The notes beneath the pieces were generated by a model. It saw only the letters and a program-made list of their open reading frames with translations, did not search any database and had not been told where the DNA came from. Of a stretch of 64,000 bases of DNA, positions 1-64,000 are shown in pieces; the first letter of the stretch is position 1; each line of letters opens with the position of its first letter. Source of the stretch: Candidatus Kapaibacterium sp. (GTDB lineage: Bacteria; Bacteroidota; Ignavibacteria; Kapaibacteriales; UBA2268); contig OY762428.1 of NCBI GenBank assembly GCA_963665665.1, positions 4,096,001 through 4,160,000 of the forward strand. Direction: 5' to 3'. Position numbers and translations under genes: made by a program.

Positions 1-2
1 AG

Positions 3-1103
3 CCCAACGACAGGAAACGTTACTATTACGATTCCTTATCACGGGAAAAACACGTATTCTATGATTTTTTCGAGAACGGAATTTGGAATGAAAGAAGCCT
101 TGAAGATTATTATTACTATCCTGACGGCAAAGCCTGCCGGCTTGATAAATACAAAATTGATAATAATGTAAAAAACAGGAAGAATCGGGTTGTTTATGAA
201 TATTATGATTGCGGGGTAACAAAGTCGGAAATTTACTATTCTGCTGTAAGTTCAGGGTGGGCAGAGACTTTTAAATGGGAATATACAATTGACGATAATT
301 GCTGTAAGAGTTTTGAATATTATTATCAAAAAGAAGATACGCTCTGGAAGCCAATTATCAAAAATATCAATAATTATAGCCGAAAAAATGTTTTGGATAA
401 TTATATTTCCCAGATTAAGGATGAATTTGGATACTGGACTAATTCTGAGAAAAAAAATTATGTGTATGATTCTCTTGGAAGGATAGCACTTTCCTACTGG
501 CAGGTTTGGAAAGATGATGCCTGGAATGATGATGAATTAAGAGAATATTCTTATAACGAAAATGGGCTCTTAGACTCTATCGTTTATAGTAAATATAGGG
601 ATAGTGCATGGACTTGGAATTATAGAAATATTATTTTATATAATGAATTCAGGCAGATAAAAGATAAACTAACCGATAAATATGTTGATGGCAAATGGCT
701 GCAGGATACAAAAATAATTAACGATTTTTCAAGGGATACTCTCCTTTGTGAAACTCACTATTACTTTGCAGACGGAGAGTGGGTAAAATCAACGAAGTAT
801 TATTATGAATTCGGAGACCCTCCGATAGCTGATATTCCACAAAAGGATAATATGGAATTCCATGTCTTCCCGGTTCCGGCATCGGATTTTATCAACATTC
901 AGGTAAGAACAGATGATTCGGTAACTGGAATTATTAAAATTATTGATATTGACGGGCGAATGAGAATAATACAAAAATCATTTTCCTCAGGATGCGGTAT
1001 GCATATTGAAAAAATTGATATTTCCTCGATGCCGGCAGGAGTATATCAGCTGATATATCAATGTGGAAATAAAAAATATCGAAGAATGTTCATAAAAATA
1101 TAA
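3..1103 (+). CDS. Secreted T9SS (type A sorting domain) protein with Tyr-rich beta-hairpin repeats; 5' partial
   Basis: Frame 3 is open from position 3 (PNDRKRYYYDSLSREK...) into ORF 393..1103; repeated YxYD/NxxG...W motifs; C-terminus FHVFPVPASDFINI...GVYQLIY...FIKI is typical of a T9SS CTD. Confidence 0.75.
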   Translation, partial: PNDRKRYYYDSLSREKHVFYDFFENGIWNERSLEDYYYYPDGKACRLDKYKIDNNVKNRKNRVVYEYYDCGVTKSEIYYSAVSSGWAETFKWEYTIDDNCCKSFEYYYQKEDTLWKPIIKNINNYSRKNVLDNYISQIKDEFGYWTNSEKKNYVYDSLGRIALSYWQVWKDDAWNDDELREYSYNENGLLDSIVYSKYRDSAWTWNYRNIILYNEFRQIKDKLTDKYVDGKWLQDTKIINDFSRDTLLCETHYYFADGEWVKSTKYYYEFGDPPIADIPQKDNMEFHVFPVPASDFINIQVRTDDSVTGIIKIIDIDGRMRIIQKSFSSGCGMHIEKIDISSMPAGVYQLIYQCGNKKYRRMFIKI

Positions 1104-1233
1104 ATTTCGGAGTTCTGTACTAACAACGAAATTTTCCAGTACAGGTTGCGGAAAAAGCAATTTTACAAATACTATTCTACCTGAAAATTATTAAATTGCA
1201 TAATATTGAATGTAATTATTAAAGGGTAATAAA

Positions 1234-2145
1234 ATAGAAGAATATCTTGCAATATTTAATCCCGTTTCCGGCAGGGGAGAGGTAAAACACAATTTTGAAA
1301 AGATCTGCTCTGAATTTAATAAACTTAAAATTCCATTTTATCCTGTACTAACTGAATTTCCCGGCCATGCCGCTGATATTGCTGAGCAAGAAGCCCGAAA
1401 AGGGCGGGACAAATTCATCATTATTGGTGGGGACGGTACTATGAACCAGGCCTTGAACGGATTTATGAAATCAGGATCTGACAAGAGAATTACTATCGGA
1501 ATGATACCTTCCGGAACGGGAAATGATTGGGCAAGGTATCACAATATTCCAAATGATTTTATCCGGGCTTCAGAAATAATTGCCAATAACAAAACTAAAC
1601 CGCACGATATTGGCCTGGTAATATCCTCTGATAAAACTGAGGAGAGAAGATATTTCATGAATATGGCAGGGATTGGATTTGATTCCGTAGTTGCCGACAG
1701 GGTTAATATTCTTAAAGAAAGCGGAAAGGCCGGCACAGCTTCATATTTCAAAACTATAATTAAAAGCCTTGTTTCAGCGAAGTCAGATCCTTATACAATT
1801 ACACTTGATGGTATTGAATTCAACAGAGATGTATTCAGCATGAGTATCGGGATTTGTTCTTATAACGGCGGGGGAATGAAACAGGCCCCGGATGCAATTT
1901 TTGACGATGGCTTGTTCGATGTGGTAATTATTAACACACTCAGCTGGTGGGGAATAGTAACTAATCTGCCCAAACTGTTCTCCGGCTCGCATGTAAAGCA
2001 TAGTGCTGTTGAGGTATTCAGGGCGAAAAATATTAAGATTGAAACCAGCGATAAAAACTTCCTGGAAACTGAAGGAGAAGTTTTTACAGGCCAGCCTTAT
2101 AAATTGGAAATTTTGCCAAATGCTGTTGATGTTTTAGTTCCCTGA
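1234..2145 (+). CDS. Diacylglycerol kinase family lipid kinase (YegS/DgkB-like)
   Basis: ORF 1441..2145 extends upstream in frame through IFNPVSGRG...TEFPGHA...IIIGGDGT; also PSGTGNDW, GIGFD and DDGLFDV. No ATG/GTG/TTG after the stop at 1213-1215; ATA at 1234 is the probable start. Confidence 0.88.
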   Translation: MEEYLAIFNPVSGRGEVKHNFEKICSEFNKLKIPFYPVLTEFPGHAADIAEQEARKGRDKFIIIGGDGTMNQALNGFMKSGSDKRITIGMIPSGTGNDWARYHNIPNDFIRASEIIANNKTKPHDIGLVISSDKTEERRYFMNMAGIGFDSVVADRVNILKESGKAGTASYFKTIIKSLVSAKSDPYTITLDGIEFNRDVFSMSIGICSYNGGGMKQAPDAIFDDGLFDVVIINTLSWWGIVTNLPKLFSGSHVKHSAVEVFRAKNIKIETSDKNFLETEGEVFTGQPYKLEILPNAVDVLVP

Positions 2146-3462
2146 CCTGTATATTTCAGGTAACTCTTTCTTGTTTTCAATTCCCAGTTCCCTAATCGCT
2201 TCAACCTTATCAGTAATACATCCTTTGCCGCCGCTTATCCTTAATTCGGCAGACCGGCAGAGCTCGTCTGCCTGGGAAATTTTTTCATGTATCTTTGAAA
2301 TATCATTTAAAACAAGGATTATCTTGTCGTACAAAGCACCGCTCATCTCAGCAATTTTTCGGGCATTTTCTGTCTGCCGGGATTTTTGCCACAAAATATT
2401 TATCAATTTAAGAGATGCCAGGAGTGCAGAAGGGCCGCAAATGATAATATTTTTTGCGGCAGCATAGGATATCAGCCCGGGATCGAATTTTATTGCTGCC
2501 TGAATTGCCGGCTCTACAGGCATGAACATTAGTACGATATCAACAGAGTTTAATTCATTAATATCAGGGTAGGATTTTGCTGCCAGTTCGTCCACGTGCC
2601 TGATAATTGATTTGCCATGTTCGCTGAGGAATTCCTTTTTTCCTGTAGAGCTGTATCTTTCATAAGCAGTTAATGATACTTTGGAATCAATAATTAATTG
2701 CCGGTTAGCTGGTAGGTTTACAATTGCGTCAGGCCGGAGACGCTTGTTTCCTTTTATTGTGAAAGAAGGCTGAATAAGATAGTCCCTGTTTCTTTCAAGG
2801 CCAGCAAATTCAAGAATTTTCTCAAGAATTATTTCTCCCCATGCACCCTGCTTTTGGCTGTCGCCCTTCAGGGCCTTAGTAAGGTTTTCAGCGTCGCCAG
2901 ATACTTTAGCCGTAATTTCTCCAAGTTGTTGAATCTCTGTTTTCAGAGTAGCTCTTTCAAGAGCTTCCCTGTGGAATTTGTCTTCAATATCTTTATTAAA
3001 AGCATTAATACTGTCCTTCAATGGATTTAGTATCGTGCTGATCTTTTCTTCACTGACAGACAAAAGTTGTTTGCTTTTTTTATCCAGGATTTCCGTAGCA
3101 AGATTGCTGAATCCTTCCCGCATCCGTTTTTCAATGTCTTTGATTTTTTCCGATTCCTTATCCAGGGCATAGATTGCATTTTCAAGTTCTTTGTCTTTGG
3201 AAGCCAGTAGATTACTAAGTTCCAGAATGGCTGACTGATTCTTTTTCAGTTCATTTTCATTTTTATTATTCAGTTCTTTCAAAATTCTGTTTTCTTCTTC
3301 AAGCCTGGCTTTGTTTTCTTTAAGAGCAATTATATCCTTTAGTACCCCCTCGTGAATTTCACGTGCAACAAATTCCCCGCCGGGCTTCTGCTTAAATACA
3401 AATCTTGCAAGTATCCATCCAGTTGCGGCACTGATGATAGCGGCTAATATCAATGTTTCCAT
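2134..3462 (-). CDS. rmuC: DNA recombination protein RmuC
   Basis: N-terminal TM helix, coiled coil, LTKALKGDSQKQGAWGEIILE, RPDAIVNLP, IIDSKVSLTAYERY, LMFMPVE. Confidence 0.92.
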   Translation of the reverse strand: METLILAAIISAATGWILARFVFKQKPGGEFVAREIHEGVLKDIIALKENKARLEEENRILKELNNKNENELKKNQSAILELSNLLASKDKELENAIYALDKESEKIKDIEKRMREGFSNLATEILDKKSKQLLSVSEEKISTILNPLKDSINAFNKDIEDKFHREALERATLKTEIQQLGEITAKVSGDAENLTKALKGDSQKQGAWGEIILEKILEFAGLERNRDYLIQPSFTIKGNKRLRPDAIVNLPANRQLIIDSKVSLTAYERYSSTGKKEFLSEHGKSIIRHVDELAAKSYPDINELNSVDIVLMFMPVEPAIQAAIKFDPGLISYAAAKNIIICGPSALLASLKLINILWQKSRQTENARKIAEMSGALYDKIILVLNDISKIHEKISQADELCRSAELRISGGKGCITDKVEAIRELGIENKKELPEIYRSGN

Positions 3463-4757
3463 CAGCGGCCCTTTACCATTGATAAAATTATCGCCGGTTC
3501 AGTCCTGTTTCTGTAATCCGGGTCGATATGTGAATAAATTATCACTCCATCGCTGTTTATTAAATATGTGGCAGTAACCGGAAGCCTGAAATTATCTATA
3601 CCGTTAATATCTTTAATATCAATTATTCCTTCATATTCCTTTGCCATAATTTCCGGCATTTTGTATTCAATACCAAATAAACGGGCAATTTTATTGTTCT
3701 TATCTCTTATAAGCTTATATCCAAAATTATTTCTCAGGTTAAAATTCTGCAGGTAATTTGATTTCTCCGGACAGAGTGCAAAAATCTTTATTCCATTTTT
3801 TTCAAAATCGGAAAAATATTCCTGGTAGGCATGCATTTGAATTTCACTGTAAGGACACCAGCTCCCCCTATACCAGAATAGCAGTACATAAGAATTGTTC
3901 AGTTGCGCTTTGATGTCAAATGGATTGCCGAATATCCCGGTCATTGTAAACTCGGGTATTGTATCGCCTGCCCTTAAGCATTGAGACAATATCCCTGACA
4001 AAGTTATTTCAGCAATACCGGTATTAAAATTGAAAACAGTTTCGGGTGAAACTCTTTTTTCCCAGTCATATTTGTATTTGTCGAGTCTTTCCTGTAATGA
4101 TTTATCCCGAATATAAATCTTATTTCCAAGAAATTTGGGTTGCTTTCCTATCAGAAAATCAATAAATACTTTAACACGGGCAAACAACTCTCTAACATTT
4201 GTTTTAAAACCGTAATAGGCGCTTACTCCGGAAGCATTGTATCCAATGGCACGTATACCGTTTTTTCTGGCAATAAAAACCGCACGCTTGTTGTGAAATT
4301 CCTGTGAAATAACGGTATAGGTGAATTGTGAAAATATTTCCCTTGCCCTGATAATGGCATCAAGAGTTCTGAACCCGGCATAGTCCTCGTATATCCTTGT
4401 TGCCGGAACTCCAAGAGAAATTAATTCCTTTTTCATTTGCCGGGGTTCATTGTAATTCGCAGCAGCATTATCTCCGGAAACAATTATATAATCAATTTTT
4501 CCTGCACTGTAAAGTTTATAAGCAGCTCGAATCCTGTTCCTGAAATACAGGTTAATATTTCCATTCGTTAAGTATTTACTTGTCCCGAGAAGAAGCCCTG
4601 TCCTGTTATAAGGTATTTCATTTATATCGCTATAAATATATTTTTCGGAGAACTTGTTAATATACACATTGGATAATAATACTACCCCTGTTATCACTAT
4701 AAGGCTCAGCAGCGCTGCAATACCAATCCTTTTAATATATTTTAATCCTCTTTTCAT
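3462..4757 (-). CDS. Fusion of SanA/YdcF (ElyC-like) domain and C-terminal peroxiredoxin-like (AhpC/TSA) domain
   Basis: N-half: LLLGTSKY, SGDN...YNEP, DYAGFRTLD, SQEFHNKRA, RELFARVK (SanA). C-half: GDTIPEF, YRGSWCPYS, LPVTATYLINSDGVI...DPDYRNRTEP (Prx-like). Confidence 0.85.
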   Translation of the reverse strand: MKRGLKYIKRIGIAALLSLIVITGVVLLSNVYINKFSEKYIYSDINEIPYNRTGLLLGTSKYLTNGNINLYFRNRIRAAYKLYSAGKIDYIIVSGDNAAANYNEPRQMKKELISLGVPATRIYEDYAGFRTLDAIIRAREIFSQFTYTVISQEFHNKRAVFIARKNGIRAIGYNASGVSAYYGFKTNVRELFARVKVFIDFLIGKQPKFLGNKIYIRDKSLQERLDKYKYDWEKRVSPETVFNFNTGIAEITLSGILSQCLRAGDTIPEFTMTGIFGNPFDIKAQLNNSYVLLFWYRGSWCPYSEIQMHAYQEYFSDFEKNGIKIFALCPEKSNYLQNFNLRNNFGYKLIRDKNNKIARLFGIEYKMPEIMAKEYEGIIDIKDINGIDNFRLPVTATYLINSDGVIIYSHIDPDYRNRTEPAIILSMVKGR

Positions 4758-4929
4758 ACTTAAAGATATGAAATAATAAATTAATTTGAAAAATTATCAA
4801 CAAATTTAACTTCCGGAGAACAATATATTTCTGCATTTAAGATTTATCTTGCAGATTAAATTAATCTTATTAATTTATATCTATTGAAAATTTCAATAAG
4901 TTATGTAATTATTTAATTAATAAATCAAC

Positions 4930-5409
4930 ATGCAAATAAAATTTTCGCCCATAGGAATTATTAAAACTCCATTTATATCAAAAGAAGGTATGCCCATTCA
5001 GCCGGGAGGTGCTGAAGGGATAAAAGGTGAAATAGAAATTTTTCCGGAATTTGTACCGGGCCTGGCAGACCTTGATGGTTTTTCGCATATTATTCTGCTT
5101 TATCATTTTCACGAATCCAATGGATTTGATCTGAAAGTGAAGCCTTTTCTTGATAAAAAACAAAGGGGAGTATTTTCCACCAGGGCACCAAAAAGGCCAA
5201 ATCCAATCGGACTTTCGGTTGTTAAACTGATTGAGATAAGAAATAATATTTTAGTTGTTGAAAATATCGATATTCTGGATAAAACTCCACTTATGGATAT
5301 TAAACCATATATACCGGCTTTTGATATACATAAAAGTGAAAAATATGGCTGGATAGAGAACAGAACGAAGGACCTGGACAAAATAAAATCAGATAACAGA
5401 TTCAGATAA
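4930..5409 (+). CDS. tsaA: tRNA (N6-threonylcarbamoyladenosine(37)-N6)-methyltransferase TrmO
   Basis: PIGIIKTPF, LDGFSHIILLYHFH, GVFSTRAPKRPNPIGLS, DILDKTPLMDIKPY. Confidence 0.92.
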   Translation: MQIKFSPIGIIKTPFISKEGMPIQPGGAEGIKGEIEIFPEFVPGLADLDGFSHIILLYHFHESNGFDLKVKPFLDKKQRGVFSTRAPKRPNPIGLSVVKLIEIRNNILVVENIDILDKTPLMDIKPYIPAFDIHKSEKYGWIENRTKDLDKIKSDNRFR

Positions 5410-5436
5410 TTGAAACAGCCAATAATATATACCAAA

Positions 5437-5467
5437 CAAGGCCGGTTTTCAAAAAAAACCGGCCTTG
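5437..5467. terminator. Bidirectional terminator-like hairpin between convergent tsaA and bioY
   Basis: CAAGGCCGGTTTT...AAAACCGGCCTTG perfect inverted repeat. Confidence 0.7.
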
Positions 5468-5488
5468 ATCTGAATAAAATAGAATTAA

Positions 5489-6037
5489 TTATTTTTTCAA
5501 TGCTTTAACGCACATTCCTGCAAGAGCTATTTTAATAGCAGCACCGGGAATGAATGGAATAAGCCCCATTGACATTAAAGTTGTCCAGCCAGTGTAAGCT
5601 GAAAGCCAGAAAATTCCTGTTGCAAAAATTACCATTGTTGCAGCAGTTAGGCCAAGAAGGATAAATGTCAGGGATTTTGTCCTTCCGGCAATTGAACCTG
5701 CAATAAATGCTGCAGGCAGGAATCCCAGAAGATATCCGCCAGTTGGCCCGGCAAAGTGAAGTAAACCTGCTGCACCGCCTGCAAAGAACGGAAGGCCTGC
5801 GAGTCCTTCGATCAGATAAGCTGCTACTGCAATGGTTCCGCGCACTCTGCCAAGAATTGAAGCAATTAAAAGTACTCCAAAAGTTTGTCCGGTAATCGGT
5901 ACCGGCCATCCCGGAATTTCAATCTGAGCGGAAAGTGCTATCAAAAGGCTGGCTGATAAAATTATGGCAGTTTCTTTTGCCAGTTTTAACGGGCTGTCCC
6001 AAGCTGTTGTTAATGTTGCGATTGCTGTTTTCATCAT
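5489..6037 (-). CDS. bioY: Biotin transporter BioY
   Basis: PVPITGQTFGV, YLIEGLAGLPFFAGG, GPTGGYLLGF, PFIPG. Confidence 0.93.
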   Translation of the reverse strand: MMKTAIATLTTAWDSPLKLAKETAIILSASLLIALSAQIEIPGWPVPITGQTFGVLLIASILGRVRGTIAVAAYLIEGLAGLPFFAGGAAGLLHFAGPTGGYLLGFLPAAFIAGSIAGRTKSLTFILLGLTAATMVIFATGIFWLSAYTGWTTLMSMGLIPFIPGAAIKIALAGMCVKALKK

Positions 6038-6055
6038 TTTTCCTGATTAATAATA

Positions 6056-6556
6056 TTAAACATCCGATCTTTCTTCAATTAATTTCTTCCTGGTGTAAGG
6101 AATAAGCCCTCCGGCTTCCATAATCGCTTTTCTTGCTTCTGGTATAGGAGTAACGGGATATTCCTTAGCGCTGATTTTATTAATTACTTTATCATCATAT
6201 ATTTCAAGTTCATCACCGTCTTCAGCTTCTATGCCGGGGCAAATTACAATTTTCAGCCCTAAGTTAATCGCATTCTGCATGAATATCCTGGCAAAATTCC
6301 TGGCCACTATCACAAGCTCGTGACCTTTAATTGTTGTAGCTGCCTGTTCGCGGGAAGATCCGCAACCAAAATTTTTTCCTGCCACAACTATGCTTCCTTC
6401 TTCTATTTCCCCGTCAACAAGCTGTTTGTTCAAAGACGGTATATCCCCGAAGATATGCCTTGGAGTTTCACTCGGCAAAATAGTAGCCATATAGCGTCCG
6501 GGATAAATAATATCAGTGGAAATATCATCACCGAATTTATAAATTACTTTAGCCAT
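6056..6556 (-). CDS. leuD: 3-isopropylmalate dehydratase/homoaconitase small subunit (LeuD/HacB family)
   Basis: FGDDISTDIIYPGRY, GKNFGCGSSREQA, FARIFMQNAINLGL, AGGLI; exact substrate uncertain. Confidence 0.85.
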   Translation of the reverse strand: MAKVIYKFGDDISTDIIYPGRYMATILPSETPRHIFGDIPSLNKQLVDGEIEEGSIVVAGKNFGCGSSREQAATTIKGHELVIVARNFARIFMQNAINLGLKIVICPGIEAEDGDELEIYDDKVINKISAKEYPVTPIPEARKAIMEAGGLIPYTRKKLIEERSDV

Positions 6557-6557
6557 A

Positions 6558-7847
6558 TTATTTCTCCTTGCCCGGTAGTGTGATAAAACCTGTTATGGCA
6601 CTGGCAGCGGCAACTGCTGCAGAGCTTAAATAAACGAAGCCGTTAGGATTGCCCATCCTGCCTTTGAAATTCCTGTTCGTTGTGGCAATAGCTGTTTCAC
6701 CGTCTCCGAGAGCTCCCTGATGTACACCGAGGCATGCCCCACAGCCGGGATTCATAACCACGGCACCGGCATTCATGAAATCCATCAGGTAGCCGGCTTC
6801 CATTGCTTCGCGGTATATCTTTGCAGAAGCAGGGAAAACTATCATTCTTGTTGACTCGTGAACTGATTTTCCACGAACAATATCTGCTGCAGTTTTCAGA
6901 TCGTCCAGCCTGCCATTGGTACAGGAACCGATTACTACCTGGTCAACTTTTACATTTTCAATATCTGATACAGGTTTAACATTATCAACCATGTGCGGGC
7001 ATGCTACCTGTGGCTCAAGTTCGGAAGCATTTATTTCAATTATTTCCGAATATTCTGCATCTTCGTCGGGAACAATCATATCAATTTCATCATTAACACC
7101 CGCTTCTTCCTTAAGATATCGCAATGTTTCAGTATCAGGAGGTACGATACCGGAGGTAGCACCGGCTTCCACACTCATATTGCATATTGTTAATCGTCCG
7201 GAAGTACTCATATTCCTGATTGTATCACCATGGAATTCAATAACCCTGTAGTTAGCTCCTTCAGCGCTGATTTTACCAATAAGGAATAGAATCAGGTCCT
7301 TAGGTTGTACATGTTTCTGAAAGTTTCCGCTTACAACAACTTTAATAGTTGCCGGAACTTCAACATTCAGTACTCTGCCGAGAGACCAGACTGATGCCAT
7401 TTCCGTGGCTCCTACTCCGAAAGAGAATGCACCGAGAGCTCCGTGTGTTGTAGTATGGCTGTCAGTTCCAACTACCACATACCCGGGCCTTACATATCCG
7501 TTTTGCGGCAATATCTGATGGCATATACCGCCACGGTCGCCACGAATATCATGGAATTTCTTTATACCCTGTTCGTTTACAAAATTTCGAAGTTTTTTCT
7601 GATTTGTAGCAGTTTTGCTGCTTTCTGCAGGAATCCTGTGATCAAAAATTATTGCGATATTATCGGGATTCCAAACTGTCGGCTTCAGGCCTGTTTCTTC
7701 AAAAACCTGAAAAAACTGATGCATAACCTGAGCACCGTTTTCATGGGACATTGCAAGGTTTACGGCAGGTTCAACCACCTCGCCTACCTCAACATGATCC
7801 CTTCCACAGGCTTTAGCCAATATTTTCTGAACAATTGTTTGCCCCAT
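6558..7847 (-). CDS. leuC: 3-isopropylmalate dehydratase/homoaconitase large subunit (LeuC/HacA family)
   Basis: DHRIP, GICHQ, GTDSHTTTHGA, IGSCTNGR, PGCGACLG, TTNRNFKGRMG; ATG at 7847 with GGAG upstream; exact substrate uncertain. Confidence 0.88.
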   Translation of the reverse strand: MGQTIVQKILAKACGRDHVEVGEVVEPAVNLAMSHENGAQVMHQFFQVFEETGLKPTVWNPDNIAIIFDHRIPAESSKTATNQKKLRNFVNEQGIKKFHDIRGDRGGICHQILPQNGYVRPGYVVVGTDSHTTTHGALGAFSFGVGATEMASVWSLGRVLNVEVPATIKVVVSGNFQKHVQPKDLILFLIGKISAEGANYRVIEFHGDTIRNMSTSGRLTICNMSVEAGATSGIVPPDTETLRYLKEEAGVNDEIDMIVPDEDAEYSEIIEINASELEPQVACPHMVDNVKPVSDIENVKVDQVVIGSCTNGRLDDLKTAADIVRGKSVHESTRMIVFPASAKIYREAMEAGYLMDFMNAGAVVMNPGCGACLGVHQGALGDGETAIATTNRNFKGRMGNPNGFVYLSSAAVAAASAITGFITLPGKEK

Positions 7848-7945
7848 TACAATCTCCAATTGGAAAATCTACATTTTATAAAATCCAAATCAAACGATTT
7901 GCAAATTAATAAAAAGGCTGATTATTAATAAGGAAAAAATTATAA

Positions 7946-9220
7946 TTATTGTGAAGCCTTTTCCAGTGGTATAGGTAATGTGACAATTATTGTAGTATAT
8001 TTATTCAATGCACTTTTAATATTAATTTTGCCATTGTGCAAAGATGTTATCTTTGATGCTATTGCAAATCCGAGACCGGAACCCTGCTGTTCATAAACTT
8101 TTCTTTCGAATTGAATATAAGCACCTACTTTTTCAATTTGTTTTTCAGTCATACCCCGGCCGTAATCAGTAATTGCTAAATGACAAAAGCCATCTTCAAT
8201 TTTATTGCTTATAAGCAGCTTTGTGCCTTTTTCGGAGTATTTGAAACTGTTATCAAGAATTTCATAAACAGCCTTTGTAAAATATTCACCACCAATAGAT
8301 ACAGGGGTATCAATTATATCGATTGCTATATCATCAGCACGCGATTCGAATTTGGGATGTGCAGCAACCGCTTCGTAAACTGATGATTCCAGTGATTCAC
8401 TGACTTTTTCGCGTAACACATGCAATTCAGCCGGATTCGAGGCAAGGATCTCCAGCGAAGCGAATAGAAGATAATGTTCAAAAAGTCTTTGCAGGCGTCT
8501 TGCATTTTCATGGACATCAGACAGAATGTCTACAATATCTTCATCGCTGGTTCTTTCCAGGTTCTTAATCAGGTAATCAACATTACCAAGCACAAGCATC
8601 AGGGGAGTCCGGATTTCATGCGGGAGCGACATGCTGAGGTTGGCTGTCAGATCGGAATATTTCTCGGTTAGATTTTTTTGTTTTTCAACTAATTTAATTG
8701 TCCTTTCTGCAATACGTTGCTCCATGAATTTTCCGGCTTCATCCTTTTCACTATGAAGAACTGCCGTTTCTATCCTTGCTGCAAAAATACCCAAGGCAAT
8801 ACTTATCAATGTCAGCAAAGACTGCTCAACATCCTCCGGGCAGCGTAAGCAATTAAATACCAACAATCCTACAGGCCCGTTTGTTCCGATCAAGGGAAAA
8901 ACAGAATGGAAATATCCTTCGCTTTTATCAGATTTAGTATATGACATGTTTCCCGTTTGCAAAGCCTTGCCAATTATGCCTGTATTAACCAGTTCAGGGA
9001 ATACTTCTTTTACTAATTGTGCTTCTGAAAAGGGTATGGACAATTGATGATCAAATTCAAAAGTATCCTGGTTTAGTAAAAATAAGGAGGCGGAGTGAAT
9101 GTTGTCGATTTTTAAAAATAATTCTAATCCTTTTTTTATTGTTTTATCTAATTCCCGAACATTTTTATTTCTGGAATAATCATCAATTAAGGCAAGAAAT
9201 TTGTAATTAAAATCATCCAT
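7946..9220 (-). CDS. Cytoplasmic sensor histidine kinase with GAF-like N-terminal domain
   Basis: H-box LPHEIRTPL, N-box EILDNSFKYS, DYGRGM, EQQGSGLG. Confidence 0.88.
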   Translation of the reverse strand: MDDFNYKFLALIDDYSRNKNVRELDKTIKKGLELFLKIDNIHSASLFLLNQDTFEFDHQLSIPFSEAQLVKEVFPELVNTGIIGKALQTGNMSYTKSDKSEGYFHSVFPLIGTNGPVGLLVFNCLRCPEDVEQSLLTLISIALGIFAARIETAVLHSEKDEAGKFMEQRIAERTIKLVEKQKNLTEKYSDLTANLSMSLPHEIRTPLMLVLGNVDYLIKNLERTSDEDIVDILSDVHENARRLQRLFEHYLLFASLEILASNPAELHVLREKVSESLESSVYEAVAAHPKFESRADDIAIDIIDTPVSIGGEYFTKAVYEILDNSFKYSEKGTKLLISNKIEDGFCHLAITDYGRGMTEKQIEKVGAYIQFERKVYEQQGSGLGFAIASKITSLHNGKINIKSALNKYTTIIVTLPIPLEKASQ

Positions 9221-9230
9221 ACCGCTAATC

Positions 9231-10079
9231 CTAATTAATATTCAGTATCTTTACAGATTCGTTATACTCATCAATTATATATTCAAGTGAATCAACAAAA
9301 AAATTATCTTCAAAATCACAAGTATTCCAAATTACAGGATTGGGGCGCCGTATGTGAGTGTTCCCGGATTTTCCAAAATCGAGTATGCCTGCAATAATAT
9401 TCGACAGGTGAATACAATATGTGATTTTATCATTAGGAATATCAGACTCACCTTTTTCATGATAAAATATCGATCTGGATATCGACTCCGGCAAATTCCA
9501 GTTCCTGGTAATATATTCACCTATTTTGCAATGGTTTGTTCCCAGTATCTCATTTTCTGCTTCCACAAGAAATTTATCCTGCAAAGAGGCCATTCTCAAT
9601 GTCTCGATATATTCTTTATTTATTGCTTTGAACAATACTATCTTTCCGATATCATGGAGCAGGCCGGCCAGGAAAAAATTCTCGATTTTTTTCACACCTG
9701 CTTTTATGGCAATATATCGGGAAATAATTCCCGTAGCAATGGAATGCTTCCAAAAATCAACAAGATTGAAATGTGATGTTGATTTCAAATCGCTAAACAT
9801 ATCAATAACAGACAAAGCTATTACAAGATTTTTAATTTCCTTGTAACCTATTTGGAGAATAGCATCACTAAGGCTGTCAATTTTTTTGTTAAGTCCATAC
9901 ATTGTAGAATTTACGGTCTTAAGTATTTTAACTGTGGCAGCCATATCGTAGGAAATAACAGATGCTACATCATTTACCGAAGAATTCGGGTCTGCCATTA
10001 CTTCAAGCAGTTTCGAGTAAACAGTAGGTAATGTCGGGAATTCACCCATCTTTTGAATTATGTATTTTTCTTTATTCAT
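9231..10079 (-). CDS. HDOD domain-containing protein
   Basis: FPTLPTV, KILKTVNSTMYG, FWKHSIATG, AGLLHDIGK, WNLPESI. Confidence 0.9.
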   Translation of the reverse strand: MNKEKYIIQKMGEFPTLPTVYSKLLEVMADPNSSVNDVASVISYDMAATVKILKTVNSTMYGLNKKIDSLSDAILQIGYKEIKNLVIALSVIDMFSDLKSTSHFNLVDFWKHSIATGIISRYIAIKAGVKKIENFFLAGLLHDIGKIVLFKAINKEYIETLRMASLQDKFLVEAENEILGTNHCKIGEYITRNWNLPESISRSIFYHEKGESDIPNDKITYCIHLSNIIAGILDFGKSGNTHIRRPNPVIWNTCDFEDNFFVDSLEYIIDEYNESVKILNIN

Positions 10080-10410
10080 TAACTCCGTTTTTCATCATTT
10101 GTTTTGCCCTGTTCAGAATCCCCATTTGATAAATATCCTGTTCAAATTTGTTATCAGGTTTCCATTTAATTCTATTTTTAAGCCACTGTTCTGATCTTAC
10201 TTTAACATCAGTGGAAATAATTTCTTCATTTTCTTCTTCGTTTTCAGATTTTACCCTGACTTTAAGAACGTTCCATGTTTTCAACATAAAAATATGTTTC
10301 TGGCTTAATGTCAGGCCGGCACCTATTAATGTTTGCCCGTAACTGTTAACAACGGAATCGGCAAGCACCATTCCTTCCTCAAGTTGATCGATATTTATAA
10401 ATTCAGCCAT
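10072..10410 (-). CDS. Small hypothetical protein overlapping the HDOD gene
   Basis: IDQLEEGMVLADSVVNSYGQTLIGAGLTL resembles the N-terminal extensions of HD-GYP/HDOD proteins; overlaps the HDOD start. Confidence 0.7.
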   Translation of the reverse strand: MAEFINIDQLEEGMVLADSVVNSYGQTLIGAGLTLSQKHIFMLKTWNVLKVRVKSENEEENEEIISTDVKVRSEQWLKNRIKWKPDNKFEQDIYQMGILNRAKQMMKNGVNE

Positions 10411-10818
10411 CTAAGCAGTATTTTGATAAAAGAAATTTTCACCAAGGTCGATAGTAATTTTTTCTTTTAGCGTTTCCTTAGTAATTGGTTTGGAAATAAA
10501 GGTTTTTACACCATGTTTAATTGCAATGTTAAAGACATTTCTTGATAAATATGAGGAGATAATTACAACCGGAATATTTGATATGGATTCAATATGCCTT
10601 ATCATCTTCAATAATTTATCCCCACTTATATCCGGGAGCACTATGTCCAACAGGATTAAATCAGGTTTTTCGGAGCTTGCAAGTGATAAGCCGCTATATG
10701 GATCAAGAGCAGGAAATGCTTTGATGCCCCAGGACTCAATATATCCGCATACAATTCTCTGTATCCAGATATCATCGTCAATAACTAAAATCGATTTTTT
10801 GGGGATATTATCTTTCAT
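10411..10818 (-). CDS. Single-domain response regulator (receiver)
   Basis: ILVIDDD, PDLILLDIVLPDISG, IPVVIISS, FISKP. Confidence 0.9.
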   Translation of the reverse strand: MKDNIPKKSILVIDDDIWIQRIVCGYIESWGIKAFPALDPYSGLSLASSEKPDLILLDIVLPDISGDKLLKMIRHIESISNIPVVIISSYLSRNVFNIAIKHGVKTFISKPITKETLKEKITIDLGENFFYQNTA

Positions 10819-10891
10819 AATAATTTCTATACAAATAGTTTAAATACTTTACGGCAATATATAAAATTTTATTGCAGGGAAAATTAAAAAT

Positions 10892-11341
10892 TTATTTTTC
10901 TATCAATTCGTCGGATAGCGCAGAAATGTCAATATTAATGAAATCATCATCTTCTTCAATTTCCTCATCTTCTTCAGTGCTGATTACACTACTGATTTTT
11001 TCAAATAATGTTTTTTGAGAAAATGGTTTGGATAAAGCCCCTGATGCGCCATAGCTCAGAGCAGAACGCAGGATTTCTCTGTTCAGGTTTGACGAGCTTA
11101 CTAATATTGGAATTTCTTTAGTAGCATCGATTTTCCTGACAACCTGGATAGCGATTAAAGGATTAATATCATTGGCCTGAATATCTATAATTATCATGTC
11201 TGGCACGGAGTTTACAATTCCGGCAAGCCCTTCACTACAATTTGTAAAGGTAAGAGTTTCCATACTCCATTGTATCAAATACGAAGAAACAACCCGCGCA
11301 TTCCATTTGTCTTTATCTATTATAATAATTTTCTTTTTCAT
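10892..11341 (-). CDS. Single-domain response regulator, atypical receiver with acidic tail
   Basis: IIIIDKD, PDMIIIDIQ, IPILVSSS, ALSKPF; tail EEDEEIEEDDDF. Confidence 0.8.
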   Translation of the reverse strand: MKKKIIIIDKDKWNARVVSSYLIQWSMETLTFTNCSEGLAGIVNSVPDMIIIDIQANDINPLIAIQVVRKIDATKEIPILVSSSNLNREILRSALSYGASGALSKPFSQKTLFEKISSVISTEEDEEIEEDDDFINIDISALSDELIEK

Positions 11342-11746
11342 TAAAAACTGCTTTGTTATGTATTTGTCCGGTTATTATTGATATAATATAAAAAAATCCT
11401 GACAAATCAGGAACAGATTTTGTAAAAATTTATTAACATTTCCCAACTTCAGGAGTTCATAATCCAATATACATCTGTGAAATACATATTGAATTTATAT
11501 CCAAATTTGTTAAAATAGTGTATTGAAATTGAAAAAATAATGACCACCATAATGCAATTTTTCGTCAACTGATTTCTGACTTTTGATGATATTTTACTGA
11601 ATTGTTTTTTCAGGTTGATATGTAACAATAAAATTAATAAGAAATTTACCCGGTTTTTTAAAAAGGAAATTTTTTTATAAATTAAATCAATTTTTTTATA
11701 AATTAAATCGGAATTAACAGCAGTTTTATATTCATTCCAGGCAATA

Positions 11747-13093
11747 TTGTTGATAAAGAAAATAATTAATCTATTAAATCTTGAAAAAACAGAGAATTAC
11801 AGTTTTGAACAGAATTTGTTCATCTCAATATCTCTTATCGTTTCAATTTTTACCATTTTTGCATTTTTGTTTGATATTATACTCAGGCACGACCTGTTAA
11901 TGTCTGCAAACTCATTTCTTGCAAGTATCATCTACTTAGTAATATTTATTCTTTCATTCCGGGGCATGGATTATCAGAAATTGATTCCCATATTTATTTC
12001 AGGATTCGTAGTGTTATTGGCCCTTACCTATTTTCTTTTCGGTGGTTACTACGGGGGGACAGTTCTATTTATGCTTGGGGGAATAATTGCTATCACAATT
12101 TTTTCCTCCCGGGCAACATCCATTTTTACATTTTCAATATTGATTTTCCTGACTATGCTGTTTTTTATACTTCAATATAACTATCCGGAATTAGTCATAA
12201 ACTACAATTCAGAATCTGAACGGTTTTATGACTATTTGATATCAACTGCATTATCCATGACAGCAATATTTTTTCTGATTTACAAATTGGTAAATAAATA
12301 CAGAATTGAAAAAGAACTGCTTATAAAAGAAAAAAACATCGTTGAAAATCAGCATAATATTATTCAGGATAAGAATATCATACTTTCTGAATCTGCCAAA
12401 ATGAAAGATAAAATGTTCTCGGTAGTTTCGCATGACCTTAAAACCCCGGTTATGGCTTTTAGTGAAGGTTTGCTGATACTTGAAGAAGACTTTGCAAAAA
12501 TGTCGGATTCGGAAAAGATAGGAATGATTCGTTCACTCAGGCGAAATGCCGGCGCTATAAACGAATTACTTGATAATCTTCTTGCATGGTCGAGGTTTCA
12601 GAAAGGAAAGTTTGAAAAGCATCCATCGTATTTAAGAATCAACGAACTGATAGATTTCTCGATTGAACTATACAGGCAGCGAATTGAAACTAAAAAAATT
12701 ATAATAGAAAAAAAATATCATATAGAACCGCAAATATGGGCCGATTATAACATGATGTCGATAATTATTAACAATCTAATTTCAAATGCCATTAAATATT
12801 CGTTCGAAAACAGCAAAATAATTATTAATATGGAAGCAGATAACGGTTTCCTTGCAGTTTCAATAAAGGACCATGGTACTGGGATTCCTGAGAATATTAT
12901 AAATGATATTTTCAAACTTGAAGGCGAAAAATCCTCGTTTGGAACATCAGGCGAAAGAGGTGTAGGGCTTGGCCTTGTTCTTTGTAATGAATTTGTGTCT
13001 TTGAATAAAGGAAAGATTTATTGCGAAAGTAAAAACGGCGAAGGCAGCATATTTTATTTCACTGTTCCACTTAGTGATAATGATGTAGATTGA
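11747..13093 (+). CDS. Membrane sensor histidine kinase
   Basis: Several N-terminal TM helices; SHDLKTP, NLISNAIKYS, DHGTGI, GVGLGL; TTG start uncertain. Confidence 0.9.
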   Translation: MLIKKIINLLNLEKTENYSFEQNLFISISLIVSIFTIFAFLFDIILRHDLLMSANSFLASIIYLVIFILSFRGMDYQKLIPIFISGFVVLLALTYFLFGGYYGGTVLFMLGGIIAITIFSSRATSIFTFSILIFLTMLFFILQYNYPELVINYNSESERFYDYLISTALSMTAIFFLIYKLVNKYRIEKELLIKEKNIVENQHNIIQDKNIILSESAKMKDKMFSVVSHDLKTPVMAFSEGLLILEEDFAKMSDSEKIGMIRSLRRNAGAINELLDNLLAWSRFQKGKFEKHPSYLRINELIDFSIELYRQRIETKKIIIEKKYHIEPQIWADYNMMSIIINNLISNAIKYSFENSKIIINMEADNGFLAVSIKDHGTGIPENIINDIFKLEGEKSSFGTSGERGVGLGLVLCNEFVSLNKGKIYCESKNGEGSIFYFTVPLSDNDVD

Positions 13094-13370
13094 ATTTGAT
13101 CTGACCTTTCGATAAAACAATCCGGATAGTAACAAAGCAAGATTTTCTTGCTTGGCCCGTAAGAGTTTTTGTATCTCCGGAAGAATTTATGCTGAATTTT
13201 TAAAACTGATTTTCTCGGGCTGAAACCTTGATTATATTGAGGATTCCTTCAGTGGGAAAGTCAATAGAAAGTAATCATAAACTTATCGTCTTATCAATTA
13301 ATTCATTTTGCCGGAATGAATAGTGTTAGTAATTTAGTATATATGAAAATGAATAATTTGAGATTTAAGA

Positions 13371-14108
13371 ATGAAAAAAGTTTTTATATTCGGAGCAGCC
13401 TCTGCAATTGCCAGGGAAACAGCAATACTGTTTGCCAAGGAAAAATGTGAACTTTATCTTTGCGACCTGAAAAAAAGCAGGGTGGAAGCAGTTAAAGATC
13501 ATATATTAACTTATGCTGAAACAACAATTCACACTGATGAAGGTGATGCTCTGGCTTTTGATGATCACAATAAATTCTTCCAACGCGCACTGGATAAAAT
13601 GGGCAGGGTTGATGTTGTACTGATAGCCCACGGCACATTACCTGATCAGGAAAAAACAAGGAAAAGCCCTGCTGATACTGTCCGTGAATTCAATATAAAC
13701 GGCCTGAGTATAATATCACTGGCAACTGTAGCTGCTAATTATTTCGAGGACAACAACAAGGGAACTCTTGCTGTTATCTCTTCGGTTGCCGGAGATCGCG
13801 GAAGACAGAGCAATTATATATATGGAAGCGCTAAAGGAGCTGTAAGCCTGTTTTTACAGGGGCTCAGGAACAGACTGAGCGAAACAAATGTAAAAATACT
13901 GACTATTAAACCAGGTATGGTTGACACACCCATGACTGCAGATATGCCAAAATCTCCTCTGTTTTCCAAACCGGAAATTATCGGAAAAGGTATTTTCGAG
14001 GCCATTAAGAATGAGAAAGATATAGTATATTTGCCGGGTTTCTGGCGATTGGTAATGCTCGTTATCAGGCATATCCCCGAGACAATTTTCAAGAAATTGA
14101 AATTGTGA
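13371..14108 (+). CDS. SDR family oxidoreductase (DprE2-like subgroup)
   Basis: IFGAASAIA, SSVAGDRGRQSNYIYGSAK, KPGMVDTPMT, IRHIPETIFKKL. Confidence 0.88.
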   Translation: MKKVFIFGAASAIARETAILFAKEKCELYLCDLKKSRVEAVKDHILTYAETTIHTDEGDALAFDDHNKFFQRALDKMGRVDVVLIAHGTLPDQEKTRKSPADTVREFNINGLSIISLATVAANYFEDNNKGTLAVISSVAGDRGRQSNYIYGSAKGAVSLFLQGLRNRLSETNVKILTIKPGMVDTPMTADMPKSPLFSKPEIIGKGIFEAIKNEKDIVYLPGFWRLVMLVIRHIPETIFKKLKL

Positions 14109-14122
14109 TATTCAGTATATAA

Positions 14123-14155
14123 AGATGTCCAACACTTTGAATTTGTTGGACATCT
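14123..14155. terminator. Hairpin between convergent genes (AGATGTCC...GGACATCT family)
   Basis: AGATGTCCAACA...TGTTGGACATCT inverted repeat; similar arms at 54131. Confidence 0.6.
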
Positions 14156-14190
14156 GAGTAGAAAATTATTCTTTTCGAAAACCAAAGCTT

Positions 14191-15093
14191 TTAATTCATT
14201 TTGAATATCGCCTTTACGATATGTCCGGCCATATCCGGATTTTCTTTCAGGCGGCGTGTGGAATAGCCGTACCAGTCCTCGCCATAAGGAACATAAACTC
14301 TCGTCCTGTGGCCATTGGCAATAATTTCTCTTCTTTTATTGTCCTTAACTCCAAGAAGCATCTGGAATTCATATTTATCTTTTGAAAGGCCGCGGGATTT
14401 AATTTCTTCCTGTGCAAATTCAATTAACGCGTCGTCATGGGTTGCTATGCCGGGATACAGATCAAGGTCGAAAATAAGTTTCAGCAGGCGGCGGTAGTTA
14501 GCTCTTACTTCTTCATAATCCTGGTATGCAATATCAATTTCTTCTTTGTAAATACCCTTGCAAAGTCGGATATTCGGTTTATATTCGGCCACGGATTTTA
14601 TATCTTCTTCTGACCTGCGCATGTAAGCCTGGATAACTATACCAACATTTTCATAGCCTTCTTCGCGGAAACGCCTGAACATATCAAGTGTCATTGTTGT
14701 ATATGGAGAATTTTCCATATCAAGCCTGACAAAAAGGCCATATTTCTTAGCTTTGTCCACAAGTTCTTTAATGTTATCATAACCGAAATCGAAATCTATT
14801 CCCATACCGAGGGAAGTAGGTTTTACGGATAAATATGATGGAAGGTTATGATCTTTGATAGCATCAAGCACCCTGCTGACTTCTTCTTTTTCGTGTAATG
14901 CCTGTTCCCTTTTGGTTACGAATTCACCAAGAACGTCAATCGTCGTCATGCTGCCTTCGGCTTCGAGTTCTTTTGTATTACGCACGGCATCTTCCAGGAA
15001 TGGCCCGGCAATATATTTTTTTGCAAAGATGTGAACTATTGGTTTGGGAACCATCGGAAGAGTTTTGATTATCAAATTATTAAATGCCTTCAT
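14191..15093 (-). CDS. Monofunctional proline dehydrogenase
   Basis: YIAG, DVLGE, VRLDME, IQAYMRRS, RLCKGIY, ATHD, EFQMLLG, RVYVPYG, RRLKENP. Confidence 0.92.
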   Translation of the reverse strand: MKAFNNLIIKTLPMVPKPIVHIFAKKYIAGPFLEDAVRNTKELEAEGSMTTIDVLGEFVTKREQALHEKEEVSRVLDAIKDHNLPSYLSVKPTSLGMGIDFDFGYDNIKELVDKAKKYGLFVRLDMENSPYTTMTLDMFRRFREEGYENVGIVIQAYMRRSEEDIKSVAEYKPNIRLCKGIYKEEIDIAYQDYEEVRANYRRLLKLIFDLDLYPGIATHDDALIEFAQEEIKSRGLSKDKYEFQMLLGVKDNKRREIIANGHRTRVYVPYGEDWYGYSTRRLKENPDMAGHIVKAIFKMN

Positions 15094-15244
15094 CTTTTAT
15101 CACCCGTTTGATTATAAATTTCTTTTTTCACAACACACAATTTAGCAAAAAAAAATATATCTTGTTTCAATCAAATATAAATTTATTAAATTATTTGTTA
15201 CTATTCAATTTAACTTTGAAAATATGTAAAAACTGTATATAACG

Positions 15245-15334
15245 GTCATTCTGAGCGGCAGCGAAGAATCCATTCTTCAATAATTCTTTAAGAAAAAGAT
15301 GGATTCTTCAGTCGCAGGCTCCTTCAGAAGTACA
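15245..15334. repeat. REPIN-like inverted pair (GTCATTCTGAGC...GAAGAATCC family)
   Basis: GTCATTCTGAGCGGCAGCGAAGAATCCAT then inverted ATGGATTCTTC...TTCAGAAGTACA; same family at 55964, 56168 and ~56431. Confidence 0.7.
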
Positions 15335-15379
15335 TTTACAGGTTTTTTCTTCAAAATTTAAACCATTGAGTGGTTACAA

Positions 15380-15979
15380 TTATTTTTTTTCTAAATGTAT
15401 AATGATCAAATTAAAAGTATTTTCAATACTATTGGAAGCATCAATACATACCACTCTACCCGGTTCTTTCATTGCAATTTCCCTAAAACCGTCAGCTACT
15501 TTCAAAAAGAAATCATCCCCGGATTTTTCCATTCTGTCTTTTTCCCTGCTTCCTGATCTTTCTTTTGCTATTTTTAGAGGCAGGTCAAGATAAAATGTCA
15601 TATCCGGTTTCAGGCCGCCGGTAGCAATCATGTTAGAATTTATCACCATATCCATATTAAGTCCTCTGCCATAACCCTGGTAAGCGGTTGTTGAGTCATA
15701 GAAACGATCGCAAATAACTACTTTGCCTTCGGCAATGGCCGGCTTTATTATTTTTTCTGTCAGCTGGGCGCGAGCTGCTTCGAACAAAAGCAGTTCTGCA
15801 ACAGGAGAAATTTCATTTTTTGAAGATAAAAGTATTTCCCTTATTTTCTCGGAAACTTCATTTCCTCCCGGCTCACGTATCAACAATACTTCATTTCCCT
15901 GTTTTTGCAAATAATCTTCAACAAGAGTAATTTGAGTTGATTTTCCTGCTCCGTCAATTCCTTCAAAAGTTATAAACAT
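15380..15979 (-). CDS. tmk: Thymidylate kinase
   Basis: FITFEGIDGAGKSTQ, REPGG, CDRFYDSTTAYQG. Confidence 0.96.
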   Translation of the reverse strand: MFITFEGIDGAGKSTQITLVEDYLQKQGNEVLLIREPGGNEVSEKIREILLSSKNEISPVAELLLFEAARAQLTEKIIKPAIAEGKVVICDRFYDSTTAYQGYGRGLNMDMVINSNMIATGGLKPDMTFYLDLPLKIAKERSGSREKDRMEKSGDDFFLKVADGFREIAMKEPGRVVCIDASNSIENTFNLIIIHLEKK

Positions 15980-15997
15980 AATAATCCTGAATATGTA

Positions 15998-16729
15998 TTA
16001 TTTTTCTTTTTTACCTTCAATTATCACAACGAATTCGCCTTTTACAGCTGTTCTTGATTCAAAATTATCAATTAATTCTGATGCCGTACCACGATTGTAT
16101 TCCTCGTGTATCTTGCTGATTTCTCTTGCCGTACAAATCAGCCTTTCGGGTTCACATATTTCCGATAGCTGTTTCAATAATTTTATTATTCTGTATGGAG
16201 ATTCGTAAAGTATAATTGTTTCCCCTTTTTCCACAACATTTTTAAGGAAGGTCTGCCTTCCCTTCTTCTGCGGAGGAAATCCTGCAAAGATAAAACTGTG
16301 TACGGGCATTCCCGACGCTGAAAGAGCTGGCACAAAGGCTGTAGCCCCCGGCAGGGCTGTTACCGTTATATCATTTTTAACAGCTTCACGGACAAGACGG
16401 TAACCGGGATCGGAAATGCAAGGCGATCCGGCATCACTAATCAAAGCACAAACAAGATTATCTTTTTTTATCCTGTCGATAATTTCCGGTGCTTTCTGTT
16501 TCTCATTATGCTCGTGATAGCTTATAAGTTTTTTCCCCGACAAGCCGATTAGCTTAAGAAATTGACCGGAATGCCTCGTATCTTCACAAGCAATTAAATC
16601 TGCCGAATTTAATATTTTCAGGGCCCTGACGGTAATATCATCCAAATTGCCAACAGGTGTGGGAACAAGATAAATCCCCGGTTCGGGTTTTTCGAAATCC
16701 TGATTAAAAAATGAGCTGAAATCGGTCAT
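15998..16729 (-). CDS. rsmI: 16S rRNA (cytidine1402-2'-O)-methyltransferase
   Basis: PTPVGNLDDITVRAL, CEDTRHS, SDAGSPCISDPG, YESPYR, REISKIHEE, KGEFVV. Confidence 0.96.
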   Translation of the reverse strand: MTDFSSFFNQDFEKPEPGIYLVPTPVGNLDDITVRALKILNSADLIACEDTRHSGQFLKLIGLSGKKLISYHEHNEKQKAPEIIDRIKKDNLVCALISDAGSPCISDPGYRLVREAVKNDITVTALPGATAFVPALSASGMPVHSFIFAGFPPQKKGRQTFLKNVVEKGETIILYESPYRIIKLLKQLSEICEPERLICTAREISKIHEEYNRGTASELIDNFESRTAVKGEFVVIIEGKKEK

Positions 16730-17205
16730 TTATTTTTCCTTTGTCTTAATTCCCTGAAAAAAACTTTTAAAATTGATGAACATTCTTCCTGAAGCACTCC
16801 GCTGACGACCTTGCACCTGTGGTTCAGCCTTGGTTCCGTGCTTATATTAAAAATACTTCCGCTGCCGCCTGCTTTCGGATCAATTGCTCCGAAAACAAGC
16901 CTTGGTATCCTTGCAAGTACTATTGCTCCCGAACACATGGCGCAAGGCTCCAGGGTAACATATATTGTACAATCTAACAAATGCTTATACTCCTGTTTAT
17001 TCAATGCGTCTTTAATAGCCATTATTTCAGCATGGGAAGTTGCGTCACTGTCCTTTTCCACCCTGTTGTAACCACGTCCGATAATTTCATTATTTTTTAC
17101 GATCACTGCCCCGATGGGAACATCATCATTTTCAAGAGCTTTTGCAGCTTCATCAAGAGCCGCAGCCATATATTTTTCGTCAATATTCTGTTCTTTTTCT
17201 ATCAA
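16726..17205 (-). CDS. tadA: tRNA adenosine(34) deaminase
   Basis: DVPIGAVIV, HAEI, TLEPCAMCSGA, DPKAG, LNHR; TTG start. Confidence 0.93.
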   Translation of the reverse strand: MIEKEQNIDEKYMAAALDEAAKALENDDVPIGAVIVKNNEIIGRGYNRVEKDSDATSHAEIMAIKDALNKQEYKHLLDCTIYVTLEPCAMCSGAIVLARIPRLVFGAIDPKAGGSGSIFNISTEPRLNHRCKVVSGVLQEECSSILKVFFRELRQRKNK

Positions 17206-17435
17206 TGATAATCTATAAATATTAAATTAGATAGTTAACTTACTCTACTCTCCAAAACAACTTGCAAAGTTGTGCTTTCAAAAGAATGGTATATTTAATA
17301 CCTTGTCCGGATTTCCGTATCAGGACTAATAAATAAAGGAAAAAATTTCAAAAAACATTTTTCTTTCGGATAAAAGATCTGAAAGAGCTTTTCAAGATGG
17401 TTTTACTTAATTTCACAGACAATTGGTAAATTTTC

Positions 17436-17474
17436 ACCACCCCGGCCTTCGGACACCCCTCCATTGGAAGGGAA
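17436..17474. repeat. REP-like palindromic element (ACCACCCC...CACCCCTC family)
   Basis: ACCACCCCGGCCTTCGGACACCCCTCC...GGGAA resembles the elements at ~56270 and ~56532. Confidence 0.5.
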
Positions 17475-17552
17475 TAGAAAAACTATTTCGATTTTTAACG
17501 ATTGAAAATTACAATTTCTTTCATTTAAAAATAACTCTCCAATAGAAAACTC

Positions 17553-18731
17553 CTACAAAGCTCCTAACAATTTTTCAATTCCCGCTTTAAGTGTTTCATC
17601 TTTCTTGGCAAAGCAAAGCCTGAGCATAGTTTTGCCTTCATCGCTTTCGGAATAGAACACTGAAGGTGGAATTGTTGCCACTCCGTGCTCTTTAACAAGA
17701 TATGAAGCTGCTTCGATATCATTTTTAAAACGTCCATCCGGCAAATCAATCATAAGAAAATAAGTCCCCTGCGGCAGATGCGGCTTCAAATCCGTATCTT
17801 TCAACGCATTATACAGCAAATCCCTTTTGCGTGAATATGTGCTGCGGAATTCCGGCAGATATTCGTCGATCATTGAAAAAGCATAGGCCATAGCATGCTG
17901 CCCCGGCGTATTTACTGCATAAGTCGTCCACTGGTGCACTTTCCTGATCGATTCAGTTAACTCCTGCGAGCAGATGGCGTAGCCTATTTTCCAGCCCGTC
18001 ATACCAAAAGTTTTTCCTGTTGAAGATATTGTAATAGTCCTGTCCTTCATTCCCGGTAATTTTGCAATTGGATTATGTTTATTGCCGTCAAAAAGCATGA
18101 ATTCATATACTTCGTCGCTGAGAACAAGCAGGTCAAATTCGTTGGCAATATCTGCAATTAGCTGTAGCTCCCCGGCGCTGAGAATTTTACCTGTGGGATT
18201 GTGTGGAGTATTCAGTATAATCATTTTCGTTTTAGCCGAAACAGCATTTCTCAGTTCGTCAGGATCGATAGTGAAATCAGGCTTGTGAAGAGTTACATAC
18301 CTTGGAATGCCACCTGCTAAGATCACGTCAGCCTGATGTGAGTCATAGTACGGTTCGAACAATATTACCTCGTCTCCCGGATTTATAAAAGCAGTAATTG
18401 TACTGTAAAGAGCTTCGGTAGCACCGGCGGTAATTGTTATTTCAGTATCAGGATCCCTGTCAATATCATAATATTTTTTTATGGTTTTGGCAATATTCTT
18501 TTTCAGTGAATAGATACCTACCGTCGGGGCATACTGATTTTTCCCCTCTTCCATAGCCTGGAAAGCTTTTTCCATAATCCACGGAGGGCCGTCAAAATCG
18601 GGGAAACCCTGCCCGAGATTAACGGCTTTATAGTCAACAGCCATTTTACTCATTGTCGAGAAAATCGATGTGGGCATACCTGCCAATCGCGTAGCTCTGA
18701 AATTTTTCATATCTTCTGCTGTTATTTTCAC
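17553..18731 (-). CDS. PLP-dependent class I/II aminotransferase (YbdL/methionine aminotransferase-like)
   Basis: NLGQGFPDF, TAGATEAL, NTPHNPTG, SDEVYE, STGKTFGMTGWKIGY, RLCFAK. Confidence 0.9.
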   Translation of the reverse strand: MKITAEDMKNFRATRLAGMPTSIFSTMSKMAVDYKAVNLGQGFPDFDGPPWIMEKAFQAMEEGKNQYAPTVGIYSLKKNIAKTIKKYYDIDRDPDTEITITAGATEALYSTITAFINPGDEVILFEPYYDSHQADVILAGGIPRYVTLHKPDFTIDPDELRNAVSAKTKMIILNTPHNPTGKILSAGELQLIADIANEFDLLVLSDEVYEFMLFDGNKHNPIAKLPGMKDRTITISSTGKTFGMTGWKIGYAICSQELTESIRKVHQWTTYAVNTPGQHAMAYAFSMIDEYLPEFRSTYSRKRDLLYNALKDTDLKPHLPQGTYFLMIDLPDGRFKNDIEAASYLVKEHGVATIPPSVFYSESDEGKTMLRLCFAKKDETLKAGIEKLLGAL

Positions 18732-18853
18732 AAAAACATCATACTAAGATATGAAATATTAAGAAATTTATTTCAATGAACTGACAATTTTATTATATTC
18801 AAAATATTTGAAAATTGATGAAATGTATTCCTACACAAGTTTCCGGAGGGGAA

Positions 18854-20059
18854 ATGAAGAAATTCCAAAGTTTTACGACCGTTATATTTTTACTGAGCCT
18901 ATTTTTTATATCATCATGCAGCGATGATGATTCAGGCCCGTCAACAAAAAAAGTCAGGTATATTTATTTTCCTGTAAGTGTAAATGATGGCGCTGATGCC
19001 AATCAGGCAGGCTTCTACAGGATAAATACAGATGATTTCCAGATTGAACGTCTTGCCGTAAATTCTGTTTCAAATACAACGGGAGTTGGATCGAGCAGTG
19101 TGATAATTTTCGAATACGACAACGGGATAGAAAGCAAACTCTGGGCAAAATGTGAAGACGGAAGCCTTATTCCCGTTCCCCTGCCCAATCCCGAGGCCGG
19201 ATATGAAAAAGTTGAATACAGTATGCCGCCTAATGTTTCACTTTCTGCCGACGGACATCATGCCGCTTATTTTGTAAACAAAATTCCTGATGGCGCAACG
19301 GAAATGAAAGATTATATGCCATCAATGGTTGTCCTGGACTGTTCACAGGGATTGAATTATATTACTGTTGACCTGAAACAGTTCCTGATTGATAATTTCC
19401 CCGATATTGACGTGGAAGGCGGCCAGGCTTGGGGCGAATATATTGTACAGAATGAGAACGGATCAAAAATATGGTTCTCGGTCAGGGCGCTGAATTATAG
19501 CTGGAGCGGCCAGATCCGATATGGATTGGTATCATGGACCAAAGAGGACGGGCTAAAACTGGAATCACAGGTTTTAACAGGAGAAGTAAAAATCTGGGGA
19601 TATAATCATCTTACCAAAGAGCTGCTTGTAACTCATCTTGATACTGCTAATGGCGGTATAACAGTAGCAAAGAATTTTGATGACGGTTTCCTAACTTATA
19701 TAACACTCAACAAAGACAACCTGAGCGGCCCTGACCAAATCGCAGTTAAAAGGTCTGAAATGGCAATAATTAATGAAACCGGAATTGAACTTTTCCACCC
19801 TGACAATGGAAATTATTTATCAACTGTTATAACGTTTGACAAAATTGATCCGAATAGTGAGTATATACACGACGACGGGCAGCTGATAACAATGTCGCCC
19901 GATGCGCAGGTTATTGTTTTTGCTCTGACAGATAACACCCAGGACAGGGACAGAACACTGTTCATGGTAAATCGTGACGGAACAGGGCTAAAGATTTTAG
20001 CGCAGGGCTATAAAATGGGAATCCCTGTAATTTCCGATGAATTTGAAGTAGAACAATAA
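18854..20059 (+). CDS. Hypothetical lipoprotein, probable beta-propeller
   Basis: ATG at 18854 after GGAGG; signal peptide with lipobox FISSC; SADGHH, SPDAQ and NRDGTG TolB-like motifs. Confidence 0.7.
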   Translation: MKKFQSFTTVIFLLSLFFISSCSDDDSGPSTKKVRYIYFPVSVNDGADANQAGFYRINTDDFQIERLAVNSVSNTTGVGSSSVIIFEYDNGIESKLWAKCEDGSLIPVPLPNPEAGYEKVEYSMPPNVSLSADGHHAAYFVNKIPDGATEMKDYMPSMVVLDCSQGLNYITVDLKQFLIDNFPDIDVEGGQAWGEYIVQNENGSKIWFSVRALNYSWSGQIRYGLVSWTKEDGLKLESQVLTGEVKIWGYNHLTKELLVTHLDTANGGITVAKNFDDGFLTYITLNKDNLSGPDQIAVKRSEMAIINETGIELFHPDNGNYLSTVITFDKIDPNSEYIHDDGQLITMSPDAQVIVFALTDNTQDRDRTLFMVNRDGTGLKILAQGYKMGIPVISDEFEVEQ

Positions 20060-20068
20060 AGCCAGATT

Positions 20069-23000
20069 ATGACAATAAAAAAGGTTTTAATTATATTGAT
20101 TACACTTTTCGCCATCTGTACTGCGGATGCGGAAAGTTATTTTTATTCCAATCCGGGATTTCTTCCCGACTCGGTAATGTATTTCAGCAGAACGCCGGGA
20201 TGCAATATTTTTGTGTGCGAAAACTCAATAATTTTTGATTATTACAAAATACATTCAAAACTGACAGACAATAGCCCTGATTACCTGAAGGGAAGTATTG
20301 AAGGGCAGGTTGTGAAGATGTATTTCCCCGGTGCAAATTCAGGCAAACAGAAATTTGAAATAAGTTCACTCGGAGTATTCCCGGAGAGATCAAACATACA
20401 TTATATTATGGGCGGTAACAATCCCGATAATATAAAATATCGGGAAAAAGGCCTGATATTGAAAGATATTTATATAGGAATTGGCCTGACTCTCTATTTT
20501 GACAATGATAAATTCCGCTATGATTTTTATATTAAACCCGGCGCTGATCCGACTGATATTGAAATTGCTTTTGAAGGCATTGATCAGTCTTATGCGGATA
20601 ATAACAGGATAGTCCTGTTGGCTGACAAGGGCGAGATTATTCATTCCGATTTGAAATCATATATTCTGTCGGATAAAAATGCAAAGAATATCTCTTTATC
20701 AAAAGTTGGATTTACAGATATTGAAATCGAATCCCATTTTATTAAGAAAGCTGAAAATTCTTTCGGTTTTGAACTTCCTGAATACGACGGTGAGTCTTTT
20801 TTAAGAATAGACCCGCTTGTTTATTCTACTTATTTCGGAGGGGAAAAATACGAATACGCCAATGATATGGCCCTGGATGATGAAGGGAATATATACATAA
20901 CCGGCTATACTGCTTCGGTTAATTTTCCGGTTACTCCCGGCGTTTACCAGGAAGATATGATGGCCGGCAGCAACGGCTACCCGGATATATTTGTCAGCAA
21001 ATTCGACGCTACCGGACAAAACCTTATATTTTCTACATTCATCGGCGGATTTATGGATGATTTCGCCGAGGGAATTGCCGTTGACTCCGATAAAAATGTT
21101 TTCATTACCGGCTATACCAGTAAGTCTTCTACTTTTCCTTTCACGAAGAACGCTTATGATACAATTCCTGAAGGCGGTTATGATGTTTTCGTAATCAAAC
21201 TGGACAGCAGCGGAAGTAATTTGCTTTTCTCCACCTATCTCGGAGGTGAAAAGGACGATTATGCACAGGATATATGCCTTGATTCAAAGGGCAATCCCTA
21301 TATAACCGGTTATACTACCTCTTTTGGCGGTTTTCCTGTTTCCGATTTTGCCTTTCAGCAGGAATTTAAAGGCGAATATGATATATTCCTGGCAAAATTG
21401 ACGAGCACCGGCGACAGCCTTATGTTTTCATCAATTTACGGAGGTTATGACGATGATTTCGGCCAGGCGATTAAAATTGCTCCTGACGGCAATCCTTATG
21501 TCATAGGTATAACCAGATCGGACAACATCGACATTACCGAAATTTCATACGACCGTTCGTTCAATGACACTTCCATTTTTCTGCAAAGAAACGATGTTAT
21601 TTTATTTAAAACATCCTCCAACGGCGCCACATTGAAATATTCAACATATCTCGGAGGCGCTGCAAGAGACGGAGCTTATGAGATTGCAATTGACAATTCA
21701 GAAGCAGTATATATTGCAGGATACACGGAATCGAAAGATTTTCCTGTAACTACCGGGGCGTTCGACACTACTTATAACAGCAAGGGCACTAATAACGGAG
21801 AAGGCGATATTTTCGTTACTAAACTCAATCCCGGCGGACTTACGCTTGCATGGTCAACCTTCATTGGAGGAAAAAGTACTGAAAGAGCTTTGTCCCTGGA
21901 TATTGACGAGTTCGGCAGCCCATACATTACAGGATACACTTCTTCCATGGATTTTCCTTTAAGCAAACACCCCTATGATGACAGCTATAATGACACGGCC
22001 AAATCCGATGTTTTCCTGGTGAAACTTACTCCGGACGCTTCTAATATTTATTACTCAACATACTTTGGCGGCAACAGGGCAGATATTGGCAAAACAATAC
22101 GCCTTGCCGGAGATGAAACAGTGTGGATTTCCGGTTCAACCGAATCGCAGGATCTACCGGTAAACAATGAATCATACGATCAGACCTATAATGATTCTGT
22201 TGCAACTGATGTTTTCCTGGCCAGGTTCTATCCCAATGTTCTATTTATTGAAGCAGGTGACGATATTCAATTGTGTTCAGGCGAAAGCGCAACTTTATCT
22301 GCTCCGGCATTTGGCGGTTCAGGAAGCCTGACATATACCTGGCTACCTGATCAGTGGCTTGACGATAATCATTCAACAACACCTGTCTGTTCTGCAGAAG
22401 AATCGATTACATATACTATTCTTGTAAAAGACCGCAGGGGAAATATCGCTGAAGATGATTTAGCCGTAGAAGTTCTGCCGGTTCCCGAATATAAGATATA
22501 CGGCGCAAGAAATGTAGAAAAATGGTATAAGCATACTTACAGCGTTCTGGGCGAAGCAGATTACAGCTACTCCTGGACTGCTTTTGCAGGGCATATAATC
22601 GGGAGCAGAACCGAACCGGTAGTAGAGGTTTGGTGGGATGTGGATATTTCCGACGGTGACATTTACCTTGAAGCGGAAAACGAAAATGGTTGTAAAACTT
22701 CGCAATGGGTTAACATAAAAATATCTGATACTGATTACTCCCCGGAACTTGTTCCCTACGGGCCGCTATCTTTTTGTAAGGGCGACAGCGTAGTGCTTGA
22801 TGCCGGCTCGGAATTTATTTTCTTTTTGTGGTCCGACGGTACAAGAAGCAGGTTCGATACAGTATTTACAACCGGGAACTACTGGGTTGCAGTTACTGAT
22901 ACTGCGGGTGTTAGCAAAATTAGCGATACGCTTGCGGTTACAGTTAACCACCTTCCGCCCAAACCCACAATTGACACGGCTAACGGAATGCTGATCTGTA

Positions 23001-23437
23001 TGGAAATAGTGAACAATTACCAGTGGTATTTTTACGGAGCGCCGATTGAAGGAGCTACATCCAAGGCATATCAGCCTACTCAGAACGGTGAATATAACGT
23101 TGAGGTGATCAACGACCTGGGATGCAGCCAGATTTCAGACACATATTACCTCGGTGTAGCAGGGGTTAAAGAAACTTTAAAAAAAGGGGAAATAACTGTC
23201 TATCCCAATCCGGGCGACGGAATATTTACAATTTCCTGCCTGGGATTGGATCTGTTTAATCCCACAATTGAAGTCACGGATTTGCAGGGGAATAAATATT
23301 TTTCCAGCCGGAATATCATTCCCGACGATGCTAATAGTATTCGGATAGACCTGTCCCAGCTAAATTCCGGAATTTACCTGCTGAAATTGAAGGACAGGGA
23401 ACATATTTATTTCAGGAAACTTATAATATTGAAATAA
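20069..23437 (+). CDS. SBBP (beta-propeller) repeat T9SS-secreted protein
   Basis: IDPLVYSTYFGG, repeated GNIYITGYTxSxxFP and DIFVxK...STYLGG; Ig-like domains; CTD VYPNPGDG...GIYLLKL. Confidence 0.88.
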   Translation: MTIKKVLIILITLFAICTADAESYFYSNPGFLPDSVMYFSRTPGCNIFVCENSIIFDYYKIHSKLTDNSPDYLKGSIEGQVVKMYFPGANSGKQKFEISSLGVFPERSNIHYIMGGNNPDNIKYREKGLILKDIYIGIGLTLYFDNDKFRYDFYIKPGADPTDIEIAFEGIDQSYADNNRIVLLADKGEIIHSDLKSYILSDKNAKNISLSKVGFTDIEIESHFIKKAENSFGFELPEYDGESFLRIDPLVYSTYFGGEKYEYANDMALDDEGNIYITGYTASVNFPVTPGVYQEDMMAGSNGYPDIFVSKFDATGQNLIFSTFIGGFMDDFAEGIAVDSDKNVFITGYTSKSSTFPFTKNAYDTIPEGGYDVFVIKLDSSGSNLLFSTYLGGEKDDYAQDICLDSKGNPYITGYTTSFGGFPVSDFAFQQEFKGEYDIFLAKLTSTGDSLMFSSIYGGYDDDFGQAIKIAPDGNPYVIGITRSDNIDITEISYDRSFNDTSIFLQRNDVILFKTSSNGATLKYSTYLGGAARDGAYEIAIDNSEAVYIAGYTESKDFPVTTGAFDTTYNSKGTNNGEGDIFVTKLNPGGLTLAWSTFIGGKSTERALSLDIDEFGSPYITGYTSSMDFPLSKHPYDDSYNDTAKSDVFLVKLTPDASNIYYSTYFGGNRADIGKTIRLAGDETVWISGSTESQDLPVNNESYDQTYNDSVATDVFLARFYPNVLFIEAGDDIQLCSGESATLSAPAFGGSGSLTYTWLPDQWLDDNHSTTPVCSAEESITYTILVKDRRGNIAEDDLAVEVLPVPEYKIYGARNVEKWYKHTYSVLGEADYSYSWTAFAGHIIGSRTEPVVEVWWDVDISDGDIYLEAENENGCKTSQWVNIKISDTDYSPELVPYGPLSFCKGDSVVLDAGSEFIFFLWSDGTRSRFDTVFTTGNYWVAVTDTAGVSKISDTLAVTVNHLPPKPTIDTANGMLICMEIVNNYQWYFYGAPIEGATSKAYQPTQNGEYNVEVINDLGCSQISDTYYLGVAGVKETLKKGEITVYPNPGDGIFTISCLGLDLFNPTIEVTDLQGNKYFSSRNIIPDDANSIRIDLSQLNSGIYLLKLKDREHIYFRKLIILK

Positions 23438-23482
23438 AATAGCTTAAACCCGCCTGCGTCTGAATGAAAAAGGGATTAGATG

Positions 23483-24073
23483 ATGTTAGAACTTTCGGGA
23501 AAATATAATAAAGAATATACTTATAACGACCTCATGCAGCTTGAGGAGGGTACGCTGTGCGAACTTATCAACGGGGTTATTGAAATGAGTCCTTCGCCAT
23601 CTTCCACTCACCAATGGATTATCGGAGAGTTATACATGAAACTCCGAAACCATCTAAAAAATATTAAATTAAATTACAAGATTTTACTTAGTCCTCTGGA
23701 TGTAAAAGTATCTGACAGGACTGTACTCCAGCCGGATATGCTTGTCATTTCCGAAAAGAACAAACACATTATACGCGAAAATGGGATTTTCGGGCCGCCG
23801 GATATTGTTATTGAGGTTTTGTCAAAAGGCAATATAGTTAAGGACAGATATATAAAGAAGGAGATTTATCAGAACTTTGGCGTGCAGGAATATTGGATGA
23901 TAGACAGCAATAATGAAACAATCGAAATACTCATCCTTGATTCTGAAGGTGTATATAATCTATATTCTTCGGGTGCAGCAGATGAAAAAGTAAAATCGCA
24001 GGTTCTTGAAAAATTCGAATTCTGTTTCGATGATGTTAAACCGGATGCGGAATTATTTAAACGGAATCAATGA
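23483..24073 (+). CDS. Uma2 family (DUF820) endonuclease, copy 1
   Basis: ELINGVIEMSPSP..HQ, QPD, PDIVIEVLS, GVQEYWMID. Confidence 0.9.
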   Translation: MLELSGKYNKEYTYNDLMQLEEGTLCELINGVIEMSPSPSSTHQWIIGELYMKLRNHLKNIKLNYKILLSPLDVKVSDRTVLQPDMLVISEKNKHIIRENGIFGPPDIVIEVLSKGNIVKDRYIKKEIYQNFGVQEYWMIDSNNETIEILILDSEGVYNLYSSGAADEKVKSQVLEKFEFCFDDVKPDAELFKRNQ

Positions 24074-24074
24074 A

Positions 24075-24665
24075 ATGTTAGAACTTTCGGGAAAATATTA
24101 TAAAGAATATACTTATGACGACCTCATGCAGCTTGAGGAGGGTACGCTGTGCGAACTTATCAACGGGATTATTGAAATGAGTCCTTCGCCATCTTCCGCT
24201 CACCAGTGGATTATTGCCACATTACATATTTTACTATGGCAGCATATTAAAGATAATAATTTAAACTACTTAGCTATGCTCAGCCCATTGGATGTTAAAA
24301 TATCCGAAAGGACTGTACTCCAGCCGGATATGCTTGTCATTTCCGAAAAGAACAAACACATTATACGCGAAAATGGGATTTTCGGGCCGCCGGATATCGT
24401 TATCGAAGTATTGTCAAAAGGCAATATAGTTAAGGACAGATATATAAAGAAGGAGATTTATCAGAACTTTGGCGTGCAGGAATATTGGATGATAGACAGC
24501 AATAATGAAACAATCGAAATACTCATCCTTGAATCCAATGGTGTCTATAATCTACATTCTTCGGGTGCGACAGATGAAAAAGTAAAATCGCAGGTTCTTG
24601 AAAAATTCGAATTCTGTTTCGATGATGTTAAACCGGATGCGGAATTATTTAAACGGAATCAATGA
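24075..24665 (+). CDS. Uma2 family endonuclease, copy 2
   Basis: ATG at 24075, 1 nt after the copy-1 stop; same motifs; near-identical to copy 1 outside ~24215-24308. Confidence 0.9.
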   Translation: MLELSGKYYKEYTYDDLMQLEEGTLCELINGIIEMSPSPSSAHQWIIATLHILLWQHIKDNNLNYLAMLSPLDVKISERTVLQPDMLVISEKNKHIIRENGIFGPPDIVIEVLSKGNIVKDRYIKKEIYQNFGVQEYWMIDSNNETIEILILESNGVYNLHSSGATDEKVKSQVLEKFEFCFDDVKPDAELFKRNQ

Positions 24666-24666
24666 A

Positions 24667-25254
24667 ATGTTAGAACTTTCGGGAAAATATAATAAAGAAT
24701 ATACTTATGACGACCTCATGCAGCTTGAGGAGGGTACGCTGTGCGAACTTATCAACGGGATTATTGAAATGAGTCCTGCTCCACTTATTATTCACCAGAT
24801 TATTCTGAAAAACCTTAGCAAAAAAATTGACGATCGCATTCAGGAGAGCAATAAGGGCCTGCTTCTGCCTGCCCCTGTTGACTTGATAATAGATGAAAAA
24901 AATGTTGTTCAGCCTGATCTTTTATTTATCAGTTTGGAAAATATTCCTAAAATTCGCGATAAATATATTGACTTCCCACCTGATATTGTGATTGAAATAA
25001 TATCTCCTTCTTCAGTTGTACGGGACAGATACGGCAAAAAGGAATTATATCAAAAGATGAAAATCCAGGAATACTGGATGCTTGATATAATTCATGAAAG
25101 TATCGAGATATTGAGATTAGATAATGCCGGACATTATCAGCTTTCTTCTTATGGAGCAAAAAATGAAATAGTAAAATCGCAGATTCTTGAAAAATTCGAA
25201 TTCTGTTTCGACGATGTTAAACCGGATGCGGAATTATTTAACAAATTAAAGTAA
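24667..25254 (+). CDS. Uma2 family endonuclease, copy 3
   Basis: ATG at 24667; SPAP..HQ, QPDLLFI, PDIVIEIISPSS, QEYWMLD; shares only its ends with copies 1 and 2. Confidence 0.9.
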   Translation: MLELSGKYNKEYTYDDLMQLEEGTLCELINGIIEMSPAPLIIHQIILKNLSKKIDDRIQESNKGLLLPAPVDLIIDEKNVVQPDLLFISLENIPKIRDKYIDFPPDIVIEIISPSSVVRDRYGKKELYQKMKIQEYWMLDIIHESIEILRLDNAGHYQLSSYGAKNEIVKSQILEKFEFCFDDVKPDAELFNKLK

Positions 25255-25259
25255 TAATC

Positions 25260-26759
25260 ATGAAACTTTCAGCCTTCTTATTATTTATGTTTCTAATCGG
25301 TGAAATTGCTCTGGCCGATATTCTGACCGTGGGCGACGGCGGTGACGGCTACCAATACTCAACAATAGAACAAGCCGCTGAATATGCCGTTCCCGGAGAT
25401 ACCATTATGGTTCATACCTATGTTTATCAGGGAGGAATGACTATTACCGGATTAAAAGGCAATGAGGATAATTATATCACTATTATGGCAGCGCCCGGAG
25501 CCGAGGCAATAATCTCAGGTGGCTCTTCAGGAATTCATTTTATTGATATTGCTTATGTTAATATCATCGGGTTTAAATTCAGAGACCAGACCGGAAACGG
25601 GGTGAATATTGATGACGGCGGCAGTTATGATACGCCTTCCCACAATATCCATATTATCGATTGCCAGTGGCTGGGAATGAACGCCACCGGAAACAACGAC
25701 GAACTGAAAATGTCCGGAGTTGATGTATTTACAATTAAGGACTGTTTATTCAGAGATGGTTCGCCCGGAGGAAGTCTGATTGATATGGTGGGCTGCCACA
25801 GCGGTAATATCTATCATAATGAATTTATTAACGGAGGCTCCAATTCAATCCAGGCAAAAGGCGGATCGCGGAACATTCTCATCACCAGGAATAAATTTCA
25901 GAACGGCGGGCTGCGCTCAATTAATATTGGCGGTAGCACTGGGCTGGAATTTTTCCGTCCTCAGGGCGTAAGCTACGAGGCAAACAGGATAATTGTTCTA
26001 TCGAATTTATTTCTGCATTCTCAAGCTCCGATAGCTTTCGTGGGCGCTACGGAATGCCATGTTGAAAACAACACTCTTATCATGCCGGAAAAATGGGCTG
26101 TACGAATACTGCAGGAAACTACGCTTCCGGAATTTGACCCGTGCGGTAACAACTTTTTCAGGAATAATATCATCTATTTCAACAACGCCGCTTCGGCATA
26201 TTCTTTCAATATCGGGCCGAATACAGCCCCTGAGACTTTTACGATCAGCAATAATCTCTGGTATAATATTGACAACGCAAACTGGAGCGGGCCCAATCAG
26301 CCTGTTAACGACCCTGATATGATATTGAATCAGGACCCCTTGTTCAAAAATTTCAGTGAAATGGATTTCTCGCTTCAAAGCAATTCTCCTGCTATTGGAA
26401 ATGGCTGGTATGATTTGTCAATATCGTCCGTCAGGATTGATTTTATCGGCAATGAATTCAACAGGCCTCCATCCATCGGAGCCATAGAAGGCAATCCTCC
26501 GGGGACTTCATCTGAAGATGGCAAATCAAGGATTATGCTCATTTATCCCAACCCTGCCGCAGACATTCTTTCAATAGATTATTCAGGAAATAATGGCCGC
26601 ATTGATTATGAAATTTATAACCTGATAGGAAAGAAACTTTTACGAGGAAAAATGGTTGTTGGATTGAATAGTGTTGATATACGCAACCTAAGTCCCGGAG
26701 TTTATTTTATAAAGTTCCCCGGTACGAAAATCAAAAGCAAACGCCTTATAAAGTATTGA
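25260..26759 (+). CDS. Right-handed parallel beta-helix repeat protein with T9SS CTD
   Basis: Signal peptide; Asn-rich beta-helix repeats; DFSLQSNSPAIG; CTD IYPNPAADIL...GVYFIK. Confidence 0.85.
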   Translation: MKLSAFLLFMFLIGEIALADILTVGDGGDGYQYSTIEQAAEYAVPGDTIMVHTYVYQGGMTITGLKGNEDNYITIMAAPGAEAIISGGSSGIHFIDIAYVNIIGFKFRDQTGNGVNIDDGGSYDTPSHNIHIIDCQWLGMNATGNNDELKMSGVDVFTIKDCLFRDGSPGGSLIDMVGCHSGNIYHNEFINGGSNSIQAKGGSRNILITRNKFQNGGLRSINIGGSTGLEFFRPQGVSYEANRIIVLSNLFLHSQAPIAFVGATECHVENNTLIMPEKWAVRILQETTLPEFDPCGNNFFRNNIIYFNNAASAYSFNIGPNTAPETFTISNNLWYNIDNANWSGPNQPVNDPDMILNQDPLFKNFSEMDFSLQSNSPAIGNGWYDLSISSVRIDFIGNEFNRPPSIGAIEGNPPGTSSEDGKSRIMLIYPNPAADILSIDYSGNNGRIDYEIYNLIGKKLLRGKMVVGLNSVDIRNLSPGVYFIKFPGTKIKSKRLIKY

Positions 26760-26814
26760 TCATTAAAAATTAAAATTTTTGGATGAAATATTTTAGCAAG
26801 CTGTTGATGAGTAA

Positions 26815-26865
26815 ATACCCCATAGCAAACTACTGAATTTGTTCTAAAAGTTTACTTTGGGGTAT
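26815..26865. terminator. Long imperfect inverted repeat between convergent genes
   Basis: ATACCCCATAGCAAACT...AGTTTACTTTGGGGTAT. Confidence 0.55.
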
Positions 26866-26901
26866 ATACCCGTTAATATTATTGCAATATGAAATTATTT
26901 C

Positions 26902-28464
26902 CTACTCAATAATTTCTTTTCTGATTCTTAATACTTCCTCCTGCATGTACCTGTCTTTGTCCAGAACAGGGAAAATATTTTCAATTTTTTTAATAAATTC
27001 TTTTCCACAGTCACCCGGAATAAGCTTGGAATCAGGGGCAATTTTGTTTTTTGATTTGAATATTTCTTCTGACTGCTCCAGAATATAATATCCCTGGCGG
27101 ATCATTGCTGCCTGAAGAGCCAACTGCGTATACCACAAGTCAATCGCATTTTTCAATGAAATAATTACTGTGGGAGCATGTGAAACGTGATCTTCCTGGT
27201 GGCTGGCGCTGCTCTGTGAATGCAGAAAACCTGTGGAATTCATCGATAGTATCATATTTCCGTGAGCAGTATGGCTGTATTCAAGTAGCATCATGCCCGA
27301 GCTTATCGCGTGGTTGGCGTTGGGGGCTATCAGGCAGCTTAAGCCGATCCTGTTTTTATCTTTATCAACCAGCCTGCGGACAAGCGCCATGTTCACAGAT
27401 ACCGTTGCACTGAAAGCATTGAATAAATTTGCGGCAGCAATCGCGATATACATGCCGTGGAAATTACCACCGGATATTGACTGTCCGTTTACAACAAGAG
27501 GATTATCCGTAGCGGAATTCATTTCGATTGTAAGCTTTTCGCGGGTTTCTTTCATTGCGTCGAATAGCGGGCCGTAAACCTGTGGCAGGCATCGCGACGA
27601 ATATGAATCCTGCACGTTAACGTCGTAATCAAAGCTTTCGTGAGATTTGCGGATGTCGCTGTTTTTGAAAACATCAAGAAGTATTTCTGCGGCTTTCCAT
27701 TGGCCGGGATAGGGACGCAGGTCATGCAGGTCTTTGATATATGGAAGATCGGAAGCAAACATTATTTCGCTCATCATGCCGGCATGGCGCAGAGCCATTT
27801 CGCTTTTTTCCTCCAGGGTATATACCAGCCATGCAAGGTAAGCTGTTGACCACTGCATACCGTTGTTCAGTCCCAGCCCTTCTTTGGCTTCAAGCTCAAC
27901 AGGTTTCAACCCTGCTTTTTCAAGGGCATCCGAAGCGTCGATTAATTCGTCTTTGTAATAACATTTGCCTTCGCCCATTAATGCAAGCGCAATATGTGAG
28001 AGAGGGGAGAGGTCTCCGCTGGCGCCGAGGCTTCCAATCTCGGGGATATAAGGGTAGATATCCCTGCTGTTAACAAAATCAACGATAGACTGCAATAATT
28101 CAAATCTTATACCTGAAAATCCTTTAGCCAGGGCGTTGGCTCTGAAAAGCATTGCCATCCTGGCTATTTCTTTGGGAGTTGCCTCGCCGAATGAAATAGC
28201 GTGTGTTCTGATCAGGTTCTTTTGCAGTTCGATAAGTCCCGCTTCGGGCACTGCTACGTCCTGGTTCTGGCCGAACCCGCGCGTAAAACCGTATATCGGT
28301 TTGTCGCCTTTAGCAAGCTTAAGAATTGATTCACGGTTTTCCTCAACTTTGGCTTTAACGTTTTTTTCAATTTCTACTTTTGCCAGCCCTTTGGCAACGA
28401 GAACTGCCTGGTCGAAAGTCAGGTCATTTCCGTTTATTATCACTGTCTGTTCAAATTTTTCCAT
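26902..28464 (-). CDS. hutH: Aromatic amino acid ammonia-lyase, probably histidine ammonia-lyase
   Basis: MIO motif GSLGASGDLSPL; LEAKEGLGL, QDSYSSRC, NSATDNP, GGNFHG, QEDHVS. Confidence 0.8.
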   Translation of the reverse strand: MEKFEQTVIINGNDLTFDQAVLVAKGLAKVEIEKNVKAKVEENRESILKLAKGDKPIYGFTRGFGQNQDVAVPEAGLIELQKNLIRTHAISFGEATPKEIARMAMLFRANALAKGFSGIRFELLQSIVDFVNSRDIYPYIPEIGSLGASGDLSPLSHIALALMGEGKCYYKDELIDASDALEKAGLKPVELEAKEGLGLNNGMQWSTAYLAWLVYTLEEKSEMALRHAGMMSEIMFASDLPYIKDLHDLRPYPGQWKAAEILLDVFKNSDIRKSHESFDYDVNVQDSYSSRCLPQVYGPLFDAMKETREKLTIEMNSATDNPLVVNGQSISGGNFHGMYIAIAAANLFNAFSATVSVNMALVRRLVDKDKNRIGLSCLIAPNANHAISSGMMLLEYSHTAHGNMILSMNSTGFLHSQSSASHQEDHVSHAPTVIISLKNAIDLWYTQLALQAAMIRQGYYILEQSEEIFKSKNKIAPDSKLIPGDCGKEFIKKIENIFPVLDKDRYMQEEVLRIRKEIIE

Positions 28465-28619
28465 GCCATTTATTCTTTTATTACTAATAGTTCAGTTCGT
28501 TCTTCGGTTTAAATTTAATTGTCTTTAAACAACCTGCAATATAAGAAATTTATAGATTCTACTGTTTTAATTCATGCATGATTTTTCGGTATAAGTCAGA
28601 ATATGAATTAAATATCCTC

Positions 28620-29777
28620 CTATAAAAAATAATTTTCCATTCTGTCGAAAGCTGTATTTATCATATCTTCAGGCACACAGAAAGAAAGCCTGATATGACT
28701 TTCACCGGTTGGCCCGAATTCAATGCCAGGCGTAGTTGAAACCTGGATATCCTGCAGGAGCTTTTTGCTAAATTCCAGGGAGTTCTTGCCTGAGTTACCT
28801 AATATCCTGGGAAACATAAGATAAGATCCTTCCGGCCTGACATATTGAAAAATCGATTCCAATCTGTCGAGCCGTTCACACATAAGGTTTCTTGCTGTCA
28901 GGTAATGCTGCCTGTATTCTGAAATACAATCCTGGCTGCCTTTCAACGCTCCGATTGCTGCATACTGGGATGCAACGGGTGCACAGATTGCAAAGGGAAT
29001 ATGTGCTTTCTTTATTTGGGCTATCATTTCCTCATCTGCATGTAAATAACCTATTCTCCAGCCTGTCATAGCATAAGATTTTGTGAAAGTATAATTTGTT
29101 ATCACATTTTTCCTGATTTCAGGGATAGAGGCAATACTAAAATGTTTAGCATCGTCGAATGTGAAATATTCATAGGCTTCATCTGTGATAATTGTAAGGT
29201 CATTTTCCAATGCAATTTCAGCAAGTTTTCGCAATGTTTTCTCAGGAAAAACAGTACCTGTAGGATTACTTGGAGAACAATACATTATTGCTTTTGTTTT
29301 TGGGGTAATTGCTTTCTTAACAGCTTCAATATCCAAAGCAAAACCATCTTCTTCAAGTAAGGGTATTAAAACCGGTGTTCCGGAGGCAAGCTTTACCTGT
29401 GTGATATGAGTTGAATATGTAGGTGTTGGCAGGATAACTTCATCGCCGGGATCAATAACTGCCATAACCGAAGCCGCCAATCCCTCGATAGCACCAATTG
29501 TAACTATTATCTGTGAAGTTTCAGCTTCAATATTGTTATCTCTTTTTAGCTTTTTAACAATTTCTTTTCGCAATTCAGGTAATCCCTCGCTTTGAGAATA
29601 TCCTCCGGTAAGACCTTTTTTTATGGCGTAGATCACTGTTTCGTTGATATGTTCCGGCGTGTCTGTGGTGGGTTTGGCCCAGGATAAAAAAGCAACATCA
29701 TCGTATTGTTTTGATAGCCTGGTCATCTCGTGTATTGCTGATTTCCCGATCTGATTAACTCTGCTTGATATATTCAT
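28620..29777 (-). CDS. PLP-dependent class I/II aminotransferase (AspC-like)
   Basis: GLPELR, SPSNPTG, DEAYE, TKSYAMTGWRIGY, IRLSF. Confidence 0.9.
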   Translation of the reverse strand: MNISSRVNQIGKSAIHEMTRLSKQYDDVAFLSWAKPTTDTPEHINETVIYAIKKGLTGGYSQSEGLPELRKEIVKKLKRDNNIEAETSQIIVTIGAIEGLAASVMAVIDPGDEVILPTPTYSTHITQVKLASGTPVLIPLLEEDGFALDIEAVKKAITPKTKAIMYCSPSNPTGTVFPEKTLRKLAEIALENDLTIITDEAYEYFTFDDAKHFSIASIPEIRKNVITNYTFTKSYAMTGWRIGYLHADEEMIAQIKKAHIPFAICAPVASQYAAIGALKGSQDCISEYRQHYLTARNLMCERLDRLESIFQYVRPEGSYLMFPRILGNSGKNSLEFSKKLLQDIQVSTTPGIEFGPTGESHIRLSFCVPEDMINTAFDRMENYFL

Positions 29778-30244
29778 TTTTTTAATCCCTAAAAATGTTG
29801 ACTAATAAAAAATTATGTTGAACCAAAATACTATCTATTGGTTTAATGCATTAAAATACATGAAGATATATCTTTACTTCAAATTTGTCGATTATTCAAA
29901 ATATTCAGAAAAGCATTTTATTCTAAATACACCTTTTCTCCAGATATTTTATTCAATATTGAAATATAATGATTTTTATCTGAAAATGGAACTACCTGGT
30001 AAAAATGGTCCAAATATTTAGTTTGTTTAAGCTCCGGAAAAGCAGTAAAAATTGAAATATGTAATTTGCTTTTTTCAAATATTTCCTGTTGTAATAGCTA
30101 TATCTCGACGCACCAAATTTTATCCTTTTGCAGCTGCTGAAATTATTGGATAAAAAACACAATTCATGCTTTTAAGTTGCAATGATTTTACTACTATCTG
30201 CTATCATGAGAAACAAACTGTGCTAAAGTAAAATCAAAAAACAA

Positions 30245-31741
30245 CTAAGATTTCATTTCTTTGATTTTATTGTCTTTTTTTAGAATTTCAACTACTTCCT
30301 TAGCCTTATCCATTTCACCATAGGGTATTGGAATATTTAGTTTGTAATCGTATCTGACTCCTCGCCGTCCTTGGTAAGTATAGATAATAAAGAGGATTGA
30401 TTGCTCTCCATATTCGATACCGGCATCTTCAAACCTGTTCCCGAATGATGTCCATGTGTGGAACTGTGTTCCCAGTATTACCCCGTCATTGGATATTACA
30501 CAAGCCGGTTTCGAATTTGATAATTTATTAGCCTGTATTCTGGGGACTATTATTGCAAAAAAAGCTAAAATTATAATCAATCCGATAGCAAAATAAATGA
30601 TTAATGCATTGTCAGTATCGTTCAGGATAATTATTACAGAAAAAATTGAGATGGTTAAAAAACTTACCAAAACCAACATTTTTGTATTAGTCTGAATTCT
30701 TTCTTTTAGATCGTGTTCAACAAAGTCTTTCCAGAAACTATCACTATAATTCCAAAGGGTCAGGTTATTATCATTGCTCTGGATTCTATCAAAAACGGAA
30801 GTTCGTCCAAGATAGTAGAATGAAAGATACAAGAAAATGAGCGCAAAAAAAGCACCCAGAAATATCATTGCTCCTCCGCCACGGGCTATATTAATTTCAA
30901 AAATAAACACGCTGAAAATTGAAAATATAGAAAGACAGGTTAAGATAATAAAAATCAAAGCCGGGATTCTTTGTGTATTCCTGAAATTCCTTTTTTCATT
31001 TGGGAAGAGTTTCTTTTTGGCTGATAAAAATACCGGGCTCAGAAGGATAATAAAAAATAATCCAATAACGTAATTCTTATAAATTGAGAAAGGGTGAAGA
31101 ATAAAATCTGGTACTGCCCTGCTTGTTTGGGTCAGTTTTCTTTGATAAAATTCTTCATTTCTGGAAAAGAATTCATTCCATTTTTCAATTTTTAGTCCCG
31201 TTTCAAATTGATTGTCGAAAATACAATATAACTTGTTCTTATTTTTAAACTTATCAAGGTACTGTTTTAACGGGAAATTTTCTTCGGGAAAAAACAGGGG
31301 GCCGTTGTTATATCTGCTTTCAAATGCAAATTTTTTGAAATTATCAGGTAAATTATTGTAATATTTAATGTTTTTAACCATAAGAACGGATTGAATTTCA
31401 TCGTCAGGTTTTAGTATAAGAAGTGAATCGCCTTTGGTTTTTTCAACATATTCCTTGATTGGTAAAGCAGCTAAAAACCTTATGCTATCAGGCAGTCTGC
31501 TTTCCTTAATGCTATCCAAAAGTTTACCTCTGGCACTGTGATTTCGAACACTGATTCCTCTTTCTTTTGCTATATCGTACATTTTTTCCTGATCATTGTT
31601 GTTGGGGAGTTTTAATGATTCCTGTTCATACGAAAAACTATATAAATCAATAACATAGATTGGCGGAGACTGACGGTAAGTGTTAAAAAAGAAGTAAATT
31701 GCAGCTATTAGAACCAATGAAGCAAAATAAATAATCCGCAT
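30245..31741 (-). CDS. Hypothetical multi-pass membrane protein
   Basis: Long ORF with an N-terminal anchor, a soluble domain and about five C-terminal TM segments; ATG at 31741 preferred. Confidence 0.7.
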   Translation of the reverse strand: MRIIYFASLVLIAAIYFFFNTYRQSPPIYVIDLYSFSYEQESLKLPNNNDQEKMYDIAKERGISVRNHSARGKLLDSIKESRLPDSIRFLAALPIKEYVEKTKGDSLLILKPDDEIQSVLMVKNIKYYNNLPDNFKKFAFESRYNNGPLFFPEENFPLKQYLDKFKNKNKLYCIFDNQFETGLKIEKWNEFFSRNEEFYQRKLTQTSRAVPDFILHPFSIYKNYVIGLFFIILLSPVFLSAKKKLFPNEKRNFRNTQRIPALIFIILTCLSIFSIFSVFIFEINIARGGGAMIFLGAFFALIFLYLSFYYLGRTSVFDRIQSNDNNLTLWNYSDSFWKDFVEHDLKERIQTNTKMLVLVSFLTISIFSVIIILNDTDNALIIYFAIGLIIILAFFAIIVPRIQANKLSNSKPACVISNDGVILGTQFHTWTSFGNRFEDAGIEYGEQSILFIIYTYQGRRGVRYDYKLNIPIPYGEMDKAKEVVEILKKDNKIKEMKS

Positions 31742-31831
31742 AATATAAATCCCAATAAATATTTTTTTTAAATTAGCTAAAAAAACAATTTTATCAAAGA
31801 ACATAAATTTATAATTATGCTTTTATAATGT

Positions 31832-31862
31832 AAAAAATGCCCGCAAAGATGTCTAAGCGGGC
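31832..31862 (-). terminator. Rho-independent terminator after cytochrome c peroxidase
   Basis: Minus strand GCCCGC...GCGGGC followed by ATTTTTT. Confidence 0.6.
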
Positions 31863-31889
31863 TTTAAAATTATATATCAGATTTTGTTT

Positions 31890-33245
31890 CTACAATTTTT
31901 TGTTATTATATTCTCCTGTTAGAGTACTAAGAAAATCAACTACCAGCGCAATTTCTTCTTTGCTCAGTTTTGTTTTAACCTGGTAGTTATTCATAATTTC
32001 CACTGCTTCTTCCAAAGTTTCAGCAGAAGCATCGTGCATGTAGGGTGGTGTTAAAGTAATATTTCGTAGTAGTGGTACTTTTTGCTTGTACATATCGTGT
32101 TCATTCTTGGTGAATTTGAACCTTCCCTGATCTGCCGGGGTAATTTCACTTCCCCTGTCAGCATAATAATCATCAAATAAACCCATGTATTCAAACGATT
32201 GTCCACCCATGGCTTCGCCCACATGGCAGGCTGCACAGCCAGCCTGCTTAAATGACCGATAGCCTTTCAACTGGTTTTCTGTGATTGCATTTTCATCTCC
32301 CATAAGGTATTTGTCGAACGAACAATTCGGAGTAATCAGAGTTTTTTCAAATTCAGCAATGGCATCAGTTATTGAATTTTCCGTAATGCCTTCTTTATAT
32401 ATTTCATCGAACCTGGCTTTAAGGGCTGTATCTGATTTCAACCTGGCAACTATGTCATCGAAACTTGCATTTCCCATCTCCTTAGCATCCATTGGGGGGC
32501 CTGCTGCCTGTGCTTGTAAGTCGGCTGCCCTGCCATCCCAGAACTGTGCAACATTATAAGCAGAGTTAAATACAGTAGGGGCATTAATTGGCCCATCCTG
32601 ATTTTTGATTCCCTTGGATACCGGCAGCCTGTCAACTCCGCCTTTGGCCAAATCATGGCAGGTTGCACAGGAAACGGTATTATCAGCTGAAATCCGGGTA
32701 TCATGGTAAAGGTCAAAACCAAGTGCTACTTTTGCAGGATCAGTTTTAAAATAATTCGAAATAGGCCTTACAGGTTCATTTTGCATTGATTCTACTGCAA
32801 GGTTTTTACCATAATCAGTCTTGCGTGAGCGTGTTGCCCATTCCAATATTATTTCTTTTTCATTTTCATTAAGTGAGCTACCCCAATGCATCATAGAATA
32901 TTGCACCGGAGGCATAAATTGATTAGTTGTTGTAAATTCAATTCTTGCCAGAACTGCTTCCGAAACAGGCTCGCCATTTTCAAATTTTTTGATACAATTA
33001 TCAAGGTTCATTGCTGCAATCCCGTTTTTAATATCATTGGAAACAGGAGGAATAGCAGAGTAAAAAGGCTTGTCGCTTTCAACAGAATGACAGCTTAAGC
33101 AGTCGTTGTCCTTAAGCACGGCAAATACTTTTTGGTGTTTTTTATCACCAGCGTTTTCCAGATTCGAGGAATGATCTTCAAAAAGATTGGCCAAAACGTA
33201 AATTGCAATAGCAATGCCAACCAAAGAGAGTAGAATTTTTTTCAT
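31890..33245 (-). CDS. Tri-heme cytochrome c peroxidase (YhjA-like)
   Basis: Three CxxCH motifs (CLSCH, CATCH, CAACH); NAPTVFN, QFWDGRA, KVPLLRNI, PYMHD. Confidence 0.92.
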   Translation of the reverse strand: MKKILLSLVGIAIAIYVLANLFEDHSSNLENAGDKKHQKVFAVLKDNDCLSCHSVESDKPFYSAIPPVSNDIKNGIAAMNLDNCIKKFENGEPVSEAVLARIEFTTTNQFMPPVQYSMMHWGSSLNENEKEIILEWATRSRKTDYGKNLAVESMQNEPVRPISNYFKTDPAKVALGFDLYHDTRISADNTVSCATCHDLAKGGVDRLPVSKGIKNQDGPINAPTVFNSAYNVAQFWDGRAADLQAQAAGPPMDAKEMGNASFDDIVARLKSDTALKARFDEIYKEGITENSITDAIAEFEKTLITPNCSFDKYLMGDENAITENQLKGYRSFKQAGCAACHVGEAMGGQSFEYMGLFDDYYADRGSEITPADQGRFKFTKNEHDMYKQKVPLLRNITLTPPYMHDASAETLEEAVEIMNNYQVKTKLSKEEIALVVDFLSTLTGEYNNKKL

Positions 33246-33419
33246 CGCATTTCCATTTTTTTATTAATAGTAATCCATAACTTGATAAATATATGAAAAT
33301 CTGGAATAAAATGAAATCATTTAAGGTAAATAATACCCTGCTCAAACAAACATGACTTGCTTCCGGGATAGGCAGCAAGGGATTATTGTGAACCGGATTG
33401 CCGGTCAGGACATTGTTTT

Positions 33420-35618
33420 TTATGTTTTCTTGCTTTTATTTAGCGGGAACTCAATAAAAAACACCGAACCCTTTCCGGGTTCACTTTCCGCCCATATTCT
33501 GCCTGAATGCATATCCATGAATTCTTTGCATAATATCAGTCCCAGCCCGGTACCTTTTTCATTGTCTGTTCCAACTGATGTCAGGTTTACATCAATTCTG
33601 AAAAGTTTATCAATATCTTCCTGAGACATTCCAATACCAGTATCGCTAACATAAGCTATAAGTTTTTTATCTTTTATATCAGCACCTACTGTGATTGTTC
33701 CCTGGTGAGGAGTGAATTTAATTGCATTTGATATCAGGTTTCTCATAACTGTCAGCATCATATTGGCATCAAAGTCAGCAAACAATTCCTCATTGGTTTT
33801 TGATATGAGTTTTATTTGTTTCATTTCGCTGTTCATACTAAGAAATTCAATATTTCTGTCAATTATTTGTTTGAAATTTCCGGATAAAGGTGTGAAATCG
33901 ATTTTACCTCTTTGCGACCTGGACCAGGTAAGTAAATTCTCCAATAAATTATACAGGTATCGGGATGATTTTGCCATTTCGGAAATGAAATCACGTTTTT
34001 CATCTTCACTAAAGTCATCATAATCTTTATCCATCAGTTCAAGAAGATTTTTAAAACTGCTGAACGGATTTTTCAAGTCATGAGCAATTATCGAAAAAAA
34101 CTTATCTTTTGTAGCATTCAGATCCTTTAAATTATTTTCTGATTTGACAAGGTGCTTATTTGCAGAATTAAGGTCACTGTTTGCTATTGCTAAGTTCCTT
34201 TCTGATTCAGAAAGTTTAATATTTGTTTCTTTAAGAAGTAAGTTGTTTTCTTCAAGGGTATTATTCAATCTTTTAATGATTTGTAATTTCTTCCAAAACA
34301 TAGTAATACCAATTAGAACAACAAGTGCAAAAATTGAGAGGATTATAATAATTATCTTTTGTTGTTTTATACTGTATTCTTTTAAAGCTCTTTCTTTCTT
34401 CAGGGAGTTAAGATTTCTTTCATTTTCCATACGGGTGGAAACTTCTTTTATGGAGAATTTGTTATATTTTTCGTAGACTGTATCTTTTATGGAGTTGTAA
34501 ATATTCTGATATTTACTGTATTTGTCGAAATTTTTAAATTTTTTAAAAGTTTCTGATAAATAGTATGAGCTTTCAAGTGCCGGTTTATAAAGATCATAAG
34601 TTGTTGACAGGTCTAAAGCATTTTTAGCAAATTCAATGGATTCATTAGATTTGTGATTACGATCAAAAAATTCAGCAAGGTTTAAATATCTGAACGCCAG
34701 GCTCTGCTTGTCGCCAACATTGATAAGTGTATCAAGCGAGGCTTTGATATACAATTCAGCTTTGTTAATATCTCCTTTATCTTCGAACAATAATCCAATT
34801 AAGTAAAGGCATCTTGCAAAATTAGCTCTTACTTCCAATTTTGATCCGATTTCATTATAATAAGCCGAATCAATTATTTGCAGGGCATGTTTGTAAGTAC
34901 TCAGAGCAGAATCATACTGTTTCTTCTGAAAATACATTTCGCCGATATATATCCAGGAATGTCCTATTCCGAATGTATGGTTTTGTTTCTTCCTGAATTC
35001 GAGCCCTTTTCTGAAAAAATACATAGCGGAATCATAAAGTCCTTTCTTCTGATAGCAAAGCCCAATGTTATTGTTAGCAACAGCTTTTCCGGTAAAGCTC
35101 CAATATGAATCCCTATCCTTCGGGTCAGTAATTTTTTCGCTGTTATATCCCAAAGAGTCAAATCCTATTTCTGCTGTTTTATAAAATTTTATTGCTTCAT
35201 CATACATCTGCTCGGAAAAATATATATTTCCAATAAATACATAAAGCCAGCAATAGTCTCCGTGAAAGCTGTCATCAATAAATTTCATCGCGGTATAGAA
35301 ATTTTCCAGAGCTCTGCCATTAAGCCCCTGGTCACGATAAATAGTTCCAATACTAACATAGTTGGCGGCACGAAAATTATCATTATTATACTTTTCTCCG
35401 AGCCTGATCATTTTATAATGGAAGTTCAAAGCCTTGAAAGGATTTGTACGGCGGTAGTAATCAGCAATGATCGAGTACTGCATTTTGGAGGGTTTATCAT
35501 ATTCTCCCTGTTTAACCTTAGCAATTAGCAAATTTGCCAGGCTGTCTGTGTTAGGAACTTCAGATTTAGCATAGCAAATAGAAAGAAATATTATTATAAT
35601 GATAAACTTTAATTTCAT
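33420..35618 (-). CDS. TPR-repeat sensor histidine kinase
   Basis: Signal peptide, TPRs (NNIGLCY), TM helix, AHDLKNP, NLISNAIKFT, DTGIGM, GTGLGL. Confidence 0.92.
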   Translation of the reverse strand: MKLKFIIIIIFLSICYAKSEVPNTDSLANLLIAKVKQGEYDKPSKMQYSIIADYYRRTNPFKALNFHYKMIRLGEKYNNDNFRAANYVSIGTIYRDQGLNGRALENFYTAMKFIDDSFHGDYCWLYVFIGNIYFSEQMYDEAIKFYKTAEIGFDSLGYNSEKITDPKDRDSYWSFTGKAVANNNIGLCYQKKGLYDSAMYFFRKGLEFRKKQNHTFGIGHSWIYIGEMYFQKKQYDSALSTYKHALQIIDSAYYNEIGSKLEVRANFARCLYLIGLLFEDKGDINKAELYIKASLDTLINVGDKQSLAFRYLNLAEFFDRNHKSNESIEFAKNALDLSTTYDLYKPALESSYYLSETFKKFKNFDKYSKYQNIYNSIKDTVYEKYNKFSIKEVSTRMENERNLNSLKKERALKEYSIKQQKIIIIILSIFALVVLIGITMFWKKLQIIKRLNNTLEENNLLLKETNIKLSESERNLAIANSDLNSANKHLVKSENNLKDLNATKDKFFSIIAHDLKNPFSSFKNLLELMDKDYDDFSEDEKRDFISEMAKSSRYLYNLLENLLTWSRSQRGKIDFTPLSGNFKQIIDRNIEFLSMNSEMKQIKLISKTNEELFADFDANMMLTVMRNLISNAIKFTPHQGTITVGADIKDKKLIAYVSDTGIGMSQEDIDKLFRIDVNLTSVGTDNEKGTGLGLILCKEFMDMHSGRIWAESEPGKGSVFFIEFPLNKSKKT

Positions 35619-35882
35619 AAAAACATATTCAGTAATTTGTAACTTTTAATATCACAATATACAATAAAACGGGCAAATATCAATTTGGGATTATAATGAA
35701 AAAATTCCTTATTACCATAGAAACAGACTATTGATAAATAACATACTATTACTCTGCCCGGAATTGTTATAAGAAACTGATTGCTTCACTCTTTCAATTA
35801 TAGTCTGACAAATAAACTTTACCCTGAGATAACACTATGATTAAACCAGACTATAGTCAGATGTATAATAGTGTATAATAAT

Positions 35883-36068
35883 CTATTTCTTCAGATCATA
35901 TTTCAATTTTATTTCGTTCTTTTTTTCTTCATCCAATGATGTCATGTATTGTTTCCAGCCCGGACACCAATTAATGTGCCAGCGCCAGAACCTTCCCCCG
36001 AGAGATTTAGGGTTTGAATCATACTTTGCTCTCATCTTACACGTTTCGCATCCTGGTTGGTTTGCCAT
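35883..36068 (-). CDS. Small Cys/Trp-rich hypothetical protein (61 aa)
   Basis: ATG at 36068; CETCKMRAKYD...RFWRWHINWCPGWKQYM; begins 17 nt after the upstream gene ends. Confidence 0.65.
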   Translation of the reverse strand: MANQPGCETCKMRAKYDSNPKSLGGRFWRWHINWCPGWKQYMTSLDEEKKNEIKLKYDLKK

Positions 36069-36085
36069 TGATCTTTCCTGATAAT

Positions 36086-37219
36086 TTATATAATATTTTT
36101 GAAATTGCCACAAATATTAAAATAAGCCTCGATCTCTACAAGTAGGTTTGCCCTGCATATATCTGCAATTACATAATTAATTGAATCTGATTCAATATTT
36201 GATTCGCAAATATTCCGAATGGTATCAATATCGCTCTTGTTTTTTATGTAAACTCTGAAATGGGAATCCGTAAATCCATTGTTATCGATATTATAGTCTT
36301 TGGATACTTTGTTTTTTAAAGCATTTATATTTTCTATTGTTTTTAATGTCTGTCCTACAGGATCATTAATATACAAAGTGTTTTCACCGCTGATTGAAGC
36401 AGTACCTGATATGAATAAAAGTCCGGTTTCTGCTGATAGAATTAGCTTTGCTCTTTCGAATTTGGGCGTTTTTTTGCCGCTGATTATTACACTGTCAGAA
36501 TATTTAGCCGGATCAATCTGCAGGGGATTCGAAATCTTAATAATTTTAGCATTATTATTTGGTACAAATCCGACAGCCTGTATCAGGCAGTTGCCTTTTA
36601 CCTGCCCGATTCCTGTTGCAGCGGGATAGCCCGATTCCCATTTTGTATGAGAATATGCTTTTTCCCTTTGCTCGTTTACAATCTGGTAATTCTGTTTCTT
36701 TCTTCCATCCAAATTAGTAAACCCGATTATATCAGGAACGTAATGCCACGCGCGGACAATATTACTCATGCCGCAGGCCCGAATAATTGTTTCTTCATAT
36801 TCAAGAAAGACATTCCTGCTAAATAAATCAGATTCAAAAGGTTCGAAGAAATAAAGCCTGCCCTGTGGATATTCTATCTGAATTTGCAGGTGCTTTTTAC
36901 TATTTATAAACTTTATATCTGAATTACTTTTAGAGGCAAGCATCAGTTCTGCCGATGCAACAGTTCCGTCTGCCGGAGGCTCGCCAATTACAGATATTAT
37001 TATCTTGTCTGAAATATCTGAAAACCTGTCATCAATTATTCGTTTTGCGGACAGGTACTCATTTCTGTTATGATAACAGCAGAAAATATTAAGCGAAACA
37101 GGAATAAAATCATTATCAAACTGATCTATATAGAAGTTATACTGATTGTAAATGAATAAAATAGCCTCGGAAAAACTTTCCGTTCTGTCAATGTTTATAT
37201 TTTGGAACTTTAATCTCAT
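36086..37219 (-). CDS. YjgF/RidA-superfamily protein, chorismatase FkbO/Hyg5-like
   Basis: IVRAWHYV, YPAATGIG, SNPLQ, FERAK, ISGTASI, ADICRANLLVEIEA. Confidence 0.75.
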   Translation of the reverse strand: MRLKFQNINIDRTESFSEAILFIYNQYNFYIDQFDNDFIPVSLNIFCCYHNRNEYLSAKRIIDDRFSDISDKIIISVIGEPPADGTVASAELMLASKSNSDIKFINSKKHLQIQIEYPQGRLYFFEPFESDLFSRNVFLEYEETIIRACGMSNIVRAWHYVPDIIGFTNLDGRKKQNYQIVNEQREKAYSHTKWESGYPAATGIGQVKGNCLIQAVGFVPNNNAKIIKISNPLQIDPAKYSDSVIISGKKTPKFERAKLILSAETGLLFISGTASISGENTLYINDPVGQTLKTIENINALKNKVSKDYNIDNNGFTDSHFRVYIKNKSDIDTIRNICESNIESDSINYVIADICRANLLVEIEAYFNICGNFKNII

Positions 37220-37360
37220 CTGAAATGAACTAAAATCATTTTAATACGTTATCAAAATATCCGAATATTACAAAATTATAACAAAATAACATATAATTTG
37301 TATATTCAAATAGCAGGAATGGAAAAAAATATTTTAAAATTTTCAATTGGAGAAAAAATT

Positions 37361-38152
37361 ATGAAAAAATTAATGTCAATTATGCTAACTCTCACGGTTG
37401 TGGCTTTCATGGCTTCCTGTTCGGAAGATGATAACGGAACTGATCCGAATACAAACGAAGAAAAAACTTACTACCCGATGACAAACGGCGATACATGGAT
37501 TTATAATTACGTCGGGCTGGACCAGAGCGAACAGCCGAAAGACGGAACTGAAACATCTGATACTGTTACTATTACGGGAGCCGAAATGTATATGGGCCAG
37601 GAGGCGACTATTTTTGAAATGTCTTCAAGCGACGGATCAAGCAGAACAACACACATGTATAAGGACGGGAAAAAGCTCTTTGCTTCTGTAATGTATATTC
37701 TTCCCGGCGGTGATGATCTTGGAGTATTTGGCGATTTACCGATCTTTCCCGATACTGATACCTGGGTTCTGCTCGCCGATCCTGATCAGTCGAAATGGGA
37801 TCTTTTGTCTATACCGATTGAAGATTACAGTTTGGATTATAGCGGTGTTACAATAACTGTTGATGGTGATTTTTCTTATTCAGTTGAGAAAGGCTCCAAA
37901 GCGGAATGGGTTATTGGCGGTTCAAAAACCAACGTTCAGGAATACAAAGTAATATACAAATTTGACGGTACTTTTTCCTTAGCCTGGCCAATTGAAAAAG
38001 TAATTACCCTTACTAATCATTATTGGTTTGCTGAAGGTATCGGTCTTGTTAAACGGCAGCTTGATCCGGAAACATTTGATATTTTAAGTTTCCCGATTGA
38101 AATCGACGGCAATAAGAGTGAAATAGATTCATATAATGTAACGGAGGAATAA
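37361..38152 (+). CDS. Hypothetical lipoprotein
   Basis: ATG at 37361 after GGAG; lipobox MASC; YYPMTNGDTWIY; WFAEGIGLVK. Confidence 0.75.
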   Translation: MKKLMSIMLTLTVVAFMASCSEDDNGTDPNTNEEKTYYPMTNGDTWIYNYVGLDQSEQPKDGTETSDTVTITGAEMYMGQEATIFEMSSSDGSSRTTHMYKDGKKLFASVMYILPGGDDLGVFGDLPIFPDTDTWVLLADPDQSKWDLLSIPIEDYSLDYSGVTITVDGDFSYSVEKGSKAEWVIGGSKTNVQEYKVIYKFDGTFSLAWPIEKVITLTNHYWFAEGIGLVKRQLDPETFDILSFPIEIDGNKSEIDSYNVTEE

Positions 38153-38156
38153 TGAT

Positions 38157-38984
38157 ATGAGGAAATTATTGTTTTTAATACTTATTGCTGTTCCTGCTTT
38201 TTTTATTTCATGTGGAGATGATGAAAGTACCGGCCCGTCTAAACCCTCAACCGAAAACCTGCTTCCCGAAACTGTGGGTAGCTGGTGGGTATATGCCACT
38301 TATGAACTGGATACATTGAACAACAGGACTTCGGACGATCCGGTTTATGATTCTACCGTCGTGGCAGGTATGGAATCTATGGCCGGAAAATTGGCTACGA
38401 TCTATTCCTCAATTACTCTGCCTTATGATCCCCTGGATTTGATTGTGAGCCAGTATTATTCTTATGACCGAACAAATAACCGGATTTACATGTTTTCGGG
38501 AATGATCTATGATTTTATCCCCCTGGAACTGCCATTCCAGTTGCCAAAGGACCTGACAGAAAACTGGCTTCTTGTTGCTGATACCGAAGGTACTGAATGG
38601 ACTGCTTTCGAACATAGATATGAAAACGATACAATATCGATTGAAACATTAGGTTCTGCTATTTTGAATGGCGATCTGAAGGTAGTAGTTACCAATGAAG
38701 GTTCGGAAATGCTTGAAACTTCAGAAGGTAAGATCAATACATGGAAATTTAAAATTAATCTTGCCATTTTCAATTCTACTGTTAAATCAGATGCTTGGGG
38801 CGATCTGGAAATACCTATCACACTTGACAGGGATATGTATGTTAATTTTGCCAGTAATATCGGCCTTATCAGGATGAAGATGGACCTTCTTGAATCATCT
38901 ATTCCCGGGCTGGAAATCCCAAAATTCCCCGGATATGAAAGAATATTGGAAAGATGGCGGGTTTTGGTTAATGCCGTTGATTAG
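38157..38984 (+). CDS. Hypothetical lipoprotein, likely paralog of the preceding gene
   Basis: Lipobox FISC; LLPETVGSWWVY; FASNIGLIR. Confidence 0.75.
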   Translation: MRKLLFLILIAVPAFFISCGDDESTGPSKPSTENLLPETVGSWWVYATYELDTLNNRTSDDPVYDSTVVAGMESMAGKLATIYSSITLPYDPLDLIVSQYYSYDRTNNRIYMFSGMIYDFIPLELPFQLPKDLTENWLLVADTEGTEWTAFEHRYENDTISIETLGSAILNGDLKVVVTNEGSEMLETSEGKINTWKFKINLAIFNSTVKSDAWGDLEIPITLDRDMYVNFASNIGLIRMKMDLLESSIPGLEIPKFPGYERILERWRVLVNAVD

Positions 38985-39001
38985 ATGAATTGGAAAAAAA
39001 T

Positions 39002-39041
39002 AAAAAAAACTCCTTACGTATATTTCGCAAGGAGTTTTTTT
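39002..39041. terminator. Bidirectional terminator
   Basis: AAAAAAAACTCCTT...AAGGAGTTTTTTT between convergent genes. Confidence 0.7.
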
Positions 39042-39055
39042 CTATTTCACTTATC

Positions 39056-41404
39056 TTACATTCCGGCGCTTATACCAATATATGGCGTGCGCGGCCGGCC
39101 GGGGCCGTACACATATCCGGCATCGCGGCCAAGCCCCGTATCAAAATCTTCCTGGAAGCTGTTCAGGATATTATACATTCCAATAAACAGCTTGATTTTC
39201 GATTCACTGCTTACTTCATAGCTGAACTTACCGTTTAATTCAAAAAAGGTGTCTGTTTCAACTAATTCGTCGAACATTACTTCAGAACCGTCAGGCCTGA
39301 TTCCACCGGCAAGGTGGGGTGCTAACATAGGCCCGGTCAGTACCGAGCTAACATCAATAGCGGCTTTCTGAGTAAGTTTCCAGCTTAAATTGAAATAGCC
39401 GTACCAGTCCGGAGTCCGTAACAATTTATCTGTAGTACCGTCGCCGGATTCAATATCATTTTCATTCCATTCAACAGGATTGTCATATTTTGCCTGCTCG
39501 TAAGTAAATCCTGCCCTGAAATCAAATGTATTTTTCTTAGCAGTCTGCAATTCGAAAGTCAATCCGCTGACGTTTGCCCCGTCTTCGTTATTTCTTCTTT
39601 CCTCAACAATTAGCTGTGAGTTTTCGTCACTTATAACAGTAGTATAGAATACATCTTTCAGGTGAGTTCTGAAAAGATCCAGGGAAATTGCCGTGGGAAG
39701 TCCGAACATATCAAATGAATAATCAACGGCAGCACCAAGACTTGTTGAGTATTCAGGTTTCAGGTCAGGTGAATTAAGGTGAATTTTTGCTTCACCGCCA
39801 ACCTGTGTAATATGAAGATCCTCGTCAAATGTTTGTGGAGCACGGTATCCGGTAGAGAAACTACCTCTTAATGATAACTTTTCAGTTATTTTATAAAGTA
39901 CATTAGCTCTTGGGCTTATTATCAGGTCTTTGATCATATTATGTTTGTCGCCTCTTACTCCGAGAAGTATGCTGAATTCATCTGTAAGAGCCCAGTCATC
40001 CTGAAGATAAAAGCCATGTGTCCTGGTGAATTGGTCAATTATCCTGTTATAGGACGGAGCCCTGTCGATTATATCGTCGTAGTTGACTTCATATCCTGCT
40101 GTAAAAACATGAGCACCTGCTAATCCGTCCATCGGGTGAGTGTATTTTAAACCGCCAACATAAGTTTTATTGTCCGAAGTTCCGTATGCATCAACAATTT
40201 CATCGGAATTCATTACTTCTTTTGCTCCGTAGAAACTTTCCCTGTTTGTTACCTGGAATGATACGTAAGCAGATATCTGGTTGGATGCCTGGCCAAAGTA
40301 GTGATCAATGCTTACACCCCCGGAATTTGTTTTGTGGCTGGCAGATTCGCAGATATTCGCGTGGTGTGGTTCCACATCGAACATATCACCGCCCCGCCTT
40401 TCATCGAACAAAGTATGGAATTCGGCATTCATTTTCGTTTTAGAATCGATTTTATAAAAACCTCTTGCTCCGAAAGAATTCAGTTTCAAACGCGGTACTT
40501 CTGTAAAACCGTCACCGTTGGCATCCCACTGCCTGCGGGAACGTGTCATTCCGAAAATTGCCAGGCCAAGGTTCTGAGCATCATTAACAACTGATGCGTT
40601 CATGTGCCCGTTGAAATCCGGCATAACCCCGTCGGTATATGACTGTGTGATTCCGGCGCTGAATTCATTGCTTACAGGATCCTTTGTAATAATATTTATT
40701 ACGCCTGCTATAGCGCTTCCGCCGAACAAAGCCGATCCGCCACCGCGTATGATCTCTACCCTTTCTATCATATTTGTCGGTAATTGTTCAAGCCCGTAAA
40801 CACCGTTCAGTGTTGAAAAAACAGGCCTGCTGTCTATCAATATCTGTGAGTATTGTCCTTCAAGTCCGTTCAGCCTTACCTGGGTGAAACTGCAATTCTG
40901 GCAATTATTTTCTACTCTGACTCCCGGCTGGAAGCATAAACCCTCACGGAGATCGGAAGAACTTGTCGATTCGAACAATTTTGTATCAACAACAGAAATC
41001 TTTACGGGAACATCCTGGTAAATCTTTTCTGTCCTGGTTCCGCTTACAACAATTTCCTCGGTTTCAACCGGCGCGGATTTCATTTTAACAACAACATTAA
41101 TATGAGAATCATGAGTTTTTGCGGAGTCAGTTGAAACAAGCATCTTCTGCTTTTCATAGCCTACTGCGGTAACTAATAATTCATGAACACCCGGAGGTAC
41201 ATTTTTTACGAAGCACTGGCCTTCACGGTTTACTTTTGCACCGAGAACAGTGTTCAATACTCTTACAGTTGCTCCGATAACCGGTCCGTTATCAATATCG
41301 AATACTTCGCAATGTATGATAAATGTTCTTGCCTGGAGAGGTATATTTGCTGATATGCTAATAATAATGGAAAGGAATAATAATTTCAAAATGTTCATTT
41401 TCAT
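39056..41404 (-). CDS. TonB-dependent receptor with N-terminal carboxypeptidase-regulatory-like domain
   Basis: EEIVVSGTRTE, QPGVRVENNCQNC, IERVEIIRGGGSALFG..AIAGVINIITK, YVYGPGRPRT. Confidence 0.93.
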   Translation of the reverse strand: MKMNILKLLFLSIIISISANIPLQARTFIIHCEVFDIDNGPVIGATVRVLNTVLGAKVNREGQCFVKNVPPGVHELLVTAVGYEKQKMLVSTDSAKTHDSHINVVVKMKSAPVETEEIVVSGTRTEKIYQDVPVKISVVDTKLFESTSSSDLREGLCFQPGVRVENNCQNCSFTQVRLNGLEGQYSQILIDSRPVFSTLNGVYGLEQLPTNMIERVEIIRGGGSALFGGSAIAGVINIITKDPVSNEFSAGITQSYTDGVMPDFNGHMNASVVNDAQNLGLAIFGMTRSRRQWDANGDGFTEVPRLKLNSFGARGFYKIDSKTKMNAEFHTLFDERRGGDMFDVEPHHANICESASHKTNSGGVSIDHYFGQASNQISAYVSFQVTNRESFYGAKEVMNSDEIVDAYGTSDNKTYVGGLKYTHPMDGLAGAHVFTAGYEVNYDDIIDRAPSYNRIIDQFTRTHGFYLQDDWALTDEFSILLGVRGDKHNMIKDLIISPRANVLYKITEKLSLRGSFSTGYRAPQTFDEDLHITQVGGEAKIHLNSPDLKPEYSTSLGAAVDYSFDMFGLPTAISLDLFRTHLKDVFYTTVISDENSQLIVEERRNNEDGANVSGLTFELQTAKKNTFDFRAGFTYEQAKYDNPVEWNENDIESGDGTTDKLLRTPDWYGYFNLSWKLTQKAAIDVSSVLTGPMLAPHLAGGIRPDGSEVMFDELVETDTFFELNGKFSYEVSSESKIKLFIGMYNILNSFQEDFDTGLGRDAGYVYGPGRPRTPYIGISAGM

Positions 41405-41565
41405 CTTTTGCCGACCAATATATCAATTCATAAAATATCAATAAATTCATCTCAAACTGATATTCTTTGTGCCCTGAAAAGAAATATCAATTGCCCTAAA
41501 TTTCATGTTCCTATTGAGCTTAACTGCATATTAGCAGTTTATATGTATGTAGAATATTTGGTGAG

Positions 41566-41931
41566 TTATACTACCGGAGGTGCACGTAACCTGTTGTCCC
41601 TGATAACCTGCCTGGAAAATGACTTTGTTTTTTCAGGTATGAAATTGTCAAATTCCAGAAAAAACAGGTTTGTTTCAAGCGAGAACAGGTTTTGCTGAAT
41701 GTAATTCTGATTACTGATATTATCCAGCATGATTAGCTGGAAGTCAGTATGTGTGTGGTCTTTTAATGGAAGTTTTGAGTCTGATGAATTCGAAAAGGGG
41801 TGGTAATGATAGATATAGCCAAGTTTGATAGACTTATGATAATGCCCGTACATTGAATAATTGTATAATTGCCATGATATTGACAAAAACACAATAAGTA
41901 CAGACATCAATCTGATAATCTTCCGGCTCAT
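41566..41931 (-). CDS. His-rich upstream ORF with C-terminal RAPP arrest-like motif
   Basis: N-terminal hydrophobic segment; GHYH, YHYHPF and DHTH; ends NRLRAPPVV*; 161 nt upstream of the TonB receptor. Confidence 0.8.
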   Translation of the reverse strand: MSRKIIRLMSVLIVFLSISWQLYNYSMYGHYHKSIKLGYIYHYHPFSNSSDSKLPLKDHTHTDFQLIMLDNISNQNYIQQNLFSLETNLFFLEFDNFIPEKTKSFSRQVIRDNRLRAPPVV

Positions 41932-41972
41932 TTTCTTATCCCATCCCGAAAAAAACCATCGTTTAACTGAGG

Positions 41973-41980
41973 CAAACCTA
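41973..41980 (-). promoter_or_regulatory. Putative Bacteroidota-type -7 promoter element TAGGTTTG
   Basis: Matches TAnnTTTG about 40 nt upstream of the RAPP ORF start. Confidence 0.45.
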
Positions 41981-42113
41981 AGAAATAATTTTGTTATAAA
42001 AAACTAAAAAATTCCTTCACTTCAAAAACTATAACCAAGTGTTGTTCATTTCGGATTATAATATTATATTGTACAAAAATTATTACTATTTGTTTATAAT
42101 ATTCGGAGAAGAG

Positions 42114-43340
42114 ATGAAAATACTCAAAACAATTTTGGCCTTGGTAATTGTTATTGGCATAGCTGCCTGTAGCGAGAAAGAAGAGAAACCTGTAAAAGAA
42201 ACAACTGATTACATCCGGTTTTCTCAAAAAATGATTGAAACCTATGCTGAAACAGGTAATGAAAAAGAAACAATAGAATATGGATATGAAGCTCCCGATG
42301 ATATATTCTGGGTAAAGGCAGTTCACAAAGATGAAGAAGGAAATATTACAAAAACAGTGGAAAGAAAACTCGATGAAAACAGGTTGCCTGTAAGCGAAAC
42401 AGTTACAGAACTTGATATGGTAACCGAAAGTTCCGAAATGAAATTCGATCCCGAAACCAAACTTATGCTTGCTGTAAAAGAGTACCAGGGGGAATTGAAA
42501 CCCGAAAATCTTGTCAAAACTGTTGATTATGAATATAAAGACGGAGTTCTGTTTTCGCAGACAATCAACAGGTATTCACAGGATTCCTGCTTTACAAATG
42601 CCGAAGGTAAGAAAATTACCGCCACATATAAGATGCGCTATATGCCTGCACCTAAACACAGGCCTAAAGGGAATTATCCTGCAGCAACTGTTCTTGAAGA
42701 AATGGTTGTTTATAATACCGAGTGTTGCGACAAAAGCGATAAATCGCATCACGATAATAAAAAATGCGATGAAGAAGCAAAGAAGAAATTAGGCCAGGTA
42801 GTTCAAAAAGGGTTTACTGAATTTGATAAAGACGGCTATCCCGTGCACTATTATACTGACACTCCTGATTGCGACCACCACGCCGCTGAGGAATGGTACA
42901 AAACTGAAAAAGATGATAAAGGAAATGTAATTGCAGTAACCGGCTATATGAACAAAGCTCTCGATTCCAGCAGTTTCAGGAATGTCAGAACATCCTATAC
43001 TTATGATGAAAATGGCTTAGTTGCTTCAGTAGCAGAACACCGCTATAATCCCGAGAATGGAAAGTATGAATTGATGCATGATTTTCAGGGCTTCAAGTGG
43101 AACCCTACCGGATTGAATAATGATTACAGGCTATATTGTCCGGATACCAGGTCAGAGCACTATTGTTTTGGTGCGAAACATTACTCGGTATCAACAAAGA
43201 CAGTTGAAAAGAAAGAGGGAGTAAAAATTGCTACATACATGAGTTTTGATATGCCAAGCGAAGAAGGCGCAAAACCGGAATTAGTTGAACTGAAAAAAGA
43301 AAAACAGGTAACAGTTAAGTTTGAAATGATAACAAAATAA
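42114..43340 (+). CDS. Hypothetical lipoprotein with YD-like beta-hairpin repeats
   Basis: ATG at 42114 after GGAG; lipobox IAAC; DEEGN, YEYKDG and YTYDENG; Cys/His-rich insert. Confidence 0.75.
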   Translation: MKILKTILALVIVIGIAACSEKEEKPVKETTDYIRFSQKMIETYAETGNEKETIEYGYEAPDDIFWVKAVHKDEEGNITKTVERKLDENRLPVSETVTELDMVTESSEMKFDPETKLMLAVKEYQGELKPENLVKTVDYEYKDGVLFSQTINRYSQDSCFTNAEGKKITATYKMRYMPAPKHRPKGNYPAATVLEEMVVYNTECCDKSDKSHHDNKKCDEEAKKKLGQVVQKGFTEFDKDGYPVHYYTDTPDCDHHAAEEWYKTEKDDKGNVIAVTGYMNKALDSSSFRNVRTSYTYDENGLVASVAEHRYNPENGKYELMHDFQGFKWNPTGLNNDYRLYCPDTRSEHYCFGAKHYSVSTKTVEKKEGVKIATYMSFDMPSEEGAKPELVELKKEKQVTVKFEMITK

Positions 43341-43379
43341 GTTTATATATCATATTTTCTGAGTAGTAAATATTGTTTT

Positions 43380-43418
43380 AACTCATCCGGTGGCCCTAAC
43401 TAACCGGATGAGTTTTTT
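43380..43418 (+). terminator. Rho-independent terminator
   Basis: AACTCATCCGGT...ACCGGATGAGTT followed by a T run. Confidence 0.75.
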
Positions 43419-43507
43419 ATTTCTGAGAGATACAAATTTCATGAGTGAAGTGATAAGAAATTTGATAGTCGAACATTTCCAAAGTCTATCTGTGGTTCTA
43501 CCCGAGA

Positions 43508-44971
43508 CTAACTTCTTCTGATCAGTTTTTTTAATGCTGATATTTCTTCTTTGCTGAAGAAACGGAAAGTGTAAAGAATGATCAGGAATACTGCTATAGC
43601 TAACGTTCTGACCAGAAAATCAATAATTCCGAATTCATCTACTGATATTGTAGTTGTAACAAAATATACAGGCAAAGCAGCACACCATAATAAAATGATT
43701 CTTTTCCACTCGTATTGGTTGGGATAAACCTTCAGGGTGAAATAATACATGACCAAAGCGCTGACAGCGTAGGCCACAAGTGTTGCCCATGCTGAACCCA
43801 AATAACCAAACCACGGTATCAGGACAATATTTAATATTATATTTGATATTGCTGCAGCTCCTACTGCTATGGGCAGAAATTTTGTCTGCTTGGTAATATG
43901 GAAGCCGGCGGCAAAATTGTTGAATGCTCCGTTGAAATAGTAACCAATCAGGATTATAGGGATAATTCCCATTCCGCTCCAAAAATCAGGGCTGATAAAA
44001 CGTCCGCCTACAAAGGGTAAGCGAACCATAAAATCCATGTAAAGGCTTACGGTAAGAAATATTATGGCAGAAAACATTGAAAAATAAGTAAAAATCCTGG
44101 CAAAAAGCTGCTTGGAATTTTTATCTTTGAAATGATTCAGATAAAAAGGTTTCCATGCATATTCAAAAACTGTTACAAATAGCATCATTGGAATGCCAAG
44201 CTTGTAATTCATCTCGTACATTCCAAGTGTATCATCATTTGTCATGGCTTTCAGTATTGGCCTGTCGGCAACATTCAGAATCATGATTGATAAACTTGCC
44301 GGAATGGTTGGAATACCGAAAATTATCATATCCTTCAAGAGCTTAGAGTCAAATTTCAAACTCAGATTTTTTAGAATATCTCTCGAGAAAAGCAGAACAC
44401 CTGTACCTGAAGCTATCAGGTTCGCCAGAAAAGCACCCGAGGCATCCCATTTCAAATATACGATCAGATAAATGTTAAGGCCGACAGTTATTAATATCAT
44501 CAGAAACCTCGTTAATGCAAACCTGCCTGCTTTTCTTGTCATTCTGAGGTAAGCAAACGGAATCCATGTAAGAGCATCCAGGAAGGGAATATAGGCAGCA
44601 TACCTTATTAATTCGGCTCCGTTACTTCCATTACTGACATAAGGACCGATATTTTCTGCAAGGGAGAATATGATTGTAGATATAATACCGCTAAGAAGGC
44701 CAATAAATATAAAACTATGGCTGAAGGCCTTTTTCGATTGTTTAATATCATCTTTAGAAAAGAACCTGAAATAGGCAGATTCCATACCAAGTGAATAGAT
44801 GATATTCATAAACGCCAGAACTGAAAAAACAAAACCAATGTTGCCAAGTTCAGATACGGTTAGATAATTCGAATATATAGGGAAAAGCATAAAGGTCAGA
44901 AAGCGGCCAACAATGGTAAAAACACCATATATTGCGGTATCCGAAGCCAGTGATTTCAGTTCTTTTTTCAT
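43508..44971 (-). CDS. Oligosaccharide flippase (Wzx/MOP family)
   Basis: LASDTAIYG, LGMESAYFRF, ADRPIL, AWKPFY, GSAWATL; about 12-14 TM segments. Confidence 0.88.
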   Translation of the reverse strand: MKKELKSLASDTAIYGVFTIVGRFLTFMLFPIYSNYLTVSELGNIGFVFSVLAFMNIIYSLGMESAYFRFFSKDDIKQSKKAFSHSFIFIGLLSGIISTIIFSLAENIGPYVSNGSNGAELIRYAAYIPFLDALTWIPFAYLRMTRKAGRFALTRFLMILITVGLNIYLIVYLKWDASGAFLANLIASGTGVLLFSRDILKNLSLKFDSKLLKDMIIFGIPTIPASLSIMILNVADRPILKAMTNDDTLGMYEMNYKLGIPMMLFVTVFEYAWKPFYLNHFKDKNSKQLFARIFTYFSMFSAIIFLTVSLYMDFMVRLPFVGGRFISPDFWSGMGIIPIILIGYYFNGAFNNFAAGFHITKQTKFLPIAVGAAAISNIILNIVLIPWFGYLGSAWATLVAYAVSALVMYYFTLKVYPNQYEWKRIILLWCAALPVYFVTTTISVDEFGIIDFLVRTLAIAVFLIILYTFRFFSKEEISALKKLIRRS

Positions 44972-44975
44972 AATA

Positions 44976-46274
44976 TTAAATGCTTCCTGTCAGGATTGAT
45001 TCCCCGGTATAAAAAGCGCCGGCAATGCACGCTGTCATCATACATGCCAGGTTTGCAGCCAAAAGAGCCCTTGGTGCGACGGCTGCTAAATCATTTTTTC
45101 TGTCCGGCGCAAGAGCAGTTATACCACCGGTAAAAATTGCCACTGAAGCTGCATGAGCAAACCCGCAAAGAGCATAAGTTGTAATTACTATTGAGCGCGG
45201 GTCATTAAATTCGCCATTCTTTATCAAAACCGAAAGCTCCTGGTAAGAAACAACCTCGGTTAAAATCAGCCTTTCCCCGACAAGTTTGGATACAGTTCCG
45301 GCATCAGAAGAAGGTACACCCATAACATACGAGAAAGGATAAAATATATATCCCAGAATGTTTTCTATACTGAATTCCCAGTTGGTTCCGAAAAATGAGT
45401 TAAAAAGGCCTCCGAATCCTCCGAAAATGAGATTCACGAGTGTCATTATACTAATAACAGCAATTAAAAGCGCTACAATCCCGACTAACATCTGGAATCC
45501 TGTATTTGATCCGCTAATTATCGATCCAAATAAACTTTTATCCACTTTAAAATATGGCGGAACATATTTTCCGTATGTTTCTGCTGTTCCGGTTTCGGGT
45601 ACAAGTATTTTTGACATAACAATTGCTGCGGGAGCAGACAGGAGGGAAGCGGAAATCAAATGCCCTGCGATCATAGGAAATACATCATAAAGAAACAAGG
45701 TATAAGTGGCAAAAATACTTGAGGCCACTGTTGCCATTCCGGCTGTCAGAGCAGTACACAGTTCTGAGCGTGTCATTTGGGAAAGATAAGGTTTTATAGT
45801 TATTGTGGATTCAATCCCAACAAAAATATTACTGGCAGCTGATAAAGATTCAGCACCTGATGTCTTCATCAATTTTGCAAAAAGTACTGCAAAGCCTTTT
45901 AAAATTTTGGGCATAATATTATAATAATACAGCACCGACATAATTGCAGCAAAGAAAATTATTGATGGAAATACCTGGAAAGCTAATATAAAACCAATGC
46001 TTCCTTCCTTTCCGGGGCCCCTGCCAAGTGGCCCGAAAACGAATTCGGCTCCGGCAAAGGAAGATTCCAAAGCCTTCATCACAATATCGTTTAAAAGAAG
46101 AAAGAACTTGGATCCATAAGGAAATACAAAAACGAAAAGCCCTGCTGCTATCTGCAGAGCCAATCCGGCAATTACAGTTCTTTTATTTATTGCTTTTCTG
46201 TTTGTCGAAAAAATCCATCCTACAAACAATAGAAAAAACAGGCCTGCGAAACTTATTGCATTATAATGAGACAT
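44976..46274 (-). CDS. Concentrative nucleoside transporter (CNT/NupC family)
   Basis: AFQVFPSIIFF, SGAESLSAASNIFVG, MTRSEL, GMATVA, YALCGFAH. Confidence 0.92.
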   Translation of the reverse strand: MSHYNAISFAGLFFLLFVGWIFSTNRKAINKRTVIAGLALQIAAGLFVFVFPYGSKFFLLLNDIVMKALESSFAGAEFVFGPLGRGPGKEGSIGFILAFQVFPSIIFFAAIMSVLYYYNIMPKILKGFAVLFAKLMKTSGAESLSAASNIFVGIESTITIKPYLSQMTRSELCTALTAGMATVASSIFATYTLFLYDVFPMIAGHLISASLLSAPAAIVMSKILVPETGTAETYGKYVPPYFKVDKSLFGSIISGSNTGFQMLVGIVALLIAVISIMTLVNLIFGGFGGLFNSFFGTNWEFSIENILGYIFYPFSYVMGVPSSDAGTVSKLVGERLILTEVVSYQELSVLIKNGEFNDPRSIVITTYALCGFAHAASVAIFTGGITALAPDRKNDLAAVAPRALLAANLACMMTACIAGAFYTGESILTGSI

Positions 46275-46283
46275 ATTGTCGGA

Positions 46284-47963
46284 TTAGTCCTTAATCAATT
46301 TTTTATAATGAATACGTTTCGGGCCGGAATCTCCAAGCCTTGCCTTTTTATTTTCTTCATAATCAGAATATGTACCCTCGAAGAAATAAACCTGCGAATC
46401 ACCTTCGAAAGCAAGGATATGAGTTGCAACCCTGTCCAGGAACCATCTGTCGTGAGAGATCACCACTGCACAACCGGCGAAGTTTTCGAGGCCTTCCTCC
46501 AGCGCGCGGAGCGTATTCACGTCAATATCATTTGTTGGTTCGTCAAGTAAAAGCACATTCGCTTCGCTTTTCAGTGTCAGGGCAAGGTGCAGCCTGTTTC
46601 TTTCACCGCCTGAAAGATATCCGCATTTCTTTTGCTGATCCTGCCCGCTGAAATTGAACCTTGCTACATAGGCTCGGGAATTAATCGTCCTTCCGCCAAC
46701 ATTTAGCAGGTCATTACCTTCGGAAACAACTTCCCAAACAGTTTTCTCAGGATCTATGTCGGTATGGGCCTGATCAACGTAACCAAGCTCAACAGTATCA
46801 CCAATTTCAAAATTGCCGTTATCGGCAGTTTCCTGCCCCATTATCATACGGAATAAAGTGGTTTTACCGGCTCCGTTCGGGCCGATAATCCCAACAATAC
46901 CTGCGGGCGGAAGGTTGAATTCAAGGTTTTCGAACAGTAGTTTGTCGCCATACGCTTTTGAAACTTTATTTGAAATAATTACTTTATCGCCCAGCCTGGG
47001 GCCGTTTGGTATAAATATTTCCAGGTTCTGTTCTTTTTCATCTACATCCTGGCTGAGCATTTTTTCATAAGCGGCCAGCCTTGCTTTGGATTTAGTCTGT
47101 TTTGCTTTGGGGCTCATCCTTACCCATTCAAGTTCTCTTTCAAGTGTTTTCCTGCGTTTACTCTCAGATTTTTCTTCCTGCTCAAGGCGTTTGGATTTCT
47201 GTTCCAGCCAGGATGAATAATTGCCTTTCCAGGGAATGCCATGCCCGCGATCAAGTTCAAGTATCCAACCTGCAACATTATCAAGAAAATACCTGTCGTG
47301 AGTGATAGCTATAACGGTTCCTTTATATTGCTTTAGGTGCATTTCCAACCATTGAACTGATTCTGCATCAAGGTGGTTTGTCGGCTCGTCAAGCAGCAGG
47401 ATATCAGGTTCCTGCAATAGCAGTCTGCATAATGCAACACGTCTGGCTTCACCGCCGGACAGGTTATCAACCGGAGTATCACCCGGTGGGCAGCGCAGTG
47501 CGTCCATGGCACGTTCCAGCCTGCTGTCAAGTTCCCAACCGTTGCGCCTTTCAATTTCATCAGTCAGTTCGCCCTGGCGTTCGATAAGTTTGTTCATCTC
47601 ATCGTCATCCATCGGCTCGGCAAATTTCATACTGACTTCTTCATATTCTTTAAGTATATCAACAAGTTCCTGCGTACCCTGCTGAACAACTTCCTTAACT
47701 GTAAGGCCTGGCTCCAGTTGCGGATCCTGCTCCAGATAACCGACAGAATAGCCGGGAGAAAAAACTACTTCGCCGTTGTATGATGTTTCGATACCGGCTA
47801 TGATCTTAAGAAGTGTTGATTTACCGGCACCGTTCAGGCCTATAATACCTATCTTTGCACCGTAAAAGAACGATAGGTAAATATCTTTCAGTACATTTTT
47901 TGCAGGAGGGAAGGTTTTACTAACACCTACCATTGAAAATATTATTTTTTTATCATCAGCCAT
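46284..47963 (-). CDS. ettA: Energy-dependent translational throttle protein EttA (ABC-F)
   Basis: LSFFYGAKIGIIGLNGAGKST, DALRCPP, ILELDRG.GIPWKGNYSSWLEQK, two ABC cassettes. Confidence 0.96.
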   Translation of the reverse strand: MADDKKIIFSMVGVSKTFPPAKNVLKDIYLSFFYGAKIGIIGLNGAGKSTLLKIIAGIETSYNGEVVFSPGYSVGYLEQDPQLEPGLTVKEVVQQGTQELVDILKEYEEVSMKFAEPMDDDEMNKLIERQGELTDEIERRNGWELDSRLERAMDALRCPPGDTPVDNLSGGEARRVALCRLLLQEPDILLLDEPTNHLDAESVQWLEMHLKQYKGTVIAITHDRYFLDNVAGWILELDRGHGIPWKGNYSSWLEQKSKRLEQEEKSESKRRKTLERELEWVRMSPKAKQTKSKARLAAYEKMLSQDVDEKEQNLEIFIPNGPRLGDKVIISNKVSKAYGDKLLFENLEFNLPPAGIVGIIGPNGAGKTTLFRMIMGQETADNGNFEIGDTVELGYVDQAHTDIDPEKTVWEVVSEGNDLLNVGGRTINSRAYVARFNFSGQDQQKKCGYLSGGERNRLHLALTLKSEANVLLLDEPTNDIDVNTLRALEEGLENFAGCAVVISHDRWFLDRVATHILAFEGDSQVYFFEGTYSDYEENKKARLGDSGPKRIHYKKLIKD

Positions 47964-48095
47964 TTTTTTGTTTCTCCGTTTAGTTATAAATGTATTTCTA
48001 CAAATTTACGATTAATATTTATTTGATTATATAAATGTTTAACTATATATTATTAATAATTTTTTTTAAATTAAAGGAAAAACCTTGGGATATAC

Positions 48096-49532
48096 ATGAG
48101 AATTCTAATTATTGAAGATCTACCGTCATTTCAGAAGTATGTAGAAAAAATACTGATGCTGGAGTATCGAAAAGAACTTTATGTGAAATCAGCAGATACT
48201 CTTGAAAAAGGACTGAAAATAATTAAAGAAGAAAATTTCGATATTTTTCTTTGTGATCTTGGATTACCGGACAGCAAAGGAGTTAATACAATTGAAGAAG
48301 TTAGGAAGATAAACAGGGTTACTCCCATCGTAATTATGTCTGCCAAAAATGATGAGGAAACCGTGATGGGGGCTTTAAGAAAAGATGCACAGGATTATCT
48401 ATTCAAAACCGAGATAAAAAGAGAAAACCTGATAAGGGCTATAAAGTATTCGATTGAAAGAAAAAAGCTTGAGCTAAAATGCAGGGAAACTGCATCAAGG
48501 CTGCATGCTGTAATGGATTCAATCCCTGATTTGATTTTGATCATGGATTTTGATAATAACATACTTGATTATTATACAAGTGACAGCAGTAAATTTCTTT
48601 TCGAACCGGAAGAAATGATCAATAAAAATCTTCTTGATCTTATTCCTGATGAATTTATCAACTTAGGCCGCAAACATTTTGACAGGGCAAAGATAACCGG
48701 TGAAATGCAGCAGTATTCTCACAGGTTTGAAAGAAATAATATCGAAAGATATTATGATTACAGAGTTAAACCTTTTGATAATGATAAGATTATGTTTATT
48801 ATCCGTGATCTGACAAAAGAAAAGGAATTTGAACGTCAGGTGTTTGAAAGCCAGAAAATGAAGGCTATTAGTAACCTTTCAGGTTCTGTGGCACATGAAT
48901 TCAACAGCCTGATGACTGCTGTTATCAATTATTCCGAATTGATAGGACAAATTGATAAAACATCACCCGAAGTTAAAACTTTTGCGGGTAAAATATTTGA
49001 TACTGCAACAAGAGCTGCAAAGCTATCATCGGAAATGCTTGCTTTTTCCAGTATGCAGATGTTTAATCCCGTTGAAATGAATTTTAATGAAGTTATAAAT
49101 AATATGCGTTCCATTTTCGAAAGCCTTGCCGGTGATGATATTCAATTATCATATCATCTTGATCACACACTGCCAAATGTTATCTTTGATACGAATCAGT
49201 TCCGCCAGATTATTATGAATTTAATTCTCAATGCGGTTCATGCCTGCAAAAATCAAGGCAAAGAGATAGTAATTGTTAGCAAAGCAATTAGCAGCCCAAA
49301 AGGTATTTATTCAGTATTAACTGTGATTGACAATGGTATTGGAATCCCCGAGGAAAATAAGTCAAGGATTTTTGAGCCTTTCTTTACACACGGTAAAGGA
49401 ACTAATTCAACGGGCCTGGGACTTTCGGTAGTTTATGGAATATTGATGCAACATGACGGATTTATTGAATTCGAATCCGGAATTAATAAGGGCAGTAAGT
49501 TTAGTGTATATATACCCAAAAAGGTGAAATAA
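48096..49532 (+). CDS. Hybrid receiver-PAS-histidine kinase
   Basis: ILIIED, CDLGLPDS, PAS domain (SIPDLILIMD), AHEFNSL, NLILNA, FEPFFT, TGLGLS. Confidence 0.9.
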   Translation: MRILIIEDLPSFQKYVEKILMLEYRKELYVKSADTLEKGLKIIKEENFDIFLCDLGLPDSKGVNTIEEVRKINRVTPIVIMSAKNDEETVMGALRKDAQDYLFKTEIKRENLIRAIKYSIERKKLELKCRETASRLHAVMDSIPDLILIMDFDNNILDYYTSDSSKFLFEPEEMINKNLLDLIPDEFINLGRKHFDRAKITGEMQQYSHRFERNNIERYYDYRVKPFDNDKIMFIIRDLTKEKEFERQVFESQKMKAISNLSGSVAHEFNSLMTAVINYSELIGQIDKTSPEVKTFAGKIFDTATRAAKLSSEMLAFSSMQMFNPVEMNFNEVINNMRSIFESLAGDDIQLSYHLDHTLPNVIFDTNQFRQIIMNLILNAVHACKNQGKEIVIVSKAISSPKGIYSVLTVIDNGIGIPEENKSRIFEPFFTHGKGTNSTGLGLSVVYGILMQHDGFIEFESGINKGSKFSVYIPKKVK

Positions 49533-50276
49533 ATGTTACTTTTCAAGTTAATATCCAACATTAGAAATATATTTGTTTTCATAGTATTGTTTTCAACGGT
49601 CAATTCCATCAGCAGTAAGGAAACAGATATACTCAGGCAAAGAGTAGACTATTACAAGCAGCGTTACGGTGATAAATGCCTTCAGGAGAAAATTACAGAT
49701 AATTTCGGTAATGGTTTCGAGGATTTGTACGGTACCCGAAACCTCAGGCCTGTAATTCACGGGATAGTATACCGTGGCGGGGCGAACAATTATTATCATA
49801 AATTAAACAAAAGGAAGAACAGCAATCCATTACCGATGGATGGCCTTATCCACCTTGCAAAAGAAGGCTTCAGCTCGGCTGTTTATCTTTATGCCAAGAA
49901 TTTTAATGAAAATGATTCCCTGATTCTGTCAGGCAGCGATACACTCAGATATTATAATAATACGCTGGACAACAAAAAGGATATCCGTGAAATGCTTGAA
50001 CTTGTGAAAAGTGTTTTCGATCATCCGGAGAAAGGCCCGGTTTACCTGCATTGCTGGAATGGCTGGCATCAGTCAGGCTACGCTTCGGCTCTTGTTTTGA
50101 TGCAGTTTTGCGGCTTTTCCAATTCCGAGGCTGCCGAATACTGGAGATCATGTGCTGACGGTGGTACCAAAGGTTATGAGCACATTATCAGGAAAATCAT
50201 GAAATTCAAACCTTTTCCGGATTTAAAAGTTAAACCTGACGGGAAAGAATATTTTTGCCCCTGTAACGAAAATTAG
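49533..50276 (+). CDS. Exported tyrosine/dual-specificity phosphatase-like protein with variant P-loop
   Basis: RNLRPV...VYRGG and GPVYLHCWNGWHQSG; N-terminal hydrophobic segment. Confidence 0.6.
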   Translation: MLLFKLISNIRNIFVFIVLFSTVNSISSKETDILRQRVDYYKQRYGDKCLQEKITDNFGNGFEDLYGTRNLRPVIHGIVYRGGANNYYHKLNKRKNSNPLPMDGLIHLAKEGFSSAVYLYAKNFNENDSLILSGSDTLRYYNNTLDNKKDIREMLELVKSVFDHPEKGPVYLHCWNGWHQSGYASALVLMQFCGFSNSEAAEYWRSCADGGTKGYEHIIRKIMKFKPFPDLKVKPDGKEYFCPCNEN

Positions 50277-50326
50277 AATTAACTTGTCTTATAATAAAAA
50301 AATAGCAACAAATAACGGAGATATTC

Positions 50327-53300
50327 ATGTGTAAGAGGACGATTCAGCTTATTGCACTGGCTTTTGTTTTTATTTTCTCAAATGCTTATTCCGGCCAGAC
50401 TGATTATGAGAAAGCCTGGGAGGAATTATTTAATAATAACGAAAAGGAAGCCGCGAAGCTTTTCCTGAAAGCCGCGGAAGATAAATCAGGGCCTGATTCA
50501 AAATTTGGATGGCTGATGCTGGCCATGATAGAGAACCAGGTTGAAACAGAGAAATTTGCCGGATTTAATTATTTCCAGAACTTTATTAAAGAAGAAAAGA
50601 ATCCCGAACCATATATTTTTGCTCTTTGGCCCACAATGGCAGTGAATTCAGGCTATAATGCAAAAGATGAAAGACAGCTTGATTTCCTGAATTCAATCCT
50701 GGAATCGAATAAATATAGCGGAACCCTTAAAGCTATGGCTGCCGAAATGATAGCTAAGCATTACGACCAAAAAATGGAATGGGATGATGCCGATGAATAC
50801 TATAGTATGATGGGCGCTATCATGGACTGGTCCTTTGCCGGGGAATTCGAAAATATTTCTGCCAGTGGGTTCGATAAAAATTACCCACCTGTTTTCAAAC
50901 CCGAAAATGATAATGTTTTTACGAATAAATATGGTGCTGAAGTCAGTTGGTTTTCCTGTGATAAAACCAGAACAGGGGAATGGATTCGCTTTACCAAGCA
51001 TTTCTATTTTCATAATGCGATAATATATGCACAAACCTTCGTTAACAGCCCGAAAGAGCAGACAGCTTTTATCCGTGTCGGTACATCGGGATCGTTGAAA
51101 ATATTTGTTAACGACAGCCTGGCATTAAGTGAGTCCGAAGAGAGAAATAATAATCTTGATACATATATAACCGAAGTAACATTGTCAAAAGGCTTTAATC
51201 GTTTGCTTCTTCAAATTGGTGAAAGCGAAGCCGGAGATTCAAATTTCATGTGCAGGATAACCGATAAGGAAGGAAATCCAATCAACGGATTATCTGTTCA
51301 GCCGGTATACTCCAAATCGGGAACAGCTTACAAGCCTTATAAAGGCATTAAACCTGTAGTACATCAACTGGACCCCGAAAAATATTTCGAAGATATGCTG
51401 GAAAAATATCCCGGCAATCCCGTTTTTACTCTTATGCTGTCAGAAACTTACCTTCTTAACGATAAGGTACAGAAGGCAAGAATGGTATTCGAGAAATTAG
51501 CCGAAAAACATCCTGATTGCGTTTTCCTTCTTGTTAAGGAAGTTACAGTTCTTCTCAGGGATGACAACAGAACTGAGCTAAGCAGGAAAGTTGAAAAAAT
51601 AAGGGATATTGATCCGAATCAGCCATTCGCGCTGACAGTGAATTTCCAGGAAGCAATGGATAACAAGGAATACGAGGAAGCTGCGGAATATTTGAAATCT
51701 CTCGAAGATTATTATGATAAAGAAATTGCCGATGTTTATAATTTCAGAATTCAGCTTGCCTCGGCACGCCAGGAAACCCAGAAAATGATAGAACTGATAC
51801 AGGAAGCTTACGCGAAATATCCCGAGAACCAGGCATTTGTTAATATGATGTTTATGGTACAGAACAGAGTGTTTCAGGATAAATCAAAAGCTGTGGATAT
51901 TCTGGAAGATTACCTTGACGAGCATTTTTCGGTTTCTATGTTAAAAACAAGAGCAGGATTTTATCTTAATGACGGAGATATGCAGGATGCTTTTGACCTT
52001 CTGGAAGTTTTAGTGGAATCAGAACCCGATAATGATTCTCATCTGAATTATATTGGAGAATTGTATTATGATTTGGGTAAATATGCCAAAGCAAGGGAAT
52101 ATTTCAGTAAATGTATTGAAATTGCCCCTTATGTGGGTTCTTACCATGCGGATATGGCAAAAACATACGAACAGGAAAATTTTGTGGGTGATGCAGTAAA
52201 ATTATATGAGAAATGCATTTACTATTCCCCGACTGATTACGATGTTCGGGCAAAGATAAGGGAATTAAAAGGCAATCGCCCGATATTTGAATTCTTTGAT
52301 GAACCTGACCTCTACGCATTATTTGAAAATGCTCCGGAACAGGATAAATATCCCGAGGATAACAGCCTGATACTTCTCGATGAAGTTCAGCGAGTTGTTT
52401 ATGGCAGGGGAGCCTCGGAAGAAAAACATTACATGGCTGTAAAGATTTTCAATGCTTCCGGGATTGATGCCTGGAAGGAAATGTACGTTCCGTACAGCAA
52501 CCAAAGATATAATATTGAAAAAGCAGAAGTGATAAAGAAAGACGGCAGTAAGATAAAAGCGGAAATAAGCGGTTCACATGTTGTTTTTACCACACTTGAG
52601 GAAGGTGACGGGATAATAATTATTTATAAACTTCAGGATTCACGTCACGTAGGTTTGGAAGGGAATTTCTGGGATAAACACTACTTTTCAATGTATGTTC
52701 CTTATCTGAAATCAAAGTATTCCCTGCTTATCAATCCTGATATCGAATTTGAACATAGGGTTATTAACTCCGAAATGAAGCCTGAAATTACTGATGTCAA
52801 TTCCTTTAAAATGTACGTGTGGGAAAAGCTTGACCAGCCGAGTATAAAATATGAAACACTTATGCCAGGGCTCGGGGATGTTGGAGAAATTCTTCATATC
52901 TCGTCTATTCCGGATTGGGATTACGTATCCAAGTGGTATTCCAGGCTGGCAAAAACAAAGGCTAAATCCGATATTGAAGTGCGTGAACTTGTAAGGGAAC
53001 TATTCGACGGAAAAGATAATCTTAAGGAATCTGAAATCGTACGTATGATATATGATTATATAGTTAAAAATATTCGCTACAGCTATGTTTCTTTTCGTCA
53101 GAGCGGAATGATACCACAGAAAGCCTCCAAAACTATTAATACCAAGATTGGGGATTGCAAGGACGTTTCCACACTGTTTGTTGCAATGTGCAGCGAAATG
53201 GACGTGAATTCCCAGCTTGTGCTGGTGGATACCAGGGACAACGGCAAGCTGGATATGGCATTGCCATCAATTGATTTCGACCACTGTATTGCTGCGGTAA

Positions 53301-54103
53301 ATGTGGACGGAAGCGACTACTACGTTGAGCTTACAAATGATTACAATCCCTTTTCCACAGTTTATTACGGCCTGATGGAAGCCTTCTCGCTAAAAATTGA
53401 CGACAATGAAAATATCGAAAACAAACCTGTTTACATTAATCCGCCTACAAGAGTAAAAAATACTGTTCAGCGATGGTCGGAGATCAGTTTTATTGATGAT
53501 AAAATGATAATCGAAAAGAAGAATGTTAAAACTGGCGGAAACGCTTCCATAATGCGTAGCGGGTACAGGGACGAAGGTGAAGAGCAGCGCATGAAAGATA
53601 TGCAGGAAGCTGTAAGCGACGAATTCCCCTCACTGAAAGTCACCCGGCTTGAATTTGATGATAATTTATATACAACCGGGGACACTCTGTCCTACCGCTA
53701 TGCCTACGAAGTGTATAATCCCATGACCAATATTGCAGGATTGTCATTATTCAAAATTCCATTATCCGACGGACTTAAGCCGGCAGATTTCCTGCCGCTT
53801 ATGGATAGAAAGTTCCCACTGGATATATGGCCTGTTTCGGGCGTGGATAATGAAACAGAATATTTGACAATAAATATTCCCGAGGGAATGATAATTGCAG
53901 AGTTACCTGAAAATACTATCCTGCAGGGGCCCGGAGCTAGCTACAAAATGGAATTTAAACTGAACGGGAACAAATTGGAGATAATCCGGAAAATTGAATA
54001 TAAAACTGATGAAATTCCGGCAGATAAATATAATGCCTTCAAGGACTTTTACGGTAGTGCCCTTACGTCCGATACAAGGCAGATTGCACTTAAGAAAAAA
54101 TAA
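50327..54103 (+). CDS. DUF3857/transglutaminase-like domain protein with TPR repeats
   Basis: Signal peptide; TPRs; NIRYSYV, GDCKDVSTL, FDHCIAAV; C-terminal DUF3858-like region. Confidence 0.85.
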   Translation: MCKRTIQLIALAFVFIFSNAYSGQTDYEKAWEELFNNNEKEAAKLFLKAAEDKSGPDSKFGWLMLAMIENQVETEKFAGFNYFQNFIKEEKNPEPYIFALWPTMAVNSGYNAKDERQLDFLNSILESNKYSGTLKAMAAEMIAKHYDQKMEWDDADEYYSMMGAIMDWSFAGEFENISASGFDKNYPPVFKPENDNVFTNKYGAEVSWFSCDKTRTGEWIRFTKHFYFHNAIIYAQTFVNSPKEQTAFIRVGTSGSLKIFVNDSLALSESEERNNNLDTYITEVTLSKGFNRLLLQIGESEAGDSNFMCRITDKEGNPINGLSVQPVYSKSGTAYKPYKGIKPVVHQLDPEKYFEDMLEKYPGNPVFTLMLSETYLLNDKVQKARMVFEKLAEKHPDCVFLLVKEVTVLLRDDNRTELSRKVEKIRDIDPNQPFALTVNFQEAMDNKEYEEAAEYLKSLEDYYDKEIADVYNFRIQLASARQETQKMIELIQEAYAKYPENQAFVNMMFMVQNRVFQDKSKAVDILEDYLDEHFSVSMLKTRAGFYLNDGDMQDAFDLLEVLVESEPDNDSHLNYIGELYYDLGKYAKAREYFSKCIEIAPYVGSYHADMAKTYEQENFVGDAVKLYEKCIYYSPTDYDVRAKIRELKGNRPIFEFFDEPDLYALFENAPEQDKYPEDNSLILLDEVQRVVYGRGASEEKHYMAVKIFNASGIDAWKEMYVPYSNQRYNIEKAEVIKKDGSKIKAEISGSHVVFTTLEEGDGIIIIYKLQDSRHVGLEGNFWDKHYFSMYVPYLKSKYSLLINPDIEFEHRVINSEMKPEITDVNSFKMYVWEKLDQPSIKYETLMPGLGDVGEILHISSIPDWDYVSKWYSRLAKTKAKSDIEVRELVRELFDGKDNLKESEIVRMIYDYIVKNIRYSYVSFRQSGMIPQKASKTINTKIGDCKDVSTLFVAMCSEMDVNSQLVLVDTRDNGKLDMALPSIDFDHCIAAVNVDGSDYYVELTNDYNPFSTVYYGLMEAFSLKIDDNENIENKPVYINPPTRVKNTVQRWSEISFIDDKMIIEKKNVKTGGNASIMRSGYRDEGEEQRMKDMQEAVSDEFPSLKVTRLEFDDNLYTTGDTLSYRYAYEVYNPMTNIAGLSLFKIPLSDGLKPADFLPLMDRKFPLDIWPVSGVDNETEYLTINIPEGMIIAELPENTILQGPGASYKMEFKLNGNKLEIIRKIEYKTDEIPADKYNAFKDFYGSALTSDTRQIALKKK

Positions 54104-54130
54104 GCTTCGTTTCAATTTTTTTAGTGTTTT

Positions 54131-54172
54131 CAGATGTCCGACACCCCCGGGGTATCGGACATCTGTTTTTTT
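54131..54172 (+). terminator. Rho-independent terminator (AGATGTCC family hairpin)
   Basis: CAGATGTCCGA...TCGGACATCTG followed by TTTTTTT. Confidence 0.7.
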
Positions 54173-54241
54173 AAGCTCCGTAGGAGCTTTTTCCCTCCTT
54201 CCGAAGGAGGTGGCCGGGGGGAGGTAGGAAGGGTCGAAAGC

Positions 54242-55382
54242 AAAGAACCAAAGTTTTAACCTATTGCTGCCTTGTTCGGAATCATTGCCGCCTTGTTTGT
54301 AAGCAAAGAAAGAAAACCACCCCTGTATTCCCCTCCTACTTTAGGAGGGGATAAGAAGTTAAATAACATAAGATTAACTCCCCCTCCTTTTGAAGGAGGG
54401 GGACGGGGGGAGGTAGGAAGGGTCTAAGTTATTGCACTGATGTTCTAACTCATTGCCGCCTTATTCTTCTTCAAAGCCCTCTCCTTCGGGGAGGGTTTGG
54501 GAGGGGTCGGAGTCATTGAGGTCTTGTTTGCACCTATTGCAGCAATGTTTTGCTTTATTGCTGCCTTGGTCGGAGGCATTGCTGCCTTGTTCCAAAGCAA
54601 AGAAAGAAAACCACCCCTGTATTCCCCTCCTACTTTAGGAGGGGATAAGAAGTTAAATATCATAGAATTAACTCCCCCTCCTTTTGAAGGAGGGGGGCGG
54701 GGGGAGGTAGAAAGTGTCGAAAGCAAAGCACCAATGGTTTAACCTATTGCTGCCTTGGTCTAAGTTATTGCACTGATGTTCTAACTCATTGCCGCCTTAT
54801 TCTTCTTCAAAGCCCGCCCCTTCGGGGAGGGTTTGGGAGCGGTCGATGCCATTGCAGCAATGTTTTGCTTTATTGATGCCTTGTTCGAAGTCATTGCCGC
54901 CTTGTTTGAAGATAATGACGCATTGTTCGAAATCAATGTACCAATGGTCGACGCTATTGCAGCAATGTTTTGCTTTATTGATGCCTTGTTTGAAGTCATT
55001 GCTGCCTTGGTCGGAGTCATTGCCGCCTTGTTCGAATCCATTGCTGCCTTGGTCGAAGTTATTGACGCCTTGGTTGAAGTTATTGCTGCCTTGTTCGGAG
55101 TTATTGCTGCCTTGGTCGAAGTCATTGATGCCTTGGTTGAAGGCATTGACGCCTTGGTCGAAGTTATTGACCCCTTGTTCGGAGTTATTGCTGCCTTGGT
55201 CGAAGTTATTGACGCCTTGGTCGAAGTCATTGCTGCCTTGGTCGAAGTTATTGACGTCTTGGTTGAAGATAATGAACTCTTGGTCGACACTATTGCAGCA
55301 ATGTTTTGCTTTATTGCTGCCTTGTTCGAAGTTATTGCTGCCTTGGTCGAAGTCATTGAACTCTTGGTCGGAGGCAAAGAAC
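54242..55382. repeat. Degenerate 21-bp tandem array (consensus ATTGCTGCCTTGGTCGAAGTT) with embedded REP-like palindromes
   Basis: ATT of successive units at 54263, 54284, 54431, 54452, 54515, 54536, 54557, 54578, 54746, 54767, 54788, 54851 ... 55355, all in the same mod-21 phase. Confidence 0.9.
54305..54430. repeat. REPIN-like doublet (two inverted CCCCTCCT...AGGAGGGG hairpins); second copy at 54599-54724
   Basis: ACCACCCC...CCCCTCCTACTTTAGGAGGGG and CCCCTCCTTTTGAAGGAGGGG...GGGGGGAGGT; the two copies are 294 bp apart. Confidence 0.8.
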
Positions 55383-55718
55383 ATGTTCAGTAAGATCAAC
55401 CAAGTGTTCAGTAAGATCAACCAAGTGTTCAGTAAAGCCAACCAAGTGTTCAGTAAGGTCAACCAAGTGTTCAGTAAAGCCAACCAAGTGTTCAGTAAAG
55501 CCAACCAAGTGTTCAGTAAAGCCAACCAAGTGTTCAGTAAGGTCAACCAAGTGTTCAGTAAGATCAACCAAGTGTTCAGTAAGATCAACCAAGTGTTCAG
55601 TAAGATCAACCAAGTGTTCAGTAAGGTCAACCAAGTGTTCAGTAAGATCAACCAAGTGTTCAGTAAGATTAACCAAGTGTTCAGTAAGATCAACCAAGTG
55701 TTCAGTAAAGCCAACCAA
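55383..55718. repeat. Near-perfect 21-bp tandem array, 16 units (GTGTTCAGTAAGATCAACCAA)
   Basis: 16 x 21 nt; variation is confined to AAGATC/AAAGCC/AAGGTC/AAGATT, apart from ATG for GTG in unit 1. Confidence 0.95.
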
Positions 55719-55763
55719 GCGTTCAATGAGGCCAAATTTCACTACATTAAGGCCAAACAGTAG
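55383..55763 (+). CDS. Possible 126-aa heptad-repeat protein M-FSKINQ(VFSK[I/A/V]NQ)15-AFNEAKFHYIKAKQ
   Basis: GGAGG at 55370-55374, 8 nt before ATG 55383; unit variation is synonymous or I/V/A in this frame. Confidence 0.35.
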   Translation: MFSKINQVFSKINQVFSKANQVFSKVNQVFSKANQVFSKANQVFSKANQVFSKVNQVFSKINQVFSKINQVFSKINQVFSKVNQVFSKINQVFSKINQVFSKINQVFSKANQAFNEAKFHYIKAKQ

Positions 55764-56036
55764 TTCAATACCTCCGGCCAAGGCAGTATAAAGTCCTGCC
55801 AACAAAGTATTTAGCCCAAACATATGGATTCTGGTTCAAAACAGCGTTGAAATAAGGAAATTATCCGGTTCATTGAAACCACAGGTTGGGGAATTAAGGC
55901 CGACGGCCTGTTCATTGGGGTGGAATAATGGGTAAACTGAGCAAAAGAATGAGATGTTATGTTGTCATTCCCCGACACGTCGGGGCAGGCTTCCGGAGCT
56001 TGCGACCGAAGAATCCATCTTTCTTTAGTAGCTGAT

Positions 56037-56154
56037 TCCCTCCTTCCCAAATTGAACTTGGGAATGAATTTTTCCTGCAAAGTTCTACTTTGGAATAGAG
56101 AAGCTCAGCTTCAAAAGAAAACTGCATTACGAAGTACAACTTCGTAATGAGGGA
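56037..56154. repeat. Four-hairpin palindromic element, copy 1 (others at 56657-56807 and 57709-57859)
   Basis: TTCCCAA..TTGGGAA, CAAAGT..ACTTTG, GAAGCTCAGCTTC, CATTACGAAGT..ACTTCGTAATG; ends TCCCTC/GAGGGA. Confidence 0.8.
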
Positions 56155-56163
56155 GAATGCATA

Positions 56164-56592
56164 AAGAATGGATTCTTCGCTGGCGCTCAGAATGACATCC
56201 CAGCCTTATAATCGTCAAATTCAATAGCCACGTGCATTCTCGTGGATAAAGTAGGCTAAGAAAAAGAATCCACCCCGACTCGCTGCGCTCGCCACCCCTC
56301 AACGAGGGGAATTTTAAGAATCCACCCCCGCCAGCGGGGGAAAGTGAGTTGATGTCCCCCTCAACGAGGGGGTGGCCGTTAGGCCGGGGGAGGATTCTTC
56401 GATTTGTAATTATTAGTTTATAAATTAAGAATGGATTCTTCGCTGGCGCTCAGAATGACATCCCAGCCTTATAATCATCAAATTCAATAGCCATGTGCAT
56501 TCTCGTGGATAAAGTAGGCTAAGAAAAAGAAACCACCCCTGCCTGTCCCGACGTGTCGGGAACTCGCTGCGCTCGCCACCCCTGAACGAGGG
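56164..56592. repeat. Direct repeat of ~145 bp (56164-56308 and 56427-56592) built from REP-like palindromes
   Basis: AAGAATGGATTCTTCGCTGGCGCTCAGAATGACATCCCAGCC...CTCGCTGCGCTCGCCACCCCT.AACGAGGG occurs twice; copy 2 carries a 21-nt insert. Confidence 0.85.
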
Positions 56593-56826
56593 AAATTTTC
56601 CGGAAATCCATCCCCGCCCTTTCCCGACTCGTCGGCGCCAGCGGTGGACATAAAGCCTCCTTCCCAAGCCCCCGCTTGGGAAGGTCATTTTCCTCAAAGC
56701 TTCTCTTTATGATTTCCTGAAGCTCAGTTTCAAAAGAAAACAGCATTACGAAGTGCAAGTTCGTAATGAGGGAAGAATGACACAGAAGATTATAAAATGT
56801 CTCAGGATTATCAATAAAAAAGTGGA

Positions 56827-57240
56827 TTATTTTTGAAGTTCAATGAATTGGTCAGGTGAAATAATCCTTGTACTTTGATAGGGATCTAAAACCAGAAGGT
56901 CTTTGTCTCCGCTGATAATATAATCTGCTTCTGAGCTTACTGCAAGGGATAAATATTTATTATCTTTTTCGTCCCTGCAGCCCGTTACTTCCTTTGTACT
57001 TTCAATCAGGGTAACATTTTTCGAATATTCGTTAAGAAAAGCCAGCCTCAGATCACGGTCTATATATTTATCGAATTTAGGTCGCATTAAAACTGTTTCA
57101 AGCTCATTCAGTGTCTGGATACTAACAAGGATTTCGCCCTTTCGGCGGGAGAGATCAAAAACTTTACGGGGCTTGCTGAAAGGAAAGCAAAGAGCACTGA
57201 TAATAATATTGGTATCAAGTATTATCTTCAAATCAATCAC
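56827..57240 (-). CDS. PIN-domain putative toxin (PIN_3 family)
   Basis: IILDTNIIISAL, ELETVLMRPKF, CRDEKDNKYL, ADYIISGDKDLL. Confidence 0.9.
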   Translation of the reverse strand: MIDLKIILDTNIIISALCFPFSKPRKVFDLSRRKGEILVSIQTLNELETVLMRPKFDKYIDRDLRLAFLNEYSKNVTLIESTKEVTGCRDEKDNKYLSLAVSSEADYIISGDKDLLVLDPYQSTRIISPDQFIELQK

Positions 57241-57451
57241 CTGACAGTATTTCGAAGAGTTTATCTTCTGTCAGGCCGTTAGCCATAGCCCGAAATCCTA
57301 CTTTATCCATCAGCAATTCAAGGCCATCCCTGTTTTTATCTTCTTTAAGCCATTCGGAAATTAAAAAATTGAGGCTGTTTTTCCTGTCATTGTCAGCTTT
57401 ATCGAAAAGAAGTGCTGTTTTTTCATCTACAGGTATGCTAATTTCTCTCAT
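57233..57451 (-). CDS. Putative antitoxin (72 aa)
   Basis: Small gene overlapping the PIN start; C-terminus A..NGLTEDKL..IL is typical of partners of this PIN family. Confidence 0.7.
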   Translation of the reverse strand: MREISIPVDEKTALLFDKADNDRKNSLNFLISEWLKEDKNRDGLELLMDKVGFRAMANGLTEDKLFEILSGD

Positions 57452-57873
57452 TATACTTACTCCAAATTGAAACTTTGTATAATATACGTAATATTATTGA
57501 AAATCTTTTCAAACATACAATTACCAGTATGACTTATGGTCAATTTTATTACCTGACCACCAAAAATTTCTTTACAGTTTCCTGGTTACCCATCTTCACC
57601 TGCAGGTGATAAACAAATAAATTACGCCTCTTTTATTCAATACTACTCTTCGTCCAAATAGTATCATGTTCCACGGATAAAGCCCCGATGGATAACAATA
57701 ATGTTTTTCTCATTCCTAAGCTCTTGCCTGAGAAGGTCATTTTCCTCAAAGCTTCTCTTTATGATTTCCTGAAGCTAAGCTTCGGATGAAAACAGCATTA
57801 CGAAGTGCAACTTCGTAATGAGGGAAGAATAACACATAAGACAAGAAAATGTCTCGGGAAAAAATACTTCTTA

Positions 57874-58557
57874 TTACAATAAATATTCCCAACTGAGATA
57901 AAGCCCGGCGAGAATGAACAGAACGCCGGTTGCCCTTCTTGCCCAATATTCGAATTTTGCAAGGCTGTTGAATGCTTTACCAACATAATTAGCTGAAAAA
58001 CCGATAATAAAGGCGAAAACTATTACCGGAAGAGCTGTACCGATACCATAAATCAATGGCAGAAAAACCCCTGATTCGTATTTCAGCGAGAGAGGAATAA
58101 GGCTGCCAAAAAATAATCCTGCTGAAACAGGACAGAAAGACAATGCAAAGATGAATCCAAGAACTGCGGCGCCCCACGGCCCCTTGCTCTGAATTTTATC
58201 CTGAAACTTTTGCGACATTGATATACCCCTGCCGAAACTCATATTGATAATTTCCAGCAGGAAAAGCCCTACAATTATCAGAAGCGGCCCGAGAATGATA
58301 TTCAGGTACTTTTGCAGAAAGCGGGCCAGCTCCGGAATGGAAAGCAAACTGCTGACAACAATAACTGAAACTATCAGGTATGCCGCCATCCTGCCGAGAG
58401 TATAGAGCAGCCCCGACAAAAGCACTGCCGGGGCGCTGTCAACTTTTTTACCAATAAAAGATATAGCAGCAATATTTGTTGCCAGCGGGCAAGGGCTTAT
58501 AGAAGTGAGAATACCAAACCACAATGCTGAAAAAACACCTGCTGTGATAAATTCCAT
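57874..58557 (-). CDS. CcdA/DsbD-like permease, ArsG family
   Basis: GILTSISPCPLATNIAAISFI, YTLGR, FALSFCPVSAGLFFG, YGIGTALPV; lies in the ars operon. Confidence 0.85.
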   Translation of the reverse strand: MEFITAGVFSALWFGILTSISPCPLATNIAAISFIGKKVDSAPAVLLSGLLYTLGRMAAYLIVSVIVVSSLLSIPELARFLQKYLNIILGPLLIIVGLFLLEIINMSFGRGISMSQKFQDKIQSKGPWGAAVLGFIFALSFCPVSAGLFFGSLIPLSLKYESGVFLPLIYGIGTALPVIVFAFIIGFSANYVGKAFNSLAKFEYWARRATGVLFILAGLYLSWEYLL

Positions 58558-58980
58558 TTATATTTTTCCAAGATATTTTTTTACTTCATTTTTTAAGTAT
58601 TTCAAATAGTCATTTTTATCTCCTACTTTTTCCCATATCTTTTCCAGGTTCTTCCATTCTTTCTGCTTCCCATTTTCATAGCGTACCAGTACCAGGGCTT
58701 TATTATAAAGTTGATATTTTTCTATGTAGTGTTCGTTTTTTTCTTTATCAAAATTGATAGCCGACCACTTTAGCCTGCCTTCTTTTTTTGCTTTCGAAAA
58801 ATATTTATCGATTGTTTCTTTTGAATAAGCTTCCAGTTTATTGCATGTAGGGCAGCGATAATCGCCGTGGAAATATATTACTTTAACATAACTGCCTTTG
58901 TCGGCTTTTTTATTGGCTATCATTCCTGAAGAAGCCAGCAGTATCATTGCTATGATAATTAATAGATTTTTTGTCTTCAT
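58558..58980 (-). CDS. Exported thioredoxin-fold protein, ArsF family
   Basis: Signal peptide; VIYFHGDYRCPTC; WKNLEKIW. Confidence 0.8.
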   Translation of the reverse strand: MKTKNLLIIIAMILLASSGMIANKKADKGSYVKVIYFHGDYRCPTCNKLEAYSKETIDKYFSKAKKEGRLKWSAINFDKEKNEHYIEKYQLYNKALVLVRYENGKQKEWKNLEKIWEKVGDKNDYLKYLKNEVKKYLGKI

Positions 58981-59056
58981 CTCATACCTCGGTTAAATAA
59001 TAATACTAAAATATATAAAATTTCAATTCGGTTTAATATTTCCAATTTCGCGACAC

Positions 59057-59131
59057 TGACCTCCCCAAACCCCTCCGAAGGATGGGCTTACTGCAAAGCC
59101 CTCCCTTTCGGGGAGGGTTGGGGAGGTGTCA
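59057..59131. repeat. REPIN-like inverted doublet inside the ars operon
   Basis: ACCTCCCCAAACCCCTCC...AAAGCCCTCCCTTTCGGGGAGGGTTGGGGAGGT; same family as 54473 and 54809. Confidence 0.75.
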
Positions 59132-59239
59132 TATATATAAGAAAATTATTCAATAATAAATTATTCTACTTACCACAAAGTTATATTTGCCAATTTTAAA
59201 ATCTTTAAAGTTTAGATTTGCCATTTCAAATCAACCAAT

Positions 59240-59476
59240 CTAAGCTTCAATCATTTTTAAAATTTCTTTCACGTTCAATACTTTTCCGGCAGAAACAACT
59301 TTTCCGTCTAAAACAAGGCCGGGAGTCATAATCATGCCGTAAAGCATTATTTTCTGAATATCAGTTACGTATTCAAATTCAAGGTCTTTGCCTGACTGTG
59401 CTATCGCTTCTTTTACATTTTCGGCCAGTTTCTTGCATTTGGCACATCCCGGGCCGAGTACTTTTACTTCTTTCAT
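59240..59476 (-). CDS. Small redox-active disulfide protein (thioredoxin family, MTH895/ArsE-like)
   Basis: VKVLGPGCAKC, YGMIMTPGLVLDG; AAGGAG upstream. Confidence 0.88.
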   Translation of the reverse strand: MKEVKVLGPGCAKCKKLAENVKEAIAQSGKDLEFEYVTDIQKIMLYGMIMTPGLVLDGKVVSAGKVLNVKEILKMIEA

Positions 59477-59487
59477 CATAATCTCCT

Positions 59488-60789
59488 TTAAAATAAATAT
59501 CCGTATAATAAACCGCTTATTGTTGACATTATTACAACCAGTGAAACATAGACAATTGTTTTTTTCCACCCGACAACGCTTTTAATAACGAGCATATTGG
59601 GAAGCGATAGTGCCGGGCCTGATAGCAGAAGAGCCAGTGCCGGGCCTTTTGCCATGCCGTTCCCGAGCAGCCCCTGCAGGATGGGTATCTCTGTAAGGGT
59701 GGCGAAATACATAAATGCGCCGACAACCGATGCAAATAAATTGGAAATAACCGAGTTGTCGCCAACGGCCTGGTAAATCCATTCTGCCGGTATTATACCT
59801 TCGTTTCCGGGCCTGCCGAGGGCAAAACCGGCTATCAGTACGCCATAGAACAACAATGGCATAATCTGTTTTGCAAAATCCCAGGTAGCTTCGAACCAGT
59901 CGTTTCCTTCGCCCTCACCTGAGGATGTTGTCCAGGACAAAGCAATCAATGCTGTAATAAAGGGTATCATTGGCTGATTAGCAAAGATAATTGCCATAAG
60001 CAGAACTGCACCGCCGCTGATAAGCAGTTTCGTTCTGTTAATATCAAACCAGAACAAAAGAACCAGCAGCAGAACTATGGCAGACGCACCGCTTAAATAC
60101 CATTTAACAGAATATATCACCGCCCAGAAATCAGCAGCACCTTCGGGTTTGCCCCATGTGGAAAATACGAGTACGGCAACCATCGAAGCAAAATATATTA
60201 TATTTTTCCATAAAGGGCGGGCATTTTCCTCCTCGGGAATTGCCATCTGAATTTCTTCTTTTTCGGCTTCTTCCTTCCTGAAAATGAACTGCATCATTAT
60301 TCCGATAATGATACTGAAAACAACAGCACCAAGCGCCCTTGCTATTCCAATTTCAATACCGAGTACATTTGCCGTCATTATTATTGCCATTACATTTATA
60401 GCAGGGCCAGAATAAAGAAATGCCGATGCAGGCCCCAGACCCGCGCCCATTCTGTAAATACCGGCAAACAAAGGAAGCACCGTGCAGGAACATACCGCCA
60501 GAATTCCGCCCGACATTGAAGCAACACCGTAGGCAATTACTTTATTAGCCTTTGCGCCAAGGTATTTCATAACCGATTGCCTGCTGATAAATACGCTTAT
60601 TGCTCCCGCTATAAAGAATGCCGGAAGAAGGCATAGTACAACATGTTCCCTGGCATACCATTTTGCAAGATAAAGAGCTTCTGCCAGCGCATTATCAAAT
60701 CGTGCCTGGCCTATCGGCAGATAGTAAAATCCGAGAAATACCGCTCCTATAGTTAGTAAGATTTTCCATTCTTTTTTCCATTCCATCAT
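59488..60789 (-). CDS. ArsP-family permease (DUF318)
   Basis: HVVLCLLPAFFIAG, LAVCSCTVLP, FLYSGPAIN, MYFATLTEIP, GPALSLP. Confidence 0.88.
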   Translation of the reverse strand: MMEWKKEWKILLTIGAVFLGFYYLPIGQARFDNALAEALYLAKWYAREHVVLCLLPAFFIAGAISVFISRQSVMKYLGAKANKVIAYGVASMSGGILAVCSCTVLPLFAGIYRMGAGLGPASAFLYSGPAINVMAIIMTANVLGIEIGIARALGAVVFSIIIGIMMQFIFRKEEAEKEEIQMAIPEEENARPLWKNIIYFASMVAVLVFSTWGKPEGAADFWAVIYSVKWYLSGASAIVLLLVLLFWFDINRTKLLISGGAVLLMAIIFANQPMIPFITALIALSWTTSSGEGEGNDWFEATWDFAKQIMPLLFYGVLIAGFALGRPGNEGIIPAEWIYQAVGDNSVISNLFASVVGAFMYFATLTEIPILQGLLGNGMAKGPALALLLSGPALSLPNMLVIKSVVGWKKTIVYVSLVVIMSTISGLLYGYLF

Positions 60790-61955
60790 TATTTTCCTAT
60801 TTTACCGCCCATTAAATAAAAGTAAGTTGTTGCCCAATTGGCAAGCAATACCACGATAGCAAAAATTAAATTCCCAAGGCTCATCATGCCCAGCCCGGAC
60901 ATAATATTGCCAATAGAACATCCACCGGCAAACGCAGCACCGACGCCGATCATCAATCCACCCGTCAAAGCAATTAAGGTTTGCTGCGGGTCTTTGGGTA
61001 ATAATCTGGACTGTCCGGATAGCGCACCGGAGAACCAGGAACCTGCAATCAGGCTTAGAACCAACAGAACCAGCCACACATTAACTTTCTTTTTGGGTGG
61101 TTGCGGGTTCTGATGTTTTTCATTGGCAACCTGAATTTTTACAGATTTATCAGGTTTTGAAGTTATATACTTAATATTATCATTTTTTTCAAACATTAGC
61201 AGGGAATATTGATATACACCGTGTGTTACGCCCAATGGATAATTTCTTCCGCTTTCACTGGAAGAAAGGAATGCGAATATTCCCAGAATTCCGAGAGCTA
61301 TACCGGCCACCCATGGCTTCCATGAATGCTTAAGAGGCATGGAGAAATTAAGTTTTCTTTTTCTGAGTACAAGATAAATAATACTTCCTGCAACGAATAA
61401 AATCGCCAGAACCATGTATGGAATACCTGTTACAGAATAAAGAGTTAAAGATTCGCCATCCGCACCTTTAATAATGAAAGATTTCATCCACAAATGCATA
61501 TCGTTCAGCGGGCCAAGTTCTACTGCCGCAACACCGAATGGAACCCCCATCAGCGCCATAATGGAATTAATATTTCCTGTTCCGCTTTTAAACAGCACTC
61601 CGCTCACGCATCCGCCGGCAAAGACCATTCCCACACCAAATATCAGGCCGCCGACAATGGAACTAAGCCATAAGAATGGTTTCGGATTAACGCTGATCCA
61701 GCCTATATAATCAATTATTGATAACGAAAGCATTGTAGTGACAATGGCAATCCAAAATCCCCAAAGTTTGCTTCTGTCCCTGAACATTATTGCTTCACTC
61801 ATTGCCGAGGAAGCACAGAGGTCTCCTTTTTGCAGAAAATAACCAAAAAGAAAACCAATCGGGATTGCAAAATAATACCAGGCAGAAGACGATATTCCAA
61901 GGACAATGGATACGCAAACAATTATAATAATTAAACCCATAAACATCTTTTTCAT
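60789..61955 (-). CDS. YeeE/YedE family sulfur-compound transporter
   Basis: LQKGDLCASS, GGLIFGVGMVFAGGCVSG, GAAFAGGCSIG (three conserved Cys). Confidence 0.85.
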   Translation of the reverse strand: MKKMFMGLIIIIVCVSIVLGISSSAWYYFAIPIGFLFGYFLQKGDLCASSAMSEAIMFRDRSKLWGFWIAIVTTMLSLSIIDYIGWISVNPKPFLWLSSIVGGLIFGVGMVFAGGCVSGVLFKSGTGNINSIMALMGVPFGVAAVELGPLNDMHLWMKSFIIKGADGESLTLYSVTGIPYMVLAILFVAGSIIYLVLRKRKLNFSMPLKHSWKPWVAGIALGILGIFAFLSSSESGRNYPLGVTHGVYQYSLLMFEKNDNIKYITSKPDKSVKIQVANEKHQNPQPPKKKVNVWLVLLVLSLIAGSWFSGALSGQSRLLPKDPQQTLIALTGGLMIGVGAAFAGGCSIGNIMSGLGMMSLGNLIFAIVVLLANWATTYFYLMGGKIGK

Positions 61956-62024
61956 ATCAAAAACCCATTTTTAATACCAACAAACAAATACTAACTAATT
62001 CGATATTTTCAGCTAATCCCAAAA

Positions 62025-63107
62025 TCAGGGACAAACATCCGGAGCTTTAATATTTCCCTTTTCGGGATCATTGAAATATTTCTTCTGAAACCACAGGGCA
62101 ACGTTTACAAGGGCAATTAGAACCGGCACTTCCACAAGAGGCCCGATAACGGCAGCGAAAGCTTCCCCGGAATTAATACCGAAAACAGCTACTGCCACGG
62201 CTATTGCCAGCTCGAAATTATTTGAAGCTGCTGTAAACGATAGTGTTGCTGTCTTGGAATAATCCGCACCGATTTTTTTTCCCATAAAGAATGATACAAG
62301 AAACATTATTATAAAGTAAATCAGTAGTGGTATTGCTATCCTGACAACGTCAAGCGGTATTTTTACGATATACTCACCCTTTAGCGAGAACATTACAACT
62401 ATAGTGAACAGCAGCGCTATCAGGGTTATAGGGCTGATCTTAGGAATAAATTCCTTATGGTACCATTCCTTGTTCTTTATTTTTATCAGGCTGAACCGTG
62501 TTAAGATTCCGGCTATGAACGGAATACCAAGGTAAATAAACACGCTTTCGGCAATCTGCCCGATAGTAATATCAACTTCAAAACCCTCCAATCCAAGCCA
62601 ACCCGGAAGAATTGTTATAAATACATAAGCGTAAACCGAGAAGAAAAGCACCTGGAATATTGAGTTAAAAGCTACAAGGCCTGCGGCATATTCCGTATCT
62701 CCTTTGGCAAGCTCGTTCCATACTATCACCATTGCTATGCATCTTGCCAGCCCGATCATTATTAATCCTGCCATGTAATGAGGATAATCCTGCAGGAAAA
62801 TTACGGCCAACAGAAACATTAGAACAGGCCCGATTATCCAGTTCTGAATTAGGGATAAACCCAGGATTTTAACATTTCTGAAAACATCTCCGAGCTCTTC
62901 GTAGCGGACTTTTGCCAGGGGCGGGTACATCATCAGGATCAGGCCTATGGCAATCGGCCAGTTTGTTGTCCCCGTACTCATCGAATCCCAGAAATTGGCA
63001 ACTTCCGGAAAAAAGTGACCGCTGAGGACTCCTACTGCCATTGCTGCAAATATCCAGAAAGTCAGGTACCTGTCCAGAAAGCTGAGTTGTTTGGATAGTT
63101 TAGGCAT
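62025..63107 (-). CDS. acr3: ACR3 family arsenite efflux transporter
   Basis: [47 protein letters not shown]. Confidence 0.96.
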
Positions 63108-63531
63108 TAGTTTCCTCTAATAAAATATCAGAATAGAATTTATAAAAACCATCCTTTATCTCATCCCTGATCCTTCTGAATTCGGAAAGGACAAACTCTT
63201 CGTTTCCTTCTGCTTTTGCAGGGTCGTCGAAACCAATATGCAGCCTGTGTTTTACCTCGCCGATAAATGCCGGACAGCTTTCTTTTGCTCCGCCACACAC
63301 AGTTACTACGTAGTCAAATTTTTCACTAAGGAAATTATCAACCAGCTTCGGACTGTTTCGGCTTATATCAATTCCTGCTTCCATCATAACCTGAATAGCA
63401 TTCGGATGTACTTCCGAAGCCGGTTTGGTGCCGGCAGAATAAACATCAAAGCTGCTATCAAACGATTTTAAAAAACCTTCTGCCATTTGGCTTCGGCAGG
63501 AATTGCCAGTACAAAGGACGAGTATTTTCAT
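63100..63531 (-). CDS. arsC: Arsenate reductase (LMWP/thioredoxin-coupled type)
   Basis: [31 protein letters not shown]. Confidence 0.93.
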
Positions 63532-63559
63532 GATTTATCCGATTATATTTCTACAAATA

Positions 63560-63916
63560 TCAAACTGATTTAAGGCTGGCACATATCTGAATCCTGTCAG
63601 CTTCCGATATCAGGCCTTTGTCGCTGTTAACTATATCATTGTCGTTCAGCCAGCCCGGGAACATTGCAAGAACCTGGTGGAGAACGGGATTATCGGAGCT
63701 TCTGTTCAAAGAATAATCCACCCATTTGCCGTTCTTTTTATCCCTGATAAATCCGGCATCTTTTAATATGTTAAGATGGTTTGAAACTGTCGATGTCGAT
63801 ATATTCAGAACGCTGGTAATCTCGCAAACACATAGAGGTTTGGCTTCAAGCATTTTAATTATCCTTACCCTGTTCGGATCGCTTATTGCTTTAAATGTTT
63901 TAGTAAACTCATTCAT
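63560..63916 (-). CDS. arsR: ArsR/SmtB family metalloregulator
   Basis: FKAISDPNRVRII, PLCVCEI, STVSNHLNILKDAG, GKWVDY; ATG at 63916 after AAGGA. Confidence 0.9.
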   Translation of the reverse strand: MNEFTKTFKAISDPNRVRIIKMLEAKPLCVCEITSVLNISTSTVSNHLNILKDAGFIRDKKNGKWVDYSLNRSSDNPVLHQVLAMFPGWLNDNDIVNSDKGLISEADRIQICASLKSV

Positions 63917-63931
63917 AGTTTTTCCTTTTCT

Positions 63932-63984
63932 CATTTCGATAATCATCAAATTAAAAACATTTCGATAAATATCAAAATGTTTTT
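63932..63984. promoter_or_regulatory. Putative ArsR operator (two related sites)
   Basis: AAAAACATTT-C-GATA-AA-TATC-A-AAATGTTTTT palindrome (63953-63984) plus a second CATTTCGATAATCATCAAAT at 63932. Confidence 0.65.
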
Positions 63985-64000
63985 TTTTAAAATCATTAAT

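Follow-up and report, generated by a model that had tools for sequence, protein, structure and literature searches.

Here, we report that the small gene preceding a TonB-dependent receptor gene in a 64,000-nucleotide stretch of a Candidatus Kapaibacterium genome (hereafter, the window) belongs to a family in which the sequence motifs, their spacing and the linkage to metal-type transport genes are conserved. By analogy with known arrest peptides, we propose that its product is probably a membrane-targeted nascent-chain metal sensor, which would set the expression of the receptor through ribosome arrest at a C-terminal RAPP motif. Judged from its sequence, the gene has the layout of an RAPP-type arrest peptide: the ORF is small, carries a localisation signal, and lies upstream of the receptor gene in the same orientation.

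The leader protein and its family

The leader ORF (positions 41566..41931, minus strand) encodes 121 residues and is a member of an unnamed family characterised by six histidine residues and an RAPP tail. The first-pass annotation, made from the DNA letters, had described an ORF of this length with a signal or transmembrane segment at its start, three HxH motifs, no cysteine and a terminal LRAPPVV, and all of these features were found as noted. The N-terminus is basic and then hydrophobic (MSRKIIRLMSVLIVFLSISW), the histidine motifs are GHYH, YHYHP and DHTH, and the chain, which contains exactly six histidine and no cysteine residues, ends in LRAPPVV directly before the stop codon. None of the Pfam and NCBIfam models matches the leader protein.

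The AlphaFold2 model of the leader has an overall pLDDT of 82 and consists of a helix, a β-hairpin carrying histidine residues, a second helix and a disordered tail. The N-terminal basic stretch and hydrophobic helix, a predicted signal anchor (TM1), span residues 3-28 (41848..41925, minus strand; AlphaFold2 helix 3-28, pLDDT 87-91). In the columns of the family alignment, positions 3-7 of this region are rich in lysine and arginine, positions 8-23 are hydrophobic, and the near-invariant N24 at their end is found in 88/96 members. The histidine cluster at residues 30-61 (41749..41844, minus strand) comprises H30-x-H32, H42-x-H44-P45, P55 and H59-x-H61, and the predicted strands of the β-hairpin, residues 29-34 and 38-43, carry H30/H32 and H42/H44, respectively. 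The second long helix, predicted at residues 63-95 (41647..41745, minus strand), is hydrophobic like a second transmembrane segment (TM2) in most members but amphipathic in the window copy: a 19-residue segment with a mean Kyte-Doolittle value of at least 1.6 occurs within this helix in 75/91 members, against a maximum of 0.51 in the window copy. The paralogue in the same genome, like the window leader, lacks a hydrophobic second helix, so that mechanisms that need the insertion of TM2 are inapplicable here as such. A fold search of the PDB with the leader model gave no match at E-values up to 0.001.

A word-indexed homologue search returned the leader itself only, and an exhaustive search of a library of 1.84 billion proteins was needed to recover 96 relatives (at 50% clustering), which are proteins of ∼120 residues with a mean column identity of ∼29%. 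Within the family, H30, H32, H44 and H61 are present in 96/96 members, H42 in 95/96 and H59 in 94/96, while R116 is present in 91/96 and P118/P119 in 94/96. N24, G37, H42, P45, P55, H59 and R116 are each at least 90% conserved, and the family alignment contains no conserved cysteine column. That near-invariant histidine and proline positions persist among 96 relatives of low overall identity indicates that the leader is a real gene under selection. The three HxH motifs that had been singled out in the window sequence turn out to be the invariant core of the family. The spacing between the last HxH and the arginine of the tail is also conserved, at 53-59 residues in 89/91 members.

The C-terminal tail as a candidate arrest module

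The RAPP codons, CGT GCA CCT CCG (41575..41586, minus strand), form a putative arrest site at the position given in the earlier description, and are followed by two valine codons and the TAA stop codon (41566-41568). A motif of the form [RK][AGS]PP is found no more than 12 residues from the stop in 90/96 members (RAPP 64, RGPP 20, RSPP 4, KAPP 2), usually with two or three residues, and in the full range one to nine, between motif and stop. In an independent set of 44 ORFs picked by their histidine motifs alone, 42 have an xxPP tail (RAPP 19, RGPP 11, HAPP 6, RPPP 5, KSPP 1). The claim that an RAPP-like tail is conserved among the homologues is borne out in both sets. The HAPP, RPPP and KSPP tails are outside the set of motifs for which arrest has been demonstrated. 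The ∼20 residues preceding the tail motif are unconserved. The tail arginine is encoded by six different arginine codons across 16 loci, which argues for selection on the peptide and not on the RNA.

We counted tetrapeptide motifs over 14,163 six-frame ORFs of at least 60 residues from the whole 5.46-Mb genome, and found RAPP 5 times and RGPP twice, compared with 30 occurrences of AAPP, 25 of KAPP, 29 of LAPP and 28 of RPAP. An R[AG]PP motif within 10 residues of the C-terminus is present in this genome only in the leader ORF and its one paralogue. These counts agree with the proteome-wide avoidance of RAPP and RGPP reported in PMC12992588, where arrest at CruR's RAPP motif is likewise documented by experiment in the E. 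coli PURE system. The sequence features of the tail suggest that it behaves as an arrest module.

Could the leader instead be a stable protein of the inner membrane, facing the periplasm, whose histidine residues accept or chaperone metal received from the receptor? In such a protein, the role of the Pro-Pro tail would be limited to slowing translation for insertion, or to docking. We consider this explanation unlikely, even though it would account for a histidine cluster conserved far above what is usual for a pure leader, for a confident model that in most members resembles a two-helix membrane hairpin, and for the constant, co-oriented adjacency to transport genes. It is difficult to reconcile with a tail that keeps its place, one to nine residues before the stop, in 90/96 members while its surroundings drift, and that consists of the known arresting pair RAPP/RGPP, which the genome avoids elsewhere. 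The unrelated DUF6769 proteins, as well as DUF2946 proteins, also end in this [G/L]RAPP tail. Moreover, in a mature protein with a disordered tail there is no evident use for the fixed spacing between the histidine residues and RAPP, and a role in import misfits the loci in which the leader is linked to an efflux pump.

The downstream receptor and other cargo genes

Next to the leader, on its strand, lies a gene (39056..41404, minus strand) for a TonB-dependent receptor of 782 residues, which is composed of CarboxypepD_reg, plug and barrel regions and belongs to a class marked by CxxC and EDxH. Its Pfam scores, 71.5 bits for PF07715 and 121.7 bits for PF00593, are both above cut-off. The first-pass annotation had placed a TonB receptor with CQNC in the plug and EPHH, EDLH and APH motifs 161 nt beyond the leader, and each of these elements was recovered. 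The codons of C168-Q-N-C171 (40892..40903, minus strand) are located inside the Plug match (residues 130-235), and those of E528-D-L-H531 (39812..39823, minus strand) in the barrel. In an alignment of 15 leader-linked receptors, C168 is present in 15/15, C171 in 14/15, and E528, D529 and H531 in 15/15. None of the NCBIfam receptor subfamilies (CirA, BtuB, haem, ZnuD and copper receptors) matched above its curated cut-off; the best match scored 129.8 bits against a cut-off of 927 bits, and the 25 listed matches are all far below their cut-offs.

Across 41 named Bacteroidota loci, the gene 3' of the leader is a TonB receptor in 34. A plug CxxC is present in 24 of these 34 receptors and is accompanied by EDLH in 20 of the 24, two of the remaining four being cut by contig ends. 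Family members are found immediately before TonB receptors with a plug CxxC in loci across the Bacteroidota, a link that is predominant, not exclusive. Other cargo receptors have ZnuD as their best match, at ∼200 bits and below the cut-off of the model. The efflux cargo includes CzcA/CzcB-type and TolC systems, and in one locus a CusA/CzcA heavy-metal RND pump scores 935.8 bits, above cut-off. Thioredoxin/DsbH-like genes are found behind the receptor in two loci, and the cargo proteins of five further loci, ∼440 residues in length, matched no family. In every locus examined, the leader is co-oriented with and adjacent to transport genes. The cargo context, with its ZnuD-like receptors and CzcA/CzcB-type efflux, fits a divalent-metal ligand as far as can be read from the genes. 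One type of leader is found before importers and before exporters alike, for which a single on/off logic cannot suffice.

A second alternative retains the arrest switch but assigns the histidine pairs to haem, another tetrapyrrole or iron in place of free Zn, Ni or Co. Bis-His ligation of haem is common. In the paralogous locus of this genome and in one relative, the gene 3' of the leader encodes a protein that resembles HmuY and is of the type-9-secreted kind (the Pfam HmuY match, at E = 9.4e-8, is confined to the relative), behind which lies a receptor with BtuB and haem receptors as its best matches, all below cut-off. The closest solved relative of the window receptor is CirA, a receptor for catecholate-iron. 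This alternative nevertheless appears improbable to us, as HmuY-type cargo is in the minority, being found in 2 of ∼20 loci of a separate set, while the presence of ZnuD-like receptors and of Czc-type efflux speaks for free cations. Furthermore, the invariant cysteine pair and the Glu-Asp-x-His of the main receptor class look suited to a bare metal ion, not to a porphyrin.

The leader-receptor gap and the predicted transcription unit

The intergenic gap between leader and receptor (41405..41565, minus strand) is 161 nt long with a G+C content of 30%, and no conserved sequence or structure was detected in it. It folds with unremarkable energy (z = -0.9) and does not align with the gap of the closest available relative; a conserved RNA switch was dropped as a candidate. 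Gaps across the loci vary from 41 to 750 nt, share no common sequence or fold, and for the most part fold no better than shuffled sequences, so that there is no coupling element to point to. One minimum-free-energy fold showed 8 nt of leader codons 104-106 as complementary to the receptor start, which was set aside as unsupported. Rho is encoded in the genome. The 3' ends of the leaders contain more C than G in 42/45 loci, a bias that is real but confounded by the histidine and proline codons, and we rejected it as a signal of a Rho site. In the window gap itself, G (27) exceeds C (21).

Terminator-like sites in the region are no commoner than expected by chance, and none lies in the gap. A terminator-like hairpin of 17 pairs followed by a T-run (39002..39042, minus strand) begins 14 nt past the receptor stop. 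As such a hairpin stands behind the receptor only, the predicted unit consists of leader plus receptor. The -7 element of Bacteroidota promoters has the consensus TAnnTTTG. A weak candidate that fits this consensus, TAGGTTTG (41973..41980, minus strand), precedes the start codon of the leader by ∼41 nt; the window holds no excess of matches to the consensus (77 found against 77.9 expected), and there is no match on the leader strand within the leader-receptor gap. A scan for sigma-70-type promoters, with 14 sites against 10.7 expected, was uninformative.

A proposed model for metal-dependent arrest

From these features and from the precedents compared below, we infer arrest, metal binding, topology, a coupling mechanism and a sign of regulation. 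The basic, hydrophobic N-terminus would target the translating ribosome to the inner membrane and itself stay on the inside, and the next 40 residues, which hold the six invariant histidine residues in a small β-hairpin and a loop, would be threaded to the periplasmic side. The ribosome would then stall at Arg116-Ala-Pro-Pro119, as it does at RAPP in CruR, ApdA and ApdP. At the stall, the last histidine pair would be 55-57 residues from the peptidyl-transferase center, which is approximately the span of the exit tunnel and the translocon. Occupancy of the histidine site could alter the tension or the fold of the chain and, in this way, the duration of the stall.

A stalled ribosome could sustain downstream transcription or translation in one of two ways: it could block Rho, as in CruR, or hold the RNA open, as in CutF and SecM. 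Release of the stall followed by termination three codons later would turn the downstream gene off. For an importer, one would expect metal binding to release the stall and so to switch the receptor off. The likeliest ligand would be a divalent ion that favours histidine, with Zn(II) as the first candidate and Ni, Co or Cu(II) as possible ones.

Comparison with known systems

CruR (Bp2923, DUF2946/PF11162) of Bordetella pertussis is, as described in PMC9426467, likewise a small exported or membrane-targeted uORF. The two are close in dimensions: the leader has 121 residues and CruR 145, two residues separate RAPP from the stop in the leader and three in CruR, and the gap before the TonB transporter is 161 nt in the leader locus and 162 nt in that of CruR. 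In both, the spacing from ligand motif to RAPP is conserved, at 53-59 residues in the leader family and 45 in CruR, a likeness that is an analogy only. The same account reports that the fixed CxxC-RAPP spacing is functionally important in CruR, and that a Rho mechanism and a response to copper have been demonstrated for it (PMC9426467). A transport gene under presumed metal-dependent arrest is common to both systems, in the case of the leader by analogy. The two differ in ligand, which is CxxC in CruR and six histidine residues with no cysteine in the leader, and in architecture, as the leader family consists mostly of two-helix hairpins with a second hydrophobic helix whereas CruR is a secreted chain. 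They also differ in phylum, the leader family being found in Bacteroidota and the CruR family mostly in Proteobacteria. Unlike the receptor of CruR, the leader-linked receptor has an N-terminal CarboxypepD_reg, a CxxC in the plug and an EDxH in the barrel. DUF2946 (PF11162) does not match the leader at E-values up to 1, nor any of 82 relatives, and its best match in a search of the whole genome lies elsewhere, at 14.7 bits and below the 23.7-bit cut-off. With 0/82 members matching, the original framing of the leader as analogous, not homologous, to CruR and DUF2946 was right.

In CutF of Rhodobacter capsulatus, also a DUF2946 protein, a nascent chain senses periplasmic metal while it is exported co-translationally and stalls at a proline-rich C-terminus, as reported in a preprint (bioRxiv 10.1101/2025.02.05.636593). 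The logic reported there is opposite, in that the stall lasts longer with metal and a gene for detoxification is turned on, and CutF is a precedent for the opposite logic that the efflux-linked members of the leader family would need. CutF carries CxxxC and PPP motifs and is described as acting via a stem-loop over the Shine-Dalgarno site, while the leader carries histidine residues and RAPP, and leader loci show no conserved stem-loop. On our best reading of the sequences, the leader is homologous to neither CutF nor CruR. Shine-Dalgarno pairing is little used in Bacteroidota.

Small ORFs with RAPP or RGPP upstream of TonB receptors were catalogued in silico as a class in 2025 (PMC12992588, Fig. 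4 and source data), and the leader fits this class exactly. At least 20 members of the leader family appear in the list of RAPP uORFs of that paper, all labelled 'hypothetical protein'; of 20 listed members, 17 precede a TonB-dependent receptor and 3 a TolC-family gene. The paper treats the class as a whole, with CruR and Streptomyces as examples, and its main-text discussion of the class does not mention a six-histidine family, a spacing rule, a receptor class or a restriction to Bacteroidota, although its supplement might. The first-pass annotation was aware of no characterised histidine-type version in FCB bacteria, but the leader is more familiar than that implied: it is a case of an already published general class, with family members in its source data, while the six-histidine family passes unremarked in that discussion and we found no description of it.

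DUF6769 (PF20558) is an uncharacterised Bacteroidota family of ∼140 residues that also combines an N-terminal hydrophobic segment, a run of histidine residues and GLRAPP followed by 2-4 residues. DUF6769 genes adjoin metal-transport genes from upstream, these being CzcB/NccB-like efflux adaptors and not receptors, and the proteins are rich in cysteine, with PHHHH instead of the three HxH motifs of the leader family. Homology between the two was considered and rejected, as hhalign aligns the last 22 columns only, with 48% probability; in Pfam searches, DUF6769 does not match the leader, and matches 2/82 relatives at E = 0.0038 or weaker. That the [G/L]RAPP tail ends proteins of DUF6769 and of DUF2946 as well suggests a portable arrest module rather than a motif specific to one fold.

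SecM, ApdA and ApdP, as described in PMC10951233 and PMC10951299, share with the leader an R-A/G-P-P motif close to the C-terminal end and a localisation signal at the N-terminus, as well as control of a downstream gene, presumed in the case of the leader, but they monitor the activity of Sec or YidC and precede sec genes, whereas the leader has metal-transport cargo and, as its likely sensor, a conserved histidine cluster. That the leader itself monitors membrane insertion or secretion through Sec or YidC, in the manner of SecM, MifM and ApdA and with its histidine residues needed for folding only, is highly improbable. An N-terminal targeting signal combined with a C-terminal RAPP is indeed the layout of a monitor substrate (PMC7897499, PMC10987492), but sec or yidC was never the downstream gene in the loci examined, the cargo is consistently of the metal-transport type, and those monitors show nothing comparable to the six invariant histidine residues at fixed spacing. 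Finally, that the leader ORF arose by chance or through faulty annotation, as its small size and the lack of a database family might suggest, is already refuted by 96 relatives with invariant residues, conserved synteny and a confident fold.

Implications for arrest-peptide design and metal transport

We tentatively extend the metal-sensor model to suggest that the RAPP tail could be a portable module, joined at least twice in Bacteroidota, independently of the Proteobacterial DUF2946, to different metal-binding heads that face the periplasm. The six-histidine family would then be a force-type sensor built like a ruler. Its last histidine pair, 53-59 residues from the arrest point, would leave the translocon just at the stall, and the chain would be pulled free or not depending on whether the six-histidine metal site is completed. 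Such a sensor could control both importers (CxxC/EDxH and ZnuD-like receptors) and exporters (Czc and TolC systems), with the sign of regulation set by the downstream RNA. If this extension is true, the family would provide the first nascent-chain sensor of metals based on histidine and, outside sec genes, the first regulator of the arrest-peptide type to be described in Bacteroidota, and it would point to the substrate of the receptor class with a cysteine pair in the plug.

Metal uptake in Bacteroidota is usually attributed to repressors and riboswitches. Sensing by a nascent chain would place a further, post-transcriptional layer on top of these, one with a direct reading of the periplasm. 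The family can be regarded as a natural experiment in arrest-peptide design: it keeps the RAPP tail of CruR while the head is non-homologous and the ligand chemistry another, it obeys a strict rule of length, and its cargo covers import as well as export. The receptors with CxxC in the plug and EDxH in the barrel represent a widespread, uncharacterised class and are probable transporters of bare metal ions.

The family also supplies a search signature for ‘hypothetical proteins’ of ∼120 residues that annotation pipelines leave unnamed. A degenerate DNA pattern for the histidine motifs gave 22 extra matches that failed the family filter. Most of these are from high-G+C genomes of other phyla, and a few are Bacteroidota variants that have a single histidine in the third motif or a cut or altered tail.

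The leader gene and its receptor

The leader is an ORF of 121 aa at 41566-41931 (-). Its N-terminus is both basic and hydrophobic, and it carries GHYH, YHYHP and DHTH, six His in all and not one Cys; it ends in LRAPPVV-stop, the RAPP codons lying at 41575-41586 (-). A gap of 161 nt separates it from a TonB-dependent receptor of 782 aa (39056-41404, -), which has CarboxypepD_reg, Plug and TonB barrel domains, a CQNC motif at residues 168-171 inside the plug, and the motifs EPHH, EDLH and APH. The first-pass annotation had described this arrangement, including the three HxH motifs, the place of the RAPP codons and the distance to the receptor, and our check of the ORF and its neighbours bore it out in every detail. 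Since a strong terminator-like hairpin (39042-39002) comes after the receptor, on its 3' side, the leader and the receptor appear to make up one unit. TAnnTTTG, the -7 promoter consensus of Bacteroidota, has a match that precedes the leader start by ∼41 nt, and there is no match in the leader-receptor gap. As the motif is not enriched across the window, we regard this site as weak.

Two neighbours of the unit may be described here. A divergent predicted lipoprotein of 433 aa (42039-43340, +) has Cys/His-rich patches such as CCDKSDKSHHDNKKCDEE and PDCDHH; it matched no Pfam or NCBIfam family and was absent beside the leader in the other loci examined. Near the leader, a polysaccharide-biosynthesis-type membrane protein (43508-44971, -) has a clear counterpart, L012:4593-6068(+), adjoining the HmuY-type leader locus of a relative, so that the upstream neighbourhood is common to both loci while the cargo behind the leader is different.

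Conservation and distribution of the leader family

The leader matched no Pfam or NCBIfam family, and a word-indexed homologue search found only the leader itself. An exhaustive search of 1.84 billion representatives returned 96 proteins at E <= 1e-3, nearly all of 113-138 aa, with a mean column identity of 29% in their alignment. His residues H30, H32, H44 and H61 are present in all 96 members, H42 in 95 and H59 in 94, and these six columns are exactly the six His of the window protein; N24 (88), G37 (90), P45 (93) and P55 (89) are also conserved. Judged by this alignment, the leader is a member of a gene family and not a chance ORF.

That the RAPP tail would be conserved among homologues was confirmed. 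R116 is kept in 91 of the 96 members and P118 and P119 in 94 each, and a [RK][AGS]PP motif is located within 12 residues of the C-terminus in 90 (RAPP 64, RGPP 20, RSPP 4, KAPP 2), followed by 1-9 residues, most often 2 or 3. The remaining six end in HAPP, are longer in the tail, or lack the motif. The ∼20 residues ahead of the motif are unconserved. In 16 loci the tail Arg is written with six different codons, so that it is the peptide, not the RNA, that is conserved.

The motif is rare in the organism's own genome. We counted motifs in the 14,163 six-frame ORFs of at least 60 aa that the 5.46-Mb genome yields, a set in which many are not genes. RAPP was found 5 times and RGPP twice; the control motifs AAPP (30), KAPP (25), LAPP (29), SAPP (25), RPAP (28) and PPAR (19) are far commoner in the same ORFs. 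Only the leader and its paralogue have R[AG]PP within 10 residues of the end. The paralogue, outside the window at contig coordinates 4599414-4599785 (L009:3415-3786, +), encodes 123 aa with the same six His and ends in LRAPPAC. Behind it in the unit come a protein of 430 aa that bears a type-9 sorting tail, a 734-aa BtuB/haem-like receptor and then a small lipoprotein. The layout at L012, the locus of a relative, is the same; its middle protein has a HmuY match, which that of our genome does not.

A single-protein search with the leader gave clear matches (E <= 1.2e-5) in 5 of 41 related genomes, the window's own included, and a profile search, run on 401 genomes from across the phylum, found members in 15, spread over many families. 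Neighbours in the Atlas, the type-9 sorting domains of the paralogous locus and named records place the family in Bacteroidota. We also scanned DNA for the pattern N-x5-HxH-x4-G-x4-HxHP only, which was matched at least 70 times in the 80 loci fetched from named genomes. Among the matches listed, 48 passed the family filter, representing 44 unique ORFs in 42 loci, 40 of which are labelled as Bacteroidota taxa (Bacteroidales, Rikenellaceae, Marinifilaceae, Sunxiuqinia, Spirosoma, Bernardetiaceae, Marinifilum, Acetofilamentum); the other two are labelled 'bacterium' and, for a MAG whose ORF has no tail motif, Eubacteriales. Because the filter ignored the tail, the tails of these ORFs are an independent test of its conservation, and xxPP was retained in 42 of the 44 among the matches listed (RAPP 19, RGPP 11, HAPP 6, RPPP 5, KSPP 1, none 2). 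Of the 22 listed matches that failed the filter, most come from genomes of high G+C in other phyla; a few others are truncated or altered copies, or variants from Cytophagales whose third motif has a single His and whose tail is RGPP.

A weak relative (E = 1.3e-4), the 117-aa ORF L042:9412-9765(-), has His motifs, CGVC and the ending LRAPPLV, and is located upstream of a 794-aa TonB receptor. With both His and Cys as candidate ligands, it may be an intermediate type.

Predicted shape and residue spacing

An AlphaFold2 model of the leader from an 82-sequence alignment (mean pLDDT 82) has helices at residues 3-28 and 63-95 (the long one) and an unstructured tail (96-121). H30/H32 and H42/H44 are placed on the two strands of a beta-hairpin (29-34 and 38-43), and P55, H59 and H61 on a loop. 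No solved structure resembling the model was found in a fold search. Columns 3-7 of the family alignment are rich in K/R and columns 8-23 hydrophobic; beyond column 92, K is again frequent. By the positive-inside rule, on which membrane topology can be read, this pattern suggests that the N-terminus is inside, the His loop outside and the C-terminus inside. In 75 of 91 members, 19 consecutive residues between the last HxH and RAPP are strongly hydrophobic, and this segment mostly ends 20-26 residues ahead of the Arg. It scores 0.51 in the leader and 0.76 in the paralogue, so that a second membrane helix is not clear in either.

The last HxH precedes the Arg by 53-59 residues in 89 of 91 members, 54 and 57 being the commonest values. 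A chain of this length is about enough to span both the ribosomal exit tunnel and the translocon. This spacing hints that the last His pair would reach the outside just as the ribosome gets to RAPP.

Genes downstream of the leaders

Small ORFs with His motifs and RAPP-type tails before CxxC receptors, which the first-pass annotation proposed to look for, were found in other genomes. In a locus set separate from the pattern scan, a receptor with CxxC in the plug follows the leader in 13 of 18 loci, at a gap of 41-184 nt; the other five comprise two HmuY-like loci, a receptor with the second Cys replaced, an efflux locus and an overlapping or altered leader. Alignment of 15 leader-linked receptors, 25-56% identical to that of the window, shows that C168 and E528-D529-x-H531 are invariant, with C171 and M693 in 14 and H347 in 13. 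Among the matches listed from named genomes, the next gene is a TonB receptor in 34 of 41 loci, of which 24 have the plug CxxC, 20 of these with EDLH. The ten listed receptors without CxxC, mostly of ∼745 aa, have that of the zinc receptor ZnuD as their best-scoring model, at ∼200 bits, below the 950-bit cut-off. For the window's receptor, every NCBIfam subfamily score is far below cut-off, and the closest solved relative is CirA.

Five next genes among the matches listed encode ∼440-aa proteins without a family match, all after HAPP-type leaders. These leaders form a subgroup ending in NYHAPP, not RAPP, in Rikenellaceae, Bacteroides and Bacteroidales MAGs (L065, L086, L088, L113 and L115), in which the ∼440-aa protein is next to the leader and the receptor is not directly behind. 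Tandem leader-receptor modules ∼2.9 kb apart, two copies in each, are found in two Bacteroidales MAG contigs (L092, L105), the receptors being ZnuD-like and without plug CxxC. In two loci (L030:6432-6893(-) and L039:5951-6421(+)) the gene directly behind the CxxC receptor is thioredoxin/DsbH-like, and in one of them a bacterial globin comes next; the thioredoxin/DsbH-like genes may help to hold the two plug Cys in the reduced state.

At L037:2202-2552(+), a six-His LRAPP leader directly precedes a CzcB-like adaptor, an RND pump of the heavy-metal CusA/CzcA family (935.8 bits, against a cut-off of 701 bits) and an outer-membrane factor; beside this locus is an IS21 IstB fragment.

Relation to CruR and published upstream ORFs

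The first-pass annotation likened the leader to CruR, and the likeness proved to be one of analogy, not homology. CruR is an exported 145-aa DUF2946 protein of Bordetella; it has CxxC, its RAPP is three residues from the end, and 162 bp separate its upstream ORF from the transporter gene bfrG. Copper, sensed via CxxC, relieves the stall so that Rho-dependent termination can occur; mutation of RAPP abolishes expression, and the CxxC-RAPP spacing is functionally important (PMC9426467). The two Pro codons were later shown in vitro to be the site of arrest (PMC12992588). The layout of our locus is alike, but the leader has neither a PF11162 match nor Cys and is not a DUF2946 member.

The general class is already published. 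PMC12992588 (EMBO J 2025) reports that small ORFs with RAPP/RGPP are over-represented ahead of TonB-dependent receptors (5450 RAPP versus 722 AAPP), that nearly all have signal sequences, and that the class is present throughout Gram-negative bacteria. By searching part of its Fig. 4B list for one family motif, we found at least 20 rows that are plainly members of our family, all labelled 'hypothetical protein'; among the matches listed, 17 precede a TonB-dependent receptor and 3 a TolC-family gene. The family has thus been swept into a published catalogue, where its members sit unremarked, and a description of it as a family was not found by full-text searches of the literature or in three text sections and parts of the source data of PMC12992588. 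The Bacteroidota upstream ORFs described in PMC10987492 are only sec-linked and Pro-ended. We regard the leaders as new as a family, a non-homologous counterpart of a known kind of switch. Together with L037, the three TolC-linked members of the published list indicate that efflux cargo is recurrent.

Proposed mechanism, ligand and sign of regulation

The gene and its family, the conserved His cluster and tail, the spacing rule, the avoidance of RAPP elsewhere and the linkage to metal-type transport are established. The reading that they support best, and that we consider probable, is a metal-sensing arrest-peptide leader; the arrest switch proposed in the first-pass annotation is supported as far as computation goes. 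RAPP would stall Bacteroidota ribosomes, the His cluster would bind metal on the periplasmic side, the bound metal would change the duration of the stall, and the stall would control the receptor. The His-only site and the Czc-type and ZnuD-like cargo favour Zn(II) as the ligand, with Ni, Co, Cu(II), iron and haem as possible alternatives.

How a stall might be coupled to expression was considered at the nucleotide level. Rho is encoded in the genome. Over the last 120 nt of the leader, at its 3' end, C exceeds G in 42 of 45 loci, and G exceeds C in the long ORFs of this genome and in the leader-receptor gap of the window; His and Pro codons account for much of the bias of the leader 3' ends. 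A comparison of the gaps across loci, 41-750 nt long, found no shared sequence or fold.

Efflux cargo implies the opposite regulatory sign. The same leader type is found before importers and before exporters, and a single on/off logic would not serve both. Both signs can occur within one family, as DUF2946 shows: CutF has the opposite logic to CruR, in that periplasmic copper prolongs the stall, a stem-loop melts and cutO is turned on (10.1101/2025.02.05.636593). The czr efflux operon of Caulobacter has a DUF2946 gene as its first gene (PMC4176598).

DUF6769, another family with a RAPP tail

The DUF6769 proteins (PF20558) also end in GLRAPP, with 2-4 residues following, but differ from our family in having PHHHH and many Cys. 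Three of them (L045:1486-1899(-), L046:1483-1917(+) and L047:1489-1911(+)) are encoded directly upstream of CzcB/NccB-like efflux adaptors with His-rich N-termini. In a profile comparison only the last 22 columns align with our family, at a probability of 48%, so that the RAPP tail looks like a module common to unrelated heads. DUF6769 is apparently a second, unrelated family of RAPP-tailed leaders in Bacteroidota, as which no published description was found by a full-text search of the literature. The DUF6769 control search also had matches in Bacteroides thetaiotaomicron.
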